From: Bugula neritina | Lineage: Eukaryota; Animalia; Bryozoa | Assembly: GCA_964035545.1 (NCBI GenBank) | Contig: OZ037773.1 | Span: forward strand, 5,609,751-5,673,750 | Direction of reading: 5' to 3' | Length of the DNA stretch: 64,000 nucleotides | Shown here: positions 1 through 64,000 of the stretch, one piece after another | Layout: each line of letters starts with the position of its first letter | Position numbering within the stretch: position 1 is the stretch's first letter | Notes under the pieces: generated by a model | Seen by the model: only the letters and a program-made list of their open reading frames with translations | Told to the model about the DNA's origin: nothing | Databases searched by the model: none | Program-made: the position numbers and the translations under genes

Positions 1-974
1 TTTTTCGTGTCAAATAGACGATTTCGTGTGATTCTCACGATCGTGAGGCCAGGCCTTTAGAGAATGAAATTTCTTGGTTCAAGTTTATATTACTATATGT
101 AACCAGTTGATGGAAATTTTCAGTTCCTCATAGTTAAGTGAATCACCTATCATGGAGATTATAAAAAATATATTGTTGATAGAATTGTAGTTGTTATACC
201 CACTCAGTTAGCACAATTAGTAGTTAGGTAATTGCGTTTTTCTTATTAATGTATATTTCTACTACTTAAATGTATTTTTGTTATTTATTCATTATATTAG
301 TACAGCAATACTTGGTATTTTATGGAATTATAGTTTTCAAGCTACATTGAAACCAGCATTATTGTATTTCTGTGAAATATTTGATGCTCATGTGACTTCG
401 TAGCAAAGTCTCTACAAAACTTTGGGTGAATTTACTTGCTATTTATCTTCTGAGACTTGAGTTTATTTTGCATGTTTCACATTTTGTGCTAAAATGTGTG
501 AAGCTTTTGACTGATATATTCAAATGGGTTTTCTTTACTTAGTTTGCATAGCTAGTAACCCTGATTTTCGGTAAATTTTTGCCAAGAAAAATTAACTTTG
601 TGTTCTTTGTCTAGATGTTACTACATACTAATTTTTTACAGTTTTTATAACATGTTGTGTTGTAATAAATGTGACCTTTTAAATCAGCCAAGCTGATTAG
701 TTTTAAATCAAACACTAGAAATCACTGCAGCTTCAGAAAATATTCTGGAATATAATTCTAAAAGATACTGCAGTGTCTTTTATTCAGATTGATTTTTTAT
801 ATCGTTGTACTATATTGATCAATTGGTATATTATTGATAGATTGATATATTATATTGATATTATATTTAAAGATCAAACTGAAACAGACTTTCTACTGAG
901 ATGTTTCCCTTTAGGCACATCACGCTGTCTCTTACTACCATATATTTCCTAGTGCAAGTGTTTACCTCTAATGG

Positions 975-1375
975 TGCTATAGGTTAGTATATACTGGTTC
1001 AACTTGCTATATGCTATAGTGCTATAGGTTAGTATATACTGGTTCAGCTTGCTATATGCTATGATGCTATAGGTTAGTATATACTAGTTCAACTTGCTAT
1101 AGTGCTATAGGTTAGTATATACTAGTTCAACTTGCTATATGCTATAGTGCTATAGGTTAGTATATACTGGTTCAGCTTGCTATATGCTATGATGCTATAG
1201 GTTAGTATACACTAGTTCAACTTGCTATAGTGCTATAGGTTAGTATATACTGGTTCAGCTTTCTATATACTATGATGCTATAGGTTAGTATATACTAGTT
1301 CAACTTGCTATAGTGCTATAGGTTAGCATATACTGGTTCAGCTTTCTATATGCTATATGCTATAGGTGAGTTTAT
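975..1375. repeat. Minisatellite with ~37-45 bp units (gctataggttagtatatactrgttcarcttgctat...)
   Basis: About 9-10 visible tandem copies. Confidence 0.9.
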
Positions 1376-2580
1376 GCTATATAGCAGGATTTTCTGCAGT
1401 TAAACCTGGGCTAGAGAAAGCCGAACTTTGTTATTAGGTAGAATTTTTTATTAATTTTTGATGATGCAGTTCAACTCTATAAGATAAGTGCAACTATTAA
1501 TTATTTTCTAATTATCATTCAAAGCATTATCAAAAACAATTAGTTTGACTGTGGTTGATTTATTCATACCCACTGTTGAACTTTTTAAATAAATCAACTT
1601 TGATTTTTTTTCCTGCTATTTATCCATCCTGAAACTTTATGGTTTCATTATGGCTATTAGTGTTGATTTCCTAGAAACTCTTCTTGAAGAATACACTGGC
1701 CGAGTAAACAACAAGAATAAAGACCAGTGATTTCTCATTGATATACTCAGAATTTTACACCTGAATTCACGAGTATAAATATCTCTTTTGTAAAGTAAAT
1801 TGCGTTTTGAATTTTTCTGTTGAATGTTGTCTTTATTGCAGTCTTAGATTATGACAAATTAAGTTAGACTATAGAAGAACTGTCTATGCAGGTTTAATAT
1901 TTTACCTACTCCTAAACTAGGTCATAAGTCCTTCAGTATACTTGCTATCTTGCCTTATCTTTGAGTTTTATGACTAAGGTGAAGGACACTTGATTTGGCT
2001 ATATGGAAGGCTTTACTCTGTCAGTAAATGACTTTTCCTGTTCTTTAGACGTCATGCTATGATAATGATTTCCCCGTACAAAAAGTTTTTCAATTAAAAA
2101 GAGTGTATCTTACCTATTCTGCCTATTAATTTGCCATGACTAGGACATTTCTAGTTCCCTCGCCTCCTCCTTACAAATGCCAATAGTTACTAACCTCCCT
2201 CTCTCTAGGTAGCTTAAGTCCCTGCTGCCAAGAAAGCTGACTCTGGATTAGGTTTCCTCAAAATTTCTTATTTCCTCAAGTCTTTAGTAAGCTGCCTGGT
2301 CATGTGACAGTTCACTGCTTCATCGCAGCCCTGGATCTAGTTTTTAGTAACTGATAGGCATTTGTTTAGCTAGGAAATAATTAGATATGTCTCAAATATC
2401 CTGAATTCACAAGTAATTAGATCTAGTAGGAAAGGCACAGTTCTCTTTCTTGTAAAACATGCAAAAAGCATGCTAGAGGTATATGGTATATTTTCATTAT
2501 AATAGACATTGTACTAGTTTTCAATTCCTTTGCAGTTAAATTGTGTTGTACTTTTCAAGGCGTTGGGTTTATGATTTCAG

Positions 2581-5500
2581 GCTCGATTCAGCTGAGTGAG
2601 CACATTGGCAGCTATGAAGCCCTGGAGTATAATCGTAATACACTCCGGGAGAGACATTTTAGGACTAGGAGATCAGTATACGATAAAGTTATTATCCAGA
2701 ATATAACAGCCTTCAACAGGTAATGTGAGCTTATCACTCGTCCATCATTTCATTAGAAAGTAGCTAAAAGCAGCACCGAGTTGGTGGTCACTGGGTTCGT
2801 TGGTTTTGGAGGTCTCCGGTTTTACTTTCTCACAAATCAAGTCTTGTTGTATTAGCAAGCAGCTATAATACATCAATGTGCTCCTTATATCCTGAATGTA
2901 TGATAATGCAGGGAGTTCAGGCTACGGCTCCACCCCGACACCGAGACCTTCCATCCTAAGGCTACGGTTCTCTTCAATGGAACTGAGGCTCCTTTAGACA
3001 TGTCCCATCTCTTCCGAGGCACTGTAGAAGGTAACATCTAAGGCTAAAGTATGGATGCGTATATGTATTTATAGTGCTTGGAGTCTAGACTACAGAGTTA
3101 GTACTTAGTGTCTAAATCCATCATCTGACTTATAAATCATCCAGTAACAAAGGACAGTGAGATAGGCTGCACTTAGGGCAGTAAATCCTGGGAACTTTTG
3201 GTAGTTGTCACCTATTTAAACTGATACTAGTAGTACTTATACTAGTAGCTCCACTGTTACTAGTAGGTTGACTGTTACTAATACTACTGTTACTACTGCT
3301 AGTAGTACTGATACTAGTAACACTGTTACCAGTACTGCTGCTACTAGTAGTACTGTTAGTAGCCGTACTGTTGCTACTAGTAGAGGTATAACTTGAGCAT
3401 ACACCAATAGATAGTACTTGAGCTAGTGTAGGAATATGCACTGTATGCCTTACTCCAACCTTAATTAGCAAATTACGTTAACACTGGTGCCTGAACATTG
3501 TAACCATGTTATTATTTAAAATCACTCTAACAATAATTGGTTATGGGCGTTGCTCTGTTCAGCGTTGTATTGCCCATCTATTGATAGTTGGTTGATGAAC
3601 CTGGTGGTTAGTCATAAAATTATATCGTAATATGGGTTAGTCACGATAAGCATTAGGAAAGCACTGGTTACTACTTGACAACTGCTATGTCATAGCATAA
3701 TGATGGTTACGATATCATTTCCCAACAATTATATCTATTAATGCAGATCGCACCATTATTATAGGACACTATCATTAGAATAGCTATCAATATAGCCGTA
3801 TTATCATAATTAAACTTCCTATTTTTTATTTCGCGACTGTAGTGGCCTAATTAGGTCTCCCAACTAACATGGCTTCCATAGATCTTCCTGTTTCAGCTCG
3901 TTCACTGCTAGACTGGCTTTCTGAGTGAATAAATCTCGCCATCAGCCCAAATCTTTCCCCGTAATATACAACATGGCATGCCAAGTTTCTTGTTCAGAAA
4001 TCACCGCACCAGTTAATCAAATTTCATGATATAGTTATGTTTTGTATAAATCTACTGGCCGAGGCGTTTCAACTCAACCCAGTGCCCCTCTGTTGGCCAA
4101 ATTACTAAAATGTAATTTTGTGAAGTTTTGTAGCAAATAAAAGTCATCGGTGAACACAGAGATTGAATTGTAGCCCAAAGTTCATGATTAACTAGCCCCG
4201 GTTCTTTATCTACTCCTGTGATGCGTTGTTGTAGACCACCCTGGTAGCAGAGTAATAGGTGCCATCACAGATGGGGTATTCCACGGGAGAATTATCCTCT
4301 CTCCCTCTGACGTCTACTATGTAGAGAAAAAGGAGCACTACAAGGATAACAAAGATCTCTACGATAACGAGATGGCTCACTCAGTTATCTACCATGATAG
4401 CAGTGTAGACGTCGAGAAGTTCTACAGGTTACTCAAAGCTTATATTGTTACAGTGTGTCATTGTAGTACAAACAATGTGATGGAACGGCTTTGCTTTGCC
4501 CTAGTTGCTTTAGTAGTTACACTATCTGCCAGTATCTGTCTCTATCTGCCAGTGTGTGTGTCACAGATCTATCTGTCCGTGTGTCACAGGTATATCTGCC
4601 AGTGTGTGTCACAGGTATATCTGCCAGTGTGTGTCACAGGTATATCTGCCAGTGTGTATCACAGGTATATCTGCCAGTATCTGTCTCTATCTGCCAGTGT
4701 GTATCACAGGTATATCTGTCCGTGTGTGTCACAGGTATATCTGTCCGTGTGTGCCACAGGTATATCTGTCCGTGTGTGTCACAGTTCTATCTGTCAGTGT
4801 GTGTCACAGATATATCTGCCAGTGTGTGTCACAGGTATATCTGTCCGTGTGTGTCACAGGTATATCTGTCCATGTGTGTCACAGGTATATCTGTCCGTGT
4901 GTGTCACAGGTATATCTGTCAGTGTGTGTCACAGGTATATCTGTCCGTGTGTGTCACAGGTATATCTGCCAGTGTGCCTACCTGCCAGTGTGTGTCACAG
5001 GTATATCTGTCAGTGTCGCAGGCCCAGACTTCTAACTAACATGCCACTCAGCAAATTATTAACAGTAAAAAGTGAGGGTTTAAATACCAAACTCTAGTAG
5101 AAAATCATTCAAACCAATTCCATGTTCTTTAAAAGGGAATAATTTATTACAAGCTAGTTGTAGCAAGCTATTTCCATGTTTCCTAAAACCTGTTTCTTTA
5201 ATTAGTAGTTTAGAAAACAACTTTTCCTCTCCAATTCAGCATTATTTTGCCAGAAATTTCGAGCTCATTTGCTTACTTGCAGTACTATATTGATTTTTAT
5301 TACAAATTTTGAGTTCCAGTGCCCAGTTCGAGCAATTACCAAGTAGTTAAAGACTTTTCTTCAAAGCGATAAAAGTTTGGGTAGTTGGGCAAGGCCCATT
5401 TCCTCCATGGCTGATATAGGAATCTCATTCATCATTCTGTTAAACATTATATTGTTAGGAATTTATTCATAAATGTGATGATTGCACCCAAGGGACTACT

Positions 5501-8500
5501 AGTAATACATGCACTAGTAGCTTCACTTGTGTTGATCAACACATGTCTAAGCAATTAACTGCATTCTTTAATGGAACACATGGTCAGTTCATAGACCCCC
5601 ACAGGCAGCTTCTCCTAATATCCCAGTTTTAGACTTCATAGCGGAATATGCCCCTAGACACACTTTACCCGATCATAGGTGTTACAGCAAATGTCAGCCA
5701 TTTTTACAAATGTCCGAGCTTCCTGTACGACATTACGGTATGTAAAGATCAAACACTATTTGATTCAAAAAAGTTGCATCGGGCTCCTTTTGGACAGAAC
5801 GACGTTTGCGGCAACTCATTGGATATAAATGTTCAATGAGGTGTCATAGATCTTACCCAATAGTGGGCGTGCGGTGAGAACTTCAGCCCAATAAAAATGG
5901 CTGACATTTTACGTTACGGCCTACGATACGGCAAAGTGTGTTTTTAAGGAGATATTGTGAAAGTGAGGGACAACTTCTGACACTCCTTTCACAGATCACT
6001 GACATGTATTAAGTGGTTGTTCAGGGTTGGTGTCTGACTGTTTGCAGGGAGAAACGAGAGGCCGAAGGTCATCAGTCATGTGGAAACAGCAAGGCTAGCG
6101 TCTACCAGTGGATGGACAAAGTGAAGCGTTCTGTAGTACAGGAGGTGAGTTACTGGTGTTTCTGTTCCCTGGAGTTGGCCAACCAAATAATAACATGAAT
6201 TGGAGAACCTTATGAGTCCTTCTCGGGGCCGGCTATTTTAGTACCAAGAATTATGGTTGAAAAATTCAGAATGGATTGAAATATTTTGAAAAATTGAGGT
6301 GTAATTCATATTAAAATATTTTTTTCTTGATGCTAAAATGAGTATATTGGCCCAAGATTGCCCTAGGAAAACCAAAATCAGCTGATTTTTAAAAAAAAGC
6401 TCTTGTAGGGAACATACCTAATTTTCTATATGTCCTCATAAATATTGAGCAAAATATGAATTGCCAACAAATAATGAGTTAATTTTAGGTGGTACCATAA
6501 TTATGATCGCCTGAGTGAAACGTGACATGGCGTAGGACGTGGCTGTTTATATATCACCTAGTGACTGCATTTTATATCCAACTTACTATGAGTTAGTAAT
6601 ATATTGGTTATTGTAGCCGTCTTTTACCCACACAGCCGGTGACAACCCGTACTTGCGGATGAAGAGAGAGAACAACTTCTACTCACATGCTAGAACGAAG
6701 CGAGCCACTAATTTCAATACTATATGTAACCTCTTTCTCCAGGGGGACCCCCAGCTTTGGGCCTACTTTGATGGATTGTTTAGCGGAGAGGTAGTATAAT
6801 ACAGGGCCCCCTATTTTTCCTAAACAGTTCAGGTCTCATGCTATGACCGCTATGCTAGTGTTGACCAACTAATAGCTGTAGGGTGTGAATTTCAACCAAC
6901 GCTACCAATTTTGTAAAGTCGCTATAATTTTTTTTACTGTTTTCATATGTGAATGTGTTTAACTTCTTGTTTCTACTACAACATTTCCATCTTCACTACA
7001 GCTTTAACGTCTTCACTGCAGCTTTAACATCTTCACTACAGCTTCAACATCTTCACTACAGCTTCAACATCTTCACTACAGCTTCAACATCTCCACTACA
7101 GCTTCAACATCTTCACTACAGCTTCAACATCTCCACTACAGCTTTAACATCTTCACTACAGCTTTAACGTCATTATGTTAAACAACACAAGTTCCTGGAA
7201 TGTGATTAAAAATAGTTTCAATCATAGAAATTTAAGTGCTCAATAAACTAATGCTAAAACTGTGGGCAGCTTACAAGCAATGTTTCTGCCTTCTCAAAAT
7301 GTCAGTCTTTTGTTTTGAGGTAATCCGTAGACCAGGAAGTTGACTTGTAATCTAGTCTGAAATAATGCCTTACATTCTTTCAGCTCACCATACTTAGCAT
7401 TCTTACACCAGGAGTAAATCCTATCGTATGTGCTGGTTGTGTGCCCCTGAAGTGTTTAGTTTTGCATGGCCTGTTGAGATTCATTCACCTCATTGATCTC
7501 TTACTTGTTAGGCCACCGATGAACAGATACGTGACGAGATCAGTGCCCTGTTTCATCAGCACGTCACAAGCGTTCACGACATCTACTTCCGCACTTCATT
7601 CCGCCAATACGACTCTTCAACTTACTATAGAAACTACGGCTTCAGAGTAGACAGGGTACAGGTGAGATTTTGTGAGATTATAAGAGATTATACTGTAATT
7701 ATACTGTAAATAATTAAAATCTCTTCTGCTACATTGTATAGTCTTGCATCATCAGACAGTGTGGGGTCACTGAATGGAGACAATGTACAAATCTACCAAC
7801 TGTATATACATACATACTTACCTACCAACTGTATATACATACATACTTACCTACCAACTGTATATACATACATACTTACCTATCAACTGTATATACATAC
7901 ATACTTACCTACCAACTGTATATACATACATACTTACCTACCAACTGTATATACATACATACTTACCTACCAACTGTATATACATACATACTTACCTACC
8001 AACTGTATATACATACTTACTTACCTACCAACTGTATATACATACTTACTTACCTACCAACTGTATATACATACATACTTACCTACCAACTGTATATACA
8101 TACATACTTACCTACCAACTGTATATACATACATACTTACCTACCAACTGTATATACATACATACCTACCAACTGTATATACATACATACTTACTTACCT
8201 ACCAACTGTATATACATACTTACCTACCAACTGTATATACATACATACTTATATACAAATTGTATATACATGTATACTCAGGCCTATACTTGCATGCCTA
8301 CCAACTCCCCAGTCTTATATTCACACTCAAACATCTTATATTTAACTAATTATGTTATGTTTTATTGTTTTACAACATGCAGTACCAACATTAAGGTGGG
8401 CCTCTCCTCTTTTTGCTATGAACTTTGCTTAGAGCTGTTAATGTTACGGTTGGCATCTTGATTTCTTTTAATTTGCTGTTATAATGTTTTATTTACCATC

Positions 8501-11500
8501 AATACCCTAGCTCTTGTTATAGAGTTATCCTCTCAATATGATTGTTTATACTGGAATATTGCTTAAAAAAAGTAGTTTCACGCTTTGTTATGAATAGAAT
8601 ATGTTGTAAGTGCCTGAGCTCCTTGTAGATTAGCAAGAAATGTGACTGCAGTACGGGCGAGTGCCAAACCAACCCCTTTTGCAGCACCAACATTGATGCC
8701 AGCAACCTGCTAAATCTCCACTCGGATAACAACCACAATGGCTACTGTCTTGCCTACCTCTTTACCTACAGAGACTTTGATGGCGGTACTCTGGGGCTAG
8801 CCTGGGTTGCCGAACCCACTAGTAAGTGCATATAGTCTGAGTAGGTGATCCGCATACGCTATTGTCTCTTTGTCTGTAGTTGGAATTTTGAAATTTAAAC
8901 TGTTTCCCGCTCCTGTTAAATCAGTGAGTAAAGCCTACATCTATACATACGGTACTCATTTCAAACTGTGCTTCTGCTGTTACATTTTTATTTGTTCAAA
9001 AGCTTAGCCAATGTTGATTGAAGTGTAAAGATCCCGTATTTTGTTCACATTTATTCAAAACCAAATGTTTTAGTTTCTAAGTATGACTGGAAGCACAGTT
9101 TATGGTCCGTAGGTATTAACAAGGTAGTGTAATAACGAGCCAATTTCTGATACGTTTCCAAACATGGTTTCAGTGAGTCACCAAGTAATATACTTGGGAA
9201 TAAACAAGCTAATATCTAATTGGTTAAATAGTATACGAATGTGTAAATGCCAAATATTGGGTTTTTGCTGCAACCATGTTTTAGCTAGGTGGGAGAATAC
9301 CAAAGTTCCCCATAACTTTTCTCTGGGGTTTGAAATATTAATTATAGCTGTTCAACTGGCAGTCACCATTTTCTGGTTTTGAAGTTGTGTCCACCTTAAG
9401 TTTGTAGCTATGGTTATATAATTCAATATTGATTGACGTTTTCAGGCAGCCTATTGGTGTGTGAATTATAATATGTTGTACTGTGTTGACCTACATTTCA
9501 GAGGTGGGCGGAGTTTGCTCAACATACACTTCAGTTCGAGACGGGGACATCACTGGTACTCGTAGCCTAAATACCGGTATCATAACGCTTAACAATTACC
9601 GAAAGCGGGTCCCGCCCCGCGTGTCCTACCTCACATTTGCTCATGAAATTGGCCATAATTTTGGTGCTAAAGTGAGTCAAGCTGCACGCTGGCCGATGAT
9701 TACGGCCTTCTGTACGTCTGCTCTGCTCCAGCTAGCTCCAGTAGCCATGATTCTTGCATGCTCTGATTCGCTAGGTTAGGGGGGGGTGCTGAAACCACAT
9801 TGTTATGTTAGCTATCAGTCTAATGGCTCTCTGCCATGCTATGTCATGTCAGTGCTGAAACCTGTCTCAATTGAAACAACTGCTATGATTGGCTTGCACT
9901 TCTGCTGGTATTCAGCGCTAATCACATTCAGATTTGTAGGTCTGCAGATTTGCATTAACTTGCAGTATAGTTAGCACCCTAAACCTGTAAGAGACCCTCT
10001 GATATCTTGGTGGTGGGTTGACACGGTTGACACTCGGGTTCAGTTTGTTGACCAGATTCTGGTCAAATTTAGATTTTCCGCAGTGTCTCAGGAAGGTAAT
10101 TCATTTCACCAGTTGTTTGTTTTACTACATCTTGGCTGTCATCCGTTTAGTATTGTTGTACCACACTGGACTATATGATGTTTATCATCAGTTTGGTATT
10201 GTGATGCCACGCTGGGCTATAAATAGATATCATCAGTTTAGTATTGTTGTACCACACGTAGTACTAGTGCCAGGAGTTGGCGGTTGATTATTTAATGTAG
10301 TCTGAAGTTGGAACTTTCTGGAAACTTTCGTTCAGGAAAGCAGCATGTGAGATGGTTTAGTGTTGTAAATTAGGTTAAATTGACTGAGTTCTGATTATAC
10401 CAGACGTACTGTTACACCGTCGTTAGTTCTAGGGCTATGACCTCACTTCAGCTAACGGCTCACCCCTACTAACTTCCTGCTTGATATATGTGTTTCCTGC
10501 TGTACCATTTCTGTAGATCAAGCAGGTGGAATCTGCAGTGAACAGGCTCTGTACGCTCAAACCGGCAACCGCCAGAGCCTCAACACTGGCATTGTAACGC
10601 TTCAAAATTTTCAGCGAAGAGTACCGCCTTCTGTGTCAGCCATAACCTTTGCTCACGAGTTGGGTCATAACTTTGGTGCTCAGGTAATAAGAGACGGGTG
10701 TGGCGCATTACCTGGCCCCACCTGTAAGTAGTACAAGACACCCAGCCTATTGACTGCTAAATACTTCCTGGATTTGTGAATAAGAAAAGTTGGACTACTT
10801 CTATTTTAGCAAGCACTTTATTTTCATGGCACACTGTTGAGTTAAAAAGTTTATCAATAGGCTGTGGTGTCTTCTCTCTCCATATTTTCACTAAATACCT
10901 CTGCTTTTATGTAACATGTTTGTTCATCCCACCTTTCAAAAGCAAGTCCAGCTATTCAGTTCATTTTTTAATAAAATAAGTTTGCATTAGTTTATAATAG
11001 TTTCAGTCACATCGATTTTACTTCAGTTGAAAAGTATTTGTAAATTTGTAATCAATAGTGTGACAATCAGGTGTCGGTGATTTGTCAAGTCATTTCTCTG
11101 GCACAAGTTATTACTTAAGATCAAGTTAAGTTATGACTTTACGTGTCAGAATTAAGTTAAATTTTAAATTTCAAATCATTTATATATTTTAAGTCAACTC
11201 ATTGAGAAGAGTAAGTTTAGTCATGTTGAAGAATTTCAAGTACTGAAGTCGTTAAGTAAGTGAGTCAATATGACTTGAAATCAGTTGTGCCAGATAAGTG
11301 CAGCATATCTAGTCTCTCTTCAAGCATGGCTCCTTGCATCCCACTGCTGCTATGAAAAGTCCCTAATACCCTGCAATATGCTCTGATTGCTCTAGCTCTG
11401 TCTCCATGCATGGTACACACCTGCTTGCATATATACTGTGCTAATGATTAAATGTTGCTGCAAATCTCAACTGATCATTAATGCATGTTGTGCTGTAATT

Positions 11501-14169
11501 CTTACAGAATCTCTAGTTACTTTGTTTCCTATCAGATATGATGTGTTTGTATTTTATCCATTTAGTATTTTTGACATTGTAGGTTGTCTTCTCAGTATTG
11601 CAATATAAAACTTTAAGGGCTCTTTCAATTTTCCTACTTGTAATGGTTTATTCTTGAATTTAGAAGTTTAATTTCAGGGTGATGCACTCAACCCCTCAAA
11701 CTTTGCATGGCCGTCAATGCGTTCAATAATAACCCTCTTTTCATCACAAAAAATTAGTTCTCGGTTTATTTTATGCTCAGTATTTTATTTTTTAACTTAT
11801 GGTTTTTTTCGTAATTCGTTTATTGACAGTGGAATATGAATATACCGGCTCTACTTTGTGAACTGTTTTATTGCTAAGCTTTTGTTTGAACTCTTAGGGG
11901 TGTACAACTTACATAACAGTTTAATTTATTTCCCTCAACCTAAATTTATACATGTGCGACTTTGAAAGAGCCCTTATTTTTAGAAGATTGTAATGTTTGA
12001 TACATATGTTATACCTGTCATCGCTACAGCAGCTACAATATTAACTGCAATACTATTTTTATTTATCATGCCACTCACTACAACCAATTCAGTATCAAAT
12101 ACACTATGAACAGTATTCTGCTTATCCACTACGTCATCTACAAAAATATTACATAATATACTGCCTAATATACTACATAATATACTATATAATATACTGC
12201 ATAATATACTGCATAATATACTATATAATATACTGCATAATATACTATATAATATACTGCATAGTATACTATATAATATACTGCATAATATACTATATAA
12301 TATACTGCATAGTATACTATATAATATACTGCATAGTATGCTATATAATATACTGCATAATATACTGCATAGTATACTATATAATATACTGCACAGTATA
12401 CTACATAATATGCTACATAATATACTATATAATATGCTACATAATATGCTACATAATATGCTACATGATTCACAGCACGATGAAGAAGGTATGGTAGACA
12501 GTTGCACGCCATTTACTGATAACGGTTCACCGAATGGTAACTTCATCATGTTTGCCAGTGCTACTACTGGCGCCAAGTCTAACAACGATGACTTTTCACC
12601 CTGCAGTCTTGACAGCATCGCCCTCGTCCTCCAGGCGGTTGTCAACGGCGACGGATCAAAGACCAACTGCTTCAAAGGCAAGCCATGCTATCTCTAGTGC
12701 AGTCTCCAGACCTCTTGGTGTAGGATGGTGGATAGTTTGAAACAGTCTTAGGTTTCTGTAAAGGAATAATTTAGAATGTTATAATATTGCATAGACATTT
12801 GACAATGTCTATTTCAAACCATCACGATCCGCAAATCCAAATTTACTGAATAATTAGGAAAAACCATAGAACATCAAGCAAAATTAAAAAGAACTTTGAT
12901 TATTTTGTTGTATTTGTTAATATTTCACTAGTTTAGGGCAAAACCCGAATACATTAGCAGCTAGATTAAGAAAATTCGCTAAAAACTAGAGATCTTGAGT
13001 GTGTACTAACTTAAGTAAAATGATCCATATGGAAACCTTCTTGCACGCACTTATAACAAATGACAAAGAGATGCCCACCTGTGTGTTACAGAGAATGGAG
13101 GGGCGTGGTGTGGCAATCAGATCATGGAGACAGACAGTGAAGGGCAAGAGCAGTGTGACTGTGGTTATAAGAAAGACTGCATTGACGGTGACCTTGATTG
13201 CTGCCGCTGCTGTTACGGACAATTTGAAGGCAATGATAACCCAAATGCTTGCACTCTAAAACCAAGTACGTTTCTACATCTCTCCCACATGATTGGTTGA
13301 TTAGTTAATAGGGATTGTGGGTAAATATCTGGAAACTTTAACTTTGGAGAATGTGGGATGAATATCAGGTTCTGGTAGATCTGGTATATGAAGCTCACTT
13401 TGTTATAGTAGGGGACTAGGAAATAAAGTTCAAGCTTTACTCTTCTATCAGTTTTACTGTAAATACTATTTATTCAGGTCGAAAAGCATGAGATTTTGTT
13501 GCAATGAAACAGCCTCACTATTTTGTCGAACAAAATTATCAATTCTCAATTATGAAAGCGTGAGGAGAGTAAAGAAAATTTATATATTTATTCTGGATAT
13601 GACTATAACTTAGCAATTTTATTATCGAAAAGAGTTTGAAATGGAATTGAAACAAATGAATTACATTGAAGTTTACAAGAACATCATTGTTGAGTTCTGG
13701 TGTGTTTAGACACCACGTGTGACCCTTCTCAAGGACCTTGCTGCAGTGCCAGCTGTGGTTATAAAGATGATTTGGTAATGTGCAGACCGCCAGGAGAGTG
13801 TACTCTGGCGGCTAATTGTACCGGCGGGTCACACACCTGCCCCGCCTCTCTCCCTGATGAGGATGAGAAACTGTGTAATGGTGATACTCAGATATGTAGG
13901 TCTGGGGTGAGTTTAAAGCAGAGCAGCAGTAGTAGTAGTAGTGGCAGTGGCAGTGCTATTAGTAGTGGCAGTGGTCGTGGCAGTGCTATTAGTAGTGGTA
14001 GTAGTAGTGGTAGTGGTCGTAGTGGTAGTAGTAATAGTAGTGGTAGTGATAGTAGTAGTGGTAGTAGTAGTAGTGGTAGTGGTCGTAGTGGTAGTAGTAG
14101 TGGTAGTGATAGTAGTAGTAGTAGTAGTAGTAGTCGTGGCAGTGCCATTAGTCGTGGTAGTAGTAGTAA

Positions 14170-14217
<48 letters not shown>

Positions 14218-17200
14218 TAAATAACCGTAGTTTTGCATGCATTTGCTGTCACCGTGTCATTCGCTCATTCTGCAGATGTGTAACGAGTCCATCTGTACTC
14301 TCATCCCCAACTCAAAAGGCGGAACATGGTTTGAGTGTGAGCCAGAGCCGGATGTTAATGACCCGACCATCCTCTGCTATGTCGCCTGCACGCCTGATAA
14401 TAAAACCTGCCACTCGTCTGCTCATGTTGGCAAATCAGATTTCCCTCCAGAGTTCAAGATTCTTCTCGACAATAAACATGGCGGAACTAAGATTAGCATG
14501 CCGGCCGGTAATAGCTCTGAAATTCCGTAAAACACGTTTAATTAGTTTCTTTAATTACGTTGTGTAATTGCACTGTGTTGCTGATATACATGGCATTTGA
14601 TTTACAATAAGAGCAAAGGAAGAGCAGACGTTGGTATTTTGTTTACTTCCTTTTCCTTTCTGCTCTCATTACCTACAATATACTCTGTTCAGGTCATATC
14701 TGTGACAAGGACAAGGGCTTCTGTGACCACTTCCAGAAGTGCCGACAGATAAACGCCCAAGGTCCACTGGCTCGTCTCAAGAACCTCTTATTTAGCGCCA
14801 CCACCCTCCAGCTGATCAAAGATTGGGTTACCGTAAGTTTGTCTCACGTCCCTGACTAGATATCTGCAGCGTTTACTTATTATGATGTCACTGTTGAACG
14901 TGTACGTCTTCTGCAGTAGACATCTTTAAGAAATTTTATTTATTACTTTCTAGCTCATCTCAGCTTTTGCTACATATTGTTTGTCATCGCTATGGTAACA
15001 AGCTGTGATGTCACTTCCCCTTACAGGTGTACTGGTGGGCTGTAGCTCTCTCCATACTGGGATTTATAGGGCTGATGGCCCTCTTTGTCAAGTGCTGCGC
15101 CGTTCATACTCCCAGCTCCAATCCAAAGAAGCCTCCAGCAAGAAAGCTCACTCAAACGCTGACGTTGAGACGTAGGCAGCAGGCTCACAACGCTGCCAAT
15201 AGAGACCACGCTACGCACGTATGTTCTAGAATATTTCCCATATAGTATATCCTCAGTGTTCTATGCATTTTCTAAACTTTGAAAATACTTTTCTAAAAAT
15301 TTAGGCTTCTGTTTTTTTCTTGGAATGCGAATGTGTTTTTCTTAAGTGAAGTTTTGCTATGATAATGAACTGCATGTGCGTCTGTGTCTACACTCAGCCA
15401 TACTAGGCCAGTTGGCACGAGTCTACGTGTGCAGTGATACCAATATGATTTCTGTAAGACTTGCTTCTGGCTATACAACTCTTATGAGCTTCTCTCTTAG
15501 CGTTTCTACAGAAGGTTTTAACCACTTTCTAAAACTTGTGCTGCTCTATTTCTGATACTTTATCTGCACATATAATATGGAGATGCACTGATGATATTTT
15601 CCACTTTTCTCTTTTAGGAGCCGCTATCTGCTAACACTTTCATTTAGGTATTAAATCATTTAAGTTTTCTGTATTATGGATCCCAGCCTTATTATAACAG
15701 GCAGCAACTCTAAGGCTATAATCTAACATTCTAGGTAGTCGGGTTGAGAACTTCTGGTTCTAATGCTAACTTCCTGAAGCTTGAGCTGCCCATATACTTC
15801 TATTTGGGCAGCTTTTGGATTGATAGATTCATCCGTTGCAGATAATTAATTAGGGAGACGATAAAAGCAGCACTGGGTTTGGGGTGACTGAGTACAGTAT
15901 TTGTATACGTATCGTTGTCCAAACTTGAGAGCCCTTACCACTGCACTCGGGGACCACCAACTCAGTGCTGCTTCTAGCTATTATCCATCAGTTGCTAGTT
16001 TAGACTCTGCTTCCTAACAAAGTTTTGATATTAGTAGGGGTGGCGGCTGCCCCTTCCTTCTAACAGGTGTCAGTCAGTAGTAGTGCCTTTCTGTTGGGGA
16101 TTTGTTTTATGCTTTGATGTTGGTTTGTGCCACAGATCTTTGAAGAAATTTTCTTTCAAGTTTAAATTATTTCATAGTTGGACTCCATTCCTTTTTTTTG
16201 CACTTATACACTATTCTTACAGGCCTTGAAATTTCATTTCTTGGTCAATTCTATCAATTCATTAAGAAAAGTTCTTTAAAAGCCCACTAACCACTTTTAA
16301 GCACAGAGTTTTCTTTTATACTTTTTATAGTCTAAAAATAAAAATGTAATTACTTTCAATGAAAGTTTAAATTTAGCTTTTCTGTATTTTATTTTGACTT
16401 TTTTGGGATTAGGAGTTGCTACCCCTAGAAGTAAAGCGTCCCGAGGTAACGCCTGGGTGATAAAACTTACTGTGAGCTTTCAGTACCGTGTGTTAACCTC
16501 TTCCTATGTACTGAATGTCTTCTTTCGTATTTCTATCCTTCATCTTGTGTATAATTTCTGTGGCTCAGCAGCTTTGTGGGAATATTTTTGATGAATAATG
16601 TATAATTTCTAGTAGAAAATTTTAACACTATAGACTGCCTTACACTTATAACAAATCGTTTGTTAATGGCATTGTCTCCCCTTGTGTGTCATTTCTTCTC
16701 ATGGGAAATAACGTTATTATAAATTTGTCTGTAAATTTCTTTCTGCAAGCCTATTAACAGTACAGTATTCGTACTTTGATTAGTAATTGTCTTTTTACCA
16801 AGTCTTACCCTAGTTTTCACCATTGAACTAATTTTCAATAACTCCATTAATTTTATTAATAGTATTTAGTTATGCTATGCTTTGAAGAAGTGGCTTATTT
16901 ATAATAAATATTTCAATATTCTCCATTGAAAAGTCTTCTCTGAAAATATTCTCACACCTTCTACCTTGTGACTGAACAGTTGAACTATTTTTGTTTATAG
17001 AAAGTATTGGATATGATATTTTTAAATGTAGATATTTACTGGTGCTTATTTAACTCTTGTTCTCTGTGCTGTTAATTTACTCCGTTCACATTTTGATGGG
17101 TTTTGTCTGACCAGAGTCTGAAATGTTTCAGATATATCCTCCTCCTGCAACATCCAACAGACCCCTTACCGAGGCGTCTAATCACCCACCCGCATACAGC

Positions 17201-17335
17201 GATATTATAACTGAGGAACCCCCACGCTCTAGTAGAAGTGCGCAATCTAACCAACCAAGGCCACAGAGCAGAGAGCAGCGACAGCAGCAGTTTGAGATGC
17301 AGCAGCAAAAGTTAAAAAGAGGCAATCGTCGCTGA
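2581..17335 (+). CDS. ADAM10: ADAM10/Kuzbanian disintegrin-metalloprotease (5' exon missing). Exons: 2581-2719, 2912-3030, 4235-4427, 6048-6144, 6617-6790, 7512-7661, 8629-8821, [9502-9671 OR 10517-10683], 12476-12677, 13092-13265, 13710-13906, 14276-14507, 14693-14832, 15027-15218, 17132-17335
   Basis: The phase-consistent spliced translation gives ADAM10 hallmarks. Prodomain [13 protein letters not shown]...HSVIYHD, cysteine switch SCG, furin site [27 protein letters not shown], SLNTGIxT, TFAHExGHNFGAxHD, Met-turn [19 protein letters not shown]. Disintegrin [18 protein letters not shown], Cys-rich [39 protein letters not shown], tail [14 protein letters not shown]. Confidence 0.95.
4523..5016. 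repeat. 25-bp minisatellite (tatatctgccagtgtgtgtcacagg)
   Basis: Direct tandem copies; the source of the spurious Cys/Val-rich ORFs. Confidence 0.95.
5646..5956. mobile_element. MITE-like element with ~60-bp imperfect inverted ends
   Basis: acacacttt...aaatgtcagccattttta near 5660-5706 is mirrored by taaaaatggctgacattt...aaagtgtgt near 5892-5941. Confidence 0.65.
6988..7168. repeat. 20-bp minisatellite (cttcactacagcttcaacat)
   Basis: About 9 tandem copies. Confidence 0.93.
7793..8270. repeat. 29-bp minisatellite (ctaccaactgtatatacatacatacttac)
   Basis: About 16 tandem copies. Confidence 0.95.
9502..9671 (+). CDS. ADAM10: ADAM10 catalytic exon, variant A (170 nt): [57 protein letters not shown]
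   Basis: Acceptor tttcag, donor gtgagt, phase 1 to 0, open frame, HEIGHNFG zinc motif. Confidence 0.93.
10517..10683 (+). CDS. ADAM10: ADAM10 catalytic exon, variant B (167 nt): [56 protein letters not shown]
   Basis: Acceptor ttctgtag with TACTAAC branch-point consensus at 10467-10473, donor gtaata, phase 1 to 0, open frame, HELGHNFG motif. It is absent from the ORF track. Confidence 0.92.
12152..12466. repeat. 12-bp minisatellite (ataatatactry)
   Basis: About 26 copies ending just upstream of the acceptor at 12475. Confidence 0.93.
13927..14219. repeat. (AGT)n-based degenerate microsatellite filling most of an ADAM10 intron
   Basis: Lies between the donor at 13907 and the acceptor at 14275. 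Confidence 0.95.
15865..15974. mobile_element. Short palindromic MITE family copy (AAGCAGCAC..GTGACTGAGT...ACTC.G..ACC..GTGCTGCTT)
   Basis: Self-complementary ends; homologous copies at ~2768-2812 (partial), 24526-24649, 28453-28575 and 33981-34122. Confidence 0.7.
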
Positions 17336-18587
17336 CTTGCTCGCTCATAGTTATATATGAACAGTAATGTGTATATATAAATACGGTGACAGTCTAGGTT
17401 ATATAAATATTTTATTTAGTACGTCAAAGGCATACCAATCCATGCACCACGCTCTTCTAATACTCTTGATTTATACAAAGGTTACATGTTTTAGGAGTTG
17501 TTTTCTCGCACCAAATCATTTTCATACGATATTCCGATAGAATTACAGTGATATAAATACTTTTCTCCTCCTGATTTTCTGTAATGATCAATGAGAGTGC
17601 AGTAAGAGTGACTGTTATTTGACTATCACGGCGTGTTTCAACAGTTTTTAGTCATTTAGGGATCACCGTGAGTGGAAAAATCTCAAATCACAACCCCACA
17701 GCGTGGCTTTACTGAAAAATTCATGTCAAGTAACAAGAATATTTGGTTAAAATGTTTAGTGAAGATGACAATAATGTTTATTATGACTCATGTGATATCT
17801 CGAGGTAATGGAACCCGAATTGTGTATCGAATTTTAGTCACTTTGGTTATGCAGCACTGATCACGGAAAACTGTCTTGCAGTACATTTATCCAGGAAAGG
17901 CTAATAGATTGATTTTATTTATAGATTTACTTAGTATAAATGAAAGTTGGGTCGTGCTTTAGCTCATTTTAGGTACATAACTTCTATTCAAAGTTCTTGA
18001 TCTAATTAGATCTTAGGCTGAATAGAGCTTCGTTTTTGACATAGCGGAAAAGCGAACCAAAGTTCTACTGTTTTAGAATAAGTTTATAATCTTAATGTGA
18101 TTGCTCAATACTTCATGTTAATGCAAACAACTCATTGGTTCGCCACTACTTGCCTTCTGGTCTTATTATCTTTTTTCTCAAAAAGTTTGTTAAAAAATTC
18201 ATATTTTGATATCTTTTCCAACATCGTGCTTGACTGAGGCGAGTGAGCCATCTATATTAATGTTATTTGATTATGTTATGTTATTGTATTTTTAGCTATT
18301 TGTCATATTTTTATTGCTACAAATTTTAAAATCAATGTTATTAAAAATTTATAATTGGTAACATATTTTTGTTAAATAAATAGTTCTATTGAAAAATGTT
18401 TGTCTTCTGTAAACTAATTGCATTAAGGCTGCATCACTCTTCATTATTGTTCAAGAATAATGTTCATATTTACAAACTATAAGCAAGCAACAACAAATGT
18501 CGTCAGTAACTGTTGCATGGAGTCGTTGCCGCTTTGCTGACTTTCTCGGGCGCTGACTTCCAACTTTGAGAAGTCTGTCTCAAGTTA

Positions 18588-21500
18588 TCAAGTCTCCTCG
18601 ATGTCTACTATTGTCATATCATCTGGTTTCTTTTCATTTGTTGAACTGTTTGCCAAAATAAATAGAGGGCTTTGATTCGCCGATTTTGGTGTGGTGGCAG
18701 CTATGGAATGTCTGGTTTGTGGAAGTAGGGAAAACTTGCTCTCTTTAGGAGTTGTTGGCTCATCAGTTTCAGCAATGGACAGATTTCTCTCGAGCTGTGA
18801 CCTGTATTGTAGGAACTTGGTGAAAGATAAACATCACAACGAGGGCCAATACTGCAATGATTATACAGATTTTATACAAATAGGAAAAAACTGCCTATAC
18901 TACATACATGTACTAAAATGGCTGAAATAAATTGAAACAATTAAAAGCATAACATATTATATTTAATACTTGTATGCTTATTCCAACAGGGCATGGAAAC
19001 TGCTTACTTTGTTTATAATAAGCCTGCAACAGCTATATCTGAAACCCATTTTTTAGTAAAATTGATTTTTACAGACTTCCTAGCTTAACCTTAAGGTTTT
19101 CAACTGGTATGTATAACACTACAAGGCGTTTTGATACTTTACAGAAACTACAGTAACACATGCAGTAAATTCATGAATTAATAAAATATATGCATGTTTC
19201 AATGTCTTGAAACATGCTACTCACAAAGGCAACATTTGCTATAAACTTACGTTAGAGCTGTTCAGTTTTCAGTCACTATACAGTTTGTTAACCAGAAGTT
19301 TTGCGATTCAAGCATAGTTTTATGAAATAAAAATTGGAAAATAGGAAACATTCATTGTCAAAAAATTAGTTTTAAAAAAGCTTGCTTTATTATAATATGT
19401 TTATCTTTAACCCACTTCCTCATAAATAAAGCTCAGCTTACGATATATTATCTAATTGAGAGTTTGAACCAAAGGCTCTGGAAACTTTCCGTCTTTCTCT
19501 GTAATGTCTCGCCAACATCCCCATGGCCACCGAAGCTAAGTTCTGGTAGGTTTTGCGAGTTTCCTCGCTGGCTTGTGCTGGTGCATCAACAATTGATGAC
19601 TTCCTCCGTATACTGGCTGGCTTCCCATCCTGGAAGTTATCTATGGTATCTGCAATATCACATACAACTATAGCCTTAATCAGATTGCTTGTATGTAAAT
19701 GTGTAAATGTAATGCACCAGTCAAATCTAGTAGTGCAATAACTCAATATAAATAACAGTATAATTCCTATCCAAGGTCTAACCATGCATCTCCAGAATAT
19801 AGTGGTAATGGTCACAACAATTCACTATAACTTCTAGATAGTGCAACAAAGAAGTGATAATGCTTTGCAATGCTTATAACTATAGAGACAGGCTGACTAG
19901 CAAACTACACACAAATTATTCAAGGCTCTGTTATTGATTCTCACTTTAGGCACAACATTTTAGCCAATTTATATTTGAAAGCTTATCACTCTGATCTGGT
20001 GTACTAAAGCTGTGTTAGTGAATAAACAATGTCAGACATAAAGCTCTAGGTTCATGACAATGATTCTGAAAACAACATGGCCATGCTAGGCATTCAATTG
20101 TTATTTGAAATTTGTATTTTTAGTTATATAAATGAAGGCGGAAGCTAAATCAGGTTAGTAATGGCAGGTTTGATATAGTTTAGCACCACATTTTGCACCC
20201 ATGGAAACACAACTAGTCAATCTACTGCTGCTACTGCTTTGTAAAAATTTAAAAGTTGAATTCATAATTATTTGCAGCTATACGTTTAATCATGATATAG
20301 CTTTACATACTATGGAATATCGTTTATGCTGTAAAAAAATCTAGACAACAAATTTCTAAAAGAAAGTATAATAGTTTATTCAAAAAATGCCGTAGAATAA
20401 TAACTTAATTATAAGTTTTAAGTTTACAACCAACTGCCAGTTTAATTCTACCACTCTTTTTAAATTTGATTAAGATTTCAGGTATTATTGTCACATTTCC
20501 TGTTGCTATATAAATTGGTGTAGATTGCATAATTTCTGATACTATTAAAGTGAAATCAAAGCAAACCACATTGCTATATATATGTTGTTACCACTGTCAT
20601 TTGAGCAATACGACATGCCATACTATATAATATAAGTAGAAAAAGTATATACTGTGTAATATGATTAAAAATATGATCCTACTCACATATGCTATTCTCC
20701 CTGGATGACTCCAAAATTAACTCTCGAACCTTGTACTGCCAAAACGCAGCAATTTCTTGATTTCTAAAGAATGCAGGCAAATGACTGGTTGATCAAAGGT
20801 TGCCATTGCAAAAAGGAAGTGTTTTTAAATTTAAAAATATATTTAATCTGCTTTGTGCAAACCTAGAAAGAACTTTTCCTGGTTTTGCAGAGTTTGAGAC
20901 TTGCAGATATTCCTTGTAGTGGTCAAAAGAAAGACTTGGTGTAGCTTGTGGCTGGCGGGAATCTAAGGAATACAGGCTAAATTTTACAGGAAGTTTGGCT
21001 ACATATTATTCTTTACAATTAATAACAGATACACAAAAGTGCCCTATGCATTATAAAGCGTTGTATAGCAATACTGAAGAATAGTAAATGGGGTTCATAA
21101 AAATTATAATATATCATTCTTAATCAGTGGTGGTCAAGGATTGGAGAAAATGGTGGGGGTGCTGCAAGCGTGTCCCTTAACTGTGAGCACTGTTCATATA
21201 AGTAGAGAACAGTCTATAAAAGTCATGACAATTCAACAATATTGCAAAGAATTTTTTTTTTAAATACCATAGCCCACTAAAATTCAATAAGACCTAATTT
21301 TATTGTTTGGGGAAGAACACTACAACTTTATTGTATAAAAACACTCTGTTGAAGTTTATTTTATGTAATTGAATTCTAAAAATTGTGATATATAAGTTGT
21401 ATAGCTTATATAAATAATGTCAAATCTAATGGCTTCAATGCCCAAGCAATCATATCATTGCTTGCAAGTCATGCAAAAGATATTCAACATTCTTGTTAAA

Positions 21501-21901
21501 TAGAAGCAACCATCATATGTGTGCACAACTCAAATTTGGAAAAAAGAAGCAAGTACAGCAAATAAATGTGTTGCCATCAGCTGTCCACGAATGAAACCTA
21601 CTCATAACAAACCTTGGTGCTCTGTTAAGACTTTTTTCATCTTTTGCTCTTTCCAAAATATGTCTCGGTTGCTCGGCAAATAGAATGAGTGTTTTTTCAA
21701 GTAATTTTTCAAAGAGATGGAAGGTTTCTTCGCACGAGTGCCTTTAGGCTTTGTCAACTTTGTTTTTGGTTTCGGTTTTAAAGGTTGAATATTCTTGCCA
21801 GGGCCAGCCTTTGTAGTGCAGCAGCTTATTGGAGAGACAAAGTTAAATCCTTTTATTGCACTGGAATAGAATGTGCTGGAATTATTATACCAGGCATGCA
21901 T
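18588..21901 (-). CDS. Uncharacterised protein of about 295 aa, Lys/Ser-rich. Exons on minus: 21901-21613, 20962-20863, 20763-20687, 19649-19442, 18801-18588
   Basis: Five GT-AG bounded segments join in consistent phase into one open frame: ...KVLTEHQ|DSRQPQATPSLSFDHYKEYLQ...VLS|RNQEIAAFWQYKVRELILESSRENSI|YTIDNFQDG...NI|SSQLERNLS...DIEET*. The start codon is uncertain and I recognise no domain. Confidence 0.7.
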
Positions 21902-24525
21902 CAGCTTTGTTTATTATAAACTGCTATTTAGGATGAAATACATAGCATTATATTACAGAATTACAAAATAATTACATGAATAAAAGTATTTAGTATCATC
22001 AGACATAGGTTGGCCAATGTGCATGAGAATTTTTTTTATCTCTTACTTCTTAGTCAAGATATACCTGTATAATTTATAAAATCTACACTCAATATGTTGC
22101 ATGATTAAGTAAATTGTAACTGTGTTCTATTTTATTATATCATATTATATATTATACCGTGTAATTGTTTATATTATATCATATATATTATATCATATTG
22201 TATATTATATACTTATATTGCATTATGTTATTGTGCTATGCATAGGTATAACATAATATATGTAGATTTATCTTTAATATAGATAGTTTCAGACAAACTT
22301 GCATGTAAATCTACTCCTTAAAACAAAACCAATTGGGTGTAAAAGGCATGCCTGATACTGCATGCTGTAAGTTAGATTACTTACTATATTTTCTTTCCTT
22401 TCTTATATACAGCTACTGTCATAATAACCATTACAATCAGCATTAAACCACCCGCTATTGCGAAATACGGAGCAAGATCCTGTGCAATATTTTGGGCGGC
22501 TACGAATTTATTAGAAGTAGATGAGTCATGCTGTAATTGTGTTTTATTTTCCATTCCTTTCCATTAGCATGAAAATGTTTAAGCAGCAATAGCGTTATGA
22601 TCATATAGAATGCTTCACTGATTATGTTATCTTCAAATATGCTATTGTCAAACTTAATGTGGTGCAATTATTTTTTAGTAGAGCTCTAAAACTTTATTTT
22701 AGGTTAAATTTTTTATACAGCTGCAGATCAATATTTGAATTATCGATTGTGTTACTATTACTCAAATTTGGCATGTGATTGTTCAGGTAGCTTCAGGTAG
22801 TCAGTGTATTAAGTTGCTATAATTACTCTTGCACCTGAGATAAACTTCCTAGCTTGATTTCAAGTCAGCACAAAATAAAAACGTGCCAAAATCTCAATTT
22901 AATAAAATAAGGATCAATTACTGTGCAAAGCAAATCCAACATCTGCCGTCGACTGTAACCCACATACATTGACAGAAGGAGTAAAACTCAAGCTACTAAT
23001 TGTATTTTCCTATAACCTTACTGCCCATGATCAAGTTATATATTATTCCATTATAAAACTAACTCGCAGTTTATTAATAAAGTGTAATAGATAAAAGAAC
23101 TAAATGCGACAAAATGTGGAATCGCTATATATAGGACCCAACCTCAGATTCACTTCATCAATAAACTTTTACAGCATTAATTTATCATTTTGACCATGAG
23201 CATGATATTCCAAGAAAGCAGCCCAAAGTAACAAGTTTTGACTAGCATCCATGTGGAAATCAAATATCAGAAACTAAGCCACCCTCAGTTCAAAATGAGG
23301 ATCAGGAACATGGGATAGCACGCACACAACTATGTCCAGTGAATAAGTTAGTAGACCCAACAGTGTCTCACCAAGTGACAGATTACTCTAGTGTACAGCT
23401 GTCACAATGTAGGTCATTAGCTTCTTGGCTTATATAACACATTAGTTAGTAATATATTATATTCCTGTTATATGATACTTTTTTACATTAATAATTATTC
23501 TACATAATTGAATGACTCATACGTTAACCAAATATTTCATTGGATATACATGAAAGCTCAGTTAGTTGGCTTATTCCATCCTCATATGATCCGGTTGAAG
23601 TCATTTTAAGTTGATGGTTGCTAGTGGAAATGTACTTAAATTTATGAAAGCCATATTAGAAACATTTGCGAACCACTTTTAAATCTCTACTAGTAGATTT
23701 AAAAGGCTATACAATTAATAAAATGAATAACAGTAAAGAAAAACTTTGTGACTGAAGATAAATATAAGAGAAAAGTTTACATAAAAAATACATTAGTAAA
23801 ACAAAAGAAAAGTCAAAAGTGCATATAGGTACACAAAATATGTATTTCATAAGAAGTAAAGAAACATAAATACTAGTAGGCTACATATGAAACATAAATC
23901 AGTTTTTTCACCAACAGTTGGAGGCCAGTTAGCTCATGCAATGGTTGAGAAACAAATGCAATGCTATTTCACACAGTGATGTGATGAGATTGTGTTCATA
24001 AGTCAAGATTTTTCATTTTTGATTGTTTTTTACCGCAGCAATAATTCTAACTTGTGCTTCAAATGCAGCGGTAATATTGTGTAATAATACTATAATACTA
24101 ATATTATAATATTGTAATACTATAATACCACAATACTATAATACTAATGATAATAATAATAATAATAATATTATTGTTAAGTAGAAAATAAAAACTGCCT
24201 AGCATTGTCTCCCCATAACATTTAGGCTAATTTGTTCTGCTTAATCCCAAATTAGATGCACATTTCTGATTTATTTGTTTCCTGGGATGCGAGAAATATT
24301 TGAAGTGAATTAACATAATTCTGGTTACTTTGAGGCTGTGCACTTGGAACTGAGGCTGGCCTTGGAGGAAACTGCAGTGGAAAGTAAACTAAAACAGAGG
24401 AAGGGCTTGACTAGTCTAATTAGACTAGCAGTTTAAGTACAATGAGATGTGAATTAATAGCCCTTCCTATGACCCCATGACCTCAGTATGATTACTCATA
24501 GCAAGGGACGGACAGAAAATCTCTT

Positions 24526-24649
24526 GAAGCAGCACTGGGTTGGTGGTCACTGAGTGCAGTGGCTGCTGCTCTCGAGTTTGGAGCTGGAGCTTGGACATTG
24601 ATGTGTATACATATACTGTACTCAGTCACCCCCAACTCGGAGCTACTTC
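24526..24649. mobile_element. Short palindromic MITE family copy
   Basis: gaagcagcactgggttggtggtcactgagtgcagt ... actgtactcagtcacccccaactcggagctacttc. Confidence 0.7.
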
Positions 24650-25299
24650 TAGCAAGATTTTATAGTGAATTATATCTCTAGAGCAGGTTTTTATTTTGGT
24701 TTTTAAAATTGGCAGACTCAACTTGCACCCCAAACTAAAATACAGAAATTTTAACTACAAAAATAGCACTACAACTGCCAAAGTTGGACATACTGTATTG
24801 CTATAGCAAGGATTCAAACCCTACTTTCTGCAGCAAGAGCTAACACTAAAACTGCTGCATCACAAGGAACTTGTAATGCTCCAATAAACATTTGTAAAAC
24901 CTGGCAAAAGACCTGTAAGATGGTGTATTTTTGTGAGAAATAATATTAACTACTAGTCGCTATGCTGTAGCCCTTTTCTCAACAAAGTAAAAAGTGTAAA
25001 CCTGCAAATAAATGCTGACTTAACAGATGGTTTAGAAACCAGATGCAATGTTAAGCTGCGAGTCATGACCTTAACGTATTTCAATTAACATCACTGATAA
25101 CATTGGACTCAAAACTGCAACCAGATTTATGGTTTTCATTTCTTATATTTGAGTTTGACTTCATTTAAACTGATCAGGCTAGTTCGCAAACCAACAACTA
25201 AAACAGTAATTCTTTCAAACTATACATTATTTGAAAGCATTACTTTTTCTGTAAACTACTTTGACTCGGTTTATATAATCAAAAGACAACTACAGTACA

Positions 25300-25656
25300 A
25301 TAACGGCTTTGAAACATTATTCGCGAATGTTTGATTACATCAACAGCTTCTATTACTGCCCGTAGTTGAATGAATCGCGGTGACACGGAATTTGGTGATG
25401 GGTGATTGATCATGACACATATAGCTGAGATTATACGCAACACTCACAGTGAGATAATGAGGCGCTCATACGATGCACGAACATTAACAGGTTTCTTTTT
25501 ACACCGCATTGACTAATGTTTATTGCAGGTGCATTGTGGTCCGCCCAGTACGACTGCTAATTTATCTATCGCAGAAGGCAACACAAACTATCTGATTACC
25601 AGTATAACGAGTTGCTCATTTCTGAAGTCGTTCCAACAAACGTAATTTAGCTATTT
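25300..25656 (+). promoter_or_regulatory. Putative promoter/5' UTR of the RPTP
   Basis: CpG is locally enriched relative to the CpG-poor flanks, just upstream of the candidate signal-peptide exon. Confidence 0.35.
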
Positions 25657-28600
25657 ATGGAGATACATTCGAGATCTTTCCTAAGGCTGTTATATAACTA
25701 CCTTCTGTATGCAACCTTCACATTCCCAGGTAAATGCTATATTTGTCACTATCACTATCAGTTCTTAAAATAATAGTTATGAATAATTGTTGCTCTGACT
25801 TTCAATTTTTGACTCAAAACCACATTCCTTTCCTCTCTATATAGTAATAGTACCTGCAGCTAAAATTTACTCAGTATGAGCACGATACATTAGCTATACT
25901 TGGCGTTAATGGTTCGACTTGATGTTTAAAATTTAAAAATTAAAAAAATGGGGGTTGTAGGCACAGAAAATGTTTCAACTAGACTTAGTTTTATGTAGGA
26001 TGTTGGTCAACAGCTGCCCTTTCAAGTAAATATGAGTTAATCATGCACTATTATTGATACCTACCACGTATTACCATGGCTTAGAATTTTCATACATTAA
26101 ATTAGTGGTATGGTAATTTATTGTATGCTCAAAAGTATAATTTTGTTAATATTTTGAGTTCATAAATTATATTATATATTACATTAATATATTACATTAT
26201 TTTCATAGAAATTTATTAAACACATCTGCCAATTTGATTGTAGCAATACTATAACTAATAATCCATATTCATCCATTTTCCAATCTCTATATTTTGCTCT
26301 ACAATAATTACTATGGGACTGCAGTTGTAGGAACTGGTTAATTGTTACTGTGATTGTTAGTTTTGACTATAACTATTAGTTTTTACTATAATGTTGGTTG
26401 CTACTGTAACTATTTGTTTTGACCGCAACTATTAGTCTTTACTCTGACTGTTAGTTGTTACTGTGACTATTAGTTTTCACTGTTAGTTTTCACTGTAACT
26501 GTTAGTTGTTATTTATTGCTGAAGTTATGATTTCTTCTCTAATACATTGTTGTCTCAAGTCACCACCTTTTCAGCTACAGATTACATGTTTTTCCCAAGT
26601 AAATGATAATATAGTTTTAGACTTGATGAGTATAACTGCCTGCACACCAGGGTTTATCCTATAAATATGTGTTTGTCGGGCATCTCTGTGGTCATTATGA
26701 TAAGCCTGTGGCTGTATATCAGATACTAGCCATTACAATAATATCAATTTACTAGATATGAATATAAATTATAAGTACAGAGTTTTTGTGGTAGTAGAGA
26801 AATGTGTTGATTATGAGAAATATAGATATTAAATTGCAAAAATAAAAGCCAAGTTTTTAAGAACTTAGACTATTAAGGTGTCTTCTTTGCTGCATCTAGA
26901 CGACAAAAATGATACGCTATTATTTTAGTTGTTGTTTAAATTCCATCAACGTTGACATGATTTAATAACTGTAGTAAATTGCTGCAAAATTTATCTTAAT
27001 GGCCGAACAGTTTAATAGGAGTTGAAATAAATCAACATATTTTCTGTAATCTGGGGTATTTGAAAAGAATAATAACTATAGTATCTGGTAATGGGTAGGA
27101 GCTAATAACTTTATTCCATAAACTATTTTTGTTGCAATCTTCTTAAGGGCAAAGGTGAACCTCTTGTAAAAACCAAAACAATAGTCAAGGCATCAGTTCA
27201 GTTTTAGAATACCTGAAAATACAAATCAATTTCAGTTCGTTTGAAAGCTATTTATATGTCACATTGAGAAAATGGGCATCACCCTTTTAGGTTTTGGTGG
27301 TATTTCTTACTATTTTGGCATAACATCTTTTCATTTAAAGAATATAGTTTTAAAAAGATTTTGGTTTATGCAAGTTGTTGTTACGGTGCATGCATACTAA
27401 CATAGAAAACAATGGATGCTTATTTAGCAGGTCTGAAATTAAGTTTTAGTTCCATCCATTTTGCAAATTTCCTGGTAAAGTCCATAGAAAAAAAATTCTG
27501 TTCTTAGCTAAATGATTATGCTAAACTAGATTTTGCTTTTGTAAAGTTGCGTTTATACCTTTACGATTTTCAGTCAGAAATTCAATTTAGCCGGGTTGAA
27601 ATTTCTCCGAGTTGCATTGCATTGTAAAAGCCACTCAAAAATTTTTTTGTATTGTGATAACTTAATTGGCCAATTTCAGAATAATACTCAAAAGGAGTAA
27701 TAACTCTTTGTTAACATCGTTATTTAGTTATGACTTTGGCGATGATATGACGTACTTATATATTAATAATCATATCACCTACACCTTCTTAATTATCGCT
27801 TTTATGCTGTCAACTTCACTAATTCATGACGTTTATAAAAGGCATCAAATAGCGATTAGGCGAGTCAGATTTCAATTTTGGAAAGTAAGCTTCCGCATCA
27901 ACGATTTTCAGTTTGACTATAAAGGCGTACCGGACAAGCGTTGTTAACTTAAACTCGGTACTTTTTTCAGCAGAAGTATAAATGCAGCTTTAGTCCTCCA
28001 CCCACTTCTGTTATAATAGTTACAGATTGTTATTAAGTGTACTAATAGTAGCCATGACACATCATTTAGTTATCTATTATCTTTTACATTACTGGGTGTT
28101 TACTACAAGATGAGGTAATTTGACACGAATGTTGAGCTAAAAGGCAGGCGGAGTTATATGACGTTATGTAGCTAAATCCGGTTTACTATTGTCTGTGGAT
28201 CACTGACGCTGAACTTGAAAAGAAATAGAGAAGGCAAGCGTCACGTGACTGACTACGCAACCTGCATTATAGTGCAGACGTCGAGTTATAAATGATGGTG
28301 AATGACCGGTGCAGTGATAAGCTGTAAAACTGCACACAATAGGCTCTGTTGTATGCAGGATTTTGAACTCAGAAATGGTATCACTCAGTGAATAAAGAAT
28401 AATTAAAACTAATTCAAAACAGCTGGTCACCAATCATTACAGCACAGTGCTAGAAGCAGCACTAATTTAGGAGTGACTGAGTATAGTACTTGTACGCACA
28501 TCAGTGTCAAAGCTCCAACTAAACTCGAGATTTACCCAAGACTGCACTCAGTCACCTCCTACTCGGTGCTGCTTCAAGTCATCTTCTTCTGAACAAATTT

Positions 28601-30070
28601 TGCAAAACTTTTCTTTTATTTCATTGTGACTTGAAACAGAGTAGTAATATAAATAGTAGTAATGCAAACCGTAATCCGACCCTTTCCAATATTTTAAAGC
28701 ATAATATGCTTGAATTAGATGGAGTTAACCCCCTCCCACGTAAACACTTTGTTGATTATCGTTCTGATTGAATAACCTGTCACCAGTTGAATAAATTCAG
28801 TATGAAATGTTTAACAAGTAAAACAACATGATATATACAATGTAAAAGATGATCCTAGCTTTAGCAGCTCCGAAAATATGATACAATTATTGAAACTTGA
28901 TCTTTTCTTAGTCTCTGCTATAAATGGAATAATTGTCTATTTTTAAATTGATATTTCAGCACAAATTTTATTTCCTCTAATTTCCTCGAAAATTTGAAAA
29001 CATCTTTACAATTTCCCTCTCTTTGACGTGATAGTTGTGATTATTTCCTCAAGTATCCTGATAACATCATCTTCACATCTCTGCATAATTTCTAAATGTA
29101 TGGACAAGTTTAATAATTTTTGAAAGTTCCAAATATTTAACACTCATTTGCGAAACCTTCACCCTTTCCTCTTGAATTTTAAATTATGAGACATAGATCC
29201 AATATGCGAAACAACGTGAACTTATTATTACCCATACTACGTCAACCTCTGAAGCTTGCTTCTCCTTCAGTTATTTAGAGAAGAATTTTCTGTAGCAAAT
29301 TTTTACTGCTATTACAGATACTAAATTATTTTATTGTAATTAAAATACATGCATTCAGTTTTACAGTCACGTTTTATCATGTTTGGGGCAACTGATTAAC
29401 TGCTTATTCAAAACCAATCAGGTGTTATTTACTTTTTGCTACTGATCAATAAGTATTTATTATACTAAAAGTTGTCCGAAGCTTTGAAAACCACTAAAAA
29501 TGTCACATTAACGCAGTTAAAAAGTTGAATTTTTAAGCAAAGAATAATACAATTTTGAAATTAATTATATATTTTTAAATTTTGAAAGCACTATTTGTAC
29601 CATACTAGTCTACCTGCCCACCTGGGTAATTACGTGAGATTCATGGTAGTTTAATATTATATAAGGAAATCCAATTAAACTCAAAATGTGTGTGATCACA
29701 AAAACCTATTTTTTAGTTTTATTTAAAACAAATATTGATTAAACCTTGAAAACATCTTTGCAGTAAGCTGTTAGTATATTCACAAACTGCACTATCAACA
29801 TTTCACTGTAATTATTCTTATTAATCATATGGCTATCTCTCTGTTTTGTGTTCTAAGAAAGAAAGTTATGAAATCACAGCCTGATTTAGCAACTGCATGC
29901 AAGAGCTGATTCATTAATTGGCAACAACTGTGCATTAGTTATATAGTAATATTATGAAAGTATAATATATGACCCATGCATTGATAATATAGTAATATGA
30001 GAGTATAATATATGGCCTATACATTAATTATATAGTGATATGCAAGTATAATATTTTACATGTGCATTAG

Positions 30071-30152
<82 letters not shown>

Positions 30153-30167
30153 AGTGATATAAATGTG

Positions 30168-30232
<65 letters not shown>

Positions 30233-33200
30233 GTATAGTGATATAAATGTGTAATATATGACCTATACTTTATATAGTAATATGAAATTATAATATATGA
30301 TTCATACATTGATAATATCATAGTAATATGAGGCTATAATATATGACCTACACAATAATTTTAAAGTATAATCTTTTACCTCTACATTGATTATATAGGT
30401 ATAATATGAAAGTTTAATATATGACCTATATCCTACATTGGTTATATTGTAATATGAAAGTATAAGTAAAACAATTTATATTCGGTACACTTGCTTCATT
30501 TCACTTGCGTCAACATTCTGTTACCTAATATGTGTTAACATGTAACAGAGATTGTTTTTCACCTTCTACTGGTCATGACTAATACTTTTAGTACTAGTTT
30601 CCCTCATTTTATATTCACTGAAAATGTATTGCTCAAGTGCATTCTTGTCATACACAAATAAATTTTGATATATTGATGGGATTTTGGCATTTACCTGCAT
30701 TTATGTTGTGTTGAAATTTCCTTGTTCACATATTGTACAGGTATATTATATAGTGGACAGATTCATGTTAATATAGTTCCTTGTGTGTTTAAATTTAGTT
30801 GAAATAATATATTTATAATATTATGCTGTGTATGGTAGGTTCATAACAATCATGCATAGTATATGTACAGCTTCTTTACATATTTAGTGTTCAACTACAA
30901 TAGAAAATTTTACTACTCATCTATTATAATATGCAACTTTTACAGTGTTTAGAGTTGTCCTACTTTTGGTATCCATAATGCCATGTCACTTGATTTGGAA
31001 TTAATGGCTGACCATGTCAAACTGTGAAGACAACAATTAGAAAAACACACAATCAAGTCAAATCTCCCTCTCTCTCTGCATTCTACAGCTAAACTCTCTC
31101 TTGTAGGTTTGACAGCTGCAGTGGAGAATATAGCATTCAACAAGCCAGCTCATCAGTCTTCCACTCACTCTATCTTAACTGCTGCCAAAGCTGTAGATGG
31201 AATCCCACAAACATGTGACGATGAGTTCTACAGTACTGTGACAAATGATGAGGGGTTTTCTCACACAGAGGCTTACCCCAAGCAGTGGTGGAGGGTTGAC
31301 CTTCTCCAGGAATACTATATTTACAGAATCACTCTGTGTAACAGGGGCTCAACATACAGTGAGTGTCAGTTACACCCAGAAAGGCTCTACTTCGAGAGTT
31401 GTTAATATTCTAATATTATATAATAGTACGTTGCAGCATTGTTTTATTATGTTCTATTACTATAGTATTATTATAATAAGCATATATTATATTATATATT
31501 ATACTTGTTGTCATGCTACGAAAACAAGCCCTAAACTCAAGTAGCTTGCAACAACCACTGCCCTGCTTTTGTCATTATAGCCGCTTGCGTAGATTTTTAT
31601 GGTGACTACCACAGTTGCTGTGTATATTCCTTGTTGTCAAAGCTACAGCACCTGCTAAACTATTAAATAGAAACAACTTCAAAAGAAAATTATCTGTAAT
31701 AATGCTAAGTAATTTACTCTTTTTGCATTTTTTCCTTGGGTTGTTCAGTGATTATCAACGTTTTAACTGGAAGTTCAATTTCAAATCTGTGTGCAATCGC
31801 ACTTCCTACTCTGCTAGCTTAAATGTCAACCTTTGATTTTGACCACCAACATGGAAATCAAGATAGTTGCTCTGAGCCTGGGGGCCGCCTGTTAGACAGC
31901 TTGTACTAAGCACATTTCCAAAAAAATGTTTTTTCAATATCAACTGGAATAAACAGCAGAGAGACTTTATTTCTGTGTTTCAGACTACAGACTGAGGGAT
32001 ATCTTCATTCTGAGTACGAACGTCAGTGATCCAGAAGATCCCAACCGAGTTTCAACGTCACAATGGGAAGAGCAGTCCTATCAGTTGAAAGCATATGGTA
32101 ACCATGACGACGCGCCGCTAAACTCTCCTTACTTCCTGGCCAGACACGTCGCTGTATATAATTATGGTGGAGAAGGAGTTACACTTCGAGAAGTCCAGAT
32201 TAACGGCTTTACCCAGCAAGGTAGGCTAATAGAATGTAGGTGCAGTAATTGAGAAAAACCTGTGTTCTAAATTAAAAATGTAGCAAAAGAAGTTATGTTC
32301 TCACAAAAATTTTAACCTGCGGCCCAAACAAAAATTTAATAATGAAATTAAAGAGCTTAGGCTATCTGAATTTCTCCACTACTGCTCCTAAATGACTGAT
32401 AGTGGCTAACCGTATTAGATGTCCAGTCAACGCCTGCTTCCCAATAAACTTGAGTTGTAATCTGCAAAAATTTTGATATGATGACCTGCAGATATCTCTA
32501 ATAAATTTTTCTTTAGTTGAAACAGAGTAAAGGTCAAAGGGGTCATAGTAATTAGGCCTGTGCTGCATCTATATACTCACGTGCTGCATCTATATACTCA
32601 CGTGCTGCATCTATATACTCACGTGCTGCATCTATATACTCACGTGCTGCATCTATATACTCACGTGCTGCATCTATATACTCACGTGCTGCATCTATAT
32701 ACTCTCGTGCTGCATCTATATACTCACGTGCTGCATCTATATACTCACGTGCTGCATCTATATACTCACGTGCTGCATCTATATACTCACGTGCTGCATC
32801 TATATACTCACACCCTACATCTATATACTCACACCCTCCACCATTACAAAAGCCATGGTTTAAAACTTAAACTTCAACCTGTTTTACTCTCATCTCATCA
32901 GTAACTGTGCCTTATTGTTTTGTACATTGTGTGATTTTATTTGATTATTTTCATGTATTTATTTATTCCTTTACCCTCATCTGTAGTAACACAGGACAAG
33001 TGTACTCTACTTGACTTTCCTTTACTTCCTTTTAGACATCAACAACATTACCCTCACTGTGGATACGGAGGCTACTTTAGCAGCTGTAAATATGAAGTTT
33101 CAAGTTTCTGGTTTCAATCAAGATGCCTTTGAAAATGCCACGTAAGTTTTTGAAATGAACACGGTATGTGATAAAAATCTAGGTTTGGATGCTGCCTGGA

Positions 33201-36200
33201 GTAAAGTTGTCCTATTTTATTCATGTGTGCAGGAATTTTGCCATGTAATTATAGGTTAGTCACATAACTGTCACAAAACTAGGAAAACATTTGATGTGTT
33301 TAGTTATCAAAGGTGTGTGTGTCATTACATTCTTGTTGATAGTGCAATGTGCCTTCATTCAAAATAGTACATGTCATTTGGAATTGCATCACACCTGCTA
33401 TAAATAGTTTGACGTCAACAATCAGTTTACCTATATAGCTAGCATTCCTTACCTATATAGCTAGCATTTCTTACCTATATAGCTAGCATTTCTTACCTAT
33501 ATAGCTAGCATTTCTAAAATATTATCCGCATGTTAATGTATCATTACGTTGTATTGTAATTTGTTCTGTGCAAACTTTACTAGTTCTTCAGCTTTCAAAA
33601 ATACTTTTAGACTTGATAACAAAGTAACTCGTAATTAATTTGATTGTTTATATGATTATATTTTCTTTGTTTTAAAATATTTCTTGTCAAATTCATTGTG
33701 TGATCGGATGGATGATTTGGTTTTTCAAAAATGGCCTCTGTAGTGAAGTGGTAGCTGTTAAAAAGCCCAACAAACTGAAGGGTTATATTTCATTATTTCA
33801 ACATATGTTAAACAGTATAGCGTAAGCTGTTGTAACAATTTATTCATTAAGAGTTTTTCATTAACTGTTCATTAACAAGTTTTTTATAACCTATAGCATT
33901 GGTATTAAACGCAATTGCTGTAATGCAAAGCCAGCAACTGAAGCATGTATTTGTACTTCTACTGAACTGAATGGTTCTATAAGCAGCGCCGAATTGAAGG
34001 TGACTGAGTGCAGTAGTTTGGAGATCTCGAGTTTAGAGGGGGAGGGTTTGAACTTTGAATCCCCAACTCTAATCTCGAGACCCGAACACCTGCACTTGGT
34101 CACCTCCAACTTCGGGTTGCTTGTAGATAGTTTCAAATGAATTGTTCTAATTTAGGTTAAAGGTCAGTAAAATTGCAAGTCCACAGGCACCTGCTTCAGG
34201 TAACTTAATGACTTGGAGTGTCCAAACTAATGCCATGTTCCAATATACTGATTTTAACGTCCAGAATTCCAGACTTCACTACTACGAGGTCTCTTTAGAG
34301 TCTCATGGTTTTGTACTTCACACGCAAGTTTTCTATGCTGAAAGATACCCAGAAATCTGTGCCGGTAGGGAGAAAGTTCATTTATATGTGATATGAGATT
34401 TTCTGTATGAGAACTAGCTTTGTGACATAAGCTTTGTTACAGTACCTGTAGGTGTTTTATATAAATCGTAATGAGAGTTAGTTTTTTTGTGCATACTTTA
34501 AACTAAGGGACAATATGAAATAACATTTATATAAATTTATTTAGCCTATGTTTTATATTCTATATTCTATATTGCTAGATTTTGAAGTTGTATATACCTA
34601 TATAAATGTTAAACATTGCGTCCAAAGCTTCAGTACATAGCATCTTTGTGTAACCTAGCAACAGTTCTAGCTCTCAAGATGAGCAAATAAATACCACGAA
34701 ACTGTTTGTTATTTATAGCACCAGATAACCTCATACTAGCAAGTGATATTGAGCAAATTACTGACTTTTCGGATTCGACACAAACCTATATTACCGCAGT
34801 CGTCCATTGGCAAGTAAGTGCTGTATTTAACTTCCTCAGCAAGTAAAGAGTATATATAACTCACCGAATATCTGAAAGCTATCAAATTATTTGCAATATA
34901 AAAAGAGAAAGACAACTTCTTATAACATGTAACTTATATCAGAAATTTAATCATTGTTCAACTGTTCCAATGAAGGAAGCATTGCTGATGCTTTTTATTT
35001 TCAGGAGAAATAATTTCAAAGTCAGTCACACAGTCACACTGACTAACATTCACAAAATATATTTGATGGTTTTCAGTTTCTGTAAAATTTCTCTCGCTGT
35101 TGAATAGATGCAATGCACATTTTCTTTTTCCTAATATCTGAAAACTGTTTGACTTGCAACAAAAGAGTGTGTTCCATTATTGAATAACACGTAGCGTTGC
35201 TTCAGTAGTTGTCTGTCCACTCAGTAGGTTCTGCAGCTATATTTTTGCAATATTTTCCATAGAAAATTTGAGGAAAGACAACTTATATTACTACTCTACA
35301 CGACATCTTTTTCTGATGACATCACATATCTTGCTTTATTTCAGACTCCAGCTACAGGATGTGAGATTCACGAGGAACCATTAGATTACTCTGTGTCTAT
35401 AAATGGCAGCAATTTCACTCAGCTGTCGACAAATACTTCTGATGGTATAACGTATTCAGCGAGTGTGTACACCCTGCTGCCGTACTCTCCGTATGAGATT
35501 ACCATCAGAGTGTCTAATAAACAGCAGCAGTATACCAACACCAGTTTCTTCTTTAAGACAATACAGACGGGTTAGTATAGTGCGTGACATCACTTCCCCA
35601 AAACTTGTAGGAAATATTATGTTGTCATCAGATTTTATCAGTTATGAGTAATTATCTTCTATTATAAAATTTTATCTGAATTCAAGTTTGTGAAATTTTC
35701 TGAAGTACACTTGTTTTCCATGAAAACAATTATTAGTATTCTCATTAAGAAAAAAAATTATTTCCGTTGAACAAAAAGTTAAAGAGCTCAAAATTAAAAT
35801 TGGAGCAAATGTCAAGTTTTCAAAGAATTAATTAATTGATACACAAATAATTAGTTTAGCAATTTTATTTTTTGCTAGAAGTTTTCATATTTTATTTTTT
35901 TATTATCATCAAAATACAGTTTTGTATGCTTTTCTGTAGCCCCAAATGATGGCCCTGGTGGGCTGGCTTTACACGGCTTTAACACTTCCTGTGTCACGGT
36001 GTCATGGGACACGCCTCCAAGCCGACCCAACGGAGAAATTACGTCTTACATTGTAAGTTATGCCAATACTTGTCAGGAAATATTCTGCAATTTTATGCTC
36101 AGCTTCTGCGTGTCTGGAAGAACTTGGTGTCTTGAAATGTAGTAGCAACAGTACATATGGAGTGCCAAGTGGTCAAGAATTCACTCATAATTGCATCTCA

Positions 36201-39200
36201 TATGCTTATAATAAAGTATCTAGTCATTATTCTCTCTCATATGCTCACAAAACGCTCTCATAGGTCTATAATTTGCTCCAATACCCTTATTATTCATGCT
36301 CTTAGATCTATTATTTGGTCTCACAGTGTTATTATTCATTCCCGTACTCTTATATACCCTTATTTCTCTCTCTTCTATGTGTCATACAGTACAAGTAAGC
36401 ACCTTATTAATATTAGAAAACAGGTTGAAAACATTGGGTATACTCAATAAACTTCAGTTGAATATTTTTACTAAAGATTGTACTATGGCTGCTGTTTCTG
36501 CCGCTGCATGATGTATTTTGATTGTCTACTATGTGACCTACAGCCAATTTAGTTAAAATCAATATAATGTTTTGAATATAGCAAAAACGTATCATTATTT
36601 GGTGTCAAAAAAAATAAAACTGACCAAAATAATATCATTTAGGTTTTATAAAGTACTAATAGGACACTTTTGCTTTCTTATAATATTATGGAATTTATAT
36701 CTTTTATGTATTGTTTGTAGTAGACAGACTTTCTAACAAGATAGCAAATGCTCTTCCACTGATGTTTCTACAGTATCAGTAGCTTTCCTCGAAATAAACT
36801 CATAGATTTTCGATTCAATAAATCTCAGCAACCTTTGCTGTATAAAACCTATTAAGACACTAGTGGCTTGAAACGTATGCCAGATTGGCATTTTAGCAGT
36901 TTTTTAGCTAAAATCATTTCAACTATAGTCCCAGTTATAACGTGTCTAAATATTATGCTATTTGTAAAAGTAATTCTCGCAATTATTTTAGGTTGACTGT
37001 GGAAACTTTAGCGAACCAAAAACAGTAAATAAAATCTATCCTGGAAGTGCTAGTTCTTTGAAAGACGAGATTTGTGGGTTCAAGTCCGGGTCAAGGATAG
37101 AATGCCTTGTACGGGCCAAGACCACCATTCCTGCTGTCTCTGTTTCTGTTAACACTACTACAAAATTTGACTGTAAGTTTCTGCAGCAAATCACTGATGC
37201 TTCATACTACGTGTTGCAGGTCTGCATTGATCTGCATGTGGTCTCAGCTTTAGTGCATAACTATATGAAAACTATTCCATTTGTAGAAATAGTTACAAGT
37301 ATGGTTGCCGTGATTAACAGTATAAAAATTGTTTTGTTTTATTCAAAAACAAAACAAGGCACATGCAAGCTACTAGCTTGCATGTGCCTTGTTTGAATAC
37401 TACGAGTCTCGAGCTCAGGGCTCACGGATCATCAACCCAGCGCTCATACCCCTCTACTACATATAACACCACACTGAACAAACTCTATTAATAGTATTAT
37501 TCATATTTTAGTCTGTGCGCTCAAGCATGACTCTTATCTAGATTTAGTGATATCAAGCCTTATATTCTAGCAATGACAAACCAAAATAATGTTTGCGTTT
37601 AATTTTGGTGGCTCACTCTACATGCCATTACAGTTTCTTTACCCTTGATACTTTATAATTCATTAATTGACCCCAAGTTTATATAATATTTTGGAGTTCT
37701 TGCATTTTTACCTGTTGTAACTGATGAAAAAAAGTTATTAGTTTTACATATACTATTTTCTGTATAGATTGAAAGAATCTGATGTATATACATAATTATA
37801 ATATTCAACGGCATTGCAAATTCAATAGACCCTTTGCAGGGGTCCCCAATGCCCCCCCCCCCTTTATAATTAAGAGTTGTGGTCTCCCAAAATGAAATTT
37901 GTTGCGCAAAATAGACTTGAACTCAATTTTGTGGCTTTGGTTGCTGAGCAATGCTGAAATGCCACACCAGCATTGCCCAGTAACCAAAACCACAAAAATG
38001 CTTTCAAGTTTATTTCCATCAAAATTATCCATGAAGAAATTTTTTTTAATTTTTTTTGAAATGCTTATATGTGTGCTTACACCAAATTATCTATCTTTTA
38101 AAATAACAACTCTATAGCGTAATTAAAATTTTAAGTAGCAGTCAAACTTTAAAGTTTTAATGAGTTTGCACTTTATACAAAGGTTCAACCTATTCACTTT
38201 GGGGGAACACAACTCTTAATTGTAAAGGGGACATCAGGGAGCTCTGAAAAGGGTCTATTATAAAATTTTACTTTTATGATCTTTTAAAATAGATATAGTA
38301 TATAAATAAAATGTAATTATAAACTATAATTTGGTAAAATTATTTCTTAAGGTTTGATAGAACAATTATGATTTTGTAACAGTTTTTCATTTAGTATTTA
38401 TGGTTTAATTCTTATTGGCTTACCATAATATATTATGTTGCAGTTGGCAAAATCACACTGAGTTCTAACTCACCTGCTATTGGAGAGTCTGGGTTTTATG
38501 AAGTTATGCTCCCTCAAATCAACGCCAGCGCAATACCAGGAACTGTCCAGTAGGTTTTAAATGTCAATGAACTAAGTGTAATTTTTCTACCTTTTTCTAT
38601 TAATCATGCAAAAGCTAGTGGTAGCTTAAATTCATTGTATACAGTTTTCATTAAATGGTAATTAATAGTAATTATCTCTCTCTTTCTTGAAAATGATTCT
38701 ATAGACTAGATTAAATGCAATGTTCTGATAAAAATGTTTGTCTAGGCATGTTTAATCGGTTAGTTGAGTTTACCAACAGTATCTTGTATCAACTTGAACG
38801 TTTAATTTGAAACTTTCTCATAAACCAAACTGTTTAACTAACTTATAAAATAAAGTTACCGTATTGAACAAAATATTTTTTATTGTTGGTTTATGAAAAG
38901 TGATTTTACATCTTATTTTGCTTTAGCACAGCTTTTATATAGCAAAGTTGAACGTCTATGTTAATCAATAAATTAGGCTAATAATATACTAACAATTTTA
39001 TTGTTAAAAACCTATAACGCTGCATTGTTTTTGTAGAGGGTACAACGTAATTATAAGCTATACAGCTACTAAAAGACGAAAGCGGGCTATAAATTGCGAC
39101 TTTGATCGATCACGAGCCGGCCCTACGACCTTTGACCCGTTGCTGACTTACAACGACTCCGTTACCTGTGGGCTAGATTACTATTTGGCAGCCAAACTTG

Positions 39201-42200
39201 ATGAGGAGGTACAGCCAGGTAAGAATACTCTGACATCTACCAGTCCTAGTGGCTGACTAGTTAGTCAGTCAGTTGTACTCAGTCAATGACTAGTAGTCAG
39301 TGAGTCACATTTATATTCAGTTGTAATCAATCAGTGAAATGTACTCAGCTAATCAGTTGTAGTCAGTCAGTTGGTTAGTTACAGTTAGTCAATCAGTTTC
39401 TCTTGATCAATCAGTTGAACTCAGTCAGTAAGTTGTGGACAGTCAGAAAGTTCAATATGATCAGTGACTCAGTCAGTTGTACTCAATTAGTTAAACTCGC
39501 ATTGCTGGTGACTATAGACTATCACATACTTTTTCTCAGCTGTTAATATGATATTTAGTTTCCATTGAGATGATGTTTAGTAGAAATAAGCTGTGCTAAT
39601 ACCACAAGTAAAAGTGACTAGATTATATGTTACGACTACTGTCGCTGAATGCTGAACTAAGTAGAACTACTTCCAGGGTACGTGTTTCCTGTTGGTGATG
39701 GTAAAGTGTATAATGGCGTTGTAAATGCCGAGTTGGAAGAAGGCTTGGCCTACAGCGTGTACTACGGGGTGGATGTCACGCTAGCGGTAAGTGTGGTATT
39801 TCAGTAGTTCATCTTAGCAGTTACCACAAAGTATTTAACTAGAGAAGTTGTAGGATGTGATTTCACATTATATTGATATATATCTTACTTGAAAGTATTG
39901 TCATTTGACTTTTCTATAACAATAGAGGGGTTTCAGACATCCCTCCAGAGGAATTTGTATTTTAAAGTTGTCTCCCCCTACAGGTATTAGGGGCAGTCTC
40001 AATGATATATAGAAGGCCCATAAAATAAGTAGAAATGTAAGGTTTGAGTGAAGACTACTACTAGTATAAGTTTCATTTTTTCTGAGATTAATATTTTGGC
40101 ATAAGTACACATATGAGCAGTTTCAAAAAAATTTTAAAAAATTTTGTTAATGATAAATGGCACAAAAAGAAAACTTCAAAGCATATTTGTGGTTTTGGTT
40201 ATTGAGCAAATCTGAAGCTGGCAGCTGTCATTATTATTTGCTTTGCTGACTGTAACCAGTCTGGTTAGAGCTGCTAACCTTTCAACTCTTAGAACAATAA
40301 TAACATGCTCGTACACTATATAGCTGCACTAGTGGGCTCTGTCTTACTGAACTCCAAATGCTCCAAATTATGGATTGGAACACATGCCTGTACGTTTATG
40401 AAGGCACTGGCTCATTTGTATTAACATTTTCACGTACTTACACACCTATACTATGAAAATAACTAAGCCACCCTACTATCTAATATTTCTATATATCAAA
40501 AAAATTATTATAAATATAAAGATATGTATTAAATAGATAGATTAAGTTTGTAATTTCAAACAACATCTTATCTAAAAATGCCAAACACTGTATAACTATA
40601 TATATTTTTTAAAAGCATTTGTTTACATGGCATGCCTGCAAGTCAATGAAAATATTTAGAGAACAGTAAAAAGAAGCATATAAATTTCAGAATAGTTTCT
40701 TCTTTTCTGAGATGAATATTTTGGAAATGTCCCACCATTCAACATTTAAATTAATTTCTGTAAAAAAAATTTCACAGTGTATTTTCAATAAATAACTATT
40801 CTTGCAAGCTGTTTGTATACCAACATCCCTAATAAAGAAATGTTTTTGGAGCATTGTAAATTGTATACTGCTGCATTGCAGAAAAAATCATCAAAAAAAG
40901 CACTTTTCAGCCAAAGCAACTTATTTTGTTTTCAAAAAAAAAGTTGAAATGTACATTTAGTACCAGCTGTAAAGTATAGAAAGAACGAACTATGTCATAA
41001 TGACTGCATTCTTATGACACTAATAAAATTAAGATTGGCTTTACTCCATACGGATCTTGCTCAAAGGTGGAGTTCTAAATAATGCTACTAAGTTTCACTA
41101 AATTCCCAGCTAATACTTTTTATATCAAATCATTTGGCTTTACTGATTTAGCTATATTATGTACATTTTGTACTTATTTATCTCTAAGTCAGTTTTCAGC
41201 CATATATTTGACCGCATTGCTATACTTCCTTTGTGCCAGCATTCTCTCCTTTATATCTTTTCTGTGGTTTCTAATAATTTTCAGTGGTATGTCACTATGT
41301 AAACTATGTGAACCATCAGGCTATCTCTTATACAATGCATGCTGCTATAAGAATAACAGCAGCTGTTTTGTATTCAATCAACCTCGGTGCAAGAATTTTG
41401 TTTGCTTGAAGCTCTCTGTTGAGTAGCTGTCTCTATATTACATAACTGCTTATTCAAGAAAGTGCACGATGAGAACTGTCCAACTTTAGCTGTCTAACTT
41501 AAATTACATTATATAGGATTACATCACTACATAATAAGCTGATTAAACAACACATAGAAATCGGCCAAAAACACCACACACTTGACTAGCTCTAGTTTGA
41601 CTCATTTATATTTCGAGTTTTTCACATTACTTGAACACGCTTTAGCCAATTTGTTGCATTATTTTTCATCCATACATGTAATACAAAGATTTAGTATATT
41701 AATTTTTAGGTTTGGATTGTCTAATAGGCAGGTATCGCAGATATTTAATCAGACTGCGAAGTTGCTTAGAGAAGCTCTAAATCCAATGATAGTATTTTAT
41801 CAACACAAGGAGGTTAATAAAACAATTCCACCTCAATGAACTTTGACCTAGTTAACTAGACCACTGTAAAATGGCATGCCAGAACAAACACAAACCAGCT
41901 TGCAAGAATAATTATTCATTGAAAATACACTGTGAAAAATTCTTTTACAGACTTAATTTAAATGTTGAATTGTGGGACATTTCCAAAATATTTATCTCAG
42001 AAAAGAAGAAACTATTCTGAAATTTATATGCTTCTTTTTACTGTTCTTTAAATATTTCCATTGACTTGCAGGCATGCCATGTAAACAAATGCTTTTAAAA
42101 AATATATATAGTTATACAGTGTTTGGCATTTTTAGATAAGATGTTGTTTGAAATTACAAATTTAATCTATCTATTTTAATACATATCTTTATATTTATAA

Positions 42201-45200
42201 TAATTTTTTTGATATATAGAAATATTAGATAGTAGGGTGGCTTAGTTATTTTCATAGTATAGGTGTGTAAGTACGTGAAAATGTTAATACAAATGAGCCA
42301 GTGCCTTCATAAACGTACAGGCATGTGTTCCAATCCATAATTTGGAGCATTTGGAGTTCAGTAAGACAGAGCCCACTAGTGCAGCTATATAGTGTACGAG
42401 CATGTTATTATTGTTCTAAGAGTTGAAAGGTTAGCAGCTCTAACCAGACTGGTTACAGTCAGCAAAGCAAATAATAATGACAGCTGCCAGCTTCAGATTT
42501 GCTCAATAACCAAAACCACAAATATGCTTTGAAGTTTTCTTTTTGTGCCATTTATCATTAACAAAATTTTTTAAAATTTTTTTGAAACTGCTCATATGTG
42601 TACTTATGCCAAAATATTAATCTCAGAAAAAATGAAACTTATACTAGTAGTAGTCTTCACTCAAACCTTACATTTCTACTTATTTTATGGGCCTTCTATA
42701 TATCATTGAGACTGCCCCTAATACCTGTAGGGGGAGACAACTTTAAAATACAAATTCCTCTGGAGGGATGTCTGAAACCCCTCTATTGGTGGTTTATCCA
42801 TGCCTTTCTTAAATTTACAGTATTTATTGCCAATTTTAATTTCCTTGTTATTTGAATTTATATTATAATGTTACAGGGAGAAACTCTTGTGGTGGTACAG
42901 TTTCTAGACCAAAGTATTGGTTCTTTCGCAGGTAATTCTTGCTATAAATGCAGTTCACTCTTTACTCCTACTAATTAAACTAAATTATCCAGTGCATATC
43001 TATTATATTATAAATCTCGTGCTGCCTTACAAAGCAATGTTCTGTAATGAAAATCATTAAACAAGTTTTTTTACTTTCTGCAAAAAAATTAAGTTTTGCG
43101 TCTAAAAATTCAGAGTTATCTTCTCTTAAATGTAGAAGATAACTCCAATTCTGCATAAAAATATTTTCATTATTGTGCCTTAGATGTATTACAAACCCCA
43201 AAGTGAAATTGTTCCATATTTAGAACTTTTTGGCACCTCAGCTCTCATTATTAGACTGAACCTAAATTTAGCAGTTATTTTACACGGAAATGATTTTGCA
43301 TTTTCTACTAATGGTTATAAAATTTATGTAACTAGAAATCTCTTGGGAAATGTATATATGTAATTCCTAAACGTGATCACTTTGGAAACTGCTGATAAAT
43401 TAGCTGAGAACTTCATTTCTATTCCAAAAATGCTCCAATATCAGGTTTACATGATAAGATAAAAATGTAGATGCACTAACCATGTGTGTATCTTTATTTT
43501 TACAAAGTGTAGCCAATTTTCTGTCTGACTTGTTTGGAAACAATTTCGAACGTTTATTAAATATGATAACCATTTCAATTAAATACTATTAATGAGCTCT
43601 ACAGTAAATCTCTGTTTCAGCATCTGATATTCATATAGAATGTGAAGAGGTATTGTGGGTAGGAAGTTAGACATCAGAGGAACTGCATTAGAACTCTTGC
43701 AGTCTAATAAAAAAATCTCTTCAAGCTTTTCAAAATATGAATTAAGTTGAACACAAATTTGTTATTCAAACATTACTTTGCTCAATGCAACAAAATCTGC
43801 CTATGTTTTTCTGCAAACATAGGTAATGAGCAAATAAATTACTTGATCTAATTTATATAAGTAAAATAATTTAATTTATTGATACATAATAAATATTTTA
43901 ATTTTAGTAAATCCTATCACAACTACCGTGCATCCAAAGCAAAGAGCTCCACCTCCAAAAGGAAGCAAAATGGCCATCATAGTAGCTGCTGTTGTGTCAT
44001 CACTTATTGCTGTCATTATCTTCGCAATAGTTGTGGTTCTACTCGTGAGGAATCGAAAAATTACGTGAGTTTTAAAATATATGTTCCCTCATTTATCTTC
44101 AAATTATTGGTTTGCAGGTTAAATGTGATGCTTAAAAGTGAAATTAGTGTTAGTTACTTTCTCTATTTATTCATATTTGATTTGCTCTGAATTTTGTGTA
44201 TAACCCTATAAATATATGTAGTAGTTGTCTTCTCTATTAGTTAGAAAGCTACTTCATTCAACCTGCCACTAGAAACAACAAACTAATACCATGAAAGTAT
44301 TTATTGAAATTCTTTTTTATTATGACTGGAGTGTAGGGCAACGCAGCAATTTGCTCAGCTGATAGTTAAATTCTGTTCACTGCAAGCAGAAGTGGACGGA
44401 ATTTGGTTTACATGAATATCCTTTAATATTAAAAATAAATGTAATTTTGATAAATGAGCGATTTATTCTCTTTGTAAAAGGATGCGCCTTATTTTGAGAC
44501 CAACATGTTTGTAATTTTTCTCATCGATTGTTTCATCTCTCTCCCAACACATTTTATAGCAGTTTAGAAGCCTGCATTATATTTTTTTGTATTTTGTCAT
44601 TGAAGCTGGTATCAAGATAATAGTAGAAATCGTGGGTTAATGGGTCTACACTCTACAGTATTTTACATTTATTTATAGCAAGAGTATGCAATTTTGTTGT
44701 AAAATAAACTACCCAATTGGCTGGAAGCTTAAGGCAGCATGTGAAAAGTTTTGCATAAATGTAGCTTGCATAGCCAGAAATTTAGATTGTTCTGCGCTCC
44801 CAACGCTTTTAAGTCTGCCAAAGACTTCTTGCATTAAAACTAAACTTCATTGCAAAGTAGCAATAGACTAATTTCAGCTTTCAGTTCTGTTGAATGCTAC
44901 TAGCATACAATCTCGGAGGATGCAACAGAATTCCTCTGTTGCAAATACATGCTTGTTAGTACCAGCCTGGAAGTTATAGCTTGTGTATAACGTGAGAGGT
45001 TCTGAGCTAATTGCTTGCATCCCACAAGGCAAAGTAGCGGGCTGAAGAAAATTAGTCTAATTTCATGAGTCATAATGGTTAGCATTTGCCAGCATAATGA
45101 GTGTTGCGGTATAACGTTACGTAGCACGCTCAGTTGAGATTAAACATAGACCACGTGCATTCAGGCGTGTATAGAGTTGATAGTAATTTACACTCACTGA

Positions 45201-48200
45201 ACCAATACATCTCTAACTAGTCGGCTCACTACAATACGCCATCTGGTTGCTTACCAGCTTATTCGTTTCAATCAGTCAAGCATTTATCAGAGTGACTTTG
45301 ATACGTCTGCGAGCTGTTCAGTTTATCTGTGACTTGTCGTCTGCTAGAGTAACACGTCTGCTGCAGCAACATACGTACTTATTTTGTGTTGACTTCCTCT
45401 TCTGTGCCAGCTGTGAGTTAGGTAACATGTGGAGCTGTGTGGGATGTTGTAGAAAAAAGAAAGAGTTGTCTGCCATTGAGCTGACTAGAGGGGAAAATGA
45501 ATATACGAATCCGACAGCACCTTCTGTCAGCGCTAGACCTAGAAGCACGTTTGTTCCGACAACTGAATCGAATGGTAATCTAAATATTTGAACACTTCAT
45601 CTGACTAATTCAGTAGAACCTTCTTATGTATAGAATTTGTAGAATTTAGTTACCATTTTTATGCAGTATGTGCAAAGATGTTGAGGTTGTACTTTGGTTC
45701 TAATGAATATCAACTACTTAAAATGTTCTCTACTAAATAATACTAGTTATATAAGATATAAAATCTATAAATCTATCATCTATAGATTACAGATTTTCTA
45801 TAATGTTCAAACCTAAGCTGATATAGTTTACAGTAGAAGGAAATTTTTAGACATTTATGTGTTGCTGATTACAGTTTTTTAATAAACTCCTACTAGTGGC
45901 TGCAAATAACAATATTCAAATATATATGCTAGTACATTCTGTAAACTATATTATATATTTTGTAATATGCTCTAACAATATCATTTAAATATCTTCACTA
46001 CATTTAATGCCACCTACTTTAAACCTAATGAAGCATGTCTATAGAGATAACAAGGATTAGTTTCAATATATATTAATAGAAATATTGAATAAATATTTTA
46101 TAGAAGTAGTATGAAGTTATAATAGTTAATAAGTGTGTAAAGCTGCTAGCTACTCTATACCACTGTATAAGGAGTTAAGACTGTCTCTTATTGATTTATT
46201 GGCTGTTATTTCAGGTGTGAAGAAGCAGAAAAATAAGAAATATAGGAATATAAAGGGTGACTATGAGAACTGCCCGACTTTGCCATCCCCGACATTGTAT
46301 GGAGAGAGCGAGGCTATACCTGTAGATAAACTCATGTGGTATATTGAGTCGAATAAGGAGCTCATTCTAAAACAGTATGAGGTAGGGTCGGGGGTTTGAG
46401 CCCTCTCATAGTAATAATGAGAGTTTAGAAATACTGCAGTCTACATGTAGGATACTGTAATAGAGTAAAGGGTTAGTGTCCCACACCCTATGATGCTATG
46501 GAAGTATTAGACAAGGGTAAGGGCTTTAGGCCACCTGCTGTTGATATATTTGGAAATCTGCCATTTTTTCTACAGTGAAATCCTTTTGATTTGTACTATA
46601 TTTGTACAAATATCAAAATTAAGTTCAGTTTTTCTATGCACTCATTTATTTTTGACAATTTATAATAAACGGTGATGAAGTCAATTAAAATGAAGTAATT
46701 ATTTCCATTTCCCAATTATCAGGGAAAGAAAAGCTTGCACGTTGATTTCCCTACCTGATTGCATAATTTCTGCAGGAGGTATTATATATGCAGCGCTTCC
46801 TTGTATATACTCCACCCGTTTTGGGGTCAAAGGCACTAAAATTCATTGTATAAAAATACTATAGCATCACTCTGTTGCCATGGCAACTGAAACACTGCTG
46901 GTAGGCATTCCATGTAGTAACTAGTAATCTTAATTACTGACTGGGTAAAGCTAGGAGTAATGTAATTTATATGGTATAGTTTCATTGCATAGTCTGCCGT
47001 ATATAATACAATGTACTCCTATGTTAGTAGTTTATACCCTCCCACCTAATTACCTTAATAAATCTCGGCATGGTATTATTTAACACGCAGCTGCATGTTT
47101 GCACCTTCATCTGTGTATGTATAACAAGCAGCCACCATGCCTTCCTGGTTACTACTAAAACTGCCTACAATGATCTTCCCTGATAAATTATTATTTACTA
47201 GTTGCTAAAACCTTGGCTATATTTAGTGTCACTGTAATAAACTGTTGGTGTCTATTTTTAGAAACTGTCAGATGTGGCTGTGGGAGAAAGCCTGGCAGCA
47301 CATCTTCCTGAGAATAAGTCAAAGTGTAGATATAAGGACTTGTATCCAGGTATTGTACTGCTGCCTTTCTAATCTATAAATAGTAGTAATGGTACTTGTT
47401 AATACATAATAGCAATAATCATAACTTGAACAGAGAGTGTCTTATAAAACAGAAATTGACAACATTCCTCTCGCTCATTAATGTTCCAAGAATTTGCTGC
47501 TTCAAACAATTCTCTGAGCTATGACTCATTTAAAGCCGTGACTGAGTTTTGATTGGTTGTCATAACAGCTACAGTCAACTTTACTAATCTTTGAAGTTCT
47601 TTATTTAATATTCTAGAAAGTTCTTTATATATTTTTGAAATTGGCACATTTAATTTTCCACTGATTATCTTCCGATAGTTTCACTAATTAAGTGGGATGC
47701 TTTATTTTGCTGTATACCAGTTGCCGTTTGCCAATTATTACTTTTCCTTTTGCCCGAATGAGTAAGTTTCCATGTCCACATGTCATTTTGGATGGAAGTC
47801 TTAAATTCTTGAGAGAAACATGGAAGTCTTCAATTTTATACAAACAAACCTGTTGAATAGCTTTCTGATGGCTATAGGGAAAGGAGTGGTTTAGGGGTTA
47901 GAGCGCTTGCCTAGTAAACACGAAGTCATGGGTTCGAACCACGACAGAGGCCATTGGTGATGTTAGGAAGAGCATCCAGTCATAATTCCTCCTGTGCCCC
48001 TTCTGAATAAGTCATTAGCCAAATTTAATAGAAAACCCTTCCATCAAGGGTTTTCTCACAATGACTATAAACTTGCATCAGTTACAATCATGACATATTA
48101 TAAACTGTGATCCATGAATTCATCTCTACACTCTAGCTTTAGGTCAGTAATTACATAAACTAGCTATTTATTTGAACTTCAAGTAATTTATAACATACTT

Positions 48201-51200
48201 CCTACATATAATTCATACAAAAGGCTACAATTTGCTATGAGCTAGTTAATTCCAGATTTGATTATTACACATACCTGAATTATTTATAACTAGGGGCCTA
48301 TCTGGGGGAATATATGGTGCATTGTCTAATTTATTTAGTCTTAATTAGCATGTAAGGTTTGTTATTACCAGAGTACAAATTTCAAGTGCTTGAACTTTGA
48401 GTTGTATTTTGATACATTGCTCATGTTACATAACGATGTATTATGTAAGAGACAATATCTTGTGGTAACATCTCGTAATGGCTAAGATTTTTCACCTTGA
48501 CCTGGAAGTGATGTGCTGGGACAAACAGTCCAGCCAAACATGTAAATTTTGTTTTTCATTTCTGGTAAATCTGAAATATTTCTCTTCGCTATTTGAGGTT
48601 TCCTCCACTTTTTATAGCAAGGGGTTTGTTTTTAATGCAGCTGTATAGGCAATAATTGAATATAAGGTTTTAATTCTCTGTGCACAGCCAAATTGTTATT
48701 CTGAAACTAAAAATCATGCATTAGATGTAATATATAAAAATATAATGATAGCAATAGAGGGTAAATTACAGAGTATAATATATCATATAATGATAGTAGA
48801 AGAGTGTAAACTACACAGTATAATATATAATATAATGATAGTGGAAGAGGGTAAATTACGTATAAGTATAATATAGATCATACTAATAGTAGAGGTTTTG
48901 TTTTAGTCGATGAATTCAGGGTGTTACTGAGAAGGCTTCCATCTCAAGGTACAGATTTCATCAATGCTAGCTATATCTCTGTAAGTACCAGTTATTCAGC
49001 TATATTTCTTAGTTTAGGCTAGTTTTATGTTTTTTTTTCTGTTATGTTTTCATTTTAAATTACACTACAGTATATTAGTTTATACTTGATAACTATATTA
49101 AGTTGGTGCCATCTTTAATAAAGTAATGTTTTTGAAGCTTTGTTATAAATTTAACTATTTAATGTAATTTTTTTCATGTTTTAACAAAAAATGTATTACA
49201 TTATATGCAAATTGTTTTGCTATGATATTATTTGTCACCTGCCATTCCTTTTACTTCAAGTACTAACATAAAAATTTCCAAACTAAATTTCAGATAAACT
49301 TACCGAGTTGCTAGCTGTGTTTTTATCGAACAAAATAACAAGAAAAACTTCACTCATGCAGCTGTGATGTGTTATAGGATCGCAGTAATTATATTGACAG
49401 ATTTTATTAGTCAGATCAAAGCGATCACCTCCACAAGCTATGAATTACTCTATATTACATAATATATTACTAATTGCTGTGTGCTGACAACTCTTATTAA
49501 GTTTTGCCTTTTTGCAGGGATATGAGAAAGAAAATAAATTTATAGCCGCCCAAGGTCAGTACTTGACATTGGATTATTTAAAACTTTTCTATATGAGAAA
49601 CTAGTGTGTCTTCATCACTACCTATACATGTGTGTAGCCTTGCCTGGTAGTCCATAATGCAATTTACCACATTTTGACGTGGGGAGATCATTTGTTAGAG
49701 ATTTTATTATTGTGTTGTTGAGAAAGTGGTATGAGTTATATACAGTGTAAGACACAAATTCAGTCCTTGTCAAGCATTAAACCACGTTTGTTTTCGTAAA
49801 CAATAATTGAATTTATTACAACTAGTGACATTATGTAATTAATGATGCTAGGGATTAGTGATATTAGTGGTGCTAGTAATTAGTGATATTAGTTGTGCTA
49901 GTAATTAGTGATCTTAGTGATACTAGTAATTAGTGATCCTAGTGGTGCTAGTAATTAGTGATATTAATAGTTAGTGATGTTAGTGATTAGTTAGATATAC
50001 TAGCTGTTAGCCTTGGTGCATTCAAGCGTTATGGCAATAACTGGTCATCTATTAGGAATAGGCTACCAGCAAATGTATATAATATTGCAACAACTTATTA
50101 ATACTATTATTATAGACATAGTGATATTGTAATAGTGACATAATTGTATACATAATGCATGTTTATTTTATGCTGCATAATAACAATAACAATACTGAGT
50201 AATGCTATAAACTATTCCAACTGTGCGTCAGGTAACAGGTTATAGAAAGCTGTAATGCAACAACTCTGATATTCCATCACTTACTCACCTTTACATATTT
50301 TGTGAAAAAAAAGGGAGATAAACATACTGGTTATGTGTTCTAAAATAGTGTTTACAGTGATTTATTTATAAGTATAGAATTGTTTTACCTCAGTTAATGA
50401 GAAAATTTGGGTCCCTAAGAAAACTTTGACAACAATGCCTCTAGATATTACAAAAAGAGAGAATAAACATTTAAATAAACATGAGGAAAAACTATTTAAT
50501 TTTTCTAAACCCTTGTGTCTTGGTGTATTGTTACATCATATATTAAGTATTGCATAACCACAGTAGCTGATCTAACTGCAGATAGTTACTATGAATGTTT
50601 TCAATCAGATCAAGTTGATGACTCATCACTTCACCACAATCACTTAGTGATGTCATTCACTTGTCAACAATAGCAGATTTATTTCTAAACAATAGTCTGT
50701 GGCTTATTGAAGGTCCCACTCATGCGACAATTGAAGATTTCTGGTTGATGATTTGGCAACAACAGATTACATCTGTTGTCATGGCAACGAAAGCATTCGA
50801 AACAAACAAGGTAGCATTAGATATGATCATATACCTGTATTTGTAAAAAGAAACATGATAATTAGGTCATGGTTTTACTATTTTTTGATGAAAATCAAAC
50901 AATAAAATACTGAAATTAGTGTCAGATTCAAGATAAGGATTAAGTACTGCACTGTATAAATGGTTGACATGGTGAACTTTTCAATTCTGCTCTTTCCTTC
51001 CCAAAAAATACAGTTGCTACACAAATATTGCTGATTTCTATAAGTATTCTAACATATATTATTTGTTTAAAATTGATTAAAGTTTTTTGTAGAAATTGTT
51101 GTTTGTGAGTGTGCAGTGTATGTGCGTGCGTGCGTTCGCCGTCTGTGTGAGTATATATTTACACTTCTCACTGTTGTGTTTAGATGAAGTGCTTACAATA

Positions 51201-54200
51201 CTGGCCAATAGCAGAGAAGGAAACACAGACTATAGGAGAGTTTAGGATTACAAACATGGGGGTTGAGAAATGGCCAGATTATGCTATCACCAGACTCAAA
51301 GTCATCAAGGTAAAGCAACTTCATTCATTCGAACAGGCGACTTTGCTTTTTGCATTTTTAAGTTTAGTCTCCATATCCTGTTATATGTGGGCATGTAGAT
51401 AGTTGATTTCTATTTTTATAATTTTTAGTTTGGAACGTGAACGCTTTATTTCACAACAATTTCTCATGTGACAAGTTTCTGGCAGAACTAACAATATTTA
51501 AAATATCTTTGCCTTCTGCTGCATACCAATGATTTATTAATAATGTTATTGAATTAGTCAAACTTGAAACACCACGCCCACTTAGTATATGATGAGTCAA
51601 ATGTCGTGTTATAAGTGTTCAGTCTTAGACAATGACTGTATTACTACTCATATTGAATGAAAGTTGTCTGCTTACTCAGCCTGAGTTTTCTTTATTGTTT
51701 AAAAGTTGGGGCTTCAGAACAAGAACCCTCTTGTCTTTTTTTTACCTATTGGAACCTGGACTACTGAAACTACTGTTCTCAAGTTCTTTTTAGCAATCCT
51801 TATTTATAATAATAGTATTTGCTATTAAAGCTAAGCTATATACACATGAGTACTGATACCGGATGAAATGCATTATGATAATTCTCATTTGGGTACATCC
51901 GGTCTCCAATTTCTTGTGTTCCAATGATTTCCTTGACATAATGTGACCAGTGGCCATGTTCCTGCGTCATAGCGTTGTTGCTATTCTATGGGCATCAAAC
52001 TTCAGTTACAACAATTGGTTTATAGAAGCGTTTTGGTTGATTGGTTAATATGCCATAAAAAAACATTTGTTTTTAAGTACAAGAAAACTCGCCTAAATTA
52101 TCCCACATTAAACCACTAAAAATAAACTGCTTCACAGATGACATAAATAGTATTTTAAAAGTGAGATAAATAGAAAAGATATAGTATAGTATATTTGTAT
52201 ATAACTAACAGCGTGTAACCTATATTAAACAGAAATAAAGCAGGGATTTACACCATCTATTTTCATCCACTATCTTTATTTCTCAACTTACAATTTAAAC
52301 TTGCAATGACTAAAGTTTTAATTGCTTATTTTTATTTAAAATTTATGAAAAATTAAATATCCTTTTTGATTAGATCGCTTTGAAATTCAATCTTTATTTT
52401 TACTAAAATCCTAAGATTTGAGATTGTGAAACACATTTTAGAGCTTCTATTAATTCGTAGCATTGACTAGACGATTGCCAATTTCTGTATAGACAATACG
52501 TCATGTGATCTTTTAGTCATTCGCTGTCTTACGTTTGTTCAGGGTGCAGATGAGAAATGGCTGACACACTTCCAGTTCCTCAGCTGGCCAGATCACGATG
52601 TGCCGGACACCTCGCAGCCCTTCCTCTCCTTCTACAGGAAGTTCTCAAGACAAGTCGACGTGAACTCCGGCCCAATTCTAGTCCACTGCAGGTAATAATT
52701 ATAGCAAGTGTTGGAGTTGTCCAACTTCTAGCAGTTTCCCAATCGACCTGAAACTCTCCGTATATTTTAGCCACTAAACAATAAACAGTATCATTATTGC
52801 AGAGTTTTGACTTATTTTCACACTTAGTATAGACTTACACAGTCAAGCCATTTGTTATGGCATGTAATTTGGACTTTGCTTAATGAAATGTTTTTTCTGA
52901 AATTTATGACATTCGCAATAATAATCTATTTCTGCAATTTTTGCTCATGTTGATGAAGTTGTCTTTTCATTATACTTGGAATTATGTGCCACGTTTCTGT
53001 GATTTGTAGTGCCGGAGTTGGTAGAAGTGGAGCTATTATAGCCTTAGATTATTTGTTTGAACAAGCCCGCGCTGAATCTAGAGTAGACTTCTTCAAATGT
53101 GTAGTGAAGATGAGGGAAAGACGACCTAACATGATACAAACTCAGGTTAGAAGTCAATATTTTATTCTAAACTCAATAAACTGCGATGTAAATCGATTGA
53201 TATTTGCAATATGCAATACTAGCAAATAATAATGTACATATATCAATGATAGCTCAGCAAAACCTCTTCAACTATTTTATAACTTGTTGGTGGTTACTTT
53301 ATATAAAATGTTTTTGTTGGTAGAATCTGTTGTAGCTACAAAGCTATAGTTTTGTTGCGTGTTTGCCTGACATTTCAAAAGTCTAAACAATTCAAACATC
53401 TCTTTGGTACAATAAAAGCTCCAGCGTCAATTTAAATTCAATGTTATATCTGCAAATGGTGTTTAACCAGCTGCTATATTTTGTTGCAGTTATTTTGTAT
53501 ATTTTTTAAATTGTGTGTTTTAGGAGCAGTACTTGTTTGTTCACAATGCTCTCTACGACTTGCTGTCAACCGAAGGTTTTCTCACTCTCACAGACATGCT
53601 GTCTACCAAGAAGGATGACAAGAAGGCACTTTCCAAGGAATACGAGGTAAAGTGTTGACAACTTTGAAATATAAACAGTTCTTAATAGGGTGTAATTGTA
53701 ATTCAAGTTGTAATAATGCTTTTCTGTGGTTTGTAGTACATCGAGAATACACTGAGCAAGGTGCCGACAATCACAGACTCTGGCCAGTTACCAGAGAATC
53801 TTCCCCTAAACAGATACAAGCATATCTTACCAGGTGAATATAACTCCTGTATAGCATCTTATCAGGTGAATATAACTCCTGTATAGAATCTTACCAGGTG
53901 AATATAACTCCTGTATAGAATCTTACTAGGTGAATATAACTCCTGTATAGAACTAACAGTATGCCTAAACTCTAACAAGCCAATAGAATACTTCTGTAAG
54001 TAAACAATCAGTCATCATGTCATCTTTCTAAAGTGTAAGGGTTGCATAAACATATTTTGTAGATGATAAATTCAGAATTTACTTGTCCGGGAGGGACAAC
54101 CAGACGTACATCAATGCAATCAGAGTTAATGTAAGTATTTCATAGTCTAAAGTTCTGGTCTATGTTTATCTCAGTTTTACATATACTATACTTAGACTTA

Positions 54201-56911
54201 ACTTACACTTTACATGCAATATACATATGCAGTATTTGTTACTTACATTTCACTTACTTTCTAGTCACAATTTACATGCGCTATGTGACTATACTTACCC
54301 TTAACTTACACTTAACATACACTTAGCATATAATTTACATATACTATACTTACACTTAACGTACACTCTACTTACACTTCACTATTGTCACAGGGTTACC
54401 ACAAGGTGGACCAGTTCTATGCCACTCAGATTCCCCTGGAACCGACTATCAAAGATCTCTGGCAGCTTGTTCATGAAAGGTCGTGCAAGGTCATCGTGCA
54501 GCTGGGTGATTCTCCTGATTCGGTAAGTGCATGTTAAACATTGCTATCTGTATTAACTGCCAGGTGTATGCAGGTGCTGACAGGTGTATGCAAGTGCTGC
54601 CAGGTGTATGCAGGTGCTGCCAGGTGTGTGCAGACACATCTAATAGCTTCTGCAGCGACCTGCATATTCTACAAAGGTCGTCTACTCATGTAGTGGCATA
54701 ATTATTTTTAAGCGTTAGGCTTATATTAACATGCTGGTACTGTATTAGCTACTGGCATAACTCTGTTTATTAATAATTGACACCAATGTGCAATATTGTA
54801 CCATGTGTATGTCACATTATCATTTCCATATCGAAATCTTCGAACTATTCATAGTCAGCCATTACTTTTCCTGGTGCCGGAAATAATCTGATAGCATATG
54901 TGTGTTACAGACTGAGTATTATCCGACCAGTGTTGGTACAGGATATTCATATGGTAGTGGAGTTCACACTGTAACCACTAAATCCTACACGGAACGGGGC
55001 TCTCTTCAACTCTTCCAACTTGAACACGCTCTCGAGAAAAGAAACTTACTAAAAGAGCCGAGAATTTATTCAGTAAGTCTTTGGGATATGTTGTGACTCA
55101 ATTTATTTTTAGTAAGACTTCTTGGTCAATTCAATATTATACTTGACATTCTATAGCTATGTTATTCTAATAGCTTTTGTATATCTGATAGCATCTACTG
55201 TACACATATATGTAATTATGATAACATTATAAACCTGTCAGGTGTTATGAGCTTTTACATTGGCTTTAGTTGGAAGAAAAATTGAACTTTAGCTTTCAAA
55301 TTGCAGTTTATTGAAATTGTGCTCTCTTGATACTGGAAGTCGGTTATTATTTATAATTCAACTCTTCCAGTGACAATAGTTGCTGCACTTCGCAGTGGTT
55401 TTGCATTAAATCAGTCTTATTTCTGGTCACATGTGATTGTTAGTGTTTTAATTTCTCAGGTTTTTACCAGCAGAGTTTTAAGATTGTATTATGTAATTAC
55501 TGCGCACAGTGTAATACCATCGTATTGTTAACATAATTGTAAAGGCGTGGTATATATAAATGAATAATTTTATTAGGGAACAAAAAATAATGATAAAAAA
55601 TTCCATCAATAAAATCTAGAGACTTTAGAGTATTCTTACATCTAAAACAAAAAAAGGTGAAAATTACCCAAAAATTTAAATTTAAATAAATAATTTTAGG
55701 AAACAAGCGAGATAACTCTAATCAAATTACCTCAGAATCTCTGCTACAAAACAAACATCCAACCTATGCACATGATCTCTGTGGTCGAACAGCTGGTTCG
55801 GCTCATTGAAAAGATGGGAGACATCAGTGTTCTAGTAGTTAGCAGGTGAGCACACAACTCTCAGGTACATGTCTAAATCTCCTGGCATATTCTTGTTGAT
55901 AGACTACTATATTCTGGACTTCATAGTTTACTGCAGTTTTCTTATATACTGTGTTTCACTATGCGAAGGGATGCTCAAACAGATGAACTTTTGGTTGAAG
56001 TTTACATGAACTTATGGTTGTGACTTCATTAGGTGCAACTGTTTCCAAACATAGGATGAAAAATTCATTAGCATAATGCTAAGCTTGGAATACTAGTGAT
56101 ATACATGGTAGTAGAGAAAGTGCCTGCAGAATACACCTTGGATTCAATATACATTCTAAAACAAGTGTCTATAAAATACACCTCAGTTAATATGCAGGAA
56201 CTCGGAGACTATATGCTTGTTAGTAGAGAAAATGCTGCAGAATACACTTGATAGTGTCACGTATCGTGTCATGTGATGTAATGTCATGTTTTGTAGCGAT
56301 GGAGCTGGCCTGTGTGGAACTTTCATCTGCGCCTTCAACTGTTTGGAGAGTATTCGTATCACACAGGAAGTTGAAGTTTATAGTCAGGTTCTTATGGCTA
56401 AGTACAGGAGAAGACAATTCATCAGTACTTTTGTAAGTAATAAAACTGGATATAGTGGGATATAGTATGGACTGAATAATGTATTGTAAGTGGGTGTTGG
56501 TGAAACTAACACATTTGCATGCAATTATTTCTTATGAAGTGACTTCATATTATCTATACTGTAACATATATTGCATTTAAATAATGTTATTACATAATGG
56601 CATAATATATATTATATTAAAATATTATATAAATGTGATTAAAGTATTTTCCCATCACTCCAAATTATCTATACTGTAACATATATTGTATTTAAATAGC
56701 ATTATTACATAAACAAGTCTGATGAAAGTATTGTGGAGTTGTGCTCGCTTCAAATAGTGACTGGTAACTGAGTAGTACTCATAGTATAGCTCAGCTGATA
56801 GTTGCAGTCATTACATTGATTTCATTACAGGAGGAGTACAGCCATATATATCACATCTTGAGTGCGTATGCTGATCAGTTCTCTCAGTATCAAAATGTCT
56901 CCTGCATGTAA
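25657..56911 (+). CDS. Receptor-type protein tyrosine phosphatase (F-type lectin, FN3 repeats, TM, PTP D1, PTP D2). Exons: 25657-25729, 31107-31358, 31984-32220, 33036-33141, 34156-34364, 34719-34813, 35345-35570, 35940-36052, 36992-37172, 38444-38549, 39037-39218, 39677-39786, 42877-42931, 43908-44064, 45411-45574, 46215-46381, 47262-47349, 48907-48980, 49518-49554, 50713-50810, 51184-51309, 52543-52691, 53010-53145, 53524-53646, 53737-53833, 54063-54130, 54394-54522, 54911-55072, 55700-55845, 56297-56432, 56831-56911
   Basis: Phase-consistent joins. PTP motifs: [75 protein letters not shown]3 motifs: [49 protein letters not shown]: [24 protein letters not shown]. The first (signal peptide) exon [24 protein letters not shown]|GLTA is less certain than the rest. 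Confidence 0.9.
28453..28575. mobile_element. Short palindromic MITE family copy
   Basis: gaagcagcac..ggagtgactgagtatagt ... actgcactcagtcacctcc..ggtgctgcttc. Confidence 0.7.
30072..30232. repeat. (AT)n microsatellites
   Basis: Two long AT runs. Confidence 0.95.
31107..32220 (+). CDS. F-type lectin (fucolectin / F5-8 type C fold) domain of the RPTP, encoded by two exons
   Basis: [23 protein letters not shown]....[19 protein letters not shown]...ARHVAV....[10 protein letters not shown] matches the FTLD pattern NxAxxKxAxQSS..AVDG..HT..WWxVDL..NR..RL..RxVxV..LxEVxV. Confidence 0.8.
32560..32835. repeat. 21-bp minisatellite (gtgctgcatctatatactcac)
   Basis: About 13 near-perfect copies. Confidence 0.95.
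33427..33514. repeat. 22-bp tandem repeat x4 (ttacctatatagctagcatttc)
   Basis: Direct copies. Confidence 0.9.
33981..34122. mobile_element. Short palindromic MITE family copy
   Basis: aagcagcgccgaattgaaggtgactgagtgcag ... ctgcacttggtcacctccaacttcgggttgctt. Confidence 0.65.
37827..38256. mobile_element. MITE with ~65-bp imperfect TIRs (AGACCCTTT...AAAGGGTCT) and an AT target duplication; related to the 39924-42784 element
   Basis: Inverted termini. The internal motifs taaccaaaaccacaaa..tgcttt and ttttttgaaa..gct.atatgtgt.ctta are shared with the large element's arms. Confidence 0.75.
39924..42784. mobile_element. Non-autonomous ISL2EU/PIF-Harbinger-like DNA transposon with ~890-bp near-identical terminal inverted arms, in an RPTP intron
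   Basis: 39924-~40815 is the reverse complement of ~41890-42784. Termini AGAGGGG...CCCCTCT are flanked by an AT duplication (caAT|...|ATtg). The spacer contains transposase HTH remnants. Confidence 0.88.
40981..41839 (+). pseudogene. Truncated, intron-split transposase HTH (HTH_Tnp_4-like) fragment
   Basis: 40981-41066 reads [33 protein letters not shown] intron at 41067-41709 joins it to 41710-41839, [30 protein letters not shown]...IPPQ*. This matches the LxKLRL...DLAxRFGxSxxxVSxIF signature. No DDE domain was found. Confidence 0.7.
47877..48050 (+). mobile_element. tRNA-derived SINE
   Basis: Pol III A box TGGTTTAGGGG and B box GGTTCGAACC (47931-47940), followed by a non-tRNA body (ggccattggtgatgttaggaagagcatccag). 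It has no intact acceptor stem; the 3' end is approximate. Confidence 0.65.
53824..53951. repeat. 32-bp tandem repeat x4 spanning an RPTP splice donor
   Basis: Unit atcttaccag|gtgaatataactcctgtatagc/a; the first copy contains the real exon end at 53833. Confidence 0.92.
54558..54632. repeat. 20-bp tandem repeat (gccaggtgtatgcaggtgct)
   Basis: About 3.5 copies. Confidence 0.85.
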
Positions 56912-59900
56912 AACTCTCTTGAGGTCAAAGGTCAAGGTCGTATAGTGATAATTCAAGAAGGAAGAGGCTACAATATCTTGTCACATAACAAAACTTGTGT
57001 ATATTTTTTTTCTTTATACATGATTTAAAGTAATCGAATTTATGATTATTTCTATCAATTATTTAACGCAACTCACTCTAACATAATTAGAAATAGAAGT
57101 TGTTCTAGTTTAATATATATGAGTAATAATTGTATTACATCACGTTTTAGCTATCTTTAAAAGTTTACTAGTCATAAAGCATATGAATTGTGCAATACAT
57201 ATATGCGTGCAGTTTACTTGTATATATAGAATGCATCTAGTCATTCATATTATCCATTTTATATTTGGTTTTCTTATCCTCTAAACTACTATATAATTAT
57301 TAGTAAAAAGTTCCTATTTTATCAACAATTTTATAGCGCATTCAGCTGCCGGGAAATGCGATTTATCTTTGACATCACTTGTGTCTAAAATTTTCAACAT
57401 TTTCTTTTCCCAACTTGTTTTCTGATCACAAATTTGCTCTTGAGATGTGTTTTTTCACGAATATTGTTACGGTGTTTTTGATATTTCTAGCTATGCTCAT
57501 TTCTTGTCGAATGAAAGTTGTACTTTAAATCGTAGAGATTTATATATTTTTGTATTCAACTTTATATGTAATTTGTATAAATATAGTAAAGCATTTGTAT
57601 AATGTATGCTTTAATGTACTCATTTGTGTTGGATTGTTAGACAGGAAGTAATGTTTTATTTGACTCACTATGGTGATCACATGTCAACATAACTTAATAC
57701 AACAATGAAATGATAATATAACTCCTTAGTATAATAACATGGTATGATTATAATAATTAAGTAAGGCAACTATAGACAGATCTGTAATTGAACGGTCTGT
57801 TGTGTGAGCAGAAGCATAAAAATAATATTTATTTGGTGGAACTTTTGTTCTAATCAATAAGAGACAATATCTAAACTTGTTTTAATTCAACCAAAAAAGT
57901 TTTAAAATAGTGTGTTTAATAATTGTATACCATGCATTGACGGAAATGTACAATTTTGCTGTCTTTCAAATGGGCAAGCATAACAGCTTCTCTCATTTTT
58001 GTTTTAAAGAGTAGAGCATAAAACAGTAATGGTTAAACAAGATACAAATGTGGAAATTTTGATACAGATGTAAAAGATGAATTTTGTGCTGTCAACTATA
58101 AAGTGCCAAACTGTGTCAGGGGAAGATGACCCTGGATATCTGTTTCCTAATTTTTCTTTTGTTTTTAATTGTCATAGTGTTTAGCTTTATTCCCCCCCCC
58201 CCCCCCCATTGATGGCTATACATAAAAGCTACCATTTTACAGGGGTAGCCATAGGTTAGAGAAAGCCAGCTTTACATTGGTTAGTTTGACTGAAATAAAG
58301 TTATGTCTTAATAATTTGAAAGTACAAGTAAGATTTTATCTTAACTTTAATGTCATTGTTAAATACATTTTTGTCAGTTTTAATTATAATTTGTTTGATT
58401 TTCCTCCACTGCTATTGTTTATTTATTTCAATGTTTATGTTTTGTACCTGCTGAGCATTAATGCGCTCCATTTTAGAATAAGAAATACAGTCAATGAATG
58501 AACTTCTTGTCTGTTTGTTGCTATAGAAAATATGAAGCATTCCTGGTACACAGGCTATAGACCAAATTCTATTAAAGGGATTTGTGATGTCAAGGAGGAT
58601 TTCAAGATGCTTTGGTACTACTTTGAAAACCTAAGACAAATTTCAGAGTTCACCATGAGAAATTCTCAGTATAGTTCTGAACAAGTAACAACTACTTTTA
58701 TTTCAGTTCAAATTTTTCTGTCATGCAAGATGACAATTATTTCATCTATTAGATGGAGAGAATAGTTTCCATCAATGAGTTAAAGCTATATTTCAATTTT
58801 TTCCATGTTACTCAGTTTAAATGAAACTCAGTCTACATATTTGTAAGAATTGTGCTGGCTAATCGATTTCAACCTTCAAGACTAACCAATTTCAATCTTT
58901 AAGATTGGCCACTTGCGATCTTTAAAATGTGAGTAATTCTAAAATATGCATTGATGGCTCCGGAAATTCACAACAATAATACAATGATCTCTAAAAGAAC
59001 CATAAATACCTGGTAATCATCTTTTTATTTTATAATAACTACCAGTATATATGTGTATATGCTGCCTTGCATATTGCTTATAACTTAATGTAGTTTCCAT
59101 TGTGTTAGTGCACCTTGTATTATATCTATTCTATATCATTATCTACATGATGGGCAGTCGTCCCCTCTCTGCCCTTGTTGACACTATATAGATGCATAGC
59201 TTCTAATTAATAATCAAGTGAATAATCTAGTAAATTATATGTATATACATGCTTATTGTTATAAAAATGCACGTGCATATCTGAAATTTTGCACCCAATT
59301 AACAACACTGCAAATAGATTAGTTAAAATAACATCAACTTTTTCATAATTTTATTTCTAATGCCTCTAATCTTCTTTTCTAATATTACTTGCATATATTA
59401 ATTGCATTTTATAGTTAACTATACAAACTAGATAAATTTAGCATATTAAGCTACTTAATTTGTTATTTTAACAACTTTTTAGCCACCATATTATATTCTA
59501 GTGCTATCAGGTATCTTTCCACATAGGTCTAAACTTATGTACAAACAACTATTTCTTGATTTCAAATTTATATAGATACTTGTCTATACACGACTTAGAC
59601 TAGGTGCCACACAGTTTAGGAGTTACATCTTTAGTCATTATTCTCATTTAGAGTGATGATTATTTCTTTTTCTCAATAGAATTCGAATTTTGGACAGTTT
59701 ATTGTGTTGAATGCTTGGGAGAAGATGAATATACGCTAGCTCCTTATGACAGAATAAGCTAAAATTAGACCTATATTTTAGTTCAGTTGTTTTCTACTGT
59801 AACTTTATTGCTCAGGTCTAAAGTGAAATATATATTTTACACAACATTGAACCTTATTTGGGCACACCAAAAGCTATAAGTTTTTTCTCAATTTAGAATA

Positions 59901-61210
59901 ATCTTACATTGATATGAGTATTCTATGCAATATTCATTTCAACAGTCAGTTTTATCTGTGTTTATCTACTACTAAACCAAGTATGTTTGAAATTCGAAGG
60001 CTACAACCTGTCTCCAAATTTTACAAAGAGAGTGTAGTAACTTGTATAACAAAGTATGTGTTGAAACAACAAACTTTCTTTGATCTAATGTTTTTAATCC
60101 TCAATGAGAGCAAACAGGCCTGTTGTAAAGATTTGAGTTGAATTAATGAGGGTGTTGAAAAGTTTCAAAAAATGTTTTGCTTTAATTGTTATTGTGAATG
60201 GGTTGAGATTAGTCAGTGTGCTTTGTTAGTTTTGTGTCAGTGAGCATTATGGCATTGAGTACAGATTTCAGTGTGATTGTCAGAGTAGAGTGTAGAGTAC
60301 CTCTCTGGCAGCCGACTAAACCTATATTGGCAGCATCTTGTAGGAAAATGAACTAAGGTAACTTTCCATGATAATTTGCATAATTCTTTAGTGCTTACAA
60401 TCATAGGTATAATATACAAGATACTGATTTAGGAGCAGTAGAGGAGAAATTGTGATAGCCTAAGTTCTTTAATTATTTTATTAAATTTCAATTTGGGATT
60501 AGGGTTGAAGTTCTCTCAAGAATATAACTTCTTATGCTACATTTTTAATCTAGAACACAGCTTTTCTCAATTTCTCCATTACTGCACCTACCGCATAAGA
60601 CTTACTACTCAAATAGCCTGAGATTATGCAACTTGTATGTAATAAAACTAATTGTATTACCCAATAGTGTACCTTTGAGTAAAAAACACCCCTTGTGATT
60701 TGAATTCAATAATCTGCATAACTAATTACTTTATAATTTAGAAAATGAATAACACTGCGTCCAGTTTTAGGGCATTAATAAACTGTATGATTTTAAGTAA
60801 TTTAAATAAAACCGGCCATACTCTTCAGTTGGCATTCTCTTACAAAAGGCGCACATTGTTGTATGTATATACCAACATATATACCTGCAATGTACCTACA
60901 AAATATTATCTACAATATATTACCTACAAAATATTACCTACAATATATTACCTACAATGCACTCCCACATATTACATGTTTATTCTCTAGACAGTTAATT
61001 TTTTGCATTTCCTATTACTATAACATAGTAATCATATTATAACCATATCTTACTAGGATTAAATATATAACTAAATATTTACCAGAAATACAGTATATGG
61101 TGTAAAATATCTATGGTTAATTTAAATGCATACATAAAAAGTTGCTATTTCTGCAATTAATAGTTTAATTTGGAAATATTTCAGCCGAAATAAACACAGC
61201 TGAAACTACG

Positions 61211-63726
61211 ATGTCTAGCACATCTCACAAGATCAGCAGACTCCCGGTTGGAGAAGTGAAGCCATTGAAGAAGTCGAACTCTCTCACCGCTCTCATCCTA
61301 TCACCTGACTCCCAGAATGAGGCTTCAGCAGACAAACAGGAAACAGAAGAGTCTCGTAGCCATAGCAACATTCTTTTTACATCCTCTGCCAGTATGGATG
61401 AATTAGCAACTATTGGCAATCACAATATGGAAAGGAAGACTGATAAAACCACAGATAACGGAGCTACAGTAAAAGCTAGGTTAACTGTAAGTCTTATGTT
61501 TAAATAATAAAACAAAAAAATTCTAAAATATCTTAATATAACTTGAGTTTCATGGTTGTTGAGACTTGAATAATTCAAGTAATACTTATATTAGAGCCTG
61601 GGATCTTGAAAATTGTTATATTGAGAGCCTGGTTTTTTGAAAATTATTGTGTTATTTATTAGCACTTCCACATTATGTATGTAAACTATTCTTAAACAGC
61701 TAGTAGCATAAATGTAATGCTGGAATGAAATCTTCTACACAGACTCTTCCCAGAGCCAATAACACTTCTCACCTACCCGAGACACATTCACGGATTCCAA
61801 GGGTTAGACAACTACGAAGAACTTTTGTTCCGATTGATAAACCTCTTTCCAAAAGACCATCTTCTGACGGCAAGAAGAGAACCGGTACGCCACTGCAAGA
61901 GCTAGACAGGAAATGGGCCCTGGAGCAATGTGAGGTGTGTGAAGAAACATAGAAAACAGTGCATAATATTTATAATCATATCCTACATATCTGTCTTTGT
62001 AAATGCCACAAACTAATAGAATTGTCTCCCCAGGAGCTGACCACATGGACTAATGATTTACTAAAGGCTAGAGGACACAAATTGAGCCAAGATCTGCGAA
62101 AGTCAATTAGTGATGGAGTTACCCTCCCTCTGATTCTAGATGTGGCGTGTAAGTAAATCAAGAGAGTGGTATGTGTAAGTAAACTAATAGTGTGTTAGGT
62201 GTAAGTAAACTAATAGTGGTATGTGTAACCAAACTAAGAGTAGTACGATGAAAGTACAGCCTTAATTTTTTTGAAGCCAAATAATTTTTTGCTCAATTGC
62301 TAAAAACTGTTGGTCATTTTATAATTTTAAGACTGTTTTTTATCTGTTTATTACTAAGTTTAGCTGAAAATCATTATAAATAGTCTGCAAAGTGACTCAA
62401 AGTATTGCAGTTGTACAAGGAGAATGAAAATTCTGTGCTGCCTTCAATACTGCTAGCAGTGATCTAACTGCTGACCACACATTAGCTATTTGCTTGGGCT
62501 CTTATTTTTAACTTCAAAAAGCAAACAGCAAACATTTTCTTTGAGTAACAGTACCTGAAACCTATCATAGCACTAGAATCTCACAGCACTAAAATCTCAC
62601 AGCACTAAAATCTCATAATACTAGAATTTTATTGTGCTAGAACAGGGCAGTCCAAAAAGTGGCCCCAGAGCCAAATGTGGCCTCCAGCCTACATTTATGT
62701 GGCCCTCAAATGCATAGCAATTTAAATGATTTTTTAGCACACATATGAGTTATAATGAAGAACCACCTTTTAAATGTCTTATTTATATACCTGCTACAAA
62801 GCATGGAGTCTGCAGTAACTATATTAGGCTTAATTGTGCAATTATTATTACTAATGCTGTGTCCCCCAGCTGAACTTAAATTTTACAATGTGACCCTTGC
62901 CACCTAGACATTCCCTTTCAGTGGCCCTGTGCTAGAATATCATAGTGCTAGAATATTCAACGCTAGCTTTTTTATAATACTTACTATATAAATTATAAAT
63001 CAACATGATCTGCTATGTAAGGATTCTATTGAACGAGAAACAATGAAATAAACATGAGATTTGAGTCAATTTGAATTGTTTGACCAATAAAATCCCACTT
63101 TGTTCCGATTCTGCAGTCAAAGCCATATATTGATTAAAGTCCTAGCTTTCAAGCCACTAACACAATGTACCAACTCAGTAGGAAAGATTTTGCTCATTTG
63201 GGATTTCCATAAACAAAGAATTAGTTGCGAATTAATTTCAACTTCAATAATAAACAGCATATAGAAAACAAATCTAGCGAGATTTGCACAACTGCTTCTC
63301 ATAACACCTTGTAAAGTCAGCCTATGAGTCAGCAAGAATTCTCTCTCTTTTTCTCTCTCTCTCTCTCTCTAGCCGTGATTACATGTTAGGACAGTTGTAT
63401 TCAAGGTTAGATTATAAGCATTTGCTTCTTAATTTAAATAAAGTTATAAAAATCTACAGCAAGTATAGGTTGGCTCTTTACTTTAAACTACTTCATGCAA
63501 ATTTTTCACAACTTCTTTGTTTTGTTATATATAGGGTATTATATCGATAAATATAATTAAAAATAATTGTTTATGAAAAGTCTTCAATGCTGTTATAATT
63601 CTATAGTTGGACATCAACTCAAACCAACAAAGAAGCTGCTAAGTGACAGTGACAGATTGCAGGTGCTTGCAGGTTGTTTGAAGTATTTGACATCACGCCA
63701 ACTCTGCATAGACATAACACCAGAAG
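61211..63726 (+). CDS. 5' part of a calponin-homology domain protein, neuron navigator/UNC-53- or DIXDC1-like; continues past the window. Exons: 61211-61486, 61743-61934, 62034-62148, 63607-63726
   Basis: ELTTWTNDLLKARGHKLSQDLRKSISDGVTLPLILDVA|FGHQLKP...RLQVLAGCLKYLTSRQLCIDITPE matches a CH fold with navigator-like intron positions. SRLP and SRIP (SxIP-type) motifs lie in the basic N-terminus. Confidence 0.7.
62643..62929. mobile_element. hAT (Charlie/Buster-type) MITE
   Basis: Termini CAGGGC...GCCCTG with a perfect 8-bp TSD TGCTAGAA (62635-62642 and 62930-62937) that has a central TA. Confidence 0.8.
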
Positions 63727-64000
63727 GTACGTTCTAGAAATGTAACAGTCTCACTGTCTGAACTTTATTTGTAGTTGAATGTCAAGGTCAGTAATGCGGA
63801 CTCAAGTTAATGCTATGATTATCTGCTTTTTACTCGTTTTGTTTTTAAAAAGCTTAAAACTGATGAATTCCAACCAGCATGGTGCTTTCGTAGATTAAAA
63901 AATATATACTACAATGCAGGCATACAAAAGTAACAAAATGTATGTCATTTCTGATAGCATTTGTAACACAGCTTCAATCTTCTTTGTCATAGAAATTACT

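Follow-up and report, generated by a model that had tools for sequence, protein, structure and literature searches.

In the 64,000-nucleotide stretch of the Bugula neritina genome analysed here (contig OZ037773.1, positions 5,609,751 to 5,673,750; hereafter the window), an ADAM10/Kuzbanian-type gene very probably underwent an ancient tandem duplication of a single exon. This would have given rise to a mutually exclusive pair, A and B, one of which is taken into each mRNA, the reading frame being the simplest means of keeping them exclusive. Two intact paralogous exons had been described at this locus in the initial annotation, and everything said there of their coordinates, phases and sequence motifs holds. 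The features concerned are listed below in window coordinates.

2600 to 17335, plus strand: ADAM10/Kuzbanian-like gene, with approximate limits and the first coding exon undefined, placed by collinear blastx matches, open stretches and Pfam matches.
8629 to 8821, plus strand: constitutive upstream exon, ending in phase 1 (..GLAWVAEPT + A) at a GTAAGT donor; it carries the GTLGLA edge strand and a Reprolysin_2 match, and 8821 is where RNA contigs stop or are joined.
8822 to 9501, plus strand: intron of 680 nt with GT..AG ends; the joint 8821>9502 is present in runs X1, X4 and X10, with a loose end in X3.
9502 to 9671, plus strand: exon A, 170 nt, encoding the GGVC Cys, then SLNTGI, then a 10-residue zinc-site half; acceptor ..TTTCAG, donor GTGAGT; the major and more conserved exon.
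9672 to 10516, plus strand: A-B intron, 845 nt, indel-polymorphic between individuals and with no special fold; an A>B joint was not seen.
10517 to 10683, plus strand: exon B, 167 nt, encoding the GGIC Cys, then SLNTGI, then a 10-residue zinc-site half; acceptor ..TCTGTAG, donor GTAATA; the minor, faster-evolving exon.
10595 to 10597, plus strand: TAA met when A and B are both included, from the reading-frame check.
10684 to 12475, plus strand: intron of 1792 nt with GT..AG ends and, at about 12045-12470, a tandem repeat rich in AT.
12476 to 12677, plus strand: constitutive downstream exon, starting HDEEG (HD holding the third zinc His) and covering the Met-turn region; GC donor AAG/GCAAGC; Reprolysin_2 match.
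12481 to 12483, plus strand: TGA met when A and B are both skipped, reading ACA CGA TGA.

The identity of the gene was established from several lines of comparison. A blastx search returned collinear matches spanning 4228 to 15182 to proteins named ADAM10 by their sources, and Pfam searches on exon pieces matched Reprolysin_2/5 and Disintegrin; the single exon piece tested against the Pfam ADAM10_Cys-rich family gave no match at E<=0.01. Further exon-like open stretches encode a TM-like segment of 20 residues, then an 11-residue stretch and a Pro-rich tail running to about 17332. The predicted domain order is prodomain, catalytic domain, disintegrin, Cys-rich region, transmembrane segment and cytoplasmic tail. 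For exon A and for exon B alike, the top solved relative is human ADAM10 (6BDZ/6BE6; 54 and 62 bits), as against 23 and 28 bits for ADAM17, placing both nearer to ADAM10, and the extended zinc motif HExxHxxGxxHD is completed when either half is joined to the HD at 12476. By sequence, the gene belongs to the ADAM10/Kuzbanian subfamily of the M12B (adamalysin/reprolysin) metalloproteases, with a putative role as a sheddase. It shares GGxC, SLNTGI, HExGHNFG plus HD and a collinear domain architecture with human and other vertebrate ADAM10 (PDB 6BDZ, 6BE6, 8ESV) and with Drosophila Kuzbanian. The nearest full-length ADAM10 proteins are spiralian (leech, tubeworm, molluscs and flatworm), at only 35-65% identity. 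In the ADAM10 genes sampled from vertebrates, leech, tubeworm and elsewhere the zinc-site exon is present once, whereas the Bugula gene has two alternative cassettes.

Each cassette encodes 56-57 residues. It begins in the loop that follows the substrate-binding edge strand, takes in the SLNTGI beta strand and the next loop, and ends two-thirds of the way along the HExxHxxG active-site helix. The GGxC, SLNTGI and HExGHNFG motifs are kept in both A and B, and the third zinc His (HD) and the Met-turn are encoded by the common downstream exon. The two exons share 59% protein identity (E 6e-23, far beyond chance) and about 59% DNA identity; a sensitive tblastn search (E<=50) found no third copy of the zinc-site exon within the gene. 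Each cassette retains its disulfide Cys, its two His and the catalytic Glu, and both isoforms should therefore be active proteases.

Both exons are entered in phase 1 and left in phase 0, and both lengths are 2 mod 3. The frame is kept by A alone or by B alone, and an early stop follows when both or neither are included. The expectation from the initial annotation that only A or B alone yields protein was thus borne out, the stops being the TAA at 10595-10597 (both) and the TGA at 12481-12483 (neither). At least six coding exons follow these premature stops. Since the stops lie far upstream of the last junction, mRNAs with double inclusion or skipping would be removed by nonsense-mediated decay.

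Evidence of expression came from contigs of four RNA-derived runs, belonging to four studies. The RNA nature of the runs was presumed, and X3, X4 and X10 proved to be cDNA by their exon-only coverage with GT..AG joints. All four joints expected of mutually exclusive splicing (8821>9502, 8821>10517, 9671>12476 and 10683>12476) are carried by these contigs with GT..AG ends, as the initial annotation had anticipated. The joint 8821>10517 is present in X3 and X10, and 10683>12476 occurs in all four runs (listed as 10680>12473 with the cut shifted by +3). In every run, contigs join the downstream exon at 12476 and diverge from the window past 12677. Neither an A-to-B joint (9671>10517) nor a skipping joint (8821>12476) is listed in the contigs of the four runs; as these are assembled contigs and not reads, rare forms may drop out, and low-level A+B or skipped transcripts may escape such a survey. 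Contig depth for A and B stood at 2215:1008, 145:64, 105:25 and 33:14 in the four runs, so that A is approximately two to four times as deep as B and B accounts for roughly 20-30% of their combined depth, the ratios being rough. The exon B contigs have 0 mismatches to the window and so do not derive from the ADAM10-like paralogue described below. A and B are true, expressed and mutually exclusive exons, and isoform A is both the more abundant and by far the more constrained.

The initial annotation also read the pair as an old duplication under purifying selection, and proposed a search of relatives to examine this. That reading is upheld by the comparison of A with B, which gives a dN of 0.34 with dS saturated, and by the presence of the A/B pair in two other species, the relatives being represented by metagenome or short-read contigs. 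One of these, L014, has its downstream exon preceded by an A-type exon of 170 nt and a B-type exon of 173 nt, with order, phases and donor types as in the window. In a third species, two contigs that overlap by 101 nt (L012 and L036) together supply the upstream exon, A-type exon, B-type exon and downstream exon. Orthologues of A were found in L014, L007, L011 and L012 and those of B in L014, L036 and L009, and in four species exon B is undamaged and has every catalytic residue. In the phylogenetic tree, the two types separate into an A clade (92/87) and a B clade (86/75). Between the window and its L014 orthologue, dN is 0.09 for A, 0.28 for B and 0.31 for the downstream exon, with third positions saturated. 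By these estimates the exon was duplicated long ago and purifying selection acts on the pair, which is kept in at least two related species; the rate of B is close to that of the remainder of the catalytic domain.

Further afield, no second exon copy was found in Helobdella (leech), Ridgeia (tubeworm) or the annotated spiralian genome GCA_032854445.2. The same was true of 34 metagenome ADAM10 loci, many of them cDNA-like; the scan comprised 35 such loci, and the count of 34 leaves out L046, which has a match length typical of vertebrate ADAM10. A protein homologue search with the exon-B open stretch returned two fragments only, of which one (P0004) pointed to L014. Judged from the sequences sampled, the tandem pair is lineage-specific. 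The same 216-Mb genome also holds a separate ADAM10-like paralogue, at G000:C3:955534, with a single zinc-site exon that is distinct from both A and B (approximately 51-55% protein identity). The earlier suggestion of a specificity switch without gene duplication needs qualifying in that an ADAM10-like paralogue exists alongside this gene.

Several mechanisms are able to keep tandem exons from being spliced together. Steric hindrance by an intron that is too short (under about 60 nt) does not apply to an A-B intron of 845 nt. Neither does U2/U12 incompatibility, given that the donors GTAAGT, GTGAGT and GTAATA are of U2 type and the acceptors are pyrimidine-rich ..AG. Competition between intronic docking-site and selector RNAs is a common mechanism for tandem mutually exclusive exons, known from insect Dscam1 (exon 6), 14-3-3 zeta and srp, and could impose exclusivity here in place of frame surveillance alone; a few weak inverted repeats in the introns (e.g., 9961-9976 with 12198-12213 and 12354-12369, 81%) might be read in its favour. 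However, these lie in the AT-rich tandem repeat, and an inverted-repeat scan found no strong inverted repeats in the introns. Cross-species blastn and alignments around exon A, set against L014, L013, L007, L011, L012 and L009, showed no conserved intron islands beyond the splice sites. The A-B intron folds no better than shuffled sequence (z -0.37), and it is polymorphic for indels between individuals, an X1 contig lacking 180 and 81 nt of it and differing by many small indels besides. Conserved intronic pairing is thus unsupported by the repeat scan, the intron blastn, the exon A alignments and the fold, and we regard control by competing RNA structures as unlikely. As no conserved intronic RNA element was found, exclusivity is most simply explained by the reading frame together with decay of out-of-frame mRNA.

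A different objection is that one of the exons, B being the likelier, is a duplicate in decay or at the level of noise and without a function of its own, so that the gene effectively makes one protein. B is indeed the less abundant by contig depth in all four runs and evolves three times faster than A. Nevertheless, it is joined to both neighbours in RNA-derived contigs at a substantial share of the combined depth, it has stayed intact with its catalytic residues across four species, and its dN is level with that of the neighbouring constitutive exon, with saturation at synonymous sites. Its counterparts moreover form a clade of their own, and a functionless B appears very improbable. The chance that the pair is an assembly artefact, through haplotypes that were collapsed or expanded or through mis-joining with the paralogue, is negligible. 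Nothing specific speaks for it, although the genome does contain that paralogue; the exon of the paralogue differs from both A and B, and A and B are themselves only about 59% identical in DNA. An artefact is ruled out by independent RNA contigs from other individuals, in which A and B are each spliced to these same neighbours, and by the same arrangement on contigs of two other species (L014 and L012/L036). We therefore retain the reading of an ancient, selectively maintained pair of mutually exclusive exons.

What the two cassettes change in the enzyme is less certain. The initial annotation had suggested that splicing may switch substrate or inhibitor specificity, and had singled out the S1' positions before the first His (L-T in A versus I-T in B). 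The S1' argument fails on wider sampling: four positions ahead of the first His, five A-type exons have L, L, I, L and I and four B-type exons have I, L, I and L, so that the residue varies within both types. Consistent differences between A and B are confined to two loops, one ahead of SLNTG and one linking SLNTGI..TL to the helix, the zinc-site helix itself having none. They comprise, for A against B, R against K/Q before SLNTG, TLNNYxK against TL(Q/E)N(Y/F)Q(K/R), and aliphatic plus acidic-Gly against aromatic residues in the preceding loop; these residues were placed relative to the cleft by alignment with human ADAM10 and ADAM17 and by fold topology. From this distribution, the isoforms are likely to differ in the surface that surrounds the cleft (extended subsites or regulator contacts), although with low certainty. 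The GTLGLA segment lies in the common upstream exon, not in A or B, and presumably corresponds to the edge strand containing Thr347-Gly349 of ADAM17, by residue counting on the ADAM17 sequence. The literature consulted gave nothing specific on the ADAM10 loops at residue level, only these ADAM17 residues of the substrate-binding edge strand (PMC12491190).

Tandem mutually exclusive exons backed by the reading frame and nonsense-mediated decay are a known class, with many pairs found in human and Drosophila surveys and exons 9/10 of PKM as a case from an enzyme. The ADAM10 pair shares with this class homologous adjacent exons of near-equal length and the same phase, one of them per mRNA, and a frame shift when both are included or both left out; it is a well-supported addition to it. 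It differs in what the Bugula cassette encodes, namely two of the zinc ligands and the catalytic Glu of a sheddase at the cell surface. It also departs from Dscam1 exon 6, 14-3-3 zeta and srp, likewise tandem alternative exons, in that no conserved intronic pairing elements were found here. We know of no protease with an alternative cassette for its active-site helix, and our literature searches found neither such a protease nor any paper on alternative zinc-site exons in ADAM10. As far as these searches show, this is the first protease with an alternatively encoded active-site-helix exon. There is also a practical consequence for annotation, since gene models in this lineage will either lack one of the exons or run the two together as a frameshifted 'low quality' protein.

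ADAM10 is the ligand-dependent S2 protease of Notch and the main alpha-secretase, and whether its choice of substrates is set by the catalytic cleft, by the non-catalytic domains or by tetraspanin partners is debated. A catalytic block of 56-57 residues that is spliced alternatively and kept by selection in several species, with the other domains identical, amounts to a natural experiment on the contribution of that block. Duplication of whole genes has occurred elsewhere in the family, as in Drosophila kuz and Kuzbanian-like, zebrafish adam10a/b and the split between ADAM10 and ADAM17, and such duplicates likewise provide a pair of related catalytic domains between which substrates could be shared out. 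In the Bugula gene, by contrast, only the cassette is swapped, and both forms have in common the prodomain, the remaining part of the catalytic domain, the disintegrin and Cys-rich regions, the transmembrane segment and the tail. It is possible, though we put this forward only tentatively, that the two cassettes confer distinct repertoires of substrates or regulators, for instance with A as a conserved 'housekeeping' form of Notch type and B as a faster-evolving form with altered extended-subsite or partner contacts. If so, splicing would take the part in this lineage that gene duplication (kuz/Kul, ADAM10/ADAM17) plays elsewhere, and the pair would constitute a natural cassette-swap experiment on what sets the specificity of ADAM10.

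The + strand of the window carries an ADAM10-type gene in full (~2600-17335), recognised from its open stretches and from blastx matches that run collinear with ADAM10 proteins. By the same evidence, its exons encode the prodomain, catalytic, disintegrin and Cys-rich parts, and a transmembrane segment (20 residues), 11 further residues and a Pro-rich tail follow. Pfam placed Reprolysin_2/5 on 8629-8820, exon A, exon B and 12476-12676; the Disintegrin match fell on 13694-13900. The best full-length matches came from leech, tubeworm, molluscs and flatworm, with an identity of only 35-65%, so the gene belongs to an invertebrate from a poorly sampled, probably spiralian, group. A Ser/Gly-rich low-complexity stretch (13900-14221) is open in frame directly 3' of the disintegrin exon. 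Long tandem repeats inside the introns (4470-5036, 7710-8458, 12045-12470) are open in all three frames and give long spurious ORFs (e.g., ..YNILHNILH..).

Re-reading of the sequence bore out the coordinates and all sequence details that the initial annotation had given for the two tandem zinc-site exons:

Exon pair and flanking exons
8821 (end), + strand: upstream exon, ..GLAWVAEPT plus one base (phase 1), donor GTAAGT
9502-9671, + strand: exon A, 170 nt, acceptor ..TTTCAG, donor GTGAGT
10517-10683, + strand: exon B, 167 nt, acceptor ..TCTGTAG, donor GTAATA
12476 (start), + strand: downstream exon, first residues HDEEG

With the carried-over base, the exon A peptide begins K-VGGVCS and that of exon B N-QAGGICS; the two are 59% identical (E 6e-23). 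The best solved relative of both was human ADAM10 (6BDZ/6BE6/8ESV; 54 bits for A and 62 for B), with ADAM17 scoring far lower (23 and 28 bits). A sensitive search found no third copy of the exon within the gene. The 216 Mb assembly also carries a second ADAM10-like gene (G000:C3:955534-955698; L003:1076-2031), which has equal exon boundaries and a single-copy zinc-site exon (47 residues read). A protein fragment of a relative, P0020, groups with this paralogue exon.

Part of the window was contained in 14 sequencing runs, 13 of which shared ∼6-10% of its words, the pattern expected of exon-only (RNA) data. Logan contigs from four runs, one from each of four studies (X1, X3, X4 and X10), were aligned to 8600-12700 and yielded all four joints expected if A and B were alternatives, as had been proposed:

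Splice joints in contigs (all GT..AG)
8821>9502: X1, X4 and X10; X3 shows it as a loose end that runs on into exon A
8821>10517: X3 and X10
9671>12476: all four runs
10683>12476: all four runs (reported as 10680>12473, cut +3)

Typical contig records are the bubble arms expected of a de Bruijn graph: in X10 record 9, the whole of A is flanked by 29 nt of the upstream and 19 nt of the downstream exon, and record 10 has the same layout with B in place of A. The exon B contigs matched the window without a single mismatch and thus do not derive from the paralogue. Neither 9671>10517 nor 8821>12476 was listed among the joints of the four runs; contigs show presence rather than absence and may miss rare double-inclusion or skipped forms. 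At contig level, A and B are used mutually exclusively. Rough contig word depths for A/B were 2215/1008, 145/64, 105/25 and 33/14, placing A at about 2-4 times B in every one of the four runs. Intron depth was little or none in X3, X4 and X10, showing that these three are cDNA; intron contigs, from pre-mRNA or DNA, were present as well in X1, whose library is described as 'metagenomic RNA-Seq'. The downstream exon ends in a GC rather than a GT donor (AAG|GCAAGC; 12675-12686), and contigs of all four runs depart from the window exactly after 12677 and resume in the next exon near 13092.

The contigs and the window disagree at several percent of the positions in introns and at a few in exons, so the contigs come from individuals other than that of the assembly. 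The A-B intron is strongly polymorphic among individuals (9779-9867, 10051-10230, 10274-10354): one X1 contig is without 180 nt and 81 nt of it and carries many small indels. The missing 180-nt stretch sits in a local tandem duplication (∼10150-10270). In the intron 5' of exon A, X1 and X3 contigs have 85 other letters for the window's 93 nt (8996-9090), a structural variant between individuals.

Relatives were sought by searching 1.84 billion representatives with exon A and, in a word-indexed search, with the open stretch of exon B; vertebrate-type fragments among the exon A matches were left out of contig look-ups. A 3.4-kb metagenome scaffold from another species (L014) agrees with the window in exon order and phases:

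Exons on scaffold L014
551-720: A-type exon, 170 nt, donor GTGAGT
2066-2238: B-type exon, 173 nt, donor GTAATT
2788-2991: downstream exon

A third species is represented by two contigs from a single JGI sample whose ends overlap (L012:1395-1495 and L036:1-101; 101 nt, 98% identity); together they carry the upstream, A-type, B-type and downstream exons, and two mismatches in the overlap point to haplotypes or strains. In two more species (L007, L011) the upstream exon is followed by an A-type exon and then the contig end, and L009 holds a B-type exon alone. A single copy was found in leech, tubeworm, a third annotated genome (GCA_032854445.2) and 34 further metagenome ADAM10 loci, a count omitting L046, whose match length is typical of vertebrate ADAM10. 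The duplication is thus lineage-specific and predates the divergence of at least three species within the lineage. In the leech Helobdella robusta (L021:5967-6514), the homologous single exon is broken by an extra intron after ..TLCNYNSR, so exon boundaries here are not fixed across spiralians.

A and B differ at 36 of 54 third codon positions and use different codons for 19 of their 33 identical residues; dN between them is 0.34, with dS saturated. Third positions were likewise saturated in all exon comparisons with L014:

Window versus L014
Exon A: dN 0.09, protein identity 84%
Exon B: dN 0.28, protein identity 69%
Constitutive downstream exon: dN 0.31, protein identity 66%

By these figures both exons are under purifying selection: A is far more constrained than the sequence around it, and constraint on B is similar to that on the remainder of the domain. 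In a maximum-likelihood tree of exon peptides, moderately supported as it rests on just 56 alignment columns, the A exons (92/87), the B exons (86/75) and the paralogue's exon each form a clade, the three lying together (90/91) apart from ADAM10 of other phyla. The old duplication under purifying selection postulated by the initial annotation, and the conserved pair it had looked to in related genomes, are both upheld.

Five A-type exons, four B-type exons, the paralogue and three outgroups were aligned; GG-C, SLNTG, T, N, P, S, T and AHE-GH-FG were invariant. The residue preceding SLNTG is R in all A exons and K or Q in the other sequences. Just past the strand, A reads TLNNYxK, B reads TL(Q/E)N(Y/F)Q(K/R), and the outgroups have other residues. 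In the loop from the Cys to SLNTG, A has an aliphatic residue and then (R/Q/S)(D/E)G; B retains an aromatic residue, the ancestral state, but has lost the acidic-Gly motif, which is present in the outgroups and human ADAM10 (..YSDGKKK). The zinc-site helix is not type-specific, HE(I/L)GH varying within both types. A proposed S1' distinction (L-T in A, I-T in B) fails as a conserved difference, since the position four residues ahead of the first His varies in both (L, L, I, L, I in A; I, L, I, L in B). By residue counting, Thr347-Gly349 of ADAM17 presumably correspond to GTLGLA, which here belongs to the shared upstream exon. In ADAM17, Thr347, Leu348 and Gly349 hydrogen-bond inhibitors and substrates (PMC12491190). 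The cassette therefore swaps the loop behind the edge strand, the strand that comes next, a second loop and the zinc-site helix, with the consistent A/B changes in the two loops. These loops might face extended subsites, the Cys-rich domain, the prodomain or a partner. A functional switch between the isoforms is a plausible hypothesis.

With an A-B intron of 845 nt, steric hindrance is ruled out as the basis of exclusivity, as is U2/U12 incompatibility, every donor being U2-type GT. Competing intronic RNA duplexes at 9773-10475 might impose exclusive choice, and inverted repeats do occur in the introns; however, these are weak and lie mostly within an AT-rich tandem repeat, no conserved intronic islands beyond the splice sites were found with any relative compared, the fold of the A-B intron is no more stable than that of shuffled sequence (z -0.37), and part of it is indel-polymorphic between individuals. 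The duplex explanation thus finds no support. What is left is the reading frame: both exon lengths are 2 mod 3, so mRNAs with both or neither carry a premature stop. Joining A to B gives TAA at 10595-10597, and skipping both gives ACA CGA TGA. As the stop lies many junctions upstream of the end, such transcripts should undergo nonsense-mediated decay, which would remove them.

Mutually exclusive tandem exons whose exclusivity is backed by the reading frame form a well-known class, and ADAM10 is a well-known enzyme and key sheddase. In the open-access full-text literature, we found no description of mutually exclusive exons in ADAM10/kuzbanian or at the active site of any protease or metalloprotease. 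The evidence firmly supports a conserved, lineage-specific mutually exclusive pair that belongs to this same class and encodes the catalytic core of ADAM10. For splicing biology the mechanism is ordinary; the exon pair is an annotation trap, and as a natural cassette swap it is useful for work on ADAM10 specificity.
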